Positions 1-59,047 of a stretch of DNA of 59,047 bases are shown here, piece by piece (positions within the stretch are counted from its first letter, which is position 1; every line of letters starts with the position of its first letter). The DNA comes from an uncultured Bacilli bacterium (GTDB taxonomy: Bacteria; Bacillota_I; Bacilli_A; RF39; UBA660), in assembly GCA_934096015.1 (NCBI GenBank), contig CAKOLD010000004.1, forward strand, positions 1 to 59,047. Reading direction: 5' to 3'. The notes beneath the pieces were generated by a model. The model had not been told where the DNA came from, made no database searches, and worked only from the letters and a program-made list of their open reading frames with translations. The position numbers and the translations under genes are program-made.

Positions 1-25
1 TTTTATGAAAAAAATGGAGGTAATT

Positions 26-1996
26 ATGAATTTAGAAGATATAAAAGGTTTAGGACCAGTAAGTATTCAAAAATTAAAAAAACTAAACATCTTAAATATT
101 TACGATTTGCAAAATTATTATCCATATAAATACAATATATTAATTCCAAATAAATTAAGTGATCAGGCAGAAATTTTAAAATTAAATGCCATCATAATTG
201 ATTATCCAAAAATAAATTATATAAGAAAAAACCTAACAAAATTAACTATAACTGTAATTGTTGAAAATCAATCACTAAAAGTTACTATATTTAACAGACA
301 CTTTTTAAAAGATAAATTGTATCCAAATAAATCAATTTTTATAATAGGAAAATATAATAGACTTATTAATAGTTTCATAGCCAATGACATTATATTGGAA
401 AATATAAATAATGAAAAAATAGAACCAAAATATCATTTGATAGAATCCTTAAAAAACAATCAAATACATAATTATATTTTAGAATCTCTAAAATTTCCAG
501 TTAAAGATGAATTACCAAACGAATATGTTGAAAAACATAAACTTATCAACAATAAAGTTTCACTAGAATATATTCATAATCCCCAAACAGAAAAAGAAAT
601 AGTTGAAGCAAAAAAAAGAATTATTTATGAAGAACTATTTGATTATATGTTTAAAATTAATTACATAAAAAATAAAATAATTCAATCAGAAAAAAATATT
701 ATTAAAAAAATCAATAAAAAAGATCTTCAAATGTTTATAAAAAATTTACCATTCAATTTAACGGTTGACCAATTAAATGCCGTTAACGAAATAGAAAAAG
801 ATTTTGAATCTAATAAAAGAATGAATAGACTTATATTAGGTGATGTTGGAAGTGGAAAAACCATAGTTGCTGTTATTGCCTTATATATGAACCAAAAATC
901 AGGATTTCAAGGAGCCTTTATGGCCCCAACGGAAGTATTAGCAGAGCAACATTATAAAGAGTTTTTAAAATATTTTAAGAAAGACCAAATAAAATTATTA
1001 ACAGGAAGTACCTCAAAAAAAAATAAAGCTAGCATATTAAATAATTTAAAAGAAGGAACAATTGATATAATTATTGGAACACATAGCCTAATAGAAGAAA
1101 GCGTAGAGTTTAAGAATCTTGGATTAGTAATAACTGATGAACAACATAGATTTGGTGTAAATCAAAGAAAAAATCTTCAAAATAAAGGTGAACTTGTAGA
1201 TGTGATTTACATGAGTGCAACACCAATTCCTAGAACTCTAGCTTTAACTATTTATGGTGATATGGAAATTTCAGAAATAAAAACAAAACCATCAGGAAGA
1301 AAACCAATAATTACTAAACTTTATAAATATAAAGAACTTAAAGAAGTTTTAAATGCATGTCTTGAAGAATTAAAACTAAATCATCAGGTTTACGTGGTAT
1401 GTCCCTTAATAGAAGGTCAAAATGAAAATTCCGTAGAAAATTTAAAAGAAAAATTTGAATTAGCATTTCATAATAAAGTAAAAATAGAAACACTTCATGG
1501 TAAGAAAAACAGCAAAGAAAAAGAAGAAATAATTAACAATTTCAAAAAAAATCTGACAAAGATTTTAATAAGTACTACAGTAATAGAAGTTGGAATAGAC
1601 GTAAAAAATGCTACTACAATGATAATTTTTGATGCAGAAAGATTTGGATTAGCAACTCTTCATCAGTTAAGAGGGCGAGTTGGTAGAAATGATATTCAAT
1701 CATACTGTTATTTAATTAGTGATAAAGAAACAGAAAGATTAAAAGTTTTAGAGCAAAGTAATGATGGTTTTTATATTAGTGAAAAAGATTTTGAATTAAG
1801 AGGTAGTGGAGATATTTTTGGTACAAATCAAAGTGGTGAAAAATTATTTAAAATGGCCAATTTAAAAGAGGATTATAAGATTTTAAAATGTGCCAATGAA
1901 GACTCACTAGAATTTTTAAAAAATAATAAAGATAACAAATTTAATAAATATCCCAAATATAAATCCATAATTAATAAATTAGAATTTATTGATTAA
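26..1996 (+). CDS. recG: ATP-dependent DNA helicase RecG
   Basis: Long ORF 5..1996. SF2 helicase motifs GDVGSGKT (Walker A), ITDEQHRFG, MSATPIPRTL and QLRGRVGRN occur in RecG order after an N-terminal wedge-like region. ATG at 26 is preceded by GGAGG (16-20); the ORF-track start at 5 has no SD. Confidence 0.9.
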   Translation: MNLEDIKGLGPVSIQKLKKLNILNIYDLQNYYPYKYNILIPNKLSDQAEILKLNAIIIDYPKINYIRKNLTKLTITVIVENQSLKVTIFNRHFLKDKLYPNKSIFIIGKYNRLINSFIANDIILENINNEKIEPKYHLIESLKNNQIHNYILESLKFPVKDELPNEYVEKHKLINNKVSLEYIHNPQTEKEIVEAKKRIIYEELFDYMFKINYIKNKIIQSEKNIIKKINKKDLQMFIKNLPFNLTVDQLNAVNEIEKDFESNKRMNRLILGDVGSGKTIVAVIALYMNQKSGFQGAFMAPTEVLAEQHYKEFLKYFKKDQIKLLTGSTSKKNKASILNNLKEGTIDIIIGTHSLIEESVEFKNLGLVITDEQHRFGVNQRKNLQNKGELVDVIYMSATPIPRTLALTIYGDMEISEIKTKPSGRKPIITKLYKYKELKEVLNACLEELKLNHQVYVVCPLIEGQNENSVENLKEKFELAFHNKVKIETLHGKKNSKEKEEIINNFKKNLTKILISTTVIEVGIDVKNATTMIIFDAERFGLATLHQLRGRVGRNDIQSYCYLISDKETERLKVLEQSNDGFYISEKDFELRGSGDIFGTNQSGEKLFKMANLKEDYKILKCANEDSLEFLKNNKDNKFNKYPKYKSIINKLEFID

Positions 1997-2047
1997 AAAT
2001 CTTCAAAACCAATTGACAAATATTCTTAAATTTTATATCATATTTAT

Positions 2048-2141
2048 AGCATGGTAGAAATATCATGCAGATAACTCTAACGACATTGTGTTAGAGTGTA
2101 TCAACCAAAACCCCCTGAAGAGAGCGAAAGCTCTCGTTTTT
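2048..2141 (+). ncRNA. Candidate small RNA (or structured recG 3'UTR / leader) with a C-rich unpaired segment
   Basis: TTGACA (2013-2018), 17 nt spacer, TATCAT (2036-2041). Then stem-loops GCATG/CATGC (2049-2053/2064-2068) and CTCTAAC/GTTAGAG (2075-2081/2090-2096), unpaired CAACCAAAACCCCCUGAA (2102-2119), and a GAGAGC-GAAA-GCUCUC terminator plus U-tract (2120-2141). No ORF with an SD lies inside. Confidence 0.3.
2120..2141 (+). terminator. Rho-independent terminator (GNRA-looped hairpin + T-tract)
   Basis: GAGAGC GAAA GCTCTC followed by GTTTTT, 124 nt after the recG stop. Confidence 0.7.
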
Positions 2142-2274
2142 GTTTATTTTAAGGAATTTTTGAGTAATGAAAAGTGCTCTATGTTTCATAATAGTTGTTA
2201 TATTTATGTAAACATATAAAAAATTTTTAATTTAAATATATTAGTAACAAATATACGAATAAGGAGTAAAAATT

Positions 2275-2994
2275 ATGCTTAATGAAAAAATAAAAAAGTT
2301 ACAAGAGATAATGGATAATTCAAATAATATTGTATTTTTTGGTGGTGCGGGAGTATCAACAGCAAGTGGCTTAAAAGATTTTAGAGGAAAAAATGGTATA
2401 TATAAAGAAAAGTACGATAAAACACCAGAATATTACTTAAGCTGTTCATGTTTATATCAGGAACCAGAAGTATTTTATAAATTTTATAAAGATAACATGA
2501 ATTGTTTGCATGCTAAACCTAATATAGTCCATACCTATTTGACAAAATTAGAGAAAAATGGCAAATTAAAAGCAATAATTACACAAAATATAGATAATTT
2601 ACATCAGAAAGCCGGTAGTAAAAATGTTTTGGAAATACACGGGACAACATTTAGAAATTATTGTGTTGGCTGTAATAAAGAATATGATGCAAATTACATT
2701 TTTAATTGTAAGGGCATCCCGAAATGTGAATGTGGAGAATTGATTAGACCAGACGTTGTCCTATATGGTGAATTGTTACCCAATTGTTTCGACGATGCAA
2801 AAAGCTATATAGCTAAAGCAGATACTTTAATAGTTGCAGGAACATCATTAACAGTACAACCTGCATGTGGTCTTGTTGATTTATTTAAGGGTAAGAATCT
2901 AATAATTATTAATAATGATAAAACACCATATGATAATAAAGCAACTTTAATTATTAATGACGATTTAGTAAATGTATTTTTTAATTTAAAGTGA
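2275..2994 (+). CDS. cobB: NAD-dependent protein deacylase, Sir2 family (CobB-type sirtuin)
   Basis: GGAGVSTASGLKDFRG, TQNIDNLH, catalytic HG, and Zn-ribbon cysteines CVGC...CECG in canonical sirtuin order. SD AAGGAG upstream of the ATG. Confidence 0.9.
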   Translation: MLNEKIKKLQEIMDNSNNIVFFGGAGVSTASGLKDFRGKNGIYKEKYDKTPEYYLSCSCLYQEPEVFYKFYKDNMNCLHAKPNIVHTYLTKLEKNGKLKAIITQNIDNLHQKAGSKNVLEIHGTTFRNYCVGCNKEYDANYIFNCKGIPKCECGELIRPDVVLYGELLPNCFDDAKSYIAKADTLIVAGTSLTVQPACGLVDLFKGKNLIIINNDKTPYDNKATLIINDDLVNVFFNLK

Positions 2995-3188
2995 CATATG
3001 TAGGAACTATAAAGATTAGTTTCAATAAAATTTTTTTCAAAAAAAATCTAAAAATTATTATTTAATGTTAATAATAATTTTTATTTTGAAAGTGAGGTTT
3101 AAATATGAAAAATATATTCTATACATATTTAAAAGAAAAAACTAGTATGGTAGAATAATCAAATAAAATTTAATTATTAGGGGGATTT

Positions 3189-3743
3189 ATGAACAAGGTA
3201 ATTTTTTTATATATAGATGGAGTCTTAAATGATATAAGAATAAAATTTAAAGAAGAAAGCGTAAATGTCATTAAAGAATTAATAAAAATATATAATGCTA
3301 AAGTAGTCATGATAACATCGTGGCAATTAAATGGTACTATAAATAGAAGAAAATATATTGCAAATAAATTAACAGAACAAGGGATATATAAAGTAGATTT
3401 TATTGAACCAAATTTTGAAGGAGGTTTTTTTGGTATAGATATACCAGATCGAGTATTGGGAATAATTGATTATTTAAAAAATCATAATGTATCAAGCTAT
3501 GTAATATTGGATGATGAGTATCATAATGACTATAGATTATTATGTTTAAATCATTATAGGACTTTGCCACTAAAAGGATTAACACGCAAAGACCTATCAA
3601 AAATATCATTTAAAAAAGTAAATTTGAACAACTTTAATTATGTAACCTATGAATATAGAAAAATGGATGAATATGAACAAGCAACAAACGATTTAATAAA
3701 AGTATTAAAAAAAGTTAATAATATACATAATTTTACAAATTAA
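3189..3743 (+). CDS. HAD-superfamily phosphatase-like protein, function unknown
   Basis: N-terminal IFLYIDGVLN (DxDG nucleophile motif), ITSW, and later YVILDDE, arranged as in small stand-alone HAD-like proteins. SD GGGGGA upstream. Confidence 0.5.
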   Translation: MNKVIFLYIDGVLNDIRIKFKEESVNVIKELIKIYNAKVVMITSWQLNGTINRRKYIANKLTEQGIYKVDFIEPNFEGGFFGIDIPDRVLGIIDYLKNHNVSSYVILDDEYHNDYRLLCLNHYRTLPLKGLTRKDLSKISFKKVNLNNFNYVTYEYRKMDEYEQATNDLIKVLKKVNNIHNFTN

Positions 3744-3808
3744 GTGTATATGAATAGTACTTTTTAAAAAAAAAATGATAAAATAATGCATAGAGAAAAG
3801 AGGTATTT

Positions 3809-4699
3809 ATGTATATAATTAATTTTATAAGAGGATTTTGTATGGCTCTGGCAGACAGTGTTCCAGGAGTATCTGGAGGAACAGTAGCTTTTATCTTAGG
3901 ATTCTATGACAAATTTATAACATCTCTTGATGATTTGGCAACTGGTTCTATGGAAAAGAAAAAAGAATCTTTAAAGTTTTTATTTAAAATAGGTATTGGT
4001 TGGATAGTTGGATTTGTTTTAGCAGTTTTAGTTCTAGGAAATCTATTTGAGAGTCATATATATCAAATTAGCTCACTATTTATAGGTTTTATAATTTTTG
4101 CTATTCCTATAATTATAAAAGAAGAGAAAGACTGCTTAAAAGGGAAATATTTAAATCTTATATTTTTTATAATTGGAATCGCTGTTGTTTGTGCAATAAC
4201 ATATTTTAATCCAATAGGAAGTGCTGAAACTAGTATTGATGTTAGTCACGTATCATTGAAATTAGGAATTTATACATTCCTAGTTGCTATGATTGCAATA
4301 TCAGCAATGGTATTGCCTGGAATAAGCGGATCAACACTTTTGTTAATATTTGGTTTATATATGCCAATAATTAATGCAATTAAAGAATTTTTACATTTCA
4401 ACTTATCATATATGCCTATTTTAATTATATTTGTTTTAGGTATTATAACTGGAATCTTATTAACAATAAAAATAATAAAAAAATCTATTGAAAATCATAG
4501 ATCAGCGATGATGTATTTAATTTTAGGACTAATGATTGGTTCAATATATGCAATTATAGAAGGTCCTAAAACTCTTGATATACCCCAAGCTGCATTAAGC
4601 TTTAAAACTTTTAGTATAATTTATTTTATAATTGGAGGATTAGTAATTATCGGAATGCAATTATTAAAAAATAAATTAGAAAAAGGAAAACAAGATTAA
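3809..4699 (+). CDS. DUF368 family polytopic membrane protein (PopT-type candidate undecaprenyl-phosphate translocase)
   Basis: Duplicated signature SVPGVSGGT and LPGISGST, with about 8 hydrophobic segments. This is typical DUF368 architecture. Confidence 0.8.
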   Translation: MYIINFIRGFCMALADSVPGVSGGTVAFILGFYDKFITSLDDLATGSMEKKKESLKFLFKIGIGWIVGFVLAVLVLGNLFESHIYQISSLFIGFIIFAIPIIIKEEKDCLKGKYLNLIFFIIGIAVVCAITYFNPIGSAETSIDVSHVSLKLGIYTFLVAMIAISAMVLPGISGSTLLLIFGLYMPIINAIKEFLHFNLSYMPILIIFVLGIITGILLTIKIIKKSIENHRSAMMYLILGLMIGSIYAIIEGPKTLDIPQAALSFKTFSIIYFIIGGLVIIGMQLLKNKLEKGKQD

Positions 4700-4701
4700 C
4701 A

Positions 4702-5046
4702 ATGATAAAATTTTTAAGAAGCTTCAAATATGCTTTTGAAGGTATTGTTAGTTCTATTAAAAGTGAAAGAAATGTAATAGTTCACTTTTTAATAATGATA
4801 TTAGTAATTATTTCAGGACTATATTTTCATATATCCAAAACAGAATGGTTAATATGTATTATTCTTTTTGGTCTTGTAATAAGTGCAGAATTAATGAATA
4901 CTGCTATAGAAACAACATTAGATTTATGTCATCCTGAAAAAAACGATAAAGTAAAATTAGCTAAAGATGTTGCTGCCGGATCAGTTCTCGTAACAGCTAT
5001 ATCTGCAGCAATTATAGGATTACTTATATTTATTCCTAAAATATAA
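4702..5046 (+). CDS. dgkA: Prokaryotic diacylglycerol kinase family protein (undecaprenol kinase type in Gram-positives)
   Basis: 114 aa with 3 TM segments. Motifs SERN..VH and AELMNTAIE plus a KD.AAG.V tail are typical of DgkA. Starts 2 nt after the DUF368 stop. Confidence 0.8.
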   Translation: MIKFLRSFKYAFEGIVSSIKSERNVIVHFLIMILVIISGLYFHISKTEWLICIILFGLVISAELMNTAIETTLDLCHPEKNDKVKLAKDVAAGSVLVTAISAAIIGLLIFIPKI

Positions 5047-5048
5047 AA

Positions 5049-5076
5049 AAATTAAACATCCAGTTTAATTTTTTTT
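5049..5076. terminator. Bidirectional hairpin terminator between dgkA and the convergent XRE gene
   Basis: AAATTAAAC atcca GTTTAATTT (9 bp stem) flanked by an A-run and a T-run. Overlaps the last codons of the minus-strand ORF. Confidence 0.6.
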
Positions 5077-5322
5077 ATTTGGTATATATTCAATAATGTC
5101 TTCCAATTTGCAATTACAAAAATCACAAATCTTTGCAATAACATTTGCGTCAAATCTAGTTAAATCTCCTCTAGCATACCTATTAATTACTTTGTATTCA
5201 GAATTTAATTGTTTTGCTAAAATATATTTTGTTTTTTTTATTTTCTTTAGCATTAATTCTAATTTAAATTTATAATATCCATTTTCACAAGGAATAATGA
5301 ATACTCTAGCATCTTTTCTCAT
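5065..5322 (-). CDS. XRE/Cro-C1-type helix-turn-helix transcriptional regulator
   Basis: C-terminal HTH-like segment KTKYILAKQLNSEYKVINRYARGD...IAKICDFCNCKLEDIIEY. GGAGGA abuts the first ATG (5331), so the second in-frame ATG (5322) has better SD spacing. Start is uncertain between 5331 and 5322. Confidence 0.6.
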   Translation of the reverse strand: MRKDARVFIIPCENGYYKFKLELMLKKIKKTKYILAKQLNSEYKVINRYARGDLTRFDANVIAKICDFCNCKLEDIIEYIPNKKN

Positions 5323-5461
5323 AAAATCCATTCCTCCAGTTGATAATTTGTTTACTTACATAAATTGTATCACCGTAGGTCCCTTGAAATAAGCTGACAC
5401 AAAAGCCCATAATAATTTTGCCCATTTTTTTCACAAATATTCTAGCAAATTTTAAAAAAAA

Positions 5462-5488
5462 TTAGCACTCTATATTGACAAGTGCCAC
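5462..5488 (+). promoter_or_regulatory. CIRCE-like (HrcA-type) operator overlapping the htpG -35
   Basis: TTAGCACTC-TATATTGAC-AAGTGCCAC versus consensus TTAGCACTC-N9-GAGTGCTAA. Left arm 9/9, right arm 6/9. Spacer and arms are nearly identical to the clpB element at 19894-19920. Confidence 0.5.
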
Positions 5489-5503
5489 AACTAGTGTTAT
5501 AAC
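5475..5503 (+). promoter_or_regulatory. Sigma-A-type promoter of htpG-hsp20
   Basis: TTGACA (5475-5480), 17 nt spacer, TATAAC (5498-5503), about 55 nt upstream of the htpG start. Confidence 0.55.
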
Positions 5504-5507
5504 ATAA

Positions 5508-5533
5508 TTAGTTAGTATAAATGTACTAACTAA
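5508..5533. promoter_or_regulatory. Perfect 10-bp inverted repeat at about +1 of the htpG promoter (operator or 5'UTR hairpin)
   Basis: TTAGTTAGTA-taaatg-TACTAACTAA; the arms are exact reverse complements. Confidence 0.5.
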
Positions 5534-5558
5534 GAGCAGAATAGAAAAGAGTGATATA

Positions 5559-7406
5559 TTGAAACATAGACAATTTAAAGCAGAATCAAAGAAATTGCTT
5601 GATATGATGATTAATTCTATTTACACAAATAAAGAAATATTTTTAAGAGAATTAATAAGTAATGCTAGTGATGCCATAGACAAATTATATTATCAGTCTT
5701 TAACAGATAAAAAAATATCAGTAAAGAAAAATGATTTAAAAATTCAAATTGATATTGATAGTAACGCGAGAGTATTAACTATAAAAGATAATGGCTGTGG
5801 TATGACAGAAGAAGAATTAGAAAGCAACCTAGGTACAATTGCCAAAAGTGGATCTGCATTATTTAAAGAAAATAATGATTTGAAAAAAGATATGGAAATA
5901 ATAGGCCAATTTGGAGTAGGATTTTATTCAGCATTTATGGTTTGTGATAAAGTTGAAGTTATCAGTACATCAGTAAATGATCCTAAAACATATAAATGGT
6001 CGTCAAACGGAATAGATGGTTATTCTATAGAAGAAACAGAAAAAAAACCAATTGGTACAACTATTAATTTGTATTTAAAAGAAAATACTGAAACTGAAAA
6101 TTACGATGAATTCTTAGAAACATCAGAGATTGAAAGATTAATAAAAAAATATTCGGATTATATTCATTATCCAATTCAATTATTAAAACAACATGATGAT
6201 AAAAAAGAATATGTAACCATAAATAGTATGATTCCAATATGGAAGAAAAAACAATCAAGTGTAAAAGAAGAAGAGTATAATGATTTTTATACAGATAAAT
6301 TTTATGACTACGAAAAGCCATTAAAAATTATTAGAAGTGAAGTTGAAGGTCAAAGTACATATCAAGCACTATTATTTATTCCATCACATGCTCCATACGA
6401 TTTTTATACAAAAGAATATGAAAAAGGTTTGAAACTATATTCAAAAGGTGTTTTAATTCAAGAAAAGTGTTCTGAATTATTACCAGATCATTTTAGTTTT
6501 GTAAAAGGAATAGTTGATTCAGAAGATTTAAGTTTAAATATCTCCCGTGAAACTCTTCAACAAAATCATCAATTAAAACTAATTGCAAAAAGTTTAGAAA
6601 CTAAAATAACTAAAGAGTTAGCTAATATGTTAAAAGAAGAACGAGATAACTACGAAAAATTTTTTGAAGCTTTTGGAAATCAATTAAAATATGGTATATA
6701 CTCTAGTTATGGAATGAATAAAGAAAAATTAGAAGATTTACTATTATTCAAAGAAAGTAAAGAACACAAATATATTACTTTAAATGAGTATCTTGAAAAC
6801 ATGTTAGAAAATCAAGAAAAAATTTATTATGCATCTGGAGAAACTATTGAAAAAATAGATTTATTACCTCAAGTAGAAGCAGTAAAAAATAAAGGATATC
6901 AAATATTATATTTAACTGATTACGTAGACGAATTTACTTTAAAGTCTTTAGAAAATTATAAAGATAAAAAATTCCAAAATGTATCTGATGAATCTTTAGA
7001 TTTAGATTCAGAAGATGAAAAAAAAGCAATCAATAAAGAAAATGAAGATAACAAAGAATTGCTTAAAGAAATAAAAGAATCATTAAATATAACTGAAGTA
7101 AAATTTACTAATAGATTAACAAATCATCCAGTATGCTTAACAACAACAGGTGAGGTTTCCATTGAAATGCAAAAAGTTTTAAATGCTATGCCAAATAATG
7201 AAAAAATAGAAGCTAAGACAACAATGGAAATTAATATAAAACATCCTATTGCTGATAAGTTAAAAGAATTATATAAAAATAATCAAAATGAAACAATAAA
7301 AGAATATGCTAAAATACTTTATTCACAAGCAAGATTAATTGAAGGTTTATCACTTGATAATCCAACAGAAATTAGTAATCTAATATGTGAAGTATTAGCA
7401 AAATAA
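5559..7406 (+). CDS. htpG: Molecular chaperone HtpG (Hsp90 family)
   Basis: N-terminal FKAESKKLLDMMINSIYTNKEIFLRELISNASDAIDKL and GQFGVGFYSAF GHKL motifs; 615 aa. TTG start at 5559 as in the ORF track, with AAAAGAGTG upstream. Confidence 0.93.
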   Translation: MKHRQFKAESKKLLDMMINSIYTNKEIFLRELISNASDAIDKLYYQSLTDKKISVKKNDLKIQIDIDSNARVLTIKDNGCGMTEEELESNLGTIAKSGSALFKENNDLKKDMEIIGQFGVGFYSAFMVCDKVEVISTSVNDPKTYKWSSNGIDGYSIEETEKKPIGTTINLYLKENTETENYDEFLETSEIERLIKKYSDYIHYPIQLLKQHDDKKEYVTINSMIPIWKKKQSSVKEEEYNDFYTDKFYDYEKPLKIIRSEVEGQSTYQALLFIPSHAPYDFYTKEYEKGLKLYSKGVLIQEKCSELLPDHFSFVKGIVDSEDLSLNISRETLQQNHQLKLIAKSLETKITKELANMLKEERDNYEKFFEAFGNQLKYGIYSSYGMNKEKLEDLLLFKESKEHKYITLNEYLENMLENQEKIYYASGETIEKIDLLPQVEAVKNKGYQILYLTDYVDEFTLKSLENYKDKKFQNVSDESLDLDSEDEKKAINKENEDNKELLKEIKESLNITEVKFTNRLTNHPVCLTTTGEVSIEMQKVLNAMPNNEKIEAKTTMEINIKHPIADKLKELYKNNQNETIKEYAKILYSQARLIEGLSLDNPTEISNLICEVLAK

Positions 7407-7424
7407 TAGAAAGAGGGAATTTAT

Positions 7425-7802
7425 ATGTTACCAAGTAGATTATTTTATGACACATTTTTAGATGAAATGCCAAGTATGAAAGGAATGCAATGTGATATTT
7501 ATGAAAAAGATAATAATTACCACATTGAAATGGATGTTCCAGGATATAAAAAAGAAGAAATAAAAATTGAATGTCACAAAGGAACATTAACAATAACTGC
7601 AGAAAAAAATATTGAAAATGAAGAAAAAGACGAAGATAAAAAATATATTCGTCAAGAAAGAAAATACGGAAAGATAGAAAGATCATTTTATTTAGGTGAT
7701 ATTGAAGAAGAAAATATTCATGCTAAATTTGAAAATGGTATACTAGAAATAATAGTTCCAGAAAAAAAAGAAATAGAAAGAAAAACTATAGAAATAAATT
7801 AG
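7425..7802 (+). CDS. Small heat-shock protein, Hsp20/alpha-crystallin family
   Basis: 125 aa. Alpha-crystallin core DIYEKDNNYHIEMDVPGYKKEEIKIE...LTITAE...RSFYL...A.FENGILEI.VP. Starts 18 nt after htpG, so it is probably co-transcribed. Confidence 0.9.
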   Translation: MLPSRLFYDTFLDEMPSMKGMQCDIYEKDNNYHIEMDVPGYKKEEIKIECHKGTLTITAEKNIENEEKDEDKKYIRQERKYGKIERSFYLGDIEEENIHAKFENGILEIIVPEKKEIERKTIEIN

Positions 7803-7824
7803 TAGGAGAGATCCTACTTTTTTT
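7801..7824. terminator. Hairpin terminator shared by hsp20 (+) and the convergent helicase gene (-)
   Basis: AGTAGGA gaga TCCTACT followed by TTTTTT. Confidence 0.7.
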
Positions 7825-9250
7825 ATTTAATAAATTCAATATATTTTTTATAATCATCAATTAATTCATTTACAAAAACACTTTTATTATTTTTATTAAT
7901 TAATAAATAAATAGAATTTTTAGTTCTTGTTAAAGCAACATAAAATAATCTTCGTTCTTCATCATAAGGGAATTCAACAATATTTTTTTTAATTTTTTCT
8001 AAAACTTTTACATTCTTCTTTTTGTTTGGGAATCCATCTATTTTATTTTCTAAATTTATTAATATAACTTCATCAGCTTCTAAACCTTTACTTTTATGAA
8101 CAGTCAAATAATTTATATTTGATTTAATATTATATTTTTTTATATCATAATTATTTCTACCTAAAATTAAAATATCATCACTATTAATATACTCAATTAA
8201 TTTTTGTAAATCATTTTTATTGTTTTCATAAAAAATTTTTATTGGTTTTAAATTGTTTTTAAAACTTACTAATTCTTTTTTTAATTGATTTTTATTTTTC
8301 ATAATAAAATTACTTGCTATAAAAATTAATTCTTTACTATTTCTATAAGTATTATTTATTGACATAACTTTTCCGTTTTTAAATAATTTTTTAAAATCTA
8401 AAAATAAATTTAAATCACAACCAGTAAATCGATAAATACTTTGCCAATCATCGCCAACAGCCATTATTTTTGCACTACATTGATTACTAATGTTTTTTAT
8501 TAAATTATATCGGCTTAAACTAGTATCTTGATACTCATCTATAATAATATATTTATAATTAAAATTTAATTTATTATTTTCTAAAAATAAAGAAGCAAGA
8601 TTAATCATATCATCAAAATCAACCATATTTAATGATTCCAATTCTCTTTTATAAATTAAAAAAATATCTAAAATATATTTAAAAATATTTTTTCTAAAAA
8701 ACATTTTTGAATATTTAATAACCAATTTATTAAAATCAATATTATTATTTTTAATTAAATGTATTCCAGTTAAAATAATTTTTTTCAAGTAAAGATAATT
8801 TTTATTTATAGTCAAATTATCAAAGTTATTAATTTTTAATAATTTTAAAAATGTTATTTTTCTTTTTTTGTTAAAATAAATATATGATAGAAAATATTCA
8901 TCAATAATAAAATCTAAATAATTATTGTGGATAATTGAATACTTATTAACATTGTTTAAAATTTTAAAACCCAACTTATGAAAAGTATAAACATCAATTG
9001 TATAACCAAGATTTTCTAATTTATTTTTTAAATTATTTACTGTATCATTAGTTAAACTAATACACAAAATATCACTAGGTTTATAATTTAATCTTTCTAT
9101 TAAATATCTAATTTTCCCCAATATAGTAAAAGTTTTAGCACTGCCAGCTCCTGCAATTACTAAAAGAGCATCACTATCATCTAAAACAATATTTTTTTGA
9201 TATTGATCTAATTGCATTCCATTTATGCAAAAAATATTTTCTTGTTCCAT
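7823..9250 (-). CDS. UvrD/Rep-family (SF1) DNA helicase, short form
   Basis: AGAGSAKT (Walker A), IIIDEYQDTS, VGDDWQSIYRFTG, TYRNS, TVHKSKGLEADEV, LFYVALTRTK. 475 aa with no nuclease domain recognisable. Confidence 0.8.
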   Translation of the reverse strand: MEQENIFCINGMQLDQYQKNIVLDDSDALLVIAGAGSAKTFTILGKIRYLIERLNYKPSDILCISLTNDTVNNLKNKLENLGYTIDVYTFHKLGFKILNNVNKYSIIHNNYLDFIIDEYFLSYIYFNKKRKITFLKLLKINNFDNLTINKNYLYLKKIILTGIHLIKNNNIDFNKLVIKYSKMFFRKNIFKYILDIFLIYKRELESLNMVDFDDMINLASLFLENNKLNFNYKYIIIDEYQDTSLSRYNLIKNISNQCSAKIMAVGDDWQSIYRFTGCDLNLFLDFKKLFKNGKVMSINNTYRNSKELIFIASNFIMKNKNQLKKELVSFKNNLKPIKIFYENNKNDLQKLIEYINSDDILILGRNNYDIKKYNIKSNINYLTVHKSKGLEADEVILINLENKIDGFPNKKKNVKVLEKIKKNIVEFPYDEERRLFYVALTRTKNSIYLLINKNNKSVFVNELIDDYKKYIEFIK

Positions 9251-9288
9251 AAAAAACTCCTCTTTTGTAATTGTTACAAAAAGAGGAG
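9251..9288 (-). terminator. addBA terminator hairpin whose 3' arm contains the helicase SD
   Basis: Minus-strand RNA reads CUCCUCUUUUUGUAA-CAA-UUACAAAAGAGGAG-UUUUUU-AUG. The stem is 14 bp with one bulge; the U-tract doubles as the SD-AUG spacer. Confidence 0.6.
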
Positions 9289-9298
9289 AAAAAACTTT

Positions 9299-12200
9299 TT
9301 ATAATTTTTTTAATTTATTTTCCATTATGCTATACAAATATAAATTAACATCTTTCTTTAAAAAATTAGAAATGTATTTTTTATATCCATTAAGTTGTTT
9401 TATATAAGCCTTATCTTCAATGTTTTTTAGTTTGTAATCGACAATATCAACATAATTATCATAAACAATCATCAAATCAATAATACCTGTATACTTAATG
9501 CCCTCATCTTCGTAAAAAAATTCATACTCTTTATATATTTTTCCACTATCAATATTTTTAAATAAATTACTTTTTAAAAAGTTAAGTATATTATTTTTTA
9601 AAGGTTCACTTATTTCTAAATCATCAAAATTAGGATTTTTAAAATTAATATTTTCTAAAACACTGTGTACAAAAATACCGTATTCCATATTATTATATTC
9701 ATCATTACTAATCAATTTTGTAATTTCTTTTGAAAAATGTTTTTCTTCTACATAATTATTTTCTATAAATATATTTTTTATGTTAATAATTTTCTCATTA
9801 TCCACATTCATTATATTTTCACTGTCATTACTAAAATAATATTTTGTTAATTTTAAACTATTTAAGTTGATATCAGTAATATAATCTTTTAAATTATTTT
9901 TAACAGAACACAAAACATCATTAAAACATTTATAATTTAATCTAACATTATCATCAACAATATCATGAATATATTCATCTGTTCCTTTACTTAAATCGGT
10001 CAAAATAATCATTTTTTCTTTACTTCTTGTTAATGCCACATAAAATAATCTTAGTCTTTCACTTATATTTTCTTTAACATAATCATTTTTTGCAAGCGGT
10101 TTTATAAAAGTACTTGTTACACCTTCATTATTCAAAGAAGGTATAATTCCAAAATGATTATCATAGAAAAACAAACTATTTAATTCTCTAATATTAAATG
10201 ATTTATACATAAGTGCCATATAACAAATAGGAAATTCCAGTCCTTTAGATTTAAAAATAGTTATAATTTTAACAGCGTTCTCATTTGAACTCTTTTTGCT
10301 AATCTTTATTTCTTTTAAATTTTCTATAACCTCATCTAAATAATTGCTAACTTCTTCAATACTCATACCCATTAAAGATAAATCTTTTAATAATTTTCTT
10401 AAATAATCAATTACATTAATTTTATCTTCAATTAAATTAGTAAAAATTATTTTGTTGAAAAAATCAGTTTTATCCACAATTAATTCTAAAATTTCTTCAA
10501 TACTCTTTTGAGAAGAATCTTTAGCTATTAAAGCTGCATCTTTAAATAAAGTAGTATTGTAAAAATCATTATTCAAAAACAAAGTATAAATATCATCATC
10601 AGAATATTGGTATAAGTAACTTCTTAAAAGACTAGTCATTACATATCTAAATTCTATATCAAAATTTTTATTTTTAATTTTTAATATTAATTTAATATAA
10701 TTATTTATCAAAAGCATTTCTGTATTTTCAACGATATTATCATCTTTTAAAATACTACAAGGAATTTTATGATAATCCATAACTTTTTTGAAAGTCAAAA
10801 AACTGGTAGTCCTATCCATCAACACTACAAAATCTTTATAAGTACATGGACGGATTTCACTAGAATCTTTATCAAAAATCAAATAATTGTTATCAACTTT
10901 TTTCTTAATGTCACTAGCAATTATAAATGCTTCTATTTCTTCTTTTGTTAATCCAAACTTATTATCAAAACAATAATTATATAATTCTAACTTATTATTT
11001 TGTCGAGTATTACCATTAGTTTCATATAGTTGATTTCCAAAAATCATTCTATGACTTTCTTTATAATTTGCTCCACCAATACTATTATCCATTATCAAAT
11101 CAAAAATAGTATTTATATCATTAAGAATTTCTTTTCTCGATCTAAAGTTTTTATTTAAATCAATTTTAAAACCATCAATAAAATTACTGTAATTATCATA
11201 TTTTGTTTTAAATAAATCAGGATTAGCATTTCTGAATCTATATATAGATTGTTTAATATCTCCAACCATATAAACATTATTATTTTTAATAAGATTAATA
11301 AAATATTCTTGTAAATCATTTGTATCTTGATATTCGTCTATCATAATTTCTTTATAATGATTTTTAATTTCTAATCTAATATTTTCATTGTTTTCTAAAA
11401 TGCTAATTGCCATTAATGCAATATCATTAAATTCATAATAATTGATTTTCTTTTTATAATTTTTAATTTCTAAATCTAATAGTTCAATTATTTTTAAAAT
11501 AACATCAATATAAATTTTTGTATTTAAATAATTATTTATTAATTCTTCTTTTGTATATAATGTTAAATTTTTTATTTCCTTTAAAATTTCATTTATTTCA
11601 CTTTTAATTTTTTTAGCATCATCACTCAAATTTCTTATAGTTGGTAAAGATATATTTGCACAAACTTTTATTTGATCATAATCCATAGCATTAAAAAGTG
11701 GAAGTAATATATCCGCTAATTTTGTATAAATCTCACCATCAACATAAGTACTAAAATCATCAGTTAAATATTTTATACTTTTAATTTTATTTTTTAAAAG
11801 TAAAATATATTTATTAAAACTGTCATCAATATAAGAAACAGAGTAATATTCATTAACATAATTTGATACGTAGTTTTTCATATCTTGTTTTTGACTAAAT
11901 TTTTCATAGATAGTTAAAATACATTTTTTTAATTCAACATCATCTTTAATGCAAAAATCATTTATAAATTTTAAAAATTCATTATCTCTTTTTTTATAAA
12001 AATTTTCAAAGATATTATCTAATATTTTTTCTTTTTGAATATTGATAAAAGTTCCATCAATAATATTTACATTACTGGGAATATTTAATAAATAATGATA
12101 TTTTTTTACGATGCTTAAAGCATAAGAATCAAATGTAGTAATGTAAGCACCATCTATATAATTTAATTGTTCTATTAAATTTTCTTTTTTTAAATGATTT

Positions 12201-12412
12201 CTAATTCTATCTTTCATTTCTTGAGCAGCAGCATTTGTAAAAGTTAAAATTAATAATTCATTAATACAAACACCATTTCTAATTTTTGTAATAACTCGTT
12301 CAGTCAAAACTGCAGTTTTACCACTACCTGCACCAGCAGAGACTATAATATTAGAACCACTTTTGTTAATTGCTTCACTTTGTTCTCTTGTCCAATTTGG
12401 CATAAAATTCAC
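9299..12412 (-). CDS. addA: Helicase-nuclease AddA (AddAB/RexAB subunit A)
   Basis: N-terminal WTREQSEAI...AGAGSGKT, IDEYQDTN, VGDIKQSIYRFRNA, KSKGLEFP, LFYVALTRSK. C-terminal RecB-type nuclease motif GIIDLM...DIVDYK. 1037 aa. Confidence 0.9.
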   Translation of the reverse strand: MNFMPNWTREQSEAINKSGSNIIVSAGAGSGKTAVLTERVITKIRNGVCINELLILTFTNAAAQEMKDRIRNHLKKENLIEQLNYIDGAYITTFDSYALSIVKKYHYLLNIPSNVNIIDGTFINIQKEKILDNIFENFYKKRDNEFLKFINDFCIKDDVELKKCILTIYEKFSQKQDMKNYVSNYVNEYYSVSYIDDSFNKYILLLKNKIKSIKYLTDDFSTYVDGEIYTKLADILLPLFNAMDYDQIKVCANISLPTIRNLSDDAKKIKSEINEILKEIKNLTLYTKEELINNYLNTKIYIDVILKIIELLDLEIKNYKKKINYYEFNDIALMAISILENNENIRLEIKNHYKEIMIDEYQDTNDLQEYFINLIKNNNVYMVGDIKQSIYRFRNANPDLFKTKYDNYSNFIDGFKIDLNKNFRSRKEILNDINTIFDLIMDNSIGGANYKESHRMIFGNQLYETNGNTRQNNKLELYNYCFDNKFGLTKEEIEAFIIASDIKKKVDNNYLIFDKDSSEIRPCTYKDFVVLMDRTTSFLTFKKVMDYHKIPCSILKDDNIVENTEMLLINNYIKLILKIKNKNFDIEFRYVMTSLLRSYLYQYSDDDIYTLFLNNDFYNTTLFKDAALIAKDSSQKSIEEILELIVDKTDFFNKIIFTNLIEDKINVIDYLRKLLKDLSLMGMSIEEVSNYLDEVIENLKEIKISKKSSNENAVKIITIFKSKGLEFPICYMALMYKSFNIRELNSLFFYDNHFGIIPSLNNEGVTSTFIKPLAKNDYVKENISERLRLFYVALTRSKEKMIILTDLSKGTDEYIHDIVDDNVRLNYKCFNDVLCSVKNNLKDYITDINLNSLKLTKYYFSNDSENIMNVDNEKIINIKNIFIENNYVEEKHFSKEITKLISNDEYNNMEYGIFVHSVLENINFKNPNFDDLEISEPLKNNILNFLKSNLFKNIDSGKIYKEYEFFYEDEGIKYTGIIDLMIVYDNYVDIVDYKLKNIEDKAYIKQLNGYKKYISNFLKKDVNLYLYSIMENKLKKL

Positions 12413-12413
12413 C

Positions 12414-14723
12414 TCAATCTAAAAATGATAAATCTTTAATTTCTTCTAAATAAACTTTATCTTTTTCTGACATAAAACATATGTCTTTAAATTTACAAAA
12501 ATCACAACCGTTATTTTTACCAACTACTTTAGGATTAATATCAAAATTAGCTTTTTCAATATTATCTAAAGCCTCTTTAATTTTTTGCTCTGTTAAACTT
12601 ATTAAGTTATTTATTTGAGCTTCAGAAATAACATTCGATTTAGAATAAAAACCATTTTTTCCTAACTTTAACCCTTTAATAATTTCACTATTTTCATAAG
12701 TATCATCAAATTCACTTATTAAAGATTCATTTCCTAAACTATAACCTTGCAATTTCAAATTATTTTTCTTAATTTCTTTTTCAGTTTTTCCATTTTCTTT
12801 TCTAATTTTTGGATTAATAATATGTTGCAAATAAAAACCAACTATTTGTCCATCATTATTATAATTATGTACAAGATATAAATAAACTGGTAATTGCATA
12901 CTAAGACCATAAGGAACTAAACACAAATTTACATCAATAGATCCGGTTTTATAATCAATAATTACATATTTGTTCTTGTTATATAAAATTTTATCTACAA
13001 AGCCTTTAAACTTATTATTATCAAATTCCACAACAATTTCTTTTTCGTACAAAGCCTCTTTATAAATGCTATGGGTATATTGTTGTTCTATAATTTTAAC
13101 AATATCACTTATTTCTGTTTTCAATTCCTCAATAAAATATTTTTCTTTTTCGCTTAAATCTCTATAATTATTTTTTAAGTATCCTTCATATAATTCTAAA
13201 ATATCCTTTTTTGTTTCAAAATAATTTTGCAAACAATAATGAAATAAATTACCAATATATTGACTAAAGTTTTCATTATAAATATCTATTTTTAATACAT
13301 TAGCTAAATAATATCTAAAAGCACATTTATAATAATTATTCATACTACTATAACTTAAAGTAATATCCTTTTTAAAATTAGACAATCCTTTAAATTTATT
13401 ATCATATGTGTTATAAAATTCATTATTATAATTAAATAACAGTTTATGTAAATCACAAGAAATATTTCCATACTTATAATAATCATCTAATAATTTTGCT
13501 AAATCAATTTTATTTACTAAATCACTATATTCTGTAATACAAGTATCTTCTTTTTTAGTTTCCAAACTAAGTTCGTCAATCAAAATACTTGGATAAAAAT
13601 TCTCTTGTAAATATGCTAACTTATAACTAATTGTTAAATTAGGAATAGTTTTTAGATAATAAATACTATTTTCCTTTTCTCTAATATTTTTATCATCACT
13701 AGTATCCATAAAAGAAAATTTAATATTATCAGTAACATATTCTTCGTCTTTATAAATTAAAGGAATACTTTTTAAATTAAATCCAATTAAAAATACGTAT
13801 TCATCACTAGAAAATAAACTGCTAATATCTTTTCTATTAACAGCATTTTTATAAATAGTTTCTTTTAGTTTTGCTCTTTTAAATTCAGATATTAATAAAT
13901 CTTTATATAAAGTGTAATCATTTATAAAAGAAAATTTATTTAATATACTAACAATCATATTTAGAATGTCTTCATTATTATATTTATTTTTTATATATTG
14001 AATAGTAATTTGAATATCAGAATTTAAATTATTTAAAAAATCATAACCAACTTCTGTTTCATAAATAGATGTATGTTTTTTTCTATTATAAGGAATTTTA
14101 TATAATTTAAAAATTCTATTAATTAAGTAATCATAATCATCATTAACATTAGCGATAAATATTTTATTTATATTCATACCATCATTTAATAAATCCAATA
14201 TTTTATTAGCAACAAAATTTATTTCTTCGTTAGCAGTATTAAATTCATAGACATTTGTAACCTCATAAAATTTAGAATTTTTTATTAGTTCATAATTTAT
14301 ATTGTTAATTTGTAATAAAAATTTAGTAAATTTATCTAATAGATTATAGCCGACAAAAAATATTTTTTTATTAATAATATTATTTTTTAACAACAAATTA
14401 TATTTTAATAACTTATTTTCTAAACAATAATTTCTTATATTTTCTAAATATTTTATACGTTCATCTTTACTTTCTTCAAATCCAATATATTTAATATTAT
14501 CTAAAAACATTTTTGCATTTTCATAAGATAAATTAAACTCATTCATAACTTTTACAATAGTTTTATTATCATATGAAAAAGTTAACGCTTCGACTAATTC
14601 CTTAATATTTAAATATTTGATGTTATATATTTTATTATTTTGAGATATTATTTCAATTATTTTTAGTTTAACATCTTGTTCACAAATTATTACAATATCA
14701 TCGTTTAAAAAATCAAATGTCAT
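12414..14723 (-). CDS. addB: Helicase-nuclease AddB/RexB (subunit B, Fe-S nuclease)
   Basis: C-terminal PD-(D/E)xK motif GFVDKI...IIDYKTG flanked by four Cys (YYKCAF...; GCDFCKFKDIC), typical of the AddB Fe-S cluster. No Walker A. ATG 14723 follows SD GGTGAT; the ORF-track TTG 14735 lacks an SD. Lies immediately upstream of addA. Confidence 0.85.
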   Translation of the reverse strand: MTFDFLNDDIVIICEQDVKLKIIEIISQNNKIYNIKYLNIKELVEALTFSYDNKTIVKVMNEFNLSYENAKMFLDNIKYIGFEESKDERIKYLENIRNYCLENKLLKYNLLLKNNIINKKIFFVGYNLLDKFTKFLLQINNINYELIKNSKFYEVTNVYEFNTANEEINFVANKILDLLNDGMNINKIFIANVNDDYDYLINRIFKLYKIPYNRKKHTSIYETEVGYDFLNNLNSDIQITIQYIKNKYNNEDILNMIVSILNKFSFINDYTLYKDLLISEFKRAKLKETIYKNAVNRKDISSLFSSDEYVFLIGFNLKSIPLIYKDEEYVTDNIKFSFMDTSDDKNIREKENSIYYLKTIPNLTISYKLAYLQENFYPSILIDELSLETKKEDTCITEYSDLVNKIDLAKLLDDYYKYGNISCDLHKLLFNYNNEFYNTYDNKFKGLSNFKKDITLSYSSMNNYYKCAFRYYLANVLKIDIYNENFSQYIGNLFHYCLQNYFETKKDILELYEGYLKNNYRDLSEKEKYFIEELKTEISDIVKIIEQQYTHSIYKEALYEKEIVVEFDNNKFKGFVDKILYNKNKYVIIDYKTGSIDVNLCLVPYGLSMQLPVYLYLVHNYNNDGQIVGFYLQHIINPKIRKENGKTEKEIKKNNLKLQGYSLGNESLISEFDDTYENSEIIKGLKLGKNGFYSKSNVISEAQINNLISLTEQKIKEALDNIEKANFDINPKVVGKNNGCDFCKFKDICFMSEKDKVYLEEIKDLSFLD

Positions 14724-14859
14724 TATAATCACCAATAATATTATAACATAATAAAAGGTACTTTCTTTAAGTATCCTTTAATTATTTCACAACTTCTGTA
14801 CTATACCAATAATATGTTCCATCTTGATGTTGTTTGAATGTGCGTTCATATTTTTCTAA

Positions 14860-14897
14860 AATAAAAAAACTATTTAAACAATAAATTAAATAGTTTT
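14860..14897 (-). terminator. Terminator downstream of the murE-vanY-like operon
   Basis: AAAACTATTTAA / TTAAATAGTTTT 12-bp stem (14866-14877 / 14886-14897) followed on the minus strand by a T-run. Confidence 0.65.
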
Positions 14898-14908
14898 AAT
14901 TAAAAATT

Positions 14909-15793
14909 TTATTCACTTGGATATTCACTTGTAATTCCAAAATATTCTTCTAATGTAATAGGATTTCCATTATTATATAATTTAGCAGCTAAATCTTTTC
15001 CTAAATATCTTAAATGCCATGGTTCATATTTGTAACCAGTAATATCTTCTTTTTCTTTAGGATATCTAATTACAAATCCATACTTATAACAAACTTCAGC
15101 AATCCATTTACCTTCGGCAGTATAGGCAAAGTCGTCAGTAACCGTATTAAGATCAAATGCTAATCCAGTTTGATGTTCACTATTGCCTGGTCTAGCAGAA
15201 TATCTATCAGCAGCAGCTTTTCCATCTTTATTTACATAAGAATTATAAAGACCATCTTGAGCAGCATAGGATCTATATCCACTTGCAATATAAATATTTA
15301 ATCCTAAGGCACTAGCGTCAGCTTTCATTTCTTTATAAGCAGTATATACTTCATTTTTTAAACATGTTTGACAATACTTTTGGTTTCCAGGATCACTGTA
15401 AGTATCAGTAGGAATGTAGTCTTTAGGAAGAGAATAAGTTTTATTCACAACTAAGACACCATCAATATATGTGATACCATCTATTTCTTCTATCTTAAAA
15501 CCATTTTTAGTTCTTTTAACATTATCAGTTGTTGTAGTTTGCTCTGAAGTAGTAACAATTTTATCTTGAGTAGTTTTAACATTACTATTTACAGGAGTCT
15601 CCTTTTTTTCCTCTTTACAAATTTTACTACTATTTAACAAAATAATTCCTAGAAATAATACTAAGTCAAGTAAAACAGCCACCAAAAAATATCCTAATTT
15701 TTTTATCTTCATACTTTTTGCTATACCAATCACCAAAATTAATATCATGATAGCATAAATTACATACTTAATAACATCTAAATAATTGCACAT
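14909..15793 (-). CDS. D-alanyl-D-alanine carboxypeptidase, VanY/peptidase M15B family, membrane-anchored
   Basis: N-terminal TM segments. Zn-peptidase motifs SGYRSY..Q, SEHQTGLAFD and EPWHLRYLG. Confidence 0.8.
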   Translation of the reverse strand: MCNYLDVIKYVIYAIMILILVIGIAKSMKIKKLGYFLVAVLLDLVLFLGIILLNSSKICKEEKKETPVNSNVKTTQDKIVTTSEQTTTTDNVKRTKNGFKIEEIDGITYIDGVLVVNKTYSLPKDYIPTDTYSDPGNQKYCQTCLKNEVYTAYKEMKADASALGLNIYIASGYRSYAAQDGLYNSYVNKDGKAAADRYSARPGNSEHQTGLAFDLNTVTDDFAYTAEGKWIAEVCYKYGFVIRYPKEKEDITGYKYEPWHLRYLGKDLAAKLYNNGNPITLEEYFGITSEYPSE

Positions 15794-15810
15794 AATCTCA
15801 CCTCATTTTG

Positions 15811-17289
15811 TTATTTTCTAATAAGTGTTTTTTTATCTTGCAATTCATTAACGATTTCTTGAATTAATTCACGTTCATCCATGTGGTGTCTAACTCCTCG
15901 AATTTCTTGATAATCCTCATGACCTTTTCCACATAGAAGAATAATGTCACCTTCCATAGCATTTTCAATTGCATATCTAATTGCATCTTTTCTGTTAGGA
16001 ACTACAACATATTCGCCGTCAGTTTTATTAATTCCAGTTTTTATATCATTAATAATATCCATAACATCTTCAAATCTGCTATTATCCTCAGTAATAATAG
16101 TCAAATCACTATATTTACCAGAAATCTCTCCCATTTCATATCTTCTTAATTTACTTCTATTTCCTCCACAACCAAATAGAGTAACAATCCGTTTTGGATT
16201 GTATTCTTTAATAGTGGTAAGTAAACTTTCTAGACTCATCGCTTCATGAGCATAATCAATAAGTAGTGTAAATTTATCAGAAATATTGACCGGCTCAACA
16301 CGGCCTTTAACACTAAAATTTTCCAATGTTTCTTTAATGTTTTTTTCAGGAATTTTCATTTCACTTGCCACACTTATAGCACATAACGAATTATAAACAG
16401 AAAATTTACCAGGAGTATACACTGTGTAATTTTCATCGTCATTAACAATAAAATGCATACCAATTTTTCCGTTTTCATGTAAAAAATTATATTCAGTAAC
16501 TTTATAATTAGCGTCAGTTTCAATCCCAAAAGTTTTAATTTTACACTTAGCATTTTTAACCATGTATTGATAATCTTGAGAATCTTTATTTAATATTCCT
16601 ACAGTACATTGACTAAACAATTTGCTTTTGCTATTTCTATAATCCTCATAAGTAGGATGTTCGTTTTCACCAATATGATCTTCACTCAAATTTGTAAATA
16701 TTCCATAATCAAAATTTAGACCTTTAACACGATTATATTTTAAAGCTTGACTACTAACTTCCATTACAACAGCTTTACATCCAGAATCAACCATTTTTCT
16801 CATATATTTTTGAATATCAATACTTTCAGGAGTAGTGTTCATAGTTTTATAATGTTCATCACCAACAAAAACTCCCAATGTTCCAATTAATCCACACTTT
16901 TCTCCAGTAGATTCAATTATATTCTTTATTAATTGAGCGGTTGTCGTCTTTCCTTTTGTGCCAGTAATCCCTATAGTAATTAATTCATTAGCAGGTTGAT
17001 GATAAAAATTAGCTGACATAGTAGCAAGATTTGCACGAGTATTATCAACCTTAATTATATTTGCCTCATCAATTCCTTCTAAATCAATATTTTTTTCTAC
17101 AATAAAATTTCTACATCCATTTTCATAAGCAGACTTAATAAAATCATGAGCATCAAAATTGACCCCACTAAGTGCAATAAATACACTATCTTTATTTGCT
17201 TTTCTTGAATCAATAGTAATATCACTTACATGCTCTTCTGTATTTCCTTTAATTACTTCATAATTAATACTTTCTAAAATTTCTTTCAT
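15811..17289 (-). CDS. murE: UDP-N-acetylmuramoyl-L-alanyl-D-glutamate-(diamino acid) ligase MurE
   Basis: GITGTKGKTTT P-loop and Mur ligase middle and C-terminal domains (DYAHEA..., ITEDNSR...). Diamino-acid specificity cannot be decided from the sequence alone. Confidence 0.9.
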   Translation of the reverse strand: MKEILESINYEVIKGNTEEHVSDITIDSRKANKDSVFIALSGVNFDAHDFIKSAYENGCRNFIVEKNIDLEGIDEANIIKVDNTRANLATMSANFYHQPANELITIGITGTKGKTTTAQLIKNIIESTGEKCGLIGTLGVFVGDEHYKTMNTTPESIDIQKYMRKMVDSGCKAVVMEVSSQALKYNRVKGLNFDYGIFTNLSEDHIGENEHPTYEDYRNSKSKLFSQCTVGILNKDSQDYQYMVKNAKCKIKTFGIETDANYKVTEYNFLHENGKIGMHFIVNDDENYTVYTPGKFSVYNSLCAISVASEMKIPEKNIKETLENFSVKGRVEPVNISDKFTLLIDYAHEAMSLESLLTTIKEYNPKRIVTLFGCGGNRSKLRRYEMGEISGKYSDLTIITEDNSRFEDVMDIINDIKTGINKTDGEYVVVPNRKDAIRYAIENAMEGDIILLCGKGHEDYQEIRGVRHHMDERELIQEIVNELQDKKTLIRK

Positions 17290-17293
17290 AAAA

Positions 17294-17605
17294 TCACCTA
17301 ATTTCTTTATATGTAATTATAAATCCCATTATTAAAGTAAATAATGAGAATACCATTATAAATATAATAATCATATCACTTAAATATTCTCTATCTACAT
17401 ATCTATTAAAAAGTAATGTGCCGAATAAAGACAATATTCCAATAATAATTAAAATTATACCTAATGTAATTCCTTTAGTATTCTTAGTCTTTTTTTTCTT
17501 TTTAAATTGACTTTTTTTTAATAATTCTTTTAAACTCGTTAAATCCAATTCTTGAGGCTGTACTTTTAAAGTAATATTCTCTCTTTTTTTATTACTATTA
17601 GTCAT
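17294..17605 (-). CDS. Small membrane protein, unknown function (first gene of the murE operon)
   Basis: Lys-rich N-terminus followed by two hydrophobic segments. ATG 17605 is preceded by GGAGG with 7-nt spacing. Stop lies 4 nt from the murE start. Confidence 0.45.
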   Translation of the reverse strand: MTNSNKKRENITLKVQPQELDLTSLKELLKKSQFKKKKKTKNTKGITLGIILIIIGILSLFGTLLFNRYVDREYLSDMIIIFIMVFSLFTLIMGFIITYKEIR

Positions 17606-17750
17606 AAAATACCTCCTAAGCAAATTATAAACATCTTTTTATTTATTTGCAATTATAATTAGAAAAACTAATGTTAATTATAGTAAAAAGTGTTAACTAT
17701 CTAAAAAAAGATTGCTTTCTATATCATAGATTACAATCTTTTTTATATTT

Positions 17751-19856
17751 TTACTTTATAATAAATTTATCATTTTGATAATCTATTAAAATATGGCCAC
17801 CAAATTTAATACTATCCATTATTAATGCATTAGCAATTAAAGATTCAATATTTTTACTAACAAATCTTTTAATACCTCTAGCACCATATCTAACATCATA
17901 TGATTCTTTAATTACTTCATCTTTAGCAACATCTGTTAGAGAAATAGTAATACGTTTATCAATTAATCTCTTTTCAATATCTTTAATAGTTAAATTTAAA
18001 ATTTCATAAACAACAGACTTATCTAAAGAATTAAATATAATAATTTCATCAATTCTATTAATAAACTCTGGTTTAAAAGTATGTCTAAGTTCTTCAAAAA
18101 TCAATTCTTTTTTATTTTCACTATTTTCTAAAACATATTCGCTTCCTAAATTAGATGTCATAATTATTATGGTGTTTTTAAAATCCACAGTACGACCCTG
18201 GCCATCCGTAATTCTACCGTCATCTAATATCTGCAATAAAATATTAAACACGTCTTTATGAGCTTTTTCAATTTCATCAAACAATAAAATTGTATAAGGA
18301 TTTCTTCTTACAGCCTCTGTAAGTTGACCTCCTTCGTCGTAACCTACGTATCCTGGAGGAGCTCCAACTAATCTTGAAACTGTATGAGCTTCCATATATT
18401 CACTCATATCAATTCTAACCATGTGTCTTTCATCATCAAATAATTCGCTTGCTAAAGTTTTAGCAATTTCTGTTTTACCAACACCAGTTGGACCCAAAAA
18501 CATGAAAGAACCAATAGGACGACGAGGATCTTTAATTCCGGCACGAGCTCTTTTGATAGCTTCAACTACCAAATGAATTGCTTCATCCTGGCCTTTAACA
18601 CGTTTCTTCATATTTTCTTCTAAAGCAAGTAATTTTTCTTTTTCGCCACCAATTAATTTAGAAACAGGAATATTAGTCCATTTAGAAACTACATTAGCAA
18701 TGCTTTCTTCATTAACAACATCACTTAAAATTCCTTCTTTACTTTCAGCATGAAGTGAATCTAATTTATGTCTTAGTTCAGGAATAACTCCGTGGCGAAG
18801 TTTTGCAGCACTTTCCAAATCATAACTATTTTCTGCCACTTCTAATTTGTGTTTAGCAATTTCTAACTCTTCTTTTACTTTATTAATTTTATCATTAATA
18901 TTTTTTTCTTCTTCCCATTTTTCACGTAGTTCTTTTTCTTCAACTTTTAACTTTTCTAATTTCTCTACTATAACATTTACTCTTGATTTACTTAATTCAT
19001 CCTTTTCTTTTTTTAGTGCTTCTTTTTCTATTTCTAGTTGCATTATTTTTCTTTCAAGAGTATCAAGTTCAGTTGGCATGCTTTCTAATTGAACTTTTAT
19101 AGTTGCACACGCTTCATCAATTAAATCAATTGCTTTGTCGGGTAAAAATCTATCGGTTATATATCTATCTGATAAAGTTGCTGCTGCAACAAGAGCATTA
19201 TCTTTAATGGAAACTCCATGATAAACTTCAAACCTTGATTTCAAACCCCTTAATATAGTTATGGTATCCATAACGCTAGGAGCACCAACAATTATTTTTT
19301 GAAAACGTCTTTCCAAAGCTCCATCTTTTTCAATATACTTTCTATATTCATTTAATGTTGTAGCCCCAATACAATGAATTTCACCTCTTGCTAACATAGG
19401 TTTAAGCATATTACCAGCATCCATTGCTCCTTCTAAGGCACCAGCTCCAACAATCATATGGATTTCATCTATAAATAAAATAATGTTTCCATCACTATTT
19501 TTAATTTCTTTTAAAACTGCTTTTAATCTCTCTTCAAATTCACCACGATATTTAGCTCCAGCTATTAAAGCTCCCATATCCAATTCCCAAATAGTTTTAT
19601 TTTTCAAACTATCAGGGACATCACCCTTAATTATTCTTAAAGCTAAACCTTCTACAATTGCTGTTTTACCAACACCAGGTTCACCAATAAGAACCGGATT
19701 GTTTTTGGTTTTTCGAGACAAAATTCTTGTTATATTTCTAATTTCTTCATCTCTCCCAATTACAGGATCAATTTTATTATCTTTTGCCGCTTGAACAATG
19801 TCTCGACCATATTTTTCTAAAACATTTTCTTGTTCTTGGTTTTGATTATAATTCAT
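17751..19856 (-). CDS. clpB: AAA+ disaggregase ClpB lacking the N-terminal domain
   Basis: Two AAA modules (GEPGVGKT; GPTGVGKT) separated by a long coiled-coil middle domain (ELD.LERKI..LEIE..AL.KE...). The protein begins about 10 residues before the [12 protein letters not shown] segment of NBD1. 701 aa. Confidence 0.9.
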
Positions 19857-19879
19857 AAATTCACACCCTTTCTAAATAC

Positions 19880-19907
19880 ATTATATCACTAAATTAGCAC
19901 TTGTCAA
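19880..19907 (-). promoter_or_regulatory. clpB promoter
   Basis: On the minus strand: TTGACA (19907-19902), 16 nt spacer, TATAAT (19885-19880). The -35 lies inside the CIRCE spacer. Confidence 0.6.
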
Positions 19908-19920
19908 CATAAAGTGCTAA
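19894..19920. promoter_or_regulatory. CIRCE operator (HrcA binding site type)
   Basis: TTAGCACTT-GTCAACATA-AAGTGCTAA. 8/9 matches in each arm to TTAGCACTC-N9-GAGTGCTAA with exact 9-nt spacing, 38 nt upstream of clpB. Confidence 0.75.
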
Positions 19921-20045
19921 TTATTGTTTATTAAATTGTTTCGCCTGCTTACTATTATATAAAATAGTCCAAAAGTTATTTGACTAAAGCCTTTTTTTTT
20001 GCTATCATTTTCATAGATAACAATCGTTATTTAAAAGGAGGACTT

Positions 20046-20636
20046 ATGCCAGCTGTTAAAATAAAAAAAGAAGATATTATTAAAGGTAGTATAAAGTATA
20101 TTAGAAAACATGGAATAGAAAAATTATCTGCACGTACTTTAGCTAGAAGTATTAAATGTTCTACACAACCACTTTTTAAACAATTTGAAAATATGGATGA
20201 TTTAAAAAATCAAGTTTTTAATGACGTTGTTAAAATTCATAAAACCTATGTTGAAAAGGGTAAAGACAAACATGAAATTCCCTTTATAGGAGTAGGACTA
20301 TCTTATATAGAATTTGCAAAAAAAGAGCCAAACCTTTTTCATTTCTTATTCTTATCTCCAAGTGCTAAGTCTAATAATATTTTAGATATGGTAGACAGTG
20401 CAGAAGGGAAAGAATATATAAATTTAATAACTAAAACTACAGGGTTACCTGAAAATTTGAGTAAACAAATATATATAAATATTTGGTTAATTGTTCACGG
20501 AATAGCTTGCATGGTTTCCACAAACACTTCAACTATAAAAGAGGAGGAATGTGCTACGATTTTAATAGATGCTTTTAAAGGATATAGACAAGTTTTATTA
20601 AATAAAGCTCTAAATAGTGCACACTTAAAAAAATGA
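20046..20636 (+). CDS. TetR/AcrR-family transcriptional regulator
   Basis: N-terminal HTH KHGIEKLSARTLARSIKCSTQPLFKQF. ATG 20046 follows AAAGGAGGA; the ORF-track TTG 19980 extension is unsupported. Confidence 0.8.
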   Translation: MPAVKIKKEDIIKGSIKYIRKHGIEKLSARTLARSIKCSTQPLFKQFENMDDLKNQVFNDVVKIHKTYVEKGKDKHEIPFIGVGLSYIEFAKKEPNLFHFLFLSPSAKSNNILDMVDSAEGKEYINLITKTTGLPENLSKQIYINIWLIVHGIACMVSTNTSTIKEEECATILIDAFKGYRQVLLNKALNSAHLKK

Positions 20637-21292
20637 AAAAAGAAAAATTAGATATTATTTATGAAGATAAATATTTGATTGCAGTCAATAAAAAAAGTGG
20701 GTTATTAACAATTAGTAATAAAAAAGAAAGTTATAATACTCTTTATCATAAAGTCTCAGATTATGTAAAAAAACAACATAAAAGAAATAAAATATTTATT
20801 GTTCACAGATTAGATCAAGATACAAGTGGAATAATTTTATTTGCAAAAGACTATAAAACAAAAGAATTATTACAAAATACTTGGGACAAAGTTAAAAGAG
20901 AATATATTGCATTAGTAGAAGGAAAACCTAAAGAAAATAAAAAAACACTAAAAAGCTATTTAAAGGAAACTAAAACCCTTCACACATATAGTACAAATGA
21001 TTCTAAAAACGGGAAATTAGCAATAACGGAATACGAAGTATTAAAAAGTAATAATCAATATAGTTTATTATTAATTAATATTTTAACTGGTAGAAAAAAT
21101 CAAATTAGAGTGCAACTTAGCGATATAGGTAACCCTATAGTTGGTGATAAAAAATATGGTTCTAAAAAGAACCCAATTAGAAGAGTATGTTTACATGCTC
21201 AAAAATTAGAATTTATTCATCCAATAACAAAAAAATTAATATTATTAGAAATTAAAATTCCTAAACAAATAACCAATCTATTAGAAACTTGA
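20633..21292 (+). CDS. RluA-family pseudouridine synthase (no S4 domain)
   Basis: Catalytic motif HRLDQDTSGIILFAK, GRKNQIRVQL, and a LHA... C-terminal motif. ATGA overlap with the TetR gene. Confidence 0.85.
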   Translation: MKKEKLDIIYEDKYLIAVNKKSGLLTISNKKESYNTLYHKVSDYVKKQHKRNKIFIVHRLDQDTSGIILFAKDYKTKELLQNTWDKVKREYIALVEGKPKENKKTLKSYLKETKTLHTYSTNDSKNGKLAITEYEVLKSNNQYSLLLINILTGRKNQIRVQLSDIGNPIVGDKKYGSKKNPIRRVCLHAQKLEFIHPITKKLILLEIKIPKQITNLLET

Positions 21293-21376
21293 CACAAATA
21301 TCAGTTTACACTAAGTAGAAACTTGATTAAACATTAAAAATAAGGTATATTAAGCGTAAGAAAAGAGGTCTTTTAT

Positions 21377-23320
21377 ATGGAAAAAAACTTTGCTGAAGAA
21401 TTACAAGAACGTAAGGATAGTGTTGTTCAATATCTTGGATATGACCTAGAAAGAAACAACAATGAAAAAGAAGAAATAGAAAATAAGTTAAAAGAACTAG
21501 ATGAGTTACTACAGGAAAATGAAAAAGAAACTAATGCATTATATCTAGAAACTAAAAAGAAATTAGATGATGCTTTAGAAAAAATTCAAAATACTAAAAA
21601 TGCTGCAAAATATAGTATTGAACAAATAATTTTACTTTGCCAAGATAGAAATGAATATTTAATTAAAGAATATCAAGAAAAAAGTGCAGTACAAATCCAA
21701 CAACGTAAAGATTCTTTAATTACTGAAAATACTAGTTTGCAATATGACATTGATCATAAACAACAAATTATTAATGAAAAAACAGAATTAATGAATAATT
21801 ATAAAAACATGAAAGATTATTCTAGAGCAGCAGAAATAGAAAAAGAAATAGAACAATTAAAAAATGTAATTTCTGAAAACAAAGATAAAATTAAAGCAAA
21901 TGAAAAAGAAATAGAAACATGCGACAAGTTCATGGAAGAATACATGGAGAATTTAAAAACCATTAAATTGTACAGAGATATTGCGAAAAGACATGGAATT
22001 GAGTTAGACGAAGTAAAAACAAAAAATCCAATACCAACGCCAGAACCAGTTCCAAATCCTGTGCCACAACCAGAACCAAAACCGCAACCAGTTCCAAATC
22101 CTATGCCACAACCAGAACCGAAACCACAACCAATCCCAAATCCTATGCCACAGCCAGAACCAAAACCACAACCGGTTCCAAATCCTGTACCACAACCAGA
22201 GCCAAAGCCACAACCGGCTCCAAATCCTGGGCCTCAACCGACACCAAAGCCACAGCCTACTCCTAGTCCGAAGCCAACACCTGGAACTGATTTGATACCA
22301 GTATCAAAACCAAAAAAGAAAAAAGTTAAATTTGTAGAATCAGCAAAAAATTTCTACAAAAAGCATAAAAAAGCAATATTACTTATAGGGGCACTTGCCA
22401 TTTCTCTAGTAGCACTAAACGCTTTAGCACCATCAATAATGTATATGAATTCATGGTGGTGGTGGAAATTAGTAGGAGCAGGAGCTGTACCAGAAACTGG
22501 ATTACCAGCATTCCTACATGCAGTTAATTTGAAAATTGGTACTGCAATTGGAGCTTCGTTTACATCAAAAACTGGTATATGGACACTTGCAAATGGTGCT
22601 ATTTTGAATGGTACAGCAGCTGAAGCTGGATTACTAGCAACAGTGGGTAAAGTAGCTCTATTATCTGGAGTAACAATAGGAAGTGGAGCCGTAGCAGTAA
22701 AAAATGCAGTTAAATTAGCAACTGATAAAATTAAAGGCAGAAAAAATAAATATAAACATGCAAAAGATGATTCCATATTTGCGACTGTAACTAATTCTGT
22801 AAAAAATGGCTACAATAAAGGTAAAGAAAAGATAAAAGGAGTCTTTAAAAAGAAAGATAAGTTTGATTTTGCATTTGAAAGAGAAGATTTTAGTGATAGT
22901 CTAAATGACAGAGTGGAAACTTTAATATCTGAAGGATATATAGATAAAGAAACTGAAAAAGCACTTTATGAAATGTCTAGAGAAGACGCTTTAAAAGTAA
23001 TTAAAGAAGCTGATCAAAAATTTCAACAAAATTCTGTAAAAAAACAACCACAGCCAGAACCAAAACCAGCTCCATCTCCTGCACCAGCTCCAGAAAATGG
23101 AAATACAGAAGAACTTAGAACAGATTTAGCTCAAGAAATGAGAGAATTTATTGATTATGGTATTATGGTAGGAGCTTATGATAAAAATGTTATTTCTTCA
23201 ATTAATAAAATGCCATTAGATAAGGCGCTTGAACTTATAAAAACTGATCCAAATTATATAAATTACCAAAAAATTTCAGAACAATTTCAAGAAGAGAAAT
23301 CAGAAGGGAAAACTAAATAA
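21377..23320 (+). CDS. Coiled-coil / proline-repeat / Gly-Ala-rich membrane protein, unknown function
   Basis: Good SD (AAAGAGG). About 210 aa of heptad-like Glu/Lys-rich sequence, then 5 x 14-aa P-x-P repeats, a TM segment, SWWWWK and a G/A-rich hydrophobic stretch. This is followed by a Lys-rich linker and two related helical modules separated by a second short Pro-rich linker. Confidence 0.7.
   Translation: MEKNFAEELQERKDSVVQYLGYDLERNNNEKEEIENKLKELDELLQENEKETNALYLETKKKLDDALEKIQNTKNAAKYSIEQIILLCQDRNEYLIKEYQEKSAVQIQQRKDSLITENTSLQYDIDHKQQIINEKTELMNNYKNMKDYSRAAEIEKEIEQLKNVISENKDKIKANEKEIETCDKFMEEYMENLKTIKLYRDIAKRHGIELDEVKTKNPIPTPEPVPNPVPQPEPKPQPVPNPMPQPEPKPQPIPNPMPQPEPKPQPVPNPVPQPEPKPQPAPNPGPQPTPKPQPTPSPKPTPGTDLIPVSKPKKKKVKFVESAKNFYKKHKKAILLIGALAISLVALNALAPSIMYMNSWWWWKLVGAGAVPETGLPAFLHAVNLKIGTAIGASFTSKTGIWTLANGAILNGTAAEAGLLATVGKVALLSGVTIGSGAVAVKNAVKLATDKIKGRKNKYKHAKDDSIFATVTNSVKNGYNKGKEKIKGVFKKKDKFDFAFEREDFSDSLNDRVETLISEGYIDKETEKALYEMSREDALKVIKEADQKFQQNSVKKQPQPEPKPAPSPAPAPENGNTEELRTDLAQEMREFIDYGIMVGAYDKNVISSINKMPLDKALELIKTDPNYINYQKISEQFQEEKSEGKTK
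22046..22255 (+). repeat. Five in-frame tandem 42-bp repeats encoding P(V/I/A)PNP(V/M/G)PQP(E/T)PKPQ
   Basis: Units start at 22046, 22088, 22130, 22172 and 22214. The first four are near-identical; the fifth is diverged. Confidence 0.9.
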
Positions 23321-23592
23321 TGAAAAAAGATACAATTATTACATTAGAAGATAATGAAAAATATGTATTGTTAGATCAAGTTGAATTAGAAAATGGAAAA
23401 TATTTTTTAGCATTAGAACTTGATGAAAATGAAGAACCAACAAGACATTATGAGATATTTGAAGAAGAAGTTGAAGATGGTGAATCTTACATGACTATTG
23501 TTGAAGATAAAAATTTGAAAGATGCTTTAATGGTTAATTTCACTTTAAACTACGAAGAATATATAGATCAATACACAGGAGAAGAAGATTAA
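23320..23592 (+). CDS. Small acidic protein, DUF1292-like
   Basis: 90 aa, Glu/Asp-rich, with an ITLEDNEKYVLLDQVELENGKYFLAL pattern resembling DUF1292. The TAATG junction overlaps the upstream stop. Confidence 0.45.
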   Translation: MKKDTIITLEDNEKYVLLDQVELENGKYFLALELDENEEPTRHYEIFEEEVEDGESYMTIVEDKNLKDALMVNFTLNYEEYIDQYTGEED

Positions 23593-23604
23593 TCTTCTTT
23601 TTTT
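23582..23604 (+). terminator. Rho-independent terminator
   Basis: AGAAGA ttaa TCTTCT followed by TTTTT. Confidence 0.7.
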
Positions 23605-23673
23605 GTAAACTAAAAGCATATAAATGTAAAAAAAACTCGATTTATAGTATAATAATTACAAAGGAAGTGTTAC

Positions 23674-24714
23674 ATGAATCTGCAAGTAAATAATACAAAT
23701 GTCTTTCTAATAATAATAACGACATTCATAGCAAGCTTAATTTATGTTCCAATTGCCAAAAAAATTGCCAATCACGTAAATGCTATTGACAAGCCAAATG
23801 AAAGAAAAGTTCACAAAAAACCAATGCCACGGCTTGGAGGGCTTGCAATTTTTGGAGCATTTTTAACGGGATATATACTTTTTGGAGAAATTACTACCCA
23901 AATGCTATCAATCCTAATAGGAGGATTTATAATTGTTTTAACAGGATTTATTGATGACATAAATCCCTTACGAGCAAGAATAAAATTTTTAGGTCAACTT
24001 CTTGCAGCATGTATTGTAGTTTTTTACGGAAAAATATATTTAACAGATGCAACCGTTTTAGGTTTGTATTTAAATTTTGGGGATCTAGGATATTTAATTT
24101 CTGTATTTATTATTTTAGGAGCCATAAATGCTATAAATCTAATTGATGGTTTAGATGGCTTGGCAGCTGGAACAAGTGCCATTTACTTTATAACTATGGC
24201 TGTAATTGGTTTAACTATTCACGTATACGGAGGCCTTGATGTTATACTATGTACAATAATGATTGGTTCAACTTTAGGATTTTTAGTTTATAATTTTAAT
24301 CCGGCAAGTATATTTATGGGAGATACAGGTTCAATGTTTTTAGGCTATATGATCGCTATAATTTCTCTTTTAGGATTTAAAACAGCAACTTTCACTTCAT
24401 TCTTAGTTCCATTACTAATACTTTTTATGCCAATTTTAGATACAGTTTTAGCAATACTTAGAAGATTTATAAAAGGAGAAAATATTGGAACACCTGATAA
24501 AGAACATTTTCATCATCAATTATTAAGAAGAACTTCTTCTGTAAGAAAAACAGTATTACTAATTTATTTAATAAATATGTTGTTTAGTGCTGTATCTGTA
24601 TTATATGCCTGGGGATACACCAAAATTGCAATGATAATTTATGTAGTCTTAATGATCATGTTTTTGTTCTTAATATTAAAAACTGATGTTCTATTTAATC
24701 ACGAGAAGAAATAA
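23674..24714 (+). CDS. tagO: Undecaprenyl-phosphate N-acetylhexosamine-1-phosphate transferase (MraY/WecA/TagO family, GT4 polyprenyl-P transferase)
   Basis: About 10 TM segments. Motifs NAINLIDGLDGLA, FMGDTGSMFLG and HFHHQLL. Confidence 0.85.
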   Translation: MNLQVNNTNVFLIIITTFIASLIYVPIAKKIANHVNAIDKPNERKVHKKPMPRLGGLAIFGAFLTGYILFGEITTQMLSILIGGFIIVLTGFIDDINPLRARIKFLGQLLAACIVVFYGKIYLTDATVLGLYLNFGDLGYLISVFIILGAINAINLIDGLDGLAAGTSAIYFITMAVIGLTIHVYGGLDVILCTIMIGSTLGFLVYNFNPASIFMGDTGSMFLGYMIAIISLLGFKTATFTSFLVPLLILFMPILDTVLAILRRFIKGENIGTPDKEHFHHQLLRRTSSVRKTVLLIYLINMLFSAVSVLYAWGYTKIAMIIYVVLMIMFLFLILKTDVLFNHEKK

Positions 24715-24779
24715 TTCTTCTTTTTCTTTTCCTTTAAAAAAATATATCAATATAGTATAATTAACAAGAAGGTGAAATA

Positions 24780-25847
24780 ATGGATAAGAAAAATATTCTA
24801 ATAAGTATAGACAATATAGATAAAGGTGAAATCCAAAAATACCTTATAAATTTTCTAAAAAATATTGATTATAATAAATTTAATATAGATTTACTATTAA
24901 AAAAAACTTCAGGTTATTATAAAAAAAATTTACCCAAAAAAGTAAATATTATAACAAATAATAAGAAAAATATATTACTAAACAAATTAGAAAAAATAAC
25001 ATTTAATTTAAAAAATCATAATAAATATAATACTTCCATTATATTTAATATTGATTCTCTAGAATCAAACAAAACTATATTAAAAGCTAGCAAAAATAAA
25101 ATCATGTTTATAAATGAAGACTATATTAAAAATTTTAGTGAAGGGCAATTCCGTGAATTTTTTACTAAAAGAAATATTTATAACTTCAATCAACTAATAT
25201 TTAAATCAACAGAATCAAAAGAAAAGTTTCTAAAATATTATCCCAGTCTAAATAGAATAACAACTGTTATAAGTTCAGTTATTAACGTAGATAAGATTGA
25301 AAAAGATAGCTTAGAAAAAATAAATATTAAATTTAAACGTACAGACAAAAAAATATTATTTATAGGAACTCTTAATGAAGAATTAAATAAAGTAAGCAAT
25401 TATTTAAATATGGTTAAAGAGTTAAAAAAAGATATACCAAATATTAAATTATATATTATAGGAAATGGAATAGATTACACAGCTTATAAAAGTTTCATTG
25501 ATGATAATAATTTAAGCGATCATATCATTTTACTGGATAATGTAGATAATATATATCCTTATATAAAAAAAGTAGATTACATAATAATTCCAGATGAAAT
25601 TAAAGAATATAAAACTATTATTACAGAAATATTTTTGTTGAAAACTAATATTATTTCCACAAAAATATTAAGCGACGATCTACTTCGAGTAGACGACAAA
25701 ACAAGTTATATAATTTCTTCCAATTATAATCAAATGTTAAAAGATATGTTAAATATATTAAACAATAAAGATAAGAAAAATAAAATTGATATTGAAAAAA
25801 TTAATAAAACAAAAATAACGTTATTAGAAAACTTATTAACAAAATAA
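24780..25847 (+). CDS. Putative glycosyltransferase (GT-B, family 1/4-like, divergent)
   Basis: The C-terminal half (KKILFIGTL...IKLYIIGNG...HIILL) resembles a GT-B Rossmann half. The EX7E motif is not clear. Confidence 0.45.
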   Translation: MDKKNILISIDNIDKGEIQKYLINFLKNIDYNKFNIDLLLKKTSGYYKKNLPKKVNIITNNKKNILLNKLEKITFNLKNHNKYNTSIIFNIDSLESNKTILKASKNKIMFINEDYIKNFSEGQFREFFTKRNIYNFNQLIFKSTESKEKFLKYYPSLNRITTVISSVINVDKIEKDSLEKINIKFKRTDKKILFIGTLNEELNKVSNYLNMVKELKKDIPNIKLYIIGNGIDYTAYKSFIDDNNLSDHIILLDNVDNIYPYIKKVDYIIIPDEIKEYKTIITEIFLLKTNIISTKILSDDLLRVDDKTSYIISSNYNQMLKDMLNILNNKDKKNKIDIEKINKTKITLLENLLTK

Positions 25848-25850
25848 TTA

Positions 25851-25871
25851 ATGTCGTCAGACAGACGACAT
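25851..25871 (+). other. Copy 1 of recurrent intergenic hairpin ATGTCGTC-N5-GACGACAT
   Basis: 8-bp perfect stem immediately after the stop at 25847 and 19 nt before the next ATG. Related copies lie at 43231-43251 and 43265-43283. Confidence 0.7.
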
Positions 25872-25889
25872 ATACATATAGGAGAAAAT

Positions 25890-27377
25890 ATGAAAAAAAA
25901 TTTAAATAATTTTTTAAACTTTTCTATAATTGGTTTAATGATAATAACTCCAATTTTAGATATGCGATTTTGGTTTAATAGAATAACAACTTTAATACAA
26001 GTGATGTTAATTGGTATTATACTTCTCGTAAAACTTATTACTAATCAAGAATCAAGAAAGAACTTTTGGAAACTACTAATTTTTTATTTGTTAAGTATTA
26101 TTTATTTAATAATAAATTATTTTAGAAGTAAAAACTTTAATTCTTATTTTGTAGGTAATTTTAATTATAGTATTTATAAAGAAACTTTAACAATAATTAA
26201 ACTTCTTATGCCATTAACCCTATTATTTATTTTAAAATATTCAGACATTTCTAAAAAAGCATATACTAATATTATAAAATATTGGACTATATATTTTTCA
26301 TTAATAATAATAGTAACAGACATTTTTAAAATAGGTTATGGAAGTTACAGTGATCAATTAATAAAATATAATATGTTCGATTGGATAAACAAACCATATT
26401 ATTTTGATACGGCATGTAAAGGATTTTTTAATTATGCAAATCAAGTAGCATGTATTCTAGTTTTGTTATTAATAACCAATGTTTATAATTTTTTCAAAAA
26501 TAAAACAAAAAATATAACGTATGTTATATTACTATCATTAGCAATGATAACTTTGGGTACAAGAATTTCCACACTTGGAGGTCTGTTAGTTTTAATATGT
26601 ATTTGTCTTCTGACTGAAGTATATAAAAAAATCAATAAAATTACATTAAATAAAAAAAGATATTTAATAATAATACCAATATTATTATGGATTCTATTAA
26701 TTCCTATAAGTCCATACAGTAATAGAAATATTGAATTAAATAAGGATAAAGAAATTAAAAATTACGAAAATTCAAATACAAATGATGAGGAATCGTTAAA
26801 AAATGACAAATCATCCACAAAAATTAAAACTGATAATGAAGAAATACAATTTTATACTAAGGAAGACTTACTAAGACAAAAATTTGATAAAGAAGTTAAT
26901 AATGATGTTTTACCAGAAAGATTCTATAAAGAAATATATTCATATTATAATGATCCTTACTTTTGGAATGACTTTATAGATAAAAATAATATAAACGACA
27001 TAAATTACAGATTAATAGAAATAAGCATCATAAAAAGAATAAAAACGATTAATGATAATCCTCTTGATGATTGGTTTGGGATAAGTAATTCACGTATTCA
27101 AAATGTTGTAAATGTTGAAAGAGATTTTCAATTACAATTTTATGCATATGGAATAATTGGTTGTCTCATATTGTTACTCACTTATCCAATATTGTTAATA
27201 AAAAGTATAAGAAGGTTTTTCAACAACAAATCTTTAGAATCAATACTACAACTAGTAGTAGTTACAATATTTATATTAATGTCATTTTTAAGTGGAAATA
27301 TTTTAAACTTTTTAACGTGCACAATTCCTATGATATTCATATTTAACTACTATAATTTAAATGAAAAGGAACTCTAA
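25890..27377 (+). CDS. O-antigen ligase/polymerase-like (Wzy_C-type) polytopic membrane protein
   Basis: About 10 TM segments with a large hydrophilic loop (residues about 280-400 of the ORF). ATG 25890 follows AGGAGA; the upstream extension in the ORF track runs through the hairpin. Confidence 0.5.
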   Translation: MKKNLNNFLNFSIIGLMIITPILDMRFWFNRITTLIQVMLIGIILLVKLITNQESRKNFWKLLIFYLLSIIYLIINYFRSKNFNSYFVGNFNYSIYKETLTIIKLLMPLTLLFILKYSDISKKAYTNIIKYWTIYFSLIIIVTDIFKIGYGSYSDQLIKYNMFDWINKPYYFDTACKGFFNYANQVACILVLLLITNVYNFFKNKTKNITYVILLSLAMITLGTRISTLGGLLVLICICLLTEVYKKINKITLNKKRYLIIIPILLWILLIPISPYSNRNIELNKDKEIKNYENSNTNDEESLKNDKSSTKIKTDNEEIQFYTKEDLLRQKFDKEVNNDVLPERFYKEIYSYYNDPYFWNDFIDKNNINDINYRLIEISIIKRIKTINDNPLDDWFGISNSRIQNVVNVERDFQLQFYAYGIIGCLILLLTYPILLIKSIRRFFNNKSLESILQLVVVTIFILMSFLSGNILNFLTCTIPMIFIFNYYNLNEKEL

Positions 27378-27384
27378 AACCTAC

Positions 27385-27424
27385 AAACTGGCCAAATTTG
27401 TTGAAATTTAGCCAGTTTTTGTTT
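27385..27424 (+). terminator. Strong rho-independent terminator
   Basis: AAACTGGCCAAATTT gttg AAATTTAGCCAGTTT (15-bp stem, 1 mismatch) followed by TTGTTT. Confidence 0.75.
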
Positions 27425-27450
27425 ATAATTTTATATAGAAAGGATTATAA

Positions 27451-28245
27451 ATGAAAAAAATAATTAATAATTTAAAATATACATACAAAAAATATGGATT
27501 TTTAATGAAAGAATTAGTTTCCAGAGATTTTAAAGTAAAATATAAAAGAAGTGTTTTAGGAGTAGTATGGAGTTTATTATATCCGTTATTAACTATGGCA
27601 GTAATGGCTCTAGTATTTACTAATGTATTTAAATTTTCAACTCCTGGAGTAAATTATTTAGTTTATTTACTAAGCGGATTGGTACTATTTAACTATTTTA
27701 ACGAAGCTTCTAATTTAGCAATGAGTAGTGTGGTAGCAAATTTTAGTTTAATAAATAAAGTATATATGCCTAAATATATTTTTCCTTTATCAAAATGCCT
27801 ATTTGTAGGAATTAATTTTTTATTAACTCTAATTCCATTATACATAGTGATATTTTTAACAGGAACTGGAGTGAATGTTTATCACTTATTATTACCATAT
27901 TTATTTTTATGCCTATTATTATTTACCATAGGATTTGGATTTATTTTATCAACTATAGCTGTATTTCTAAGAGATATGTTTTACATCTACGGGGTAGTAA
28001 TTACATTATGGACATATCTTACTCCAATAATGTATGATATTTCTATTATACCTGAAAAATATCAAATCTTTATGAAATTTAATCCAATGTACTGGTTCCT
28101 AGATTTTGCTAGACAAATCATTTCATACAATCAGTGTCCTGGATTTAGCAACTTTTTATACTGTGGAATATTTGCAGCAGGATCACTATTACTAGGAATA
28201 TTTTTATTTAAGAAAAATCAAGATAAGTTTATATATTATGTTTAG
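27451..28245 (+). CDS. tagG: ABC-2 type polysaccharide/teichoic-acid export permease (TagG/Wzm-like)
   Basis: 264 aa with 6 TM segments. N-terminal KELVSRDFKVKYKRSVLGVVWSLL signature of ABC-2 glycan exporters. Confidence 0.85.
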   Translation: MKKIINNLKYTYKKYGFLMKELVSRDFKVKYKRSVLGVVWSLLYPLLTMAVMALVFTNVFKFSTPGVNYLVYLLSGLVLFNYFNEASNLAMSSVVANFSLINKVYMPKYIFPLSKCLFVGINFLLTLIPLYIVIFLTGTGVNVYHLLLPYLFLCLLLFTIGFGFILSTIAVFLRDMFYIYGVVITLWTYLTPIMYDISIIPEKYQIFMKFNPMYWFLDFARQIISYNQCPGFSNFLYCGIFAAGSLLLGIFLFKKNQDKFIYYV

Positions 28246-28253
28246 GTGATAAA

Positions 28254-29018
28254 ATGGAAAAAAAAGATATAATGATAGAAGTAAATGATGTTTCAATGCG
28301 TTTTAATTTAGGTATAGAAAAAGGCTTTTCTATAAAACAAGCATTTGTAGACATTTTTAATAAAGAAAAAAGAAAAAAGAAAAAAAAGAATCCAGAATTT
28401 TGGGCACTAAAAAATGTTGATTTTAAAATTAATCGAGGAGAAGTTGTAGGTTTTGTTGGTTCCAATGGAGCAGGAAAATCTACATTATTAAAAGTCGTGG
28501 CTGGAGTTATGAAACCAACAAAAGGAAATGTAAAAGCATATGGCAATATATGCCCAATGATTGAACTAGGAGCTGGCTTCGATCCACAACTAACTGCAAG
28601 GGAAAATATATATTTAAATGGTGCTGTAATGGGATATTCTAAAGAATTAATAGATTCTAAGTTTAATGAAATTGTAGAGTTTTCAGAATTAAAAGATTTT
28701 TTAGATGTTCCTGTTCAAAACTTTTCGAGTGGTATGGTGGCAAGACTTGCATTTAGTATAGCAACAATTGTAGATCCAGAAATTTTAATTGTAGATGAAA
28801 TCCTGTCAGTTGGAGATATAGCATTTCAAGCAAAAAGTGAACAGAAAATGCTTAATATGATCAACGGGGGGACAACAGTTCTTTTCGTTTCACATTCAAT
28901 AGAACAAATAAAAAAAATGTGTAATAGAGTTATTTGGATAGAACATGGAGTTGTCCAAAAAATCGGTGGAAAAGAAGTTTGCGATGAGTATATAAAATTT
29001 ATGAAGGTATCCGAATGA
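28254..29018 (+). CDS. tagH: Polysaccharide/teichoic-acid export ATP-binding protein (TagH/Wzt-like)
   Basis: Walker A GSNGAGKST, signature FSSGMVARL, Walker B ILIVDE, H-loop VSH. No extra C-terminal carbohydrate-binding domain. Confidence 0.85.
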   Translation: MEKKDIMIEVNDVSMRFNLGIEKGFSIKQAFVDIFNKEKRKKKKKNPEFWALKNVDFKINRGEVVGFVGSNGAGKSTLLKVVAGVMKPTKGNVKAYGNICPMIELGAGFDPQLTARENIYLNGAVMGYSKELIDSKFNEIVEFSELKDFLDVPVQNFSSGMVARLAFSIATIVDPEILIVDEILSVGDIAFQAKSEQKMLNMINGGTTVLFVSHSIEQIKKMCNRVIWIEHGVVQKIGGKEVCDEYIKFMKVSE

Positions 29019-30103
29019 AAAAAATAATTTTTTTTAGCAAACACATGAATATTGGAGGAATGGAAAAATCACTAGTAATATTGTTAAATAGCTTGACGAA
29101 ATATTATGACATTACTTTGGTTTTAGAGCAAAAAAAAGGGTTACTTCTTAATGATTTAAATTCTCTAATCAAAGTTAAAGAGTATAAGTTGAGTACAAGC
29201 AAAAATATAGTATTTAGAAAAATTGTAAATTATTTAAAAAGAACATTATGGACTTTAAAAAATTACCATTCATACGATTTTTCATGTAATTATGCAACAT
29301 ATTCTATTATAGGATCCAAGCTTGCATTAGCAGCTTCAAAGAATAATGCTTTTTACATTCATAGTGATTATTATAATGTTTTTAATCAAAACATAGAGGA
29401 ATTTAAAAGATTTTTTTTGCCCCATAAGATAGATAAATTTAGAAATATTATATTTGTTTCGAATGAAAGTCAAAAAAATTTCTTAAAAGTATATCCGAAA
29501 TTTGAAGAAAAGTGTTGTGTTATTAATAATCTAATAGATTATATAAACATTCGAAAACTAGGCGCTAAAATCGCAAAAAGTAATATACAAATAAACAAAA
29601 ATAATAAAAATTTTATTTTTATAGGAAGACTTGACAACAATTCCAAAAATTTTGATTTAATGCTAGATTCTTTTAATATTTCGATAAAAAAAGAAGCTAG
29701 TATTAATCTTTTTATAGTAGGGACTGGACCATATGAAAACTCAATAAAAAAATATATTGAATTAAATAATCTTGAAACAAATATTAAGCTGATTTCAGAA
29801 ACAAAAAATCCGTATACTTATTTGAATCAGTGTGATGCCCTTATTTTGACTTCTAATTTTGAAGGTTTTCCAGTTGTATACCTGGAGGCCCTTGTTTTAA
29901 ACAAGAATATATTAACAACGATAAGTACTAGTGATGAATCTATAAATATTAAGGATTATAGTACTATATTAAAGAAAAATTCTGAAGATATAAGTAAAAA
30001 AATATTAGAGTTTAAGAAAACTGATAGAATTAATAATATTGATTTTAATAAGATAAATAAAATAAAAATTGAAAAGATAAAAAAATTGATAGAGGTGAAC
30101 TAA
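29015..30103 (+). CDS. Glycosyltransferase family 4 (GT-B)
   Basis: FIFIGRL...LFIVGTGP...SNFEGFPVVYLEAL (EX7E). ATGA overlap with tagH. Confidence 0.75.
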   Translation: MKKIIFFSKHMNIGGMEKSLVILLNSLTKYYDITLVLEQKKGLLLNDLNSLIKVKEYKLSTSKNIVFRKIVNYLKRTLWTLKNYHSYDFSCNYATYSIIGSKLALAASKNNAFYIHSDYYNVFNQNIEEFKRFFLPHKIDKFRNIIFVSNESQKNFLKVYPKFEEKCCVINNLIDYINIRKLGAKIAKSNIQINKNNKNFIFIGRLDNNSKNFDLMLDSFNISIKKEASINLFIVGTGPYENSIKKYIELNNLETNIKLISETKNPYTYLNQCDALILTSNFEGFPVVYLEALVLNKNILTTISTSDESINIKDYSTILKKNSEDISKKILEFKKTDRINNIDFNKINKIKIEKIKKLIEVN

Positions 30104-31896
30104 TGGAAAAATACATTCATTATTGTTGGTTTGGGGGAAAACCATTACCGAAGCTTGCACGGAAGTGCATTAAAAGTTGGAAAAAATATTTACCTGATTT
30201 TGAAATAATAGAATGGAATGAAAATAATTTTGACGTAAATATAACAAAGTTTTCTAAAGAAGCCTACAAACAAAAAAAATGGGCTTTCGTAAGTGATGTG
30301 GCGAGAATCTACGCTTTAAAAAACTATGGTGGAATATACTTTGATACTGATATGATTGTTAAAAAAAATATAGATGAGTTATTAAAACACGAAGTAGTTG
30401 CTGGCTGGGAATCAGAATATAACGTAGCTGTTGGAGTATTAACATCAAAACATAAAGAAAATGAATTAATAAACAAACTTTGGAATTTTTATTGTGAAAA
30501 TGACTTTTCTGTAGAAAACGTATATTCTTTATCAATACCAACAGTACTTACAAACATTTTGAAAAGTGACTACAATTTAAAATCAAATCATTTAGAAAAT
30601 CAGGAATTACCAACTGGAATTAAAATTTATGCAAGAGATTATTTTTATCCTATTAGCTGTGACAAAACGCCTAATATGTTCACTAATAGAACCCGCATGA
30701 TACATTACTACATGGGAAGTTGGTTGACTGATTCAGATAAAAAAAGGATAAAGTTTCAAATGGTTTTTGGAAAAAAAATGGGCAATACGCTTTTGAACTT
30801 TTTGGTGTGGACTAAACATACAATAAAAAAAATAGCAAAATTCTTTTTATATCCATACGTTTTATACAGACGTAAAAAAAATAAAAATTACACATACTTA
30901 GTTGAAAAACAAGAATTTTTTGAACAAACTAATTCAATAAAAAAATATGATTATGTAGCACTTTATAATAAGTATTGGTTAGGGACTCAATATGCTACAA
31001 AAGAACTTTTTGAAAATTGCATTGGAATTACTGAAATGAACGATGAAAGAAACGTTCAAGATATTGTTGATTTTATAATAGCAAAACAAATTAAATTAGT
31101 TATTTTTAGTGCATTTTCTAAAGGCTGGAATAAAATTGTTAAAAGTTTAAAAGAAAAAGACCCTAATATAGTAATAAAAGTAATTTGGCATGGGTCGAAC
31201 GCCATGAATGTGGAATATTATGATTGGGAAATGTTTGAAGAAATATTTAAACTTCATGATAAAAAACTAATTAATTCAATAGCCTTTGTAAAAAAAAGTA
31301 TGTATGAATTTTATAAGAAAAAAAACTACAGAGTTGAGTTGTTATTAAATACTGTACATTTGCCAAAAATCAAAGTAGAAAAACATAAAAGTGATAAAAC
31401 AAAAATTGGATTATACGCATCTGGAGACAGGTGGGTTAAAAATTTTTATAATCAATTAGCAGCTGCTAGTCTATTTCCCAATGCCAGCATCGATTGTATT
31501 CCGCTTGGAGAGAAAACAATAAAGATGGCAAAAATTTTTGATGTAAGTATAAGCGGTTTATCGTCGTCTTTACCTAGAACAAAATTATTAGAAAGAATAG
31601 GAAAAAATGATATTAATTTCTATGTAACTTTTTCAGAATGTGCTCCTATGTTACCTCTAGAGAGTTTTGAATTGGGCGTACCATGTATTACTGCACATAA
31701 CCATCATTATTGGGAAGGTACAGAATTGGCAAAATATTTAATAGTTGACGAAAATGATAACGTAAACAAAATTTATGAGAAAGCAGAATTTTGTTTAAAG
31801 AATAAAGAAAAAGTTTTGGAGCTATATAAAAATTGGAAAAGGGAATATGATAAAGAAGCAAAGAAAAGTGTAAATAAATTTTTAAATAGAAGTTAG
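30103..31896 (+). CDS. Two-domain glycosyltransferase: N-terminal DXD sugar-binding (GT32-like) + C-terminal GT-B (GT4-like)
   Basis: N-terminus IHYCWFGGKPLP...YGGIYFDTDM (Gly_transf_sug-type DXD). C-terminus FSECAPMLPLESFELGVPCIT (EX7E-like). Confidence 0.6.
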   Translation: MEKYIHYCWFGGKPLPKLARKCIKSWKKYLPDFEIIEWNENNFDVNITKFSKEAYKQKKWAFVSDVARIYALKNYGGIYFDTDMIVKKNIDELLKHEVVAGWESEYNVAVGVLTSKHKENELINKLWNFYCENDFSVENVYSLSIPTVLTNILKSDYNLKSNHLENQELPTGIKIYARDYFYPISCDKTPNMFTNRTRMIHYYMGSWLTDSDKKRIKFQMVFGKKMGNTLLNFLVWTKHTIKKIAKFFLYPYVLYRRKKNKNYTYLVEKQEFFEQTNSIKKYDYVALYNKYWLGTQYATKELFENCIGITEMNDERNVQDIVDFIIAKQIKLVIFSAFSKGWNKIVKSLKEKDPNIVIKVIWHGSNAMNVEYYDWEMFEEIFKLHDKKLINSIAFVKKSMYEFYKKKNYRVELLLNTVHLPKIKVEKHKSDKTKIGLYASGDRWVKNFYNQLAAASLFPNASIDCIPLGEKTIKMAKIFDVSISGLSSSLPRTKLLERIGKNDINFYVTFSECAPMLPLESFELGVPCITAHNHHYWEGTELAKYLIVDENDNVNKIYEKAEFCLKNKEKVLELYKNWKREYDKEAKKSVNKFLNRS

Positions 31897-31907
31897 GAGT
31901 ATAAAAA

Positions 31908-32135
31908 ATGGATAACAATACAAGGAGAATTCAGGAATTAGAAAAAGAACTATATCATGAAAAATTAATGAACAGATTAATGACAGGTGAAAACACAGAA
32001 TTAAAAAAAATTATTTTTGGTTTGAAAGAATATATAAGTAAATATTCAGTATCAATAGAGAAAATAGAAAGAATGAGAAACACTTTGTTTTATAAATTCC
32101 TAAGAAGAATAAAGAGTTTTATTAAAAGAGGATAA
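31908..32135 (+). CDS. Small coiled-coil protein, unknown function
   Basis: 75 aa, heptad-like IQELEKELYHEKLMNRL..., basic C-terminus. SD AGGAG upstream. Stop lies 1 nt before the next ATG. Confidence 0.4.
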   Translation: MDNNTRRIQELEKELYHEKLMNRLMTGENTELKKIIFGLKEYISKYSVSIEKIERMRNTLFYKFLRRIKSFIKRG

Positions 32136-32136
32136 T

Positions 32137-34131
32137 ATGAATAGTAAAAAATTAAATTATATAGTTGATGATTTAATATATGGATATTCTCAATATGATT
32201 TTCTTTTAAGTGATGATAATAACATTGGTTACAACGGAAGTAATTTAACGATAGTAATTCTAACCTATAATAGAGCTCAGGCGACTTTAAAATTGTTAAA
32301 ATCGATAGAAAAAAATATTGATAATTATGCAGGAAAAATTTTGATAGCGGATAACGGATCAGATAAAAAAGAACTGGACAAGATTTACGAATACGCAAAA
32401 AAATCAAATTTGGATATTAGGGTTGAAGAATTTGATAAAAACTATGGAGTTGCTGGTGGACGAAATAGAGCATTTTCTTTGGTAGAAACAGATTGGATAT
32501 TGAGTCTCGATAACGACATCTATTTTATAAATAATCCATTAAACGAAATTCAGCATACTTTATCTCTTTTAGGAACCAAATTTTTAAATATGCCATTACT
32601 TTCAGAAGACAAAAAAACTATTTTTTCAAATGGAGGAGTTCTTTTTACAGAATATAATATTAACGGCTCCGTTGTAGGAGGAGGGTCATTATTTGCTCAA
32701 TGCAGTTTAGATGAAGTAAATGATCTAAAACCTTCTTTATCAACATTTTTGCTTGGTGGAGCTTCCATATTAAATAAACATGAATTTTTAAGGTGTGGAA
32801 AATTTGATGAAAATATGTTTATTGGATTTGAAGACATTGATTTTTCCATTACTTTATTTAATTTAGGATTAAAAATAGGAAACTGTCCTACACTAAGTCT
32901 TGTTCATGATCATACAATTAAAACTGATAAAAAATCTTTAGAATATGAAAAAATGAGATTCAGTCATGGAATCATTAAAGAATCAGCATTATATTTGGAA
33001 AAAAAGAGAGGATTAAAAATCTGGAATGCTAATACAGAAATGTGGATAAAACAAAGGCAAAGAGATTTAGGAATTTTTGTTGAGGAAAATACAATTAGTA
33101 AAAACAAAACCAAAAAGAAACGAATTGCATTAGTCGTTGATGTTAAAGGTTGGTGTTTTTGGAATATTGCTTCAATAATAAAAGAAAAATTATCAAAAGA
33201 ATATGATTTTGAAATAATAAATATGGAGGAACTAGACAATAACATGGCAAAGTTATTTCTATATACAAAAGATTCCTTTGATTTAATACATATTTTTTGG
33301 AGAGGTCACTTAACACTACTCCCATTTTACGAAAATTATATTCAAGAATGTGGATTAACATATAATTCATTTTTAGATTTATATGTTTATTCACAAAACA
33401 TCACCACATCAGTATACGATCATTTATTTTTAGATGATATTGATAAAATTAATGATATTTTTAAAAAGGTTAAATCCTACACTGTTTCTTCAAAAATACT
33501 TAATGATATTTACAGTACAAACAATAAAATTCTGAAAAAGCCATTATGTGTAATAACTGATGGGGTAGATTTAAATCTATTTAAGCCTAAAAATCTAGAT
33601 AGATTCAAAAAAACAGAAAAAATTGTTGTTGGATGGGTAGGAAATAGTGCGTGGTCAAAAGATATAGAAGATTTTAAGGGATTTAATACAATTATAAAAC
33701 CAGTTTTAACAGAATTAAAAGAAGAAGGATATTCAATAGAATTTGAGTTTGCTGATAAACAAGAAAAAATGATATTACATGAGGAAATGCCCAATTACTA
33801 TGCAAAAATAAATCTTTTGGTTTGTGCATCAAAGTGTGAAGGAACTCCTAACCCAGTGTTAGAGGCAATGGCTTGTGGTGTTCCAATTATAACTACTAAC
33901 GTTGGAATAGTAAAAGAGGCTTTTGGTAAAAAGCAAAGCGATTACATTTTAGATGAAAGAAGTAAAAAAGCATTAAAAGAAAAAATAATTTCAGTTATAA
34001 ATAATAAAGACATATTAAAAGACTTAAGTGACGAAAATTTAAAACAAATAAAAAAATGGGACTGGTCATTTAAGTGTGCTGATTTCAAAAAATTTTTTGA
34101 TATTTGTATAGGTGATAACGATGAAAAATAA
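32137..34131 (+). CDS. Bifunctional glycosyltransferase: N-terminal GT2 + C-terminal GT4
   Basis: GT2: TIVILTYNRA...IADNGS...LDNDI. GT4: VGWVGN...SKCEGTPNPVLEAMACGVPIITT. Confidence 0.7.
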   Translation: MNSKKLNYIVDDLIYGYSQYDFLLSDDNNIGYNGSNLTIVILTYNRAQATLKLLKSIEKNIDNYAGKILIADNGSDKKELDKIYEYAKKSNLDIRVEEFDKNYGVAGGRNRAFSLVETDWILSLDNDIYFINNPLNEIQHTLSLLGTKFLNMPLLSEDKKTIFSNGGVLFTEYNINGSVVGGGSLFAQCSLDEVNDLKPSLSTFLLGGASILNKHEFLRCGKFDENMFIGFEDIDFSITLFNLGLKIGNCPTLSLVHDHTIKTDKKSLEYEKMRFSHGIIKESALYLEKKRGLKIWNANTEMWIKQRQRDLGIFVEENTISKNKTKKKRIALVVDVKGWCFWNIASIIKEKLSKEYDFEIINMEELDNNMAKLFLYTKDSFDLIHIFWRGHLTLLPFYENYIQECGLTYNSFLDLYVYSQNITTSVYDHLFLDDIDKINDIFKKVKSYTVSSKILNDIYSTNNKILKKPLCVITDGVDLNLFKPKNLDRFKKTEKIVVGWVGNSAWSKDIEDFKGFNTIIKPVLTELKEEGYSIEFEFADKQEKMILHEEMPNYYAKINLLVCASKCEGTPNPVLEAMACGVPIITTNVGIVKEAFGKKQSDYILDERSKKALKEKIISVINNKDILKDLSDENLKQIKKWDWSFKCADFKKFFDICIGDNDEK

Positions 34132-36469
34132 TAAAAAAATATTAAAAGCAGGAACAATAACAATTTTATTTTTATTGCTAACATTTTTTTTCTTTAGATA
34201 TACAATTATAATTACTCCAGATGGTACAAGTTATTATTGGTATTTAAGCATTTTAAATAGAGTTAATTCAATGTCTAGTTGGTCAATAACTAGAGGTCCA
34301 ACATTTCCTGTTATATTATATTTAATTACTAAGATTTTTGGAGAAAGTATAGTTGGTTTAAAAATTGGATTTTATATTTTATATTTACTGAATATTTTTT
34401 TATCATATTTAATTGTAAAAGATATATCTCGAAATAATAATAGTAATGGATTTATATGGGTATTATATGTAATATTTATAATGTTTAATATTTTAAGTAT
34501 TGGATATTCTCATACATTATTAACTGAAGCAGTGGCTCCTACAATAATAATTTTAAATACTTTCATAATATATAAGAATATAAAAAAAGAACCAGAAAAT
34601 TATTTAAAAGATATTGCATACATAGTCGCGTACACTGCGTTATTAATAATTACATGGTTTTTAAAACAGCCATATGCACCAGTAATATTCTTTGAAATAA
34701 TATTTTTTGCGGTTTTAAGTATTATAAAGAGACCTACAAAAACAATTATTATAAAAAGAACATCGCTCATAATTATTATGGGAGTTTCACTTTTGACTTC
34801 GATAAAACTATGGAATATATATTTAACAAAAAATGGTGTAAATACTGAAAGTGAGACAAATAATTCTAGTTTTATTTCTAAAGGAATTATGACGGGATTA
34901 TATGGTTATTATTCAGAAGTAGAAGAAGAAAAAAAATGTGATAAAAATTATATACAAAAAGTCAACTTACCAACCAAAGAAAAAGAGACAATTTATAAAT
35001 TAATGAAAGATGATAAGGAATGGTGCAAACATTTAAAGATATTTGAAATTAACAATAGTAATATAGGAGAAGCCACATCAATTATATATTATTCTTCAAA
35101 TATAAAAATAAATAATAGCATAGAATTACTAACAAAAAATGTAATGAATCATCCATACTTAACATTAAAACAATATTATAACAATTATATGGGAATATTA
35201 GATTTGCATGAAGTAAAAGCGTTACCTAACAATTATGGTTATGTTGCACTAAATGATTTTATATGGGAGTATCAATCAGAAAATAAAGCAATTGGACTAC
35301 ACGCTTATCATACTACAAATAATTCATGGTGGGAGTATCCTGGATGGGATAATAAAATAAAAGAGCAAGAAGATATAAAGTATATGAAGAAATTAGCAGA
35401 ATACCAAAAATTAAATGAAAAGGAAGAAAAGTTTTTAGAAAATTGTGGAAATATGTATATAAATGTATACAAGATTGTAGGTATATTGATAGTACCATTA
35501 TTTATATACTCATTTTATAAATTTTTAAAATATAAAGAAAATTTGGTATATTTTTTAAACACAATAATTTTTGGATCAAGTTTTTTACACATCGTATTTC
35601 ATTCTGTTTTTGGAGCAATCATTGATAGGTATGCTTATCCTATCATGACAATATGTATTACAGGAATAATAATATTAATAGCTAATATAAGAAATGAACA
35701 CCAAAACTATTTAGAAAGTTGTAAAAAAATAGAAAATAAAAAAAATGAAAAGGGCAAGGTGCTAATAGTTATTCCTGCATATAACGAATCTGAAAATATT
35801 TTAAAAGTTATAAAAGAAATAAAAAAAGATATAAACTACGCAGATATCCTGGTAATAAATGATTGTTCCACAGATAACACAGAAGAAATTGTAAGATCTC
35901 AAAATGTAAAATGTATAACAAATGTATTTAATATGCGCTATGCAATGGCAATACAAACAGGAATAAAATATGCCTATAATAATAATTATGATTATGTAAT
36001 TCAAATGGATGCTGACGGGCAACACATAGCTAAAGAAGCTGAAAAGTTGTACAAAGAATTATTAAAAAGTAATGCTGACATTATCATAGGATCACGTTAC
36101 TTAAAAAACATGGGATATCCATGTCCAGTATTTAGAAGAATCGGAACAAAATTATTTGAAAAATTAATACAAAGATTTACTAACGAAAAAATTGTAGACC
36201 CATTATCTGGATTCCAGTGCTTAAATAGGAGAGTTATTAAAAGATATGCGAAGATGGGAAATTATCCTGAATTTCCAGATGCCAATTTAATAATTGAAAT
36301 GATTTTAAATGGTTATAAGATTGTAGAAGTTCCAGTAAAAATGAGAATAAGAGAAAATGGAGTATCAATGCATTCTGGTATTATTAAACCAATCAAATAT
36401 ATGATTGAGCAGCTATATACATGTATAGTAATGGTGGTGAAATATACAGGAAAGAAGGTAAAAAAGTGA
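34121..36469 (+). CDS. Fusion of a large polytopic membrane domain (GT-C/ArnT-like candidate) with a C-terminal GT2 polyprenyl-phosphate glycosyltransferase-like domain
   Basis: About 12 hydrophobic segments in residues 1-520, then VLIVIPAYNESENI...INDCSTDNT...QMDADGQH (GtrB/ArnC/DPM1-like GT2). ATG 34121 follows GGTGAT. Confidence 0.65.
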   Translation: MKNNKKILKAGTITILFLLLTFFFFRYTIIITPDGTSYYWYLSILNRVNSMSSWSITRGPTFPVILYLITKIFGESIVGLKIGFYILYLLNIFLSYLIVKDISRNNNSNGFIWVLYVIFIMFNILSIGYSHTLLTEAVAPTIIILNTFIIYKNIKKEPENYLKDIAYIVAYTALLIITWFLKQPYAPVIFFEIIFFAVLSIIKRPTKTIIIKRTSLIIIMGVSLLTSIKLWNIYLTKNGVNTESETNNSSFISKGIMTGLYGYYSEVEEEKKCDKNYIQKVNLPTKEKETIYKLMKDDKEWCKHLKIFEINNSNIGEATSIIYYSSNIKINNSIELLTKNVMNHPYLTLKQYYNNYMGILDLHEVKALPNNYGYVALNDFIWEYQSENKAIGLHAYHTTNNSWWEYPGWDNKIKEQEDIKYMKKLAEYQKLNEKEEKFLENCGNMYINVYKIVGILIVPLFIYSFYKFLKYKENLVYFLNTIIFGSSFLHIVFHSVFGAIIDRYAYPIMTICITGIIILIANIRNEHQNYLESCKKIENKKNEKGKVLIVIPAYNESENILKVIKEIKKDINYADILVINDCSTDNTEEIVRSQNVKCITNVFNMRYAMAIQTGIKYAYNNNYDYVIQMDADGQHIAKEAEKLYKELLKSNADIIIGSRYLKNMGYPCPVFRRIGTKLFEKLIQRFTNEKIVDPLSGFQCLNRRVIKRYAKMGNYPEFPDANLIIEMILNGYKIVEVPVKMRIRENGVSMHSGIIKPIKYMIEQLYTCIVMVVKYTGKKVKK

Positions 36470-36807
36470 AAAACATTTATTTTATATTATTAGCAACTTT
36501 AATTGTTGTATACATAGTTTCATCAATACGTAGTAACAAGTTAAGCATAAAAACTTCTTTTGGTTGGATAGTTGGAGCATTTGCTATGATCTTTTTGGCA
36601 ATTTGGCCTAAATCGCTAGATTGGTTATCTGAAATTATTGGAATAGAATATCCTCCAGCACTATTTCTTACATTATGTGTTATAATTCTATTTATTATAA
36701 ATTTTATTACCAGTAAAAAATTACATGAAGATAGAGAGAAAATAATCGAATTAGCTCAACGCTTAACTTTAATAGAAAATAGCCAAAAAGAAAATGAGGA
36801 GAAATGA
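36466..36807 (+). CDS. DUF2304-like small membrane protein
   Basis: Three to four TM segments and a charged C-terminal helix. GTG 36466 overlaps the upstream stop (GTGA), with AGGAAAGAAGG upstream. The ORF-track ATG 36421 lies deep inside the previous gene. Confidence 0.5.
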   Translation: MKNIYFILLATLIVVYIVSSIRSNKLSIKTSFGWIVGAFAMIFLAIWPKSLDWLSEIIGIEYPPALFLTLCVIILFIINFITSKKLHEDREKIIELAQRLTLIENSQKENEEK

Positions 36808-36810
36808 GAA

Positions 36811-37959
36811 ATGGAAAAAAAATTATGCATATTTACAGGTTTTATATTGCCACATTTAGGTGGTGTAGAAAGATATACCGATAAATTAGTAGATCAATTA
36901 GAAAAAATGGGTTACTTTATTACAATTGTAACAACGAATTTTGATAATGATAAAAATTATTATATAAAACAAGAAAAACATGAAATATATAAACTACCAG
37001 TGTATTCATTATTTAAAAGCAGATATCCATTATTAAAAAAGAATAATATTTATAGAAAAATAATAAAAGAATTAAAAAGTAAAAAATTTAATGGATATAT
37101 ATGCCAGACAAGATTTTATTTAACGTCCCAATTGGGAGCGAAAATATCTTTTCATAATAGAAAAGAACCTATTATTATTGAGCACGGAAGTAGCCATTTT
37201 ACTGTAAATAATAAAGTATTAGATTATTTTGGAGAAAAATATGAACACTATCTAACACACAAATTAAAAAAATATCATCCTCATTTTTATGGTGTCTCAA
37301 ATAGATGTAATGAATGGTTAAAACATTTTAAAATTCAAGCAGATGGAGTATTTTACAATTCAGTTGATTCAAACGTTTATAATAAATATAAAAATACTTA
37401 TTACGACACTAATTCGAGAAACAACATTATAATAAGTTATGTCGGTAGAATAATAAAAGAAAAAGGTATTTTAATGTTATTAGAAGCATTTAGTGAACTT
37501 AATAAAAAATATAATAATATTATCTTATATATAGCAGGAGATGGACCACTTTTAAAAGAATGTCAAGAAAAATATAGTGATTCAAAAATCAAATTTTTAG
37601 GAAAAATAGAGTATGAAGATGTTATGAAATTGTGTTCACAAACTGATATATTCGTCCATCCTTCTATGTATCCAGAAGGTTTACCAACATCAATACTAGA
37701 GGCTGGAATAATGAAAACAGCAATTATTGCTACAGACAGAGGCGGTACGGTTGAGGTAATTAATGATAAAAAATATGGTTTAATAATGGAAGAAAACAAA
37801 GAATCCTTATTGGAAAAACTAGAATTATTATTAAATGATAATGAAAAAATAGAAAAATTAAAAAATAACATTCATAATAGAATAACAAAAGAATTTACAT
37901 GGGAAGTAACTGCCAAAAAATTAGTAAAAGAAATGGAGAAGTTAAATGAAAAAAATTAA
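36811..37959 (+). CDS. Glycosyltransferase family 4 (GT-B)
   Basis: GGVERY N-terminus, ISYVGR...LYIAGDGP...PEGLPTSILEAGIMKTAIIATDRGG. Confidence 0.8.
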   Translation: MEKKLCIFTGFILPHLGGVERYTDKLVDQLEKMGYFITIVTTNFDNDKNYYIKQEKHEIYKLPVYSLFKSRYPLLKKNNIYRKIIKELKSKKFNGYICQTRFYLTSQLGAKISFHNRKEPIIIEHGSSHFTVNNKVLDYFGEKYEHYLTHKLKKYHPHFYGVSNRCNEWLKHFKIQADGVFYNSVDSNVYNKYKNTYYDTNSRNNIIISYVGRIIKEKGILMLLEAFSELNKKYNNIILYIAGDGPLLKECQEKYSDSKIKFLGKIEYEDVMKLCSQTDIFVHPSMYPEGLPTSILEAGIMKTAIIATDRGGTVEVINDKKYGLIMEENKESLLEKLELLLNDNEKIEKLKNNIHNRITKEFTWEVTAKKLVKEMEKLNEKN

Positions 37960-39007
37960 AGTTTGTATAATAGGTGCAGGTAATATATCAAATACAAGAC
38001 ATATTCCGGCTTTAAAAAAATTACATGACGTGGAGATATATGGAGTTATAAGTAATAGACAAGAAAAAATAGATTTAACTTGTGAAAAGCATAAAATTCC
38101 TAATGGATTGTTAGTTAATAATCCAGAAAATGATATTGAAACCGTAAAAAAATGTGAATGGTTTAAAGATATTGATGCCGTTTGTATAGGCACTCCACCT
38201 CAATATCATCATCCATGGGCAAAAATGGCTTTAATGCTAAATAAAGATGTGTTAGTAGAAAAACCAATGACAATGAATAAAAAAGAAGCTGATGAATTAA
38301 TTCAACTGGCAGAAGAAAAAAATTTAATTTTAAATGTAGTTCATAACTTCCAATATACAGCTGGCATGAAAAAAATAAACAATATAATTAAAAATAAAAC
38401 ATATGGAGAAATAGTTTCTATATTTGAAACACAATTTAGTAATAGAAATAGAAGATTACCAGAGTGGTATAATGAATTGCCATTAGGACTATTTTATGAT
38501 GAAGCGGCACATTTTATTTATCTATTATATAAACATGGTGGAAATTTACAAATAGATAATGTTTATGCGCAATATAACAAAGATAAGAAAGACAAAACAC
38601 CATTATCTTTAGAAGTTAGTGCAACGGCCGGAAAGATACCAGTTCACATGTATTTAAATTTTAATAGCCCAGTTTGTGAATGGTTTTATATTATTAATTT
38701 TGAAAAAAGAATTATTTTGTATGATTTATTTAAAGATATTGTAATCAGTCTACCAAGTGATGGAGAACATTATGCGAAAGAAGTATTGTTAAATGATTTG
38801 AAAAGAAGTTCACAATATTGGGGTGGTTTTATAAAAAATGGCTTTAAAAGATGCTTCGGCGGATTGCTTTATGGACACGAAACAGTCTTAAAAAATTATA
38901 TCGAAGCAGTAAAAACTAGAAAGAGCGATTTGAATTTATCTGCAAATGAAGGGAGAAAAACAATTATTTCAATGAACGAAATTGTCGACCAGGTGAATAA
39001 AAGATGA
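37946..39007 (+). CDS. Gfo/Idh/MocA-family NAD(P)-dependent oxidoreductase
   Basis: KVCIIGAGNISNTRHIPAL Rossmann motif and the EKPM motif (LVEKPMT). Confidence 0.8.
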   Translation: MKKIKVCIIGAGNISNTRHIPALKKLHDVEIYGVISNRQEKIDLTCEKHKIPNGLLVNNPENDIETVKKCEWFKDIDAVCIGTPPQYHHPWAKMALMLNKDVLVEKPMTMNKKEADELIQLAEEKNLILNVVHNFQYTAGMKKINNIIKNKTYGEIVSIFETQFSNRNRRLPEWYNELPLGLFYDEAAHFIYLLYKHGGNLQIDNVYAQYNKDKKDKTPLSLEVSATAGKIPVHMYLNFNSPVCEWFYIINFEKRIILYDLFKDIVISLPSDGEHYAKEVLLNDLKRSSQYWGGFIKNGFKRCFGGLLYGHETVLKNYIEAVKTRKSDLNLSANEGRKTIISMNEIVDQVNKR

Positions 39008-39357
39008 ATGTAGTTTATATTGTATTATATGTGATTTTCGCAGTAAGTGGTTCTACTTTAATGAAATATGGTGGTTTGTCACAATGTAAAACGTTATTTA
39101 CAGTACCAATCATAAATATAAACATTTCATTAATATCATTTTTAGGAATTATATTCTATGGACTAAGTTTTGTTTTTTATACAATACTATTAAATAAATT
39201 TGATTTATCATTTATTTCCCCTTTAACAGTGGCATTAGTATATATACTATTAATGATAACAGCTTTTATAGTTTTTAAAGAACCAATAACAACAAATAAA
39301 ATTGTTGGATGTAGCCTAATATTAATAGGAATATTATTTATGTTAAAAGGGAAATAG
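39004..39357 (+). CDS. Small 4-TM DMT/SMR-like membrane protein (EamA-half / ArnE-ArnF-like candidate flippase subunit)
   Basis: 117 aa with four hydrophobic helices. ATGA overlap with the oxidoreductase gene. Confidence 0.5.
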   Translation: MNVVYIVLYVIFAVSGSTLMKYGGLSQCKTLFTVPIININISLISFLGIIFYGLSFVFYTILLNKFDLSFISPLTVALVYILLMITAFIVFKEPITTNKIVGCSLILIGILFMLKGK

Positions 39358-39533
39358 TAAAAAATTTTAATTGCTATAGAACGCAATTAGTGAAAAAAGT
39401 TGAAAACTATTATGTCACAATATTGCAAAAATTGGATGCATGTCTAGAAAACTAAAAAAACATAACATTGTGATTTAAATGATAAATAAAGCGTAAATTT
39501 TAATCAGTGTACTTAACAATAAAATTTTAATAA

Positions 39534-39563
39534 AAACAGCACTGTAATGTGTTGTTTTTATTT
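39534..39563 (+). terminator. Probable terminator of the upstream glycan operon
   Basis: AAACAGCAC tgtaat GTGTTGTTT (9 bp including one G-U) followed by TTATTT. Confidence 0.45.
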
Positions 39564-39827
39564 ATAGTCATGTTATTATGATTTTTTATAGCCACCATAA
39601 TTATGGTTGCAATTAAATGGCAAATATGGCTTTTGTTTCAACTATTTTGTATAAAAAACTTTATTAAAAGAAAAATATGTAGAGATAATTATAAATCTGA
39701 CACAAAAATCACTTAACAGCATCATAATAGTGATCACGGAAATAAAGAATTTATATTGCTTTCTGCAAGTAAAAAAATATATAATAATTAAACGAAAAAA
39801 TTAAGATTTGAGAAACAGCACAAAAAA

Positions 39828-39877
39828 TATATAATTATACAATATATATAATTAATAATATATTGTATAATTATATA
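39828..39877. repeat. Perfect 20-bp inverted repeat with 10-nt spacer
   Basis: TATATAATTATACAATATAT (39828-39847) and its exact reverse complement (39858-39877), checked base by base. Lies directly upstream of the acyltransferase SD. Confidence 0.9.
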
Positions 39878-39895
39878 GAAAGGTATAAGAATGTT

Positions 39896-40960
39896 ATGTT
39901 AAAAAGTAGTTATGATCGAATTTTTTATTTAGATCTTCTTAGATTTATATCGTGTTTGGCAGTGATAATGATACACACTTGTGTTAATTACGTTGTTATA
40001 AATATAGGATCTTTAGATTTTTGGATTGGCAATATTTTAGATTCATTATCTAGATTTGGAGTTCCAATTTTTGTTATGATATCCGGAGCAACACTATTGG
40101 ATGAAAATTACTATTACTCAAAAAAAAAGAACAAAAAACATATAAAAAAAATGATAATTTTTTTTCTTTTTTGGTCAATTGTTTATTGTAGCTATTTTCA
40201 AGTGTTTAAACCACTATATCATAATATGCCACTTAATTTTCAAGAAATTATCTCAAAATTAGTTATTGGTAATTTTCATTTGTGGTATGTTCCTATGTTA
40301 TGTGGCTTATATATGATTTTACCATTGTTGAGATTATGGATTAAAAAATGTAATAAAAAATATATAGAATATTTTATTGTTTTATCTTTTATGTTTGTAT
40401 TTTTATTACCACAGCTATCAACTATAGGTTCATATTATTCACCAAATTTTAAATATCTTAATATGATTGTAGAATCTTTAAATATAAAATATATTAGTGG
40501 GTATACTATTTATTTCATACTGGGGTGGTATTTAAGTAATTACGATATCAAAAGAACAAAAACAATATATGTATTGGGAATATCGAGTATATTAATAGAA
40601 ATTATCATGACATATGTTTTGTCAATAAAAAATAATATTCCAACCCAACTATATGATAATATGTCAGTAAATGTTTTATTGCAATCTACAATGATTTTTA
40701 TATATACCAAAAAGCATTATAAGAAAATAGCCGATACAAAATTTTTAAGAAATATAATTTTAAATATTACTAACTATAGCTTAGGTATATATGCACTCCA
40801 CGTATTATATATTGATGTAATCTATGCAATTTTAAGGAAAATCAACATTATAGATTCATATTTTTCTATTCCTTTAGTTTTTATAAGTTCATTGCTATTG
40901 TCTCTAGCAACATCATTTTTTATTGGAAAAATTCATTGTCTTAAAAAATTGGTTTCATAA
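39896..40960 (+). CDS. Acyltransferase-3 family membrane protein (glycan O-acyltransferase type)
   Basis: N-terminal RIFYLDLLRFISCLAVIMIHT and about 10 TM segments. ATG 39896 lies downstream of AGAAAGG; the ORF-track TTG 39863 falls inside the inverted repeat. Confidence 0.8.
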   Translation: MLKSSYDRIFYLDLLRFISCLAVIMIHTCVNYVVINIGSLDFWIGNILDSLSRFGVPIFVMISGATLLDENYYYSKKKNKKHIKKMIIFFLFWSIVYCSYFQVFKPLYHNMPLNFQEIISKLVIGNFHLWYVPMLCGLYMILPLLRLWIKKCNKKYIEYFIVLSFMFVFLLPQLSTIGSYYSPNFKYLNMIVESLNIKYISGYTIYFILGWYLSNYDIKRTKTIYVLGISSILIEIIMTYVLSIKNNIPTQLYDNMSVNVLLQSTMIFIYTKKHYKKIADTKFLRNIILNITNYSLGIYALHVLYIDVIYAILRKINIIDSYFSIPLVFISSLLLSLATSFFIGKIHCLKKLVS

Positions 40961-41247
40961 AGTTTACATTAAGCTTGTCTAAGAAGTATAATAATACGAA
41001 GTGGTAAGAAAAAAGCATACACCCAAAGTGTATACTTTTATTTTCATCAAAAATATATATTGATTTTGTGGTAAGAGTTTATAGCACACATTAATAATAT
41101 TGTAAAAAAATACAGGATTTCATTCTTGGTTGCTCTAAAATAAAAAAATTAAATGAAAGATTTAATTAGATAAATAATGAATGCTAATATGCTTCTTTTA
41201 TAGACAATAATTTATTATTTTGTTAAAATTGAAATGGTGATAATTCT

Positions 41248-42519
41248 ATGAAAGAAAAGATTTCTAAATTAAAAAATGTTTACAAAAAATACGGATTTAA
41301 AATATTTTGTAAAAAATTAAAAGCATATATCATTGCTAATTATTTAGATAAAATAAGTTTAAAAGTAATGCTTATGCCAAGTAAATATAAAAAAGTTATA
41401 AACGAAATGTTGGATTCAAATAAATATGATAGAGTTATAATCTGGAGAAGCAGTTTTGGATACAATGTTCCTTTATTTCAAAGACCTCAACATATTGCAA
41501 ATAATCTTTCAAAAAATAAATGCTTAGTTCTTTACGAAGTAACTACAATGACAGATAAAATAAAAACTATTGAAAAATTACAAGATAATTTATATTTAAC
41601 TAATTTTAATAATATTGCTTTAAATAAAATAATTATGAAGGAATTATCTAAACGCAACATACCAAAATACATTCAGTTATATTCAACAGACTGGAAATTA
41701 ACAGTTGAAAATATAGAAAATTATTTAAATAATGGTTTCAAATTTATTTATGAATATATTGATGATATATCACCAGAATTAGCAGGTACAAAAGATATAC
41801 CTAAAAATATAACAGATAAATATCAATATGCGATGAAAAATAAAAATGTTTATGTTGTAGTTACAGCAGAAATGCTAAAACAAGATGTTATAAAACAAAG
41901 AGGAGAAAAAAATTTAATATTCTCATCTAATGGTGTAGATACTTCATTTTTTGAAACATATGATAAAGATTTTAAATTTGAACAAGAGTTTACAAATATT
42001 TTAGCAAATAAAAAGATTAATTTATGTTACTATGGAGCTTTAGCTAAATGGTTTGATTATGATCTAATTAAAGAAATTGCTAAAACTGATAAATATAATA
42101 TTATTCTTTTTGGAATAAAATATGATGAATCATATGACGAAAATATAAAAAATGAAAAAAATATTTATTTTATGGGACCAAGAGATTATAAAATTTTAAA
42201 AAACTATGCAAAGAAAATGGATATTTTATGTGTACCATTTAAAATAAACAACATTACTCGTGCTACAAGTCCTGTAAAATTATTTGAGTATATGGCGTTA
42301 GAAAAACCTATTGTAACAACAGATATGAATGAGTGTAGAAAGTATAAAAGTGTATTAATTGGAAAGAACCACAAAGACTTTTTAAAAAAGTTAGAAGAAG
42401 CAACTAAATTAGAAAAAGATAAAGAATATATTAAATTATTACAAAAAGAAGCTAAAGAAAATGACTGGTCAAACAAAGCTAAAGCAATAATTGAGGAAAT
42501 ATCAAAAAATGAAAAATAA
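41248..42519 (+). CDS. Glycosyltransferase, GT-B family 1-like
   Basis: C-terminal LCYYGAL...PFKINNITRATSPVKLFEYMALEKPIVTT. Confidence 0.55.
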   Translation: MKEKISKLKNVYKKYGFKIFCKKLKAYIIANYLDKISLKVMLMPSKYKKVINEMLDSNKYDRVIIWRSSFGYNVPLFQRPQHIANNLSKNKCLVLYEVTTMTDKIKTIEKLQDNLYLTNFNNIALNKIIMKELSKRNIPKYIQLYSTDWKLTVENIENYLNNGFKFIYEYIDDISPELAGTKDIPKNITDKYQYAMKNKNVYVVVTAEMLKQDVIKQRGEKNLIFSSNGVDTSFFETYDKDFKFEQEFTNILANKKINLCYYGALAKWFDYDLIKEIAKTDKYNIILFGIKYDESYDENIKNEKNIYFMGPRDYKILKNYAKKMDILCVPFKINNITRATSPVKLFEYMALEKPIVTTDMNECRKYKSVLIGKNHKDFLKKLEEATKLEKDKEYIKLLQKEAKENDWSNKAKAIIEEISKNEK

Positions 42520-43231
42520 TATTTATAAAAATTTGTATAAAAAATCTAAAAATAACTTTTATGATTTATTAAAAAAGAATCTGAAAAATGAAAAGAAAAC
42601 TTTTGTAATCACTGCCAATCCAGAAACTTACATGACATCATATAAAGATGATGAAATTTTAAAAATATTAAATAATAAAAATAATTTAGTTGTTCCTGAC
42701 GGAATTGCGATTGTTAAAACAGCAAAGTATTTAGGTATAGACATCAAAGAAAGAATTACTGGAGTAGAAATAGCAGAATTTTTATTAGAAGAAGCAAATA
42801 AAAATAAATATAAGCTATATTTATTTGGAGCTAAAGAAGAGGTATTGAATACATTAGTAGAAGTCATTAAAAATAAATATCCTAATATAAACATAGTTGG
42901 TTTTAAAAATGGATACGTAAATGATAAAGACAAAGTAATGAATGAAATAAAAAAATTAAATCCTGACATAACTTTAATTGCATTAGGAATACCAGCACAG
43001 GAAAAACTAATTAACAAACACATTGAAAAATTTACTAAAGGTATTTTTATTGGAGTTGGAGGCACTTTTGATGTTTTAAGTGGCACCAAAAAAAGAGCAC
43101 CAAAGCTATTTATTAAATTAAATTTAGAATGGTTATATAGAATAGTAACTGAACCAAAAAGAATAAAAAGATTTTATAAATATAATATTAAGTTTTTAAA
43201 ATTAATAAAAAAAGAAAAAAACAACAGTTAA
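42509..43231 (+). CDS. tagA: WecB/TagA/CpsF-family glycosyltransferase (GT26; N-acetylmannosaminyltransferase type)
   Basis: ITANPE, VPDGIAIV, LFGAKEEV, ALGIPAQEKLI, GVGGTFDVLSG..KRAP, LEWLYR. ATG 42509 follows GAGGA and overlaps the upstream gene end. Confidence 0.85.
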   Translation: MKNNIYKNLYKKSKNNFYDLLKKNLKNEKKTFVITANPETYMTSYKDDEILKILNNKNNLVVPDGIAIVKTAKYLGIDIKERITGVEIAEFLLEEANKNKYKLYLFGAKEEVLNTLVEVIKNKYPNINIVGFKNGYVNDKDKVMNEIKKLNPDITLIALGIPAQEKLINKHIEKFTKGIFIGVGGTFDVLSGTKKRAPKLFIKLNLEWLYRIVTEPKRIKRFYKYNIKFLKLIKKEKNNS

Positions 43232-43251
43232 TGTCGTCTTAACAACGACAT
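43231..43251 (+). other. Copy 2 of the recurrent hairpin (ATGTCGT-N7-ACGACAT)
   Basis: 7-bp perfect stem starting at the last base of the tagA stop codon. Confidence 0.7.
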
Positions 43252-43264
43252 AAATATTAAATAA

Positions 43265-43283
43265 TGTCGCCACACAGACGACA
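43265..43283 (+). other. Copy 3 of the recurrent hairpin (TGTCGCC-acaca-GACGACA, one mismatch)
   Basis: Preceded by the same TAATGTCG context and followed by an A-run and the next gene's SD (AAAGGAAG). Confidence 0.6.
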
Positions 43284-43304
43284 AAAAAACAAAGGAAGTG
43301 CAAT

Positions 43305-44315
43305 ATGCAATATTACTTATATGATTTTGATGGCACAATATATGATGGAGATTCTTCTTTTGATTTTATCATGTATTGTTTTAGAACAAATCCTAAATTA
43401 ATTAAATATTTACCGAAATGTTTAAATGCTGCCTTTAAATACAAAGCAAAAAAAATAACTAAAACAGAAATGAAAGAAATCTTTTTTTCTTTTTTAAAAG
43501 ATATAAAAGATATTGACTCTGCCATTAAACAATTTTGGCAAAAACACGAAAAAAATATTAAAAAATTTTATAGAGATAAAAAACATGACAAAGATATTAT
43601 AATTTCAGCTAGTCCTATTTTTCTTTTAAAACCAATAGCAGAAAAATATAAAGTACATGATTTAATTGCTAGTGATGTTAATAAAAAAAATGGAAAGTTT
43701 TTAAAGGAAAATTGTTTAGGCAAAGAAAAAGTTAAAGTTTTCAAAAAAAAATATCCAAAAGCTAAAATTTTAGAAATGTATACAGATTCAAGTCATGACT
43801 TACCATTAATAGAGTTAGCAGATAAAGGATATTTGGTAGTATACGACAACATATATAATTATAATGAATACAAAAAACCAAATATTTTAATTAGAACATT
43901 TAAGATGTTAATTCATCAATATTATAAGAATCAAGAAATTTTTAATTATTTAGTATTTGGAGTATTAACGACTATAGTAAGTTTGTTAGTTTATTACGGA
44001 TTAGTTTATACAATACTAAATCCAAATAAACCAATTCAATTACAATTAGCAAATATTATATCTTGGATAATTGCAGTTCTTTTTGCGTATATAACTAATA
44101 GAAAATATGTTTTTAAAAGCAAAAATAAAAATATCAAAAAAGAACTAACAAATTTTTGCGGTAGTAGAGTAATGACCTTAATTTTAGATATGTTTATAAT
44201 GTATTTCTTTGTTACTCTATTAAAAGGTAATGATAAAATATTTAAATTGGTTTCTCAAGTATTAGTAACCATTGGTAATTACATTATTAGTAAATTACTT
44301 GTATTTAAAAAATGA
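43305..44315 (+). CDS. Fusion protein: N-terminal HAD-like hydrolase + C-terminal GtrA-like 4-TM domain
   Basis: YLYDFDGTIYDGDS (DxDGT nucleophile motif)...YTDSSHDLPL, then FNYLVFGVLTTIVSLLVYY...ANIISWIIAVLFAYITNRKYVFK (GtrA family signature). Confidence 0.7.
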   Translation: MQYYLYDFDGTIYDGDSSFDFIMYCFRTNPKLIKYLPKCLNAAFKYKAKKITKTEMKEIFFSFLKDIKDIDSAIKQFWQKHEKNIKKFYRDKKHDKDIIISASPIFLLKPIAEKYKVHDLIASDVNKKNGKFLKENCLGKEKVKVFKKKYPKAKILEMYTDSSHDLPLIELADKGYLVVYDNIYNYNEYKKPNILIRTFKMLIHQYYKNQEIFNYLVFGVLTTIVSLLVYYGLVYTILNPNKPIQLQLANIISWIIAVLFAYITNRKYVFKSKNKNIKKELTNFCGSRVMTLILDMFIMYFFVTLLKGNDKIFKLVSQVLVTIGNYIISKLLVFKK

Positions 44316-44340
44316 ATTAGGTTTTTCCTAATTCATTTTT
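44313..44340. terminator. Bidirectional terminator
   Basis: TGAATTAGG ttttt CCTAATTCA flanked by an A-run and a T-run. Confidence 0.7.
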
Positions 44341-44530
44341 ACATCTCAACAACACTCATATTTTGAACTTGATTTTGAGAAGTATTATTTTGCTTTTTTT
44401 GTTCGGTACTAATTAATTGTAACATATAAACACAGGCTGCAACAAAAATTGCACCTAAACAAGTACAAACAGTAATAGTAATAATATTGGTTATTTTATT
44501 AACCTTATCAAAAGTTTTTTCATCTTTCAT
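44339..44530 (-). CDS. Small single-TM protein, unknown function
   Basis: One hydrophobic segment (ITNIITITVCTCLGAIFVAACVYML). ATG 44530 has a GGTG-type SD. Weak support. Confidence 0.3.
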   Translation of the reverse strand: MKDEKTFDKVNKITNIITITVCTCLGAIFVAACVYMLQLISTEQKKQNNTSQNQVQNMSVVEM

Positions 44531-44606
44531 ACTTAACACCATCTAAATAATATCATATCTAAGCATTCAAGTATTAAATTAATTAATATGGTTTACATAA
44601 AAACGT

Positions 44607-45743
44607 CTATTTACTTAATTTTTTCTTTCTTCTTTTATTTTCATACATTAAATTATCAGCTTTAGTAATCAAAGTATTAACAGATTTAATATTTGCTCTA
44701 ACATCAGAAAAATATCCCATGCTGATTTTAATATATTCATTATTCTCTTTTTTAATATTATTTGTAATTAAGCTTTCTAATTCGTTCATTTGATCATTGT
44801 CAAAATTAGAAACAATAACGAATTCATCTCCTCCATAACGAGCTAAAAATAAATTTTTTCCAAAATCAGCACAACTTTTCTTTAAAATATTTGCAATCAA
44901 TACTAAAATATCATCACCAGCTAGATGGCCATAGGTATCATTAATTATTTTAAAATCATCGACATCTATAAACATTAAAGATATAAGATCATTTTCTCTA
45001 GAATTCTCAAACTTGTATTGTAAATATTCATTAAATTTGTTACGGTTATTTGTTTTTGTCAAATCATCCACTGAAATTTGTTCTTCTTGAAAATACAAAA
45101 AAATCATTAAAGAAGATATAGTAAACCCCACTTGTAAAACAGTTAGACCATAATTAAAAAGCTGTATTAGATTAGCAACAAAAGGTCCTATGATAAATAA
45201 ACAAAAAGGAAATATTATTTCTTTTTTATAAATGTTATCAGTTGTATAATACACTTGTAAAGACTTTATAGTAGAAATTAATATATAAACCCAAGTAACA
45301 AAAGTATAAATAAAAGATATATCACTGCGTTCATATAAATTATTAGTGTTTATAGTAAATAAAATACCTGTAAAAATATTTAATATTAACAATAACACTC
45401 CAATTAAAACCGGAAGATTAATCAATATCTTAATTTTAATATTTTTTAATGAATCTTTATCTATATTTAAAAAAACGTATTCAGTCCAATAAAAACTAAT
45501 TAAAAGAGGAAAGAACAAATATAAGGAATTTGAGATTAATAATATTGTATTACTATATTGGAAATTACTCCCTCTAAACAATATAGAAATAATATCTACC
45601 ACACAAAATAATATTAAACTAATAATAATTTTTTTATAAATAAGTGTAGTATATTTAGTTTTGTTAATTAGCTTAAAAAATATCATTGCTAAAATAATTA
45701 TACAAACTATATTTGTTTGTAAATAATAAGGTAATACATACAT
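44607..45743 (-). CDS. Membrane-anchored diguanylate cyclase (GGDEF domain)
   Basis: About 7 N-terminal TM segments, then DDLTKTNNRNKF...FIDVDDFKIINDTYGHLAGD...ARYGGDEF. ATG 45743 follows GGAG; the ORF-track TTG 45776 is possible. Confidence 0.85.
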   Translation of the reverse strand: MYVLPYYLQTNIVCIIILAMIFFKLINKTKYTTLIYKKIIISLILFCVVDIISILFRGSNFQYSNTILLISNSLYLFFPLLISFYWTEYVFLNIDKDSLKNIKIKILINLPVLIGVLLLILNIFTGILFTINTNNLYERSDISFIYTFVTWVYILISTIKSLQVYYTTDNIYKKEIIFPFCLFIIGPFVANLIQLFNYGLTVLQVGFTISSLMIFLYFQEEQISVDDLTKTNNRNKFNEYLQYKFENSRENDLISLMFIDVDDFKIINDTYGHLAGDDILVLIANILKKSCADFGKNLFLARYGGDEFVIVSNFDNDQMNELESLITNNIKKENNEYIKISMGYFSDVRANIKSVNTLITKADNLMYENKRRKKKLSK

Positions 45744-45921
45744 CCATACCACTCCAAATATAATAACTAAAACCAATTATACAAAAAAATTAAAAAAATG
45801 ACAAATTTATAACTGATTTCTAATACTAGTAAAATTCTAATTTTTAAAAAATAAAAAAAGAATGTTGTATCAGCTAAAAGTATGTGATATATTAATAATG
45901 TTATTCTTAACATTATTAAAT

Positions 45922-45997
45922 GGCCCATTGGTGAAATGGTTAACACATAGCCCTCTCAAGGCTACATTCATGGGTTCAAATCCCATATGGGTCACCA
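45922..45997 (+). tRNA. tRNA-Glu, anticodon CUC (hand-folded), CCA encoded
   Basis: 76 nt. Acceptor GGCCCAU/AUGGGUC, 3-bp D stem GUG/CAC with an AAAUGGUUAA loop (tRNA-Glu style), anticodon stem UAGCC/GGCUA with loop CU-CUC-AA, T arm AUGGG-UUCAAAU-CCCAU, discriminator A, CCA. Confidence 0.85.
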
Positions 45998-46007
45998 ATT
46001 AAAATTC

Positions 46008-46030
46008 AACGACTATAAAGTCGTTTTTTT
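46008..46030 (+). terminator. Terminator after the tRNA
   Basis: AACGACT ataa AGTCGTT followed by TTTTT. Confidence 0.75.
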
Positions 46031-46084
46031 ATTTATAAAAGTATAAAAATAAATTATTAGTAAAAAATAATAATGGTGATTTGT

Positions 46085-46834
46085 ATGCCTAACATTCATA
46101 GTAGTATTTCTTTTGGACTAGTAAACATACCAATACAAATGAATAATATTATTACTAATAATGATATTGCATTTAATCAGTTACACAAAAAATGTTCTCA
46201 TCGTATTGAATATATAAAATACTGTCCAAAATGTAAAAAAGACTTAAAAGAAACAGATATAATGAAAGGATATCAATATGAAAAAAATAAGTATCTTACC
46301 TTTACAAAAGAAGAATTAAATAAACTTAAGCTTCCAAATGAAAAAGAAATAGAAGTAATAGGGTTTGTAGATATAAAAGAAATAGATCCCATTTACTATG
46401 AAAAAAGTTTCTTTTTAACAACCTTTAACAGTTCTAAATCTTATAAACTATTTTATGAAGCTTTAAAAGAAACTAAAAAAGTAGCTTTATGTAAAACCGT
46501 AATAGGTACAAAATTCTATTACTGTATATTAAGATTTAATGAAAATGGTATTATTTTAACAACACTATATTTTTTTGAAGAGATTCATCTTACAAATAAT
46601 GAAATTAACAAAACTATTAATAAATCAGAACTAGATTTAGCAATTAAACTTATTAATTCTCTAAAAACCAATTTTACACCTGAAAAATATCACGATGAAT
46701 ATCAAGACAATATAAGAAAAGCAATAAATGATAAATTAAATGGAAAAGCTATTAAATCTTCAAAAACAAAACCTAAAAAACAAATAAATGATTTAATGAA
46801 AGCATTAGAAAAGAGTTTAAAAAATGTGGAATAA
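46085..46834 (+). CDS. ku: Non-homologous end-joining protein Ku
   Basis: SISFGLVNIPIQM...FNQLHKKCSHRIEYIKYCPKCKK...IMKGYQYEKNKY, typical bacterial Ku. ATG 46085 follows GGTGAT. Confidence 0.9.
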   Translation: MPNIHSSISFGLVNIPIQMNNIITNNDIAFNQLHKKCSHRIEYIKYCPKCKKDLKETDIMKGYQYEKNKYLTFTKEELNKLKLPNEKEIEVIGFVDIKEIDPIYYEKSFFLTTFNSSKSYKLFYEALKETKKVALCKTVIGTKFYYCILRFNENGIILTTLYFFEEIHLTNNEINKTINKSELDLAIKLINSLKTNFTPEKYHDEYQDNIRKAINDKLNGKAIKSSKTKPKKQINDLMKALEKSLKNVE

Positions 46835-47696
46835 ATTATGCTCTCCAATGTTATTATTCGAAAAAAGCGATCCCTTTGATGATGAAAATTATTTATATGA
46901 ATTTAAATATGATGGCATTAGAGCTCTAATATATGTTAGCCCCCAATCTATAAAAATAGTTAGTAGAAATGGTATTGATTTAACAAATACTTATCCAGAA
47001 TTATCAGTAATTAAAAAAATGGTAACCAAAAAAACCATTTTAGATGGTGAAATAATAGCACTAGAAAATAATCTGCCTTCATTTTCTAAACTTCAACAAA
47101 GAAATAGATTAAAAAACAATTTAGAAATTAAAAAAGCATCAATAATAAATCCTGTAACGTATATATGTTTCGATATTTTATACGAAGAAAAATCTTTAAT
47201 AAATTTACCATTAATTGAAAGAAAAGGCTATTTATTGAAATATCATGAAAATGACTATTTTAAAATAAGCAAATATATTATTGGAAAAGGGAAAAAACTA
47301 TTTAAAGAGATAAAAAAATTAAATATAGAAGGAATAATAGCTAAGAAAAAAGATAGTAAATACTATCCAAATACAAGGACAAAAGAATGGATAAAAATAA
47401 AAAATTATCAAGTAGGATCATTTACAATAGGTGGATTTTCATATAACGATAACTCCAATGTTTTTTCGTGTTACCTAGGTGAATTAAAAAATAATAAATT
47501 GCTATTTGTAGGCAAAGTTACAATAGCTAAAAAAAATCAATTATTTAAAACATTAACCTATTTAAAAACTTCTAGAAATCCCTTTAACAATCTTAGTCAA
47601 GATTTCATTTATGTAAAACCCAAAATAAACATAAAAATTAAATATCTGGAAAAAACTAAAAATAATCACTTAAGACAGCCAATTTTTATTGAATAA
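46824..47696 (+). CDS. ligD: ATP-dependent DNA ligase, LigD ligase domain only
   Basis: SPML N-terminus, adenylation motif I EFKYDGIRAL, DGEI, EGIIAKK, and an OB-fold-like C-terminus (KIKN...). 290 aa with no polymerase or phosphoesterase domain. 11-nt overlap with ku. Confidence 0.85.
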   Translation: MWNKLCSPMLLFEKSDPFDDENYLYEFKYDGIRALIYVSPQSIKIVSRNGIDLTNTYPELSVIKKMVTKKTILDGEIIALENNLPSFSKLQQRNRLKNNLEIKKASIINPVTYICFDILYEEKSLINLPLIERKGYLLKYHENDYFKISKYIIGKGKKLFKEIKKLNIEGIIAKKKDSKYYPNTRTKEWIKIKNYQVGSFTIGGFSYNDNSNVFSCYLGELKNNKLLFVGKVTIAKKNQLFKTLTYLKTSRNPFNNLSQDFIYVKPKINIKIKYLEKTKNNHLRQPIFIE

Positions 47697-47720
47697 TAAT
47701 GCGTATTAACGCATTATTTT
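47695..47720 (+). terminator. Terminator of the ku-ligD operon
   Basis: AATAATGCGT atta ACGCATTATT (10-bp perfect stem) running into TTTT. Confidence 0.7.
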
Positions 47721-47789
47721 AAATTTTAAAACATTTACAAAAGCTCTAATTTATACTATAATTAAAGTATTGTGAAAGAAGTGACCATC

Positions 47790-49445
47790 ATGACGAATAA
47801 AGAATTAGCAGACATAATTTTTCCAAATATAACTAAAGATATAAATTATTATGAAAACCTTTACCCTAAGAGAAATTTGAAAGAAGGAGCAATAGTTACA
47901 AGATTTGCTCCAAGTCCAACTGGATTTGTTCATATGGGAAGTTTACTAACTGCGTTTATTGAACATTTTGTAGCAAAAACTACAGGTGGAGTGTTCTATT
48001 TGAGAATAGAAGATACTGATCAAAAAAGAAGTGTTGAAAATGGTATTCAAGGGATTATAAACGATTTACAAAATTTTAATATAACTATAGATGAAGGCGT
48101 AAAAAGTGAAACAGAACAAATAGGAGAATACGGTCCATACATTCAAACAGAAAGAAAAGAAATATATCAAACTTATGCCAAATATTTAATTGAACAAGGT
48201 TTAGCATATCCTTGTTTTTGTAAAGAACAAGAATTAGAAATCATGAGAAAAAATCAGGAAGCCAAAAAATCACGCATAGGTTATTATGGTGGTTGGGCAA
48301 AGTGCCGTGATTTAAAGAATGAAGAAAGAGCAGAACGAATAAAAAATGGTGAATCATTTGTAATTAGATTAAAATCTCCAGGAAATTATACTAGAAAAGT
48401 TGTGCTAAATGATTTAGTTCGTGGAAAAATAGAATTTCCTGAAAATGATTTAGATGTCGTTTTAATTAAAAGTGATGGAATACCAATATATCATTTTGCT
48501 CACGTAATTGATGATCATTTAATGCAAACAACGCATGTTCTAAGAGCAGAAGAATGGGTATCATCAACACCAATTCATTTACAACTTTTTGATATTTTTA
48601 AATTTCCAGTTCCAAAATATGGACATTTAGGTCTAGTAATGAAAATTGATGAAAATGGAACAAGAAGAAAATTAAGTAAAAGAAAAGATCCAGAAGCAGC
48701 GGTAAGTTTTTATCACGAACAAGGTTTGCCAATAGAAGCAGTTAAACTTTACCTATTGACACTTGCAAATTCAAATTTTGAATCTTGGCTAGAAAACAAT
48801 TTAGACAAAGACATTTATGAATTTAAATTTGACTTTAAAAAAATTAGTTTAAGTGGCTCACTATTTGATACTGAAAAATTATATAATATCTCAAAAAATT
48901 ATATAAGCAGATTAAAAGCTTCAGAAGTATACGATGCTTTAGTAGACTATACAAGTGAGTTTGATCGAGAATTTTATGAATTATTAACTAAATATAAAGA
49001 ATATTCCACTGCTATTTTAAATATCGAAAGAGAACAAAAGAAACCAAGAAAAGATTATTCATCATATAGTGAAATAAGAAACAGCGTATGGTATATGTAT
49101 GACGAATTATTTGATAAAGAAGAAAAAAATTATGAATATCAAAATATTTCGAATCAAGAAGAAATAGCCAACATTTTAAATAAATATTTAGAAATTTATG
49201 ATGAAAAGGATGACAAAGAAGAATGGTTTAATAAAATAAAACTTTTATGTGATAAATTAGGCTATGCAAGTAATATGAAAGAATATAAAGAAAATCCTGA
49301 AAAATTTAAAGGGAATGTTGCTGATATTTCCACAGTCTTAAGAGTTTCTTTAACAACTAAACATCAGACTCCTGATTTATATGAAATAATGAGACTTTTA
49401 GGTACATCAAAAATTGAAGAAAGATATAAAAAAGTGTGTGGATAA
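47790..49445 (+). CDS. gltX: Glutamate--tRNA ligase (long, about 550-aa form)
   Basis: Class I motifs RFAPSPTGFVHMGS (HIGH-type) and KLSKRK (KMSKS-type). Promoter-like TTTACA-17-TATAAT upstream. ATG 47790 is preferred over GTG 47772. Confidence 0.88.
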   Translation: MTNKELADIIFPNITKDINYYENLYPKRNLKEGAIVTRFAPSPTGFVHMGSLLTAFIEHFVAKTTGGVFYLRIEDTDQKRSVENGIQGIINDLQNFNITIDEGVKSETEQIGEYGPYIQTERKEIYQTYAKYLIEQGLAYPCFCKEQELEIMRKNQEAKKSRIGYYGGWAKCRDLKNEERAERIKNGESFVIRLKSPGNYTRKVVLNDLVRGKIEFPENDLDVVLIKSDGIPIYHFAHVIDDHLMQTTHVLRAEEWVSSTPIHLQLFDIFKFPVPKYGHLGLVMKIDENGTRRKLSKRKDPEAAVSFYHEQGLPIEAVKLYLLTLANSNFESWLENNLDKDIYEFKFDFKKISLSGSLFDTEKLYNISKNYISRLKASEVYDALVDYTSEFDREFYELLTKYKEYSTAILNIEREQKKPRKDYSSYSEIRNSVWYMYDELFDKEEKNYEYQNISNQEEIANILNKYLEIYDEKDDKEEWFNKIKLLCDKLGYASNMKEYKENPEKFKGNVADISTVLRVSLTTKHQTPDLYEIMRLLGTSKIEERYKKVCG

Positions 49446-49468
49446 AAATATATTTATCCACATTTTTT
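49438..49468 (+). terminator. Terminator overlapping the gltX stop
   Basis: GTGGATAAA aatata TTTATCCAC followed by ATTTTTT. Confidence 0.65.
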
Positions 49469-49479
49469 GTGGAGGTAAG

Positions 49480-51687
49480 ATGAAAAAAATTGAATTACTA
49501 GCTCCTGCGGGAAATAGAAAAATGCTTGAAGCAGCTATCCACAATGGAGCGGATGCCGTTTATTTATCTGGTAAATTATACGGTGCCAGAGCCTATGCCA
49601 ACAACTTTACTGAAGAAGAAATAATTGAAGCAATTAAATATGCTCATCTATATGGTGTAAAAATATTTGTAACTATAAATACAATAATTAAAGAACAAGA
49701 CGTTGATAATTTAATAGATTATGTCCGCATACTTCATGAAAATAATGTCGATGCCTTGATTATTCAAGATATTGGTATGATTGATTTATTACATAAAAAA
49801 TTTCCGAATTTAGTTTTACATGCTTCCACTCAGTGTCACAATCATAGCAATAAAAACATAAAACTTCTTAAATCTTTAGGAGTAAAGAGAATAATTTTAG
49901 CAAGAGAATTATCATTAAATGAAATTTCTAATTTAGATACTGATATAGAAAAAGAAATATTTGTTCATGGAGCTCTTTGTATATCTTATTCTGGTAACTG
50001 CTTAATGTCTAAAGAAATCTTAGATAGAAGTGGTAACGAAGGTAAATGTGCAGGATTATGCAGATTACCATACGATCTATATGAAAACAATAAAAAGATA
50101 GAAACTACCGGTAAATATCTTTTAAGCACCAAAGACTTATGCACCTTAAAAAATATAGATGATATTTTAAAATCAAATATAACGTCTTTAAAAATAGAAG
50201 GAAGAATGAAATCTCCAGAATACGTGGGATATACAACCAAAATATACAGAAAATATATTGATAACTACTACAAAGGTATTAAAAGCATCCCAACACCAGA
50301 GGAAATAGAAAAACTAAAATTACTATATAATAGAGAATTCACTAAAGGACATTTATTTAACGATAAAAATATTATAAATGATAAAACATCAAATCATATA
50401 GGAATACCTTTAGGAAAAATAATAGCATTAGGCAAAAAAATCAAAATAAAATTAGAATATGAATTAAATCAAGAAGATGCTATTAGATTTAATGAAAGTA
50501 ATAAAGGCATGTATATAAATTATTTGTACGATGAAAAAGATAATTTAATAAATCATGCTGAAAAAGGTGATATAGTATATGTTGATAATAAAGATAATAT
50601 TAGATCTTTAGATACGATTAATTTAACTATATCAAGCAAGTTACAAAAAGAAATTAATTTTTTTGATTATAAAAAAATACCAATAAAATTTATTGTTAAT
50701 GCTAAAGTTGGAAACCCCTTAGAAATATCTATAACAGACAATCATTACACATGCACTATAAAAGATGAAACAATTGAACTAGCTAATAATAATTGTACAG
50801 AAGCAAAAGAAATTATTCAAAAATTAAATAAATTAGGAACAACACCATTCTATTTAAAAGATTACGAAATAACGATAGATAATAACATCTTTATCCCATT
50901 ATCTAGAATCAATAATATTAGAAGAAATCTTGTAGAACAATTAATAGAATTAAGACAAGGACAAAAACAAAATATAGTTGAAAAGGAATATAATTGGATT
51001 CCAAGCAAAGAAAAATCAATAGACATTAACAATTCTTATTTAATAGAAAATATTGAACAATATAATTTAGTAAAAAATAAAGGGAACATTTATGTTGATA
51101 ACTTTGAACTTTTCAACAAACTTAAAAAAGAACCAAACGTCTATTTAAAATTAAATAGATTAAATACTAAAGAATATCAAAATACAAATTTGCTAGTTTC
51201 AGATACTAGTAACATTATTCAAGCAAAAAACAATAACGTTCATTCAGATACATACTTAAATATAACAAATTCATACGCAGTCAAACTACTAGAAGAACTT
51301 GGAGTAAAAAAAATAACATTATCTTCAGAATTAACTAAAAATGAAATAGAACTTATTGATAAAAATTTTCAAGAAAGATATAAACACAAACCAAATCTTC
51401 AAATATTCGCTTTTGGTAAATTAGAGTTAATGATTATGAAACACTGTATACCTGAAATGTATATTAGTAAAAATAATTGCACACTATGTAATTCTAATAA
51501 TAAATATGAATTAGTAGATAGAAATAATAAAAGATACACAATAAAAAAGAAATGTAAAATAAATAAAATATTAAGCTATAAAATAACAAATAGATTAGAA
51601 GAATTTAAAGATTATAAAATAAGTAAACTAATATCCCTAATAGATATAAGCGAATCTGAAAAAATTATTAAGGAAGTGATTAAATGA
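49480..51687 (+). CDS. Peptidase U32 family protein (long form with C-terminal extension)
   Basis: MKKIELLAPAGN..., AI.NGADAVY, U32 signature region E.FVHGALCISYSG.C. About 735 aa. ATG 49480 follows GGAGG. Confidence 0.85.
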   Translation: MKKIELLAPAGNRKMLEAAIHNGADAVYLSGKLYGARAYANNFTEEEIIEAIKYAHLYGVKIFVTINTIIKEQDVDNLIDYVRILHENNVDALIIQDIGMIDLLHKKFPNLVLHASTQCHNHSNKNIKLLKSLGVKRIILARELSLNEISNLDTDIEKEIFVHGALCISYSGNCLMSKEILDRSGNEGKCAGLCRLPYDLYENNKKIETTGKYLLSTKDLCTLKNIDDILKSNITSLKIEGRMKSPEYVGYTTKIYRKYIDNYYKGIKSIPTPEEIEKLKLLYNREFTKGHLFNDKNIINDKTSNHIGIPLGKIIALGKKIKIKLEYELNQEDAIRFNESNKGMYINYLYDEKDNLINHAEKGDIVYVDNKDNIRSLDTINLTISSKLQKEINFFDYKKIPIKFIVNAKVGNPLEISITDNHYTCTIKDETIELANNNCTEAKEIIQKLNKLGTTPFYLKDYEITIDNNIFIPLSRINNIRRNLVEQLIELRQGQKQNIVEKEYNWIPSKEKSIDINNSYLIENIEQYNLVKNKGNIYVDNFELFNKLKKEPNVYLKLNRLNTKEYQNTNLLVSDTSNIIQAKNNNVHSDTYLNITNSYAVKLLEELGVKKITLSSELTKNEIELIDKNFQERYKHKPNLQIFAFGKLELMIMKHCIPEMYISKNNCTLCNSNNKYELVDRNNKRYTIKKKCKINKILSYKITNRLEEFKDYKISKLISLIDISESEKIIKEVIK

Positions 51688-52379
51688 ATTTTATTATAGT
51701 CGAAGATGATCCAAAAACCGAAAAAGAAATAGAAAATATAATTACAAAAGAAATGTTTAAGAATAACAAAGAATATAAAATTAGCAAATTAACAAAATCT
51801 TGCAAGGGATTAAAAGAAATTATCAAAAATGATATTGAAAGTAAAATATTTATTTTAGATATTGCTTTAGAAGGTAAAATATCTGGAATTGATATAGCTA
51901 AAGAAATTAGAACAGAAGATTGGGATAGTGAAATAATATTCGTTACTAGTCATGATAGAATGTTTGAAACTGTTTATAAGACAATTTATAAAGTATTTGA
52001 TTTTATAGAAAAGTTTGATAATCTAGATAAAAGATTATCAAAAGATATAAGTGAAATAGTTAAAATGGAACATGATAACGGCAAATTTAAGTATTCTAAT
52101 AATAAAATAACTCTTCAAATATTTTATAAAGACATTCTTTATGTGTATAGAGATACACAAGAAAGAAAGCTTGTAATTGTTACTAATAACAATGAATTTA
52201 AAGTTAATATGACTTTAGAAGAAATAAAACAGAGTCTAGACTCAAGATTCTTTCAAACACATAGAGCATGTATTGTAAATAATGATAAAGTAAATTTATA
52301 TAATTGGAATGAATGTTTTTTTGAATTATGTAATGGAGTTAAAGTTCCATTACTTTCAAGAACATATAAAGAGGATTAA
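51684..52379 (+). CDS. LytTR-family response regulator (AgrA-like)
   Basis: Receiver IIVEDD...ILDIAL (phospho-acceptor Asp)...VTSH. The C-terminal LytTR domain is marked by the segment ILYVYRD...FFQTHRACIVN. ATGA overlap with the U32 gene. Confidence 0.85.
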   Translation: MNFIIVEDDPKTEKEIENIITKEMFKNNKEYKISKLTKSCKGLKEIIKNDIESKIFILDIALEGKISGIDIAKEIRTEDWDSEIIFVTSHDRMFETVYKTIYKVFDFIEKFDNLDKRLSKDISEIVKMEHDNGKFKYSNNKITLQIFYKDILYVYRDTQERKLVIVTNNNEFKVNMTLEEIKQSLDSRFFQTHRACIVNNDKVNLYNWNECFFELCNGVKVPLLSRTYKED

Positions 52380-52381
52380 TC

Positions 52382-53656
52382 ATGATACAAAAATTAGTAC
52401 CACTCATTTGTACAATCCTACAAGGATTTGTATATATTAAAGTTTATGAAAAAATAGCTTATAAAAAATTTAATAAAAATAGAATAATTTATCTATTTAT
52501 TATAAGTGTTATTATGGTAATAAATAATTTATATAGTGCTTTACCATATAAATTAATACTTTCTATTTTATTAACATTTGCTCTCTTAAAAGTTATATTT
52601 AAAGATTCTACTAAAACTACGATTTTTTATGTAGTAATAATTACAATTGTATCTATATTTTTAGAAATATTATTTTCAATCCTCTTTCCAGCAATCATAA
52701 AAAACTTAGACGATTTAAATAATAATCAATTTATAAAAATTATTTATAGTATAATAAATTGTTTAGCCATTTACCATGTATTATCGGTAAAACTTGTAAG
52801 GAAGGCCATCGATTACTTATATAAAACCTATGTTAATATATTAAATTTTTACACACTTACAGGATTTTGCATTTTAATATTATGCTTAGGTGTATATTTT
52901 TATGCATCTAACCTTCATAATGTATATATCTACTTTTTAGTAATTTCTTTATTTATCATGTTTGGAATTTTAATCTATAATACAGTTAAGAAAAGTTATT
53001 CCAATAAAATATTAACAATTAAAAATGAGCACTTAGAAGAATCAAATGTTATTTACAAACAGATATCAGAGGACTATAGTGAATTGAAACACAATTTAAC
53101 AAATGACTTAATTAGTGTTAAAAGTTTACTACCGAAAAAAGATCAAGCAATTATAAATACAATAATAAAAAAATATGAAAAGAATTTTCATTGGTTAACA
53201 AATATTAATGATGTTCCTTCAGGTATTCAAGGATTATTTTATATTAAGCTTACCAGTATAAAAAATGAAAATATAAAATTTAGAGTTAATTATAAATTGG
53301 ATTTTGATATTAAAGATGTAGTAAAACCAAAAGACTATCATCATATTTGTGAAATACTAGGAATTTGGATTGATAACGCAATTGAAGCTGTAGAAAATTG
53401 TAATGAAAAAATAATATTAGCAGAAATAGACGGCAACAAAGAAAACTTTATTATAAAAATAACTAATACTTTTAAAGGAAATATGGATTTAGATAAACTG
53501 GGAACTAAAAAGTACAGTACCAAAAATCGTAATTCTGGATACGGATTAAATTATGTTCAAAAGGTTTCAGGAAAAAGAATCAAAATAGACTATAATATTA
53601 TTAATAATTTATTTATAAGTAACTTAATATATTTAAATAAACAAAATAAAAAATAG
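52382..53656 (+). CDS. AgrC-like (HPK10-type) sensor histidine kinase
   Basis: 6-7 N-terminal TM segments, H-box SELKHNLTNDL, N-box WIDNAIEA, G-box NSGYGLNYV. Confidence 0.8.
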   Translation: MIQKLVPLICTILQGFVYIKVYEKIAYKKFNKNRIIYLFIISVIMVINNLYSALPYKLILSILLTFALLKVIFKDSTKTTIFYVVIITIVSIFLEILFSILFPAIIKNLDDLNNNQFIKIIYSIINCLAIYHVLSVKLVRKAIDYLYKTYVNILNFYTLTGFCILILCLGVYFYASNLHNVYIYFLVISLFIMFGILIYNTVKKSYSNKILTIKNEHLEESNVIYKQISEDYSELKHNLTNDLISVKSLLPKKDQAIINTIIKKYEKNFHWLTNINDVPSGIQGLFYIKLTSIKNENIKFRVNYKLDFDIKDVVKPKDYHHICEILGIWIDNAIEAVENCNEKIILAEIDGNKENFIIKITNTFKGNMDLDKLGTKKYSTKNRNSGYGLNYVQKVSGKRIKIDYNIINNLFISNLIYLNKQNKK

Positions 53657-53677
53657 AGAATCAAATCTCTATTTTTT
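53648..53677. terminator. Bidirectional terminator shared by the kinase gene (+) and the agrD-like gene (-)
   Basis: AAAAAATAGAGA atcaaa TCTCTATTTTTT. The stem overlaps the kinase stop codon. Confidence 0.75.
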
Positions 53678-53679
53678 AA

Positions 53680-53808
53680 TTAGTCTTGTAAACTTTCAGG
53701 CATTTCTGGTTCGTCAAACACCCACCAATAAGTAGCAGTAGTACTAGTACTTGCTACAGTTGAACCAATTGCAGATAAAATATTTGCTAAAGCTGATAAC
53801 ATATTCAT
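53680..53808 (-). CDS. agrD: AgrD-like autoinducing-peptide precursor (Cys-free)
   Basis: Not in the ORF track (42 codons). Hand translation: MNMLSALANILSAIGSTVASTSTTATYWWVFDEPEMPESLQD. AAAGGAG SD; the third codon ATG (53802) has the better spacing. Lies 30 nt downstream of agrB. The acidic tail DEPEMPESL matches the staphylococcal AgrD tail pattern DE(P/V)EVP(K/E)EL. Confidence 0.7.
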   Translation of the reverse strand: MNMLSALANILSAIGSTVASTSTTATYWWVFDEPEMPESLQD

Positions 53809-53838
53809 GCTCCTTTCATTGTTTAAATATATCTAATA

Positions 53839-54447
53839 TCATTTAAACCAATTGTAATAATATGGCTGTTTAAACAATTTATACATCACAGGGCTAATCA
53901 TAAATGCTTGACACACTATAACAGCTAATATCATCTTACTAATAGTAGTAGGAACAAAGAAGCTAATTATAAAATAAGTAACAAGTAAACTGGAGGATAC
54001 TATTTTACATTTTAGTCTTCTTTGCGGGTTTTTAATCGGTCTTTTTTTAGTGCCTGCAGGACTAAACAGTAAAAAGGATACAAAACTCATAATCATTAAA
54101 ACGATATGCCAAATTTTGTTTATCTTAATAGCACTAAATAACCAAGGCAGCAATATAAAAGTTATTATACTTAATATAAGGCATTCAGTACTATTATTTG
54201 CATGAAATCCGAAGCTAAAACTCCTTATAGGAATATAAAATAACATGAAGAACAGTGTATCTTTAAAATGACCTAAAAAATATGCAATAATTAATATTAT
54301 CAAAGTTTTAGATAAGGTTGAATACATGCCTTCTAAAGCATATCTAATTTCAGCCAATTTAACTTTATCAATACTTTGTTCACGTTCTATTAAATTCATG
54401 CAACCATTTACTACTTTGTTTTTAATCTTACATTCTCCTTTGACCAT
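53839..54447 (-). CDS. agrB: AgrB-like membrane cysteine endopeptidase (AIP maturation)
   Basis: Polytopic protein. Catalytic-type His and Cys have the AgrB spacing (FGFHANNSTEC: H-x6-C), followed by PAGTKKRPI, as in the staphylococcal AgrB segment APAATKKKPI. Start is uncertain (54447 gives about 202 aa; 54399 and 54516 are alternatives); no strong SD at any of them. Confidence 0.85.
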   Translation of the reverse strand: MVKGECKIKNKVVNGCMNLIEREQSIDKVKLAEIRYALEGMYSTLSKTLIILIIAYFLGHFKDTLFFMLFYIPIRSFSFGFHANNSTECLILSIITFILLPWLFSAIKINKIWHIVLMIMSFVSFLLFSPAGTKKRPIKNPQRRLKCKIVSSSLLVTYFIISFFVPTTISKMILAVIVCQAFMISPVMYKLFKQPYYYNWFK

Positions 54448-54680
54448 GTTCACTATAACACAAGATAGCTTTATAAAACGTGTCTTCTGTCTAAAGACAA
54501 GACTTTTATGTCTCAAATTTTAAAAATGCAATAAAAAGTACCAACTTTTAACAATTCGAACGCATTTTAAGCCATTTCAAACATAAAGTCGAATTTTGAC
54601 GACTTAATTTGATAGACTTGAATGGTCAGTTATGATATTTTTGTATTGTAGTATATGATTTAAGAAGGAAAGGTGAATTT

Positions 54681-54896
54681 ATGAGAGGTAAAGTTAAGTG
54701 GTTTAACAATGAGAAAGGTTATGGGTTTATAGAATATAGTGATTTAGAAGATATCTTCGTTCACTATTCAGCTATAATTAAAGATGGATATAAAACTTTA
54801 AAAGAAGGCTCTTTAGTAGATTTTAAATTATTAGAAACTACTAAAGGTCTTCAAGCAACTGACGTAACTGAAATAGAATTAACTACAGTCTTGTAG
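54681..54896 (+). CDS. Cold-shock protein (CspA family)
   Basis: [15 protein letters not shown] (RNP1) and DIFVHYSAI (RNP2). SD GAAAGGTG. Confidence 0.92.
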
Positions 54897-54904
54897 TTTT
54901 TTTT
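54881..54904 (+). terminator. csp terminator
   Basis: AACTACA gtct TGTAGTT followed by TTTTTT. Overlaps the stop codon. Confidence 0.75.
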
Positions 54905-54939
54905 ATGAATTGATATAATTAATATAGGAAGGTGATATA

Positions 54940-55464
54940 ATGAAATTTAATATTAGAGGAGATAAGATTGAAATTACAGATTCTATTAAAGCTTATGTAG
55001 AAGAAAAACTTACTAAATTAAATAAGTATTTTAAAGAAGAAATTGATGTTAAAGTTTTAATTAGAGTTAGAAACAATCTTCAAGCTATAGAAGTTACTAT
55101 TCCAACTAATAAATTTACAATTAGAGCAGAAGCTGCTAATCAAGATTTATACAGTGCAATTGATAAAGTAGAAGAAATACTAGAAAGACAAATTAGAAAA
55201 AATACTACAAAAATACGTGATAAATATAAAAAAGAAATTATTCCTGAATTTAATTTTGATTATGAAATTAAAGAAGAACAAGATTATAGTAAAATAATAA
55301 AAAGAAAAACTATTGATATTAAACCAATGGATGAAGAAGAAGCAATACTTCAAATGGAATTACTAAATCATGATTTCTTTATGTTTAAAAACGTAGATGA
55401 AGAATGTATTTCAGTTATTTATAAAAGAAAAGATGGAGAGTATGGTATTATAAACTCAAAATAA
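54940..55464 (+). CDS. hpf: Ribosome hibernation-promoting factor, long form
   Basis: MKFNIRGDKIEITDSIKAYVEEKL.KL.KYF N-terminal S30AE domain plus C-terminal dimerisation domain (KPM.EEEAILQMELLNHDFFMF...VIYKRKDG.YG.I). Confidence 0.9.
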   Translation: MKFNIRGDKIEITDSIKAYVEEKLTKLNKYFKEEIDVKVLIRVRNNLQAIEVTIPTNKFTIRAEAANQDLYSAIDKVEEILERQIRKNTTKIRDKYKKEIIPEFNFDYEIKEEQDYSKIIKRKTIDIKPMDEEEAILQMELLNHDFFMFKNVDEECISVIYKRKDGEYGIINSK

Positions 55465-55480
55465 AAGCCATAAAACTATA

Positions 55481-55507
55481 AAAAGAGTGTAAAATACTCT
55501 TTTTTTA
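55481..55507 (+). terminator. hpf terminator
   Basis: AAAGAGT gtaaaat ACTCTTT followed by TTTT. Confidence 0.7.
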
Positions 55508-55538
55508 TGTTAAAATAAAAGATACTGGGAGGGAATAT

Positions 55539-58031
55539 ATGAGTTTTTTAAAAAAATTATTAGACACAGAATATAAAGAATTAAAAAGATTTTCTAAAAT
55601 TGCCGATGAAATAGAAGCATTAAAAGAAGAATATAGAAAAAAAACAGATGAAGAATTAAAGGAAATGACTCCAAAACTAAAAGAAGAGTTAGCAAATGGA
55701 AAGACATTAGATGATATAATTGTTCCAGCGTTTGCAACAGTCAGAGAAGTTGCAAGAAGAGTAATAGGAGAAGAACCTTATTACGTTCAACTTTTAGGAG
55801 GACTTGCAATTCACTATGGTAATATAGCTGAAATGAAAACAGGTGAAGGGAAAACCTTAACAACTATTTTACCTGCGTATTTAAATGCATTAACTGGAAA
55901 AGGGGTACACGTTGTAACAGTAAACGAATACCTAACAGCACGTAATGCCGAATGGATGGGACCAGTTTATAACTTCCTTGGTTTAACTGTAGGTACAAAC
56001 CTAAGAGAGTTAAGCCCTAAAGAAAAACAAGAAGTATACAATGCAGACATTACTTATTCAACAAATAATGAAATTGGATTCGATTATTTGAGAGATAATA
56101 TGGTGTTAAGAAAAGAAGACAGAGTTCAAAGACCATTAAACTTTGTAATTATAGACGAAGTAGACTCTATTTTAATAGACGAAGCTAGAACCCCATTAAT
56201 TATTTCAGGTGGTAAATTTAATTCTGCAAACTTATATATTGATGCAGATCAAGCTGTAAAAAAATTAGTTGAAGAAGAAGATTACACTGTAGACGAAAAA
56301 ACTAAAACAGTTATCTTAACTGAAAACGGAAGTAAAAAAATAGAAAAACACTTCAAACTAAAAAATTTATATGATTCAGAAAACACTGCTTTAGTTCATC
56401 ATATAAATCAAGCTTTAAAAGCTAACTACGGTATGAAATTAGATGTAGATTATGTGGTAAGTGAAACTGGTGAAATACTTATTGTTGATCAGTTTACTGG
56501 TAGATTAATGCACGGAAGACAATTTTCAGATGGTCTTCATCAAGCAATAGAAGCCAAAGAAAATGTTAAAATAAATGAAGAAACTAAAACCCTAGCTACT
56601 ATAACATTCCAAAATCTATTTAGAATGTATAACAAAATATCAGGTATGACTGGTACTGCTAAAACAGAAGAAGAAGAGTTTAGAGACATATATAATATGT
56701 ATGTAATAGAAATACCTACTAATAAACCTTGCATAAGAGAAGACATGGCAGATTATATGTATGCAACTATGGAAGGAAAATATAAAGCGATAGTTAAATT
56801 TATTGAAAAGGTACACAGTACAGGTCAACCAATACTTGTTGGAACCATTTCAGTTGAAGCAAACGAATATTTAAGCAGTTTGTTAAAAAAAGCAAAAATT
56901 CCTCATGAAGTATTAAATGCTAAAAATCATGCAAGAGAAGCAGAAATTATAGAACAAGCAGGACAAAAAGGTGCTGTAACAATTGCAACTAACATGGCAG
57001 GGCGTGGAACAGACATCAAATTAGGTGAAGGAGTCAAAGAACTTGGCGGTTTATGTGTAATTGGCACTGAAAGACACGAATCACGTCGTATTGATAACCA
57101 ATTAAGAGGACGTTCAGGACGTCAAGGAGATCCAGGTTATTCTCAATTCTTTATATCTTTTGAAGATGAATTAATGAGAAGATTCGGTACTGATAGAATT
57201 AAAAATATGATTCAAGCTTTAGGTGCTGATGATCAAGAAATTCGTTCAAAAATGTTCTCAAAAAGTGTAGAAAGTGCACAAAAGAAAATAGAAGGAAATA
57301 ACTATGATACTCGTAAAAATTTACTTGACTACGATAACATAGTAAGTGAACAAAGAAAAATTATTTATGAACGTCGAAATGAACTACTAGATTCAGAAAA
57401 TGTTCATGAAATTTGTATAGATACAATAAAAGACTTTATTTTAGATTTAGTTGAAGATCATATAGCTCCAGAAGGTTACTTAACAGATGATGACTTAGAA
57501 AATATATGCGATCACTTAAATGCTAGTTTAGTAAAAAATGACAAAATAGAAATTGAATCTTTAAAAAATAAATCTACTGAAGAAGTTAGTGAATATTTAT
57601 CAAATATAATTTTAAAAGACTATGAAACTAAAACAGAAGATGTTCCTGAAGAAATAATAGCTGATTTTGAAAGACAAATTTCACTTAAAGTAATTGATGA
57701 AGCGTGGGTAAAACATATTAGTAGTATGGAACACTTAAGAGAAGGAATTGGATTAAGAGGTTATGGCCAAACTAATCCATTACAAGCTTATGCTTTAGAA
57801 GGATACGACATATTTGATCAAATGTTAGATGATATAGACGAAAGAATAGCAAATTTCTTAATGAAAATGCAAATAAAACAACAAATAACACCAAAACAAT
57901 CACCTAAAGGAATTACTAACGATGGAAAAGAAAGTTTAAAAGCAACACCAAAGAAAATTACAAAAGTAGGAAGAAACGATCCATGTCCTTGTGGCAGTGG
58001 CAAAAAATACAAACAATGTTGTGGTAAATAA
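55539..58031 (+). CDS. secA: Preprotein translocase ATPase SecA
   Basis: MKTGEGKTL, IIDEVDSILIDEARTPLIISG, TNMAGRGTDI, RIDNQLRGRSGRQGDPG, and C-terminal Zn finger CPCGSGKKYKQCCG. Confidence 0.95.
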   Translation: MSFLKKLLDTEYKELKRFSKIADEIEALKEEYRKKTDEELKEMTPKLKEELANGKTLDDIIVPAFATVREVARRVIGEEPYYVQLLGGLAIHYGNIAEMKTGEGKTLTTILPAYLNALTGKGVHVVTVNEYLTARNAEWMGPVYNFLGLTVGTNLRELSPKEKQEVYNADITYSTNNEIGFDYLRDNMVLRKEDRVQRPLNFVIIDEVDSILIDEARTPLIISGGKFNSANLYIDADQAVKKLVEEEDYTVDEKTKTVILTENGSKKIEKHFKLKNLYDSENTALVHHINQALKANYGMKLDVDYVVSETGEILIVDQFTGRLMHGRQFSDGLHQAIEAKENVKINEETKTLATITFQNLFRMYNKISGMTGTAKTEEEEFRDIYNMYVIEIPTNKPCIREDMADYMYATMEGKYKAIVKFIEKVHSTGQPILVGTISVEANEYLSSLLKKAKIPHEVLNAKNHAREAEIIEQAGQKGAVTIATNMAGRGTDIKLGEGVKELGGLCVIGTERHESRRIDNQLRGRSGRQGDPGYSQFFISFEDELMRRFGTDRIKNMIQALGADDQEIRSKMFSKSVESAQKKIEGNNYDTRKNLLDYDNIVSEQRKIIYERRNELLDSENVHEICIDTIKDFILDLVEDHIAPEGYLTDDDLENICDHLNASLVKNDKIEIESLKNKSTEEVSEYLSNIILKDYETKTEDVPEEIIADFERQISLKVIDEAWVKHISSMEHLREGIGLRGYGQTNPLQAYALEGYDIFDQMLDDIDERIANFLMKMQIKQQITPKQSPKGITNDGKESLKATPKKITKVGRNDPCPCGSGKKYKQCCGK

Positions 58032-58070
58032 GCTCGCAAAGCCTTATAAATAAAGGCTTGCGAGCTTTTT
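58031..58070 (+). terminator. secA terminator
   Basis: AGCTCGCAAAGCC ttataaataaa GGCTTGCGAGCT (12 bp plus one bulge) followed by TTTTT. Confidence 0.8.
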
Positions 58071-58203
58071 GCTACTTACAATTTTTAGGCAATTTAACTT
58101 CAAAAAAGGTGTTTAGATAAGTTTTAGATAAGTTTTTTTACTAGCTTTAACAAAATGCAAGTATATTGTATGATATAATAATATGTAAAAGTTGGTGATT
58201 ATA

Positions 58204-58679
58204 ATGAATTACAAAATAATTGATATAAAACATCAAGAAAAAGAAAAATTATATAAATTGTTACAATATTCCTTATATGATGGTTCGCAATATATTGATA
58301 ATGATGTAAATGAGGAATGTATATTTGAATATAGATGGTTTGATAATTACTTTACTGATGAGGATCGAAGTGCATATTTTATTAAAAGTGGAAAACATAT
58401 GTAGAAATGGTTATGGTAAATGAAAATTTAAAATTTAATAAAAATGGCAAGTGTATCGCCGAATTCTTAATAATGCCAAGATTTAGGAGAAATCATATTG
58501 GGAAAAGAGTCGCTTACGAAATATTTGAAAAATTTAGGGGTGATTGGGAGGTCCAACCAATGGGAAACAATCCTATTGCATATTTATTTTGGAAAAATAT
58601 AATATCAGAATATACTAATGGAAATTATATAACTAAAAATGATGGAATAGAGGATGTATTCATTTTTAATAATAAATAG
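58204..58679 (+). pseudogene. GNAT-fold acetyltransferase-like gene split by a frameshift (ORFs 58192..58404 and 58407..58679)
   Basis: The two adjacent ORFs read as the N- and C-terminal halves of one small protein: ...DRSAYFIKSGKHM* then, in another frame, MVMVNEN...IAEFLIMPRFRRNHIGKRVAYEIF..F.G.WEV. The frame changes near 58400-58407. Confidence 0.5.
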
Positions 58680-58691
58680 AGGTGGCTAATT

Positions 58692-59047
58692 ATGAAAATA
58701 ATAGAATATGAAGAAAAATATCTTGAAGACGTTAGAAATTTATTAACAGAACTTGAAGAATATATTGTATCTATTGATAAAGATGAGTTAGATCAAGTTC
58801 ATCCTGAATATCATGAGAAGATGGCATTAGTCGATTTGGATGAAGTAGATAAGAATAATGGTAAATGCTATTTAGCAATTGAAAATGACAAAGCAATTGG
58901 ACTTATTATAGGTACGATTCCTCCATATGAAGAATATGATTATTTAGATTATAAATGTCCTAAAAGAGGGATAATTACCGAATTAATAGTTACATCTAAA
59001 ATAAGAAGTAAAGGTGTTGGACAAGCTTTAATGGATAAGATGGAAGA
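58692..59047 (+). CDS. GNAT-family N-acetyltransferase (3' end truncated by the window)
   Basis: Open frame from ATG 58692 (SD GAGGTGG): MKIIEYEEKYLEDVRNLL...AIGLIIG...ITELIVTSKIRSKGVGQALMDKME (motif A R-x-x-G-x-G). Not in the ORF track because it has no stop in the window. Confidence 0.75.
   Translation, partial: MKIIEYEEKYLEDVRNLLTELEEYIVSIDKDELDQVHPEYHEKMALVDLDEVDKNNGKCYLAIENDKAIGLIIGTIPPYEEYDYLDYKCPKRGIITELIVTSKIRSKGVGQALMDKME

Follow-up and report, generated by a model that had tools for sequence, protein, structure and literature searches.

An autoinducing peptide (AIP) is, as usually taught, a thiolactone closed on a Cys, or in rare cases a lactone closed on a Ser. The window analysed here, a 59,047-nt stretch of very AT-rich DNA (24.5% GC) from an uncultured Bacilli bacterium, encodes next to agrB an AgrD-like peptide with zero Cys residues, which raises the question of which residue, if any, could close the ring of its product. 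The best explanation of the locus, and one we consider reasonably probable, would be that AgrB makes a six-residue macrolactone closed on a Thr, and that this product is sensed by the kinase/regulator pair encoded alongside. That is, a Thr stands at the position that normally holds the ring-forming Cys, which makes a Thr-ester cyclic signal probable.

The agrD ORF lies on the minus strand at positions 53680–53808 and consists of 42 codons plus stop, starting with ATG (predicted product, MNMLSALANILSAIGSTVASTSTTATYWWVFDEPEMPESLQD). It is separated by 30 nt from the stop codon of agrB (53839–53841) on the same strand. The strand, coordinates and size of the ORF, its distance from agrB and its lack of Cys had been given in a preliminary description of this DNA and agree with the sequence and its translation. 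The AAAGGAG Shine-Dalgarno motif reported there is also present (read from the sequence as GAAAGGAG, 53810–53817, minus strand), but its GGAG is only 1 nt away from the first ATG and suits a second ATG, located 7 nt downstream at 53800–53802. Because of this spacing, the true start of agrD is probably the second ATG, which would give a 40-aa product (MLSALANIL...).

The window peptide scored 27.0 bits with the TIGR04223 (quorum_AgrD) model, above the cut-off of 19 (E = 3.7e-6), but 22.2 bits with the Pfam AgrD model (PF05931), slightly under the 22.7 cut-off. A custom HMM of the family, run against the window in six-frame translation (2014 segments), had the agrD ORF as its one credible hit (E = 7e-18), and the runner-up (E = 0.008) was a stop-bounded fragment of 19 residues inside a U32 peptidase gene on the opposite strand. 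Judged by these matches, the peptide is a genuine AgrD-family precursor, far beyond chance. A second AgrD containing Cys or Ser was considered as the true substrate and rejected, as the family HMM revealed none within the window. The peptide has the AgrD layout of a leader, a core and an acidic follower with the conserved AgrB recognition motif. In this follower (DEPEMPESLQD, 53683–53715, minus strand) the D-E-P motif is invariant in alignment A1, and the tail DEPEMPESL is common to about 100 related clusters, which upholds its earlier reading as a textbook AgrB recognition tail; in an alignment of four Thr-type peptides (A2), the invariant residues are D, E, P, a second P, S and L, in the order D-E-P ... 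P-x-S-L. At the cyclisation position, where members of the AgrD family carry Cys or rarely Ser, the aligned residue is Thr, and the peptide is therefore assigned to the family by sequence, with a variant nucleophile, rather than classed as a canonical (thio)lactone precursor. Related peptides, one of the Thr type among them, have already been given the label 'cyclic lactone autoinducer peptide' by NCBI, so that the word 'unannotated' in the preliminary description holds for the ORF track that had been supplied but not for the family at large.

The agrB gene (53839–54447, minus strand) encodes 202 aa from an ATG at 54447, a length that fits its relatives (196–203 aa), and at minimum 186 aa from 54399; the protein matches PF04647 (E = 1.4e-35). 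Its catalytic His (CAT, 54202–54204) and Cys (TGC, 54181–54183), which are His82 and Cys89 in the 202-aa numbering, show the His-x6-Cys spacing and are invariant in an alignment of 10 sequences and present in 16 of the 16 sequences of another comparison; the dyad of S. aureus AgrB is His77/Cys84. The claim of an AgrD propeptide beside a catalytically intact AgrB was thus borne out. The window AgrB is very divergent, with 33–44% identity to all relatives, and carries a PAGT motif at the place of the PADT found in 15 of the 15 relatives compared. A search of PDB sequences with the window AgrB gave no solved relative, and there is thus no structural handle on nucleophile selection. Three positions of AgrB track the Thr/Ser clade, namely Tyr versus Phe at column 75 and R-x-F versus R-x-P, both shared by the window, and a Trp following the catalytic Cys, which is replaced by Leu in the window. 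These correlates may be merely phylogenetic signal and hence were not used as evidence.

Convergent with agrD, on the plus strand, are genes encoding an AgrA-like LytTR response regulator of 231 aa (51684–52379; LytTR, 1.2e-13; Response_reg, 3e-10) and an AgrC-like, HPK10-type sensor histidine kinase of 424 aa (52382–53656; HATPase_c_5, 5e-11). The AgrC model gave a weak match spanning the full length of the kinase, the position of which is kept in all related loci, and quorum_RR_AgrA matched the regulator at 9e-18, under the equivalog cut-off. As both equivalog models stay far below their cut-offs, the two proteins are regarded as homologues, not equivalogs, of AgrC and AgrA. Immediately 3′ of agrD, an A/U-rich hairpin followed by a U-run (53647–53678, minus strand; −16.1 kcal/mol, z = −5.9, 0 of 200 shuffles folding as well) is probably the intrinsic terminator of agrBD, and it extends into the 3′ terminus of the kinase gene that converges on agrD. 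The intergenic region upstream of agrB (54448–54680, minus strand), the presumed agr promoter, contains weak direct repeats spaced by 21 bp and a palindrome; a promoter and LytTR-box search of this region found no repeat or palindrome above shuffled controls, so these elements are candidates only. All four agr genes of the window are intact and, from their sequence and arrangement, this is a complete agr-type quorum-sensing locus of an uncultured gut Bacilli, made up of agrB-agrD and a convergent kinase and regulator.

The preliminary description had placed a Tyr at the ring position, a register that is wrong because it was obtained by counting five residues back from DEP, in the staphylococcal fashion. 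A query with the single peptide returned just one relative, P0001, and the family emerged from peptides encoded downstream of AgrB homologues and from profile searches. The related peptides, of which there are more than 300 from uncultured gut Bacilli, carry the nucleophile at −6 relative to D-E-P and not at −5, a spacing that is the same in >95% of the aligned relatives. One clade, with the pattern ...G-C-x-W-W-x-x followed by [DE]EPKAL, has a conserved Cys at −6 in all 102 of the 102 classified peptides; in another, ...[GA]-C-x4-F followed by DEPEMPESL, Cys is found at −6 in 86 of 98 peptides and Ser in 8 more. MAFFT and hmmalign agree that Thr26 (codon ACT, 53731–53733, minus strand; Thr24 in the 40-aa form) falls in the sole conserved Cys column, and it is the predicted ring-forming nucleophile. 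The core codons T-Y-W-W-V-F (53716–53733, minus strand) would then make up a six-residue macrocycle; in the relative P0114 the ring residues are identical to those of the window, with CYWWVF preceding DEP. The Thr26 column and the tail are conserved, whereas the Tyr27 column is hypervariable (I/W/F/V/L/A/Y/M), which rules out Tyr27 as the ring-forming residue and leaves it as the first ring residue after Thr26. The Thr residues at −8 and −9, which could have given a larger, GBAP-like ring, were likewise rejected as nucleophiles, since the same Thr/Ser are equally kept in Cys-type peptides and are therefore part of the leader/core junction.

A census of 149 representatives of 50%-identity clusters was drawn from 1.84 billion proteins, which were scanned exhaustively with HMMER. 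The nucleophile column holds Cys in 97 of them, Ser in 33, Thr in 17 and another residue in 2, the Thr fraction being biased upward by a profile built on Ser/Thr-type sequences. On these counts (147 of 149), the column tolerates only residues capable of forming a (thio)ester. Thr without any core Cys is found in 13 of the 149 representatives, and in at least ten 50%-identity clusters besides the window. Furthermore, Thr is invariant inside 90%-identity clusters in which the ring residues change, as in the series TWWLVF, TWWFLF, TYWFLF and TWWFMF or TIIYVF, TYIFFF and TIVFIF, and the Thr codons differ synonymously among loci (ACT/ACA). Between the window and the near-identical strain L024, 5 of the 32 substitutions fall inside the 18-nt ring region (Fisher p = 1.7e-4), where the changes are synonymous in the Thr codon (ACT versus ACA) and in the Val codon, and replace Y by F and F by Y. 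By this pattern of substitution, the Thr is maintained and is not a lesion.

The genomic setting is shared as well. The gene order secA-hpf-csp-agrB-agrD-kinase-regulator is common to the window and to every locus with a flank present, including all Thr-type loci examined, and agrD is directly 3′ of agrB on the same strand in all of the 20+ related loci. By SecA and the regulator, the nearest relatives of the window locus are L002, L004, L005 and L018–L023, which are of the Thr/Ser type (69–75% identity in SecA and 47–56% in the regulator, versus 63–70% and 29–36%, respectively, for loci of the Cys clade). L002 and L018–L023 come from rabbit and human gut samples. The nucleophile is also swapped between related loci. 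That is, L014 has Cys and L012 has Ser, with AgrBs that are 72% identical, and L005 has Ser (SWYWCS) inside the TWLWSA/TWFWFS group.

By homology with the staphylococcal pathway, we infer that AgrD would be placed at the membrane by its amphipathic leader. AgrB (His82/Cys89) would recognise the follower DEPEMPESLQD and cut between Phe31 and Asp32, so that Phe31 would become thioester-linked in an acyl-enzyme. This thioester would then be attacked by the hydroxyl group of the Thr26 side chain, the predicted product being cyclo-(Thr-Tyr-Trp-Trp-Val-Phe), a six-residue macrolactone closed through the Thr O-gamma ester. The leader would subsequently be taken off by some peptidase, and the secreted peptide would act on the kinase, with the LytTR regulator feeding back on transcription. 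If the leader were trimmed right up to the Thr, an O-to-N acyl shift to a head-to-tail lactam could follow, much as clostridial AIPs of six residues have been shown to undergo an S-to-N shift. Against the Thr macrolactone, a secondary alcohol is a weaker nucleophile than Cys-SH or Ser-OH and AgrB is not known to use Thr; the divergence of the window AgrB and the rarity of the window-type peptide also speak against it. A six-residue Thr macrolactone had been listed earlier as one of several conceivable products, and it is the one that the comparative data favour; the head-to-tail or 'otherwise non-canonical' cycle proposed with it is not needed. With a hydroxyl nucleophile at the canonical place the peptide is less anomalous than had been claimed.

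Several other outcomes can be weighed against the Thr macrolactone. The final signal may be a homodetic head-to-tail cyclic hexapeptide (lactam), arising either from a transient Thr ester by an O-to-N shift or from attack of a free amine on the AgrB thioester. N-terminal Ser and Thr esters do undergo O-to-N acyl shifts, which is familiar peptide chemistry, but staphylococcal and enterococcal AIPs retain exocyclic tails that block the shift, and the direct aminolysis route would leave the restriction of the column to C, S and T without a reason. In favour of such a lactam, the clostridial CWFWSY peptide, with no N-terminal extension, is a lactam formed by an S-to-N shift from a cryptic thiolactone, and the fate of Ser-lactone AIPs without N-terminal extension was explicitly left open by the same authors (PMC8251862). 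On balance we regard the lactam as an unlikely end product. The ring could also be closed on the same Thr26 and yet comprise five residues, if AgrB cut before the Phe to give cyclo-(T-Y-W-W-V) and a follower F-DEPEMPESLQD. In the DEPEMPESL clade, Phe occupies −1 in 95 of the 98 peptides, a degree of conservation that suggests part of a recognition element rather than a signal residue that varies. This position is however variable in sister clades (A/V/L/I/C/S/M/Y), and in the closest strain, P0001 (TFWWVY), F is replaced by Y together with other ring changes, as would be expected of a signal residue; moreover, S. aureus AgrB cleaves directly before D-E, and by homology the same cut would be made here. 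Although a ring of five residues is much the most frequent among AIPs (PMC12312760, PMC4916163), one of six is found in those of C. acetobutylicum and R. cellulolyticum (PMC4916163, PMC10301443, PMC8251862), and a five-residue ring appears quite unlikely for the window peptide.

Thr being a weak nucleophile, it is also conceivable that AgrB only removes the follower and exports the peptide, the acyl-enzyme being hydrolysed, in which case the signal would be a linear Trp-rich ...TYWWVF peptide or there would be no signal. A Thr-cyclised AIP, or Thr as the nucleophile of an AgrD, was indeed not found in the literature searched, which covered few subscription journals. Without cyclisation, though, the column would not be occupied by Cys, Ser or Thr to the extent observed, nor would Thr persist across synonymous codon changes next to diversifying ring residues, and in those systems that have been studied linear analogues of AIPs show no activity (PMC12312760). 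These observations make a linear product improbable. The least credible reading is that the locus is decaying or non-functional, with Thr as a loss-of-function replacement of Cys in a quorum system that is being lost. It could draw on the high divergence and unusual PAGT motif of the window AgrB, on a contig with the same agrD (L001) in which agrB is truncated and adjacent to a transposase, and on a related strain with a split kinase (L020). Against this, the four agr genes of the window are intact and accompanied by a Shine-Dalgarno sequence and a terminator, Thr-type loci are numerous and syntenic, occur in different samples on dozens of contigs and have kept AgrB, kinase and regulator intact, and Thr is kept across lineages at about 70% SecA identity.

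The predicted Thr macrolactone can be compared with several known systems. Ser lactones are established for the S. pseudintermedius AIP and for E. faecalis GBAP (PMC12312760). Like the window peptide, the Ser-lactone AIPs of S. pseudintermedius/intermedius and GBAP, made from FsrD, derive from an AgrD-family precursor and an AgrB-family protease (PMC12312760, PMC8251862), and in both cases a hydroxyl, not a thiol, stands at the cyclisation position, so that an ester rather than a thioester is formed or, for the window, predicted. They differ in that the window has Thr, whose hydroxyl is secondary and whose beta carbon bears a methyl group, instead of Ser, in ring size (six, as predicted, versus five in S. 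pseudintermedius and nine in GBAP), and in that the window organism belongs to an uncultured gut Bacilli lineage. For C. acetobutylicum R6T0 (PMC10301443, PMC4916163) and R. cellulolyticum Rc-AIP1, CWFWSY (PMC8251862), a ring of six residues is established. These have six residues from nucleophile to follower, as in the window, and agrBD and the kinase/regulator likewise form separate transcription units (PMC10301443, PMC8251862, PMC4916163); the core of Rc-AIP1 is also aromatic and Trp-rich, like TYWWVF in the window and TWFWFS or TWLWSA in its relatives. Both of them, however, use Cys, with Rc-AIP1 ending as a lactam after the S-to-N shift, whereas the predicted nucleophile in the window is Thr. 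No LanM-like gene was called in the fetched flanks of Thr-type loci.

With the staphylococcal AgrD/AIP system, which produces a thiolactone with a five-residue ring, the window shares the tripartite leader/core/follower structure, the His-x6-Cys of AgrB and the location of agrD directly after agrB, and its follower DEPEMPESL resembles the staphylococcal tail D-E-x-E-x-P-x-E-L. In contrast, the window peptide is without Cys, its nucleophile lies six rather than five residues before the follower, and the kinase/regulator pair is convergent, whereas staphylococci have an agrBDCA operon; nothing resembling RNAIII was identified. The comparison extends to the Cys/Ser AgrDs of the same lineage, for example P0130 (named 'cyclic lactone autoinducer peptide' by NCBI), P0114 (CYWWVF) and P0125 (SFFGFF). 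They have the leader, the [TS]-[GA]-X core entry and the F followed by DEPEMPESL in common with the window peptide (46–68% identity), and the chromosomal locus by csp-hpf-secA is the same one wherever the flank is available. The differences are limited to the nucleophile (Thr versus Cys/Ser) and the hypervariable ring residues.

In reviews and primary papers the AgrD nucleophile is Cys or Ser only (PMC8251862, PMC12312760, PMC11953309, PMC4916163), and AIP prediction pipelines and synthetic-bioinformatic libraries explicitly seek one of these two residues (PMC11953309). A conserved Thr class, if true, would add a secondary alcohol to the nucleophiles that AgrB can use, and would mean that current AIP mining skips or mis-predicts some gut-commensal signals (Thr in 17 of the 149 representatives, 13 of them without core Cys). 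It would also offer, at a single orthologous locus, a naturally occurring series of Cys, Ser and Thr alleles, which could be used to probe the effect of the nucleophile on signal stability (ester versus thioester, propensity for acyl shift) and on receptor specificity. The novelty is limited in that Thr is a conservative extension of Ser, and in that the NCBI HMM already calls such peptides cyclic lactones. More speculatively, and this we consider doubtful, the AgrBs of the whole gut-Bacilli lineage might use Thr, so that AIPs would have a third chemotype, a depsipeptide of six residues with a beta-methyl branch, which would coexist and interconvert with the Cys and Ser types at the orthologous locus; where an N-terminal extension is lacking, the Thr ester might serve as the cryptic intermediate of an O-to-N 'threonine ligation' that is primed by the enzyme and leads to a head-to-tail cyclic hexapeptide signal.

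The particular peptide type of the window is rare. Scanning metagenome DNA for Thr-x5-DEPEMPE (ACN N15 GAY GAR CCN GAR ATG CCN GAR) yielded no further peptides of this type, the 37 matches all being chance occurrences in unrelated, mostly high-GC genes. Among 15 billion proteins it is represented by one other cluster, P0001, and by the rearranged contig L001. The peptide called in P0001, which is near-identical to that of the window, is also 40 aa in length.

The minus-strand ORF at 53680-53808 translates as MNMLSALANILSAIGSTVASTSTTATYWWVFDEPEMPESLQD; its position and hand translation in the preliminary description were both exact, and the absence of Cys noted there is borne out. Between the ORF and the stop codon of the preceding gene, which matches Pfam AgrB (E = 1.4e-35; 53839-54447, minus strand), there are 30 nt, and, as had been claimed, the ORF has a Shine-Dalgarno sequence just upstream. 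Immediately 5′ of it is GAAAGGAG, whose GGAG precedes the first ATG by 1 nt and the second by 7 nt. This spacing favours the 40-aa form (MLSALANIL...) as the product, and 40 aa is also the length chosen by gene callers for the near-identical relative P0001; residues are numbered here on the 42-aa form. The proposed AgrD identity holds with NCBIfam TIGR04223 'AgrD family cyclic lactone autoinducer peptide' (27 bits, cut-off 19), and an HMM built from collected relatives retrieves the peptide at E = 7e-18 when run against the window cut into 2014 six-frame segments. The suggested comparison with Pfam models succeeded for AgrB and fell 0.5 bit below the cut-off for AgrD. Since the relatives' HMM gave no other credible match among the 2014 segments, there is no second, Cys-containing AgrD in the 59 kb, and thus no sign of the rival Cys/Ser-containing substrate that had been considered. 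Judged by its sequence, the peptide is an ordinary AgrD family member in an ordinary agr locus.

The preliminary description had further placed Tyr at the ring position, using the staphylococcal count of five residues. When loci encoding AgrB relatives were fetched and the small ORFs downstream of agrB were read, seven of these had the form ...G-C-x-[WL]-[WF]-x-x/DEP... (slash, predicted cleavage), mostly followed by KAL, that is, with Cys six residues before D-E-P, and two had Thr in place of the Cys (TWLWSA/DEPKDCPKSLLK and TWFWFS/DEPKNCPQSLIK). In the MAFFT alignment Thr26 of the window falls in this Cys column. Profile searches led to the window's own subfamily, some 100 clusters of 35-40-aa peptides that end in [TS]-[GA]-C-x4-F/DEPEMPESL; position -6 is Cys in 86 of its peptides, Ser in 8 and Thr in 2 (P0001 and the window), and in another two the Cys lies one residue away from that position. 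In the sister 'EPKAL' clade, -6 is Cys in 102 of 102 classified peptides. One relative, P0114 (...G-CYWWVF/DEPESKSLFDD), carries the same ring residues as the window (TYWWVF), with Cys replacing Thr. Tyr27, in a hypervariable column, would be merely the first ring residue, and Thr26 very probably occupies the nucleophile position. The Tyr assignment was therefore an alignment error, the family Cys column lying six residues before D-E-P. Of the non-canonical products that had been envisaged, a Thr macrolactone is plausible, but the peptide is less aberrant than proposed, as its Thr sits in the Cys column.

With a Ser/Thr-type profile, HMMER was run exhaustively over 1.84 billion cluster representatives and yielded 156 matches at E <= 1e-3. 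In the 149 that aligned to the profile, the nucleophile column contained Cys (97), Ser (33), Thr (17), Gly (1) or Val (1), the share of Thr being inflated by the choice of query. The column tolerates only (thio)ester-capable side chains. Thirteen of the 17 Thr peptides have no Cys in the core, and despite the query-inflated fraction there is clearly a genuine Thr class. In the 90%-identity clusters around ten Thr-type representatives, Thr is invariant and the ring residues vary (TYMWVM / TLIWVM / TIVWVM; TIIYVF / TYIFFF / TIVFIF / TIIFVF; TWWLVF / TWWFLF / TYWFLF / TWWFMF / TWWFFF), so that of the two positions whose conservation among orthologs was to be compared, Thr is fixed and Tyr is not. 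This is the pattern classically seen when pherotypes diversify while the catalytic position stays fixed. Of note, 5 of the 32 substitutions (982 aligned nt) between the window and the near-identical strain L024, which encodes P0001, fall in the 18-nt ring region (Fisher p = 1.7e-4), with ACT changed to ACA (Thr, synonymous), TAT to TTC (Y to F), GTG to GTT (Val, synonymous) and TTT to TAT (F to Y). Across loci the Thr codons are ACT or ACA and the Ser variants TCA or AGT, which are one mutational step from Thr and Cys codons, respectively. The Thr variant is recurrent and conserved. P0242 (MKFLAMILSAIGATTANMGTHGGIYWVLDEPEMPKSLLEK), the sole exception of its type among the 149, has Gly in the nucleophile column and no Cys, Ser or Thr in the six-residue core; a dead allele or a shifted register might explain it.

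The related loci belong to MAGs of uncultured gut 'Bacilli', recovered from rabbit and Hadza samples among others; the window has a GC content of 24.5%. Its identity to the Thr/Ser-type loci (L002, L004, L005, L018-L023) is 69-75% for SecA and 47-56% for the regulator, versus 63-70% and 29-36% for Cys-clade loci, and it is thus closest to the hydroxyl-type loci in both its housekeeping protein and its regulator. At least 24 contigs, of up to 699 kb, carry the Thr-type peptide P0124; for P0377 the collection's index lists 35 blocks, and the analysis covered the 24 blocks whose contigs are longest. Close relatives show nucleophile swaps: locus L005 (Ser, SWYWCS) falls into one group with two Thr loci, L002 and L018, and the AgrBs of L014 (Cys, CFAVIF) and L012 (Ser, SFLAIF) are 72% identical. 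The Ser codon of L012/L013 (AGT) is one nucleotide from the Cys codon of L014 (TGT), the regulators being 81% identical. Because loci this close differ in this way, this lineage seems to switch routinely between thiolactone and lactone in the course of evolution.

A second metagenome contig (L001:1-1974; ENA ERZ27287000 k141_241298) encodes an agrD protein identical to that of the window. It keeps only the last 85 agrB codons, preceded by an unrelated 176-aa ORF, and its identity to the window stops inside the terminator hairpin, next to a transposase-like ORF. Either an IS element has rearranged this copy of the locus, which is then probably dead, or the assembly is chimeric. The kinase gene of a strain with the TWFWFS Thr-type peptide (L020:3634-4961) is split, giving ORFs of 304 aa and 130 aa, and is intact (423 aa) in sister contigs L018 and L019; this strain has apparently lost the receptor. 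The split recalls the agr-defective variants that are common in staphylococci.

All sources searched, among them a 2025 primer, a large-scale human-microbiome RiPP survey of 2025 and work on clostridial AIPs, give the cyclization residue as Cys, rarely Ser, only (PMC12312760, PMC11953309, PMC8251862, PMC4916163). Full-text literature searches found no Thr-cyclized AIP, although most subscription-journal papers are outside their scope and an earlier mention is possible. The step from a Ser to a Thr hydroxyl is a conservative change. The Thr-type relative P0360 already carries the AgrD family name from the NCBI pipeline, and P0130, of the DEPEMPESL clade, is named 'cyclic lactone autoinducer peptide [Bacilli bacterium]'. 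Prediction rules based on Cys/Ser miss Thr-type AgrDs, a variant that is easy to test.

By analogy with the staphylococcal pathway (PMC8251862, PMC12312760), AgrB would bind the DEPEMPESLQD follower and cut between Phe31 and Asp32, forming a thioester on the AgrB Cys that the Thr26 hydroxyl would resolve into a six-residue macrolactone. A peptidase would take off the leader, and the kinase/regulator pair would sense the product. We lean towards a product made by AgrB as a Thr-ester macrocycle of six residues, or the lactam that would arise from it by rearrangement. Ring size is the least secure step. Six-residue rings have been shown experimentally in C. acetobutylicum (R6T0; PMC10301443, PMC4916163) and for Rc-AIP1 of R. 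cellulolyticum (CWFWSY; PMC8251862), which resembles the Trp-rich cores of the window family. The DEPEMPESL clade has Phe at -1 almost without exception, and this Phe could therefore be part of the recognition element, the ring then having five residues; however, its change to Tyr in P0001 alongside other ring changes, and the variability of this residue in sister clades, argue for a signal residue. A Thr ester without N-terminal extension may become a lactam by an O-to-N acyl shift, as Cys analogues do by an S-to-N shift; the fate of Ser lactones is explicitly left open in PMC8251862.

The agrD stop codon is followed by a strong A/U-rich hairpin with a U-tract (-16.1 kcal/mol, z = -5.9), and an intact HATPase_c_5 histidine kinase and LytTR response regulator converge on agrD; this is a complete agr-type locus. 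The order secA - hpf - cold-shock gene - agrB - agrD, then the converging kinase and regulator, is common to the window and all related loci with flanks available. The window AgrB is very divergent (33-44% identity to all others), and the catalytic His and Cys that had been pointed out in it are kept in every compared sequence. It has PAGT (54043-54054, S-P-A-G-T region) where 15 of 15 compared relatives have PADT, the Asp being otherwise invariant in the lineage. In a 16-locus alignment the residue after the catalytic Cys (window codon 54178-54180) is Trp in 6 of 7 Thr/Ser-clade AgrBs and Leu in 9 of 9 Cys-clade AgrBs, and Leu in the window. The window follows the Thr/Ser clade two residues past an invariant Arg (Phe/Tyr, versus Pro in 8 of 9 Cys-clade AgrBs) and at alignment column 75 (Tyr, versus Phe in most). 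Such correlated residues may bear on the choice of nucleophile or may simply reflect phylogeny. Upstream of agrB are an imperfect 15-nt palindrome (54472-54486 / 54494-54508) and, within 54472-54520 and 54561-54591, two pairs of imperfect 10-nt direct repeats (GTTTGAAATG / GTTCGAATTG and TTGAGACATA / TTTAGACAGA) at the 21-bp spacing typical of LytTR boxes, in numbers no higher than in shuffled sequence. At 58192-58679, two adjoining same-strand ORFs of 70 aa and 90 aa, with no Pfam match and only a stop codon between them, may be a split or frameshifted gene.
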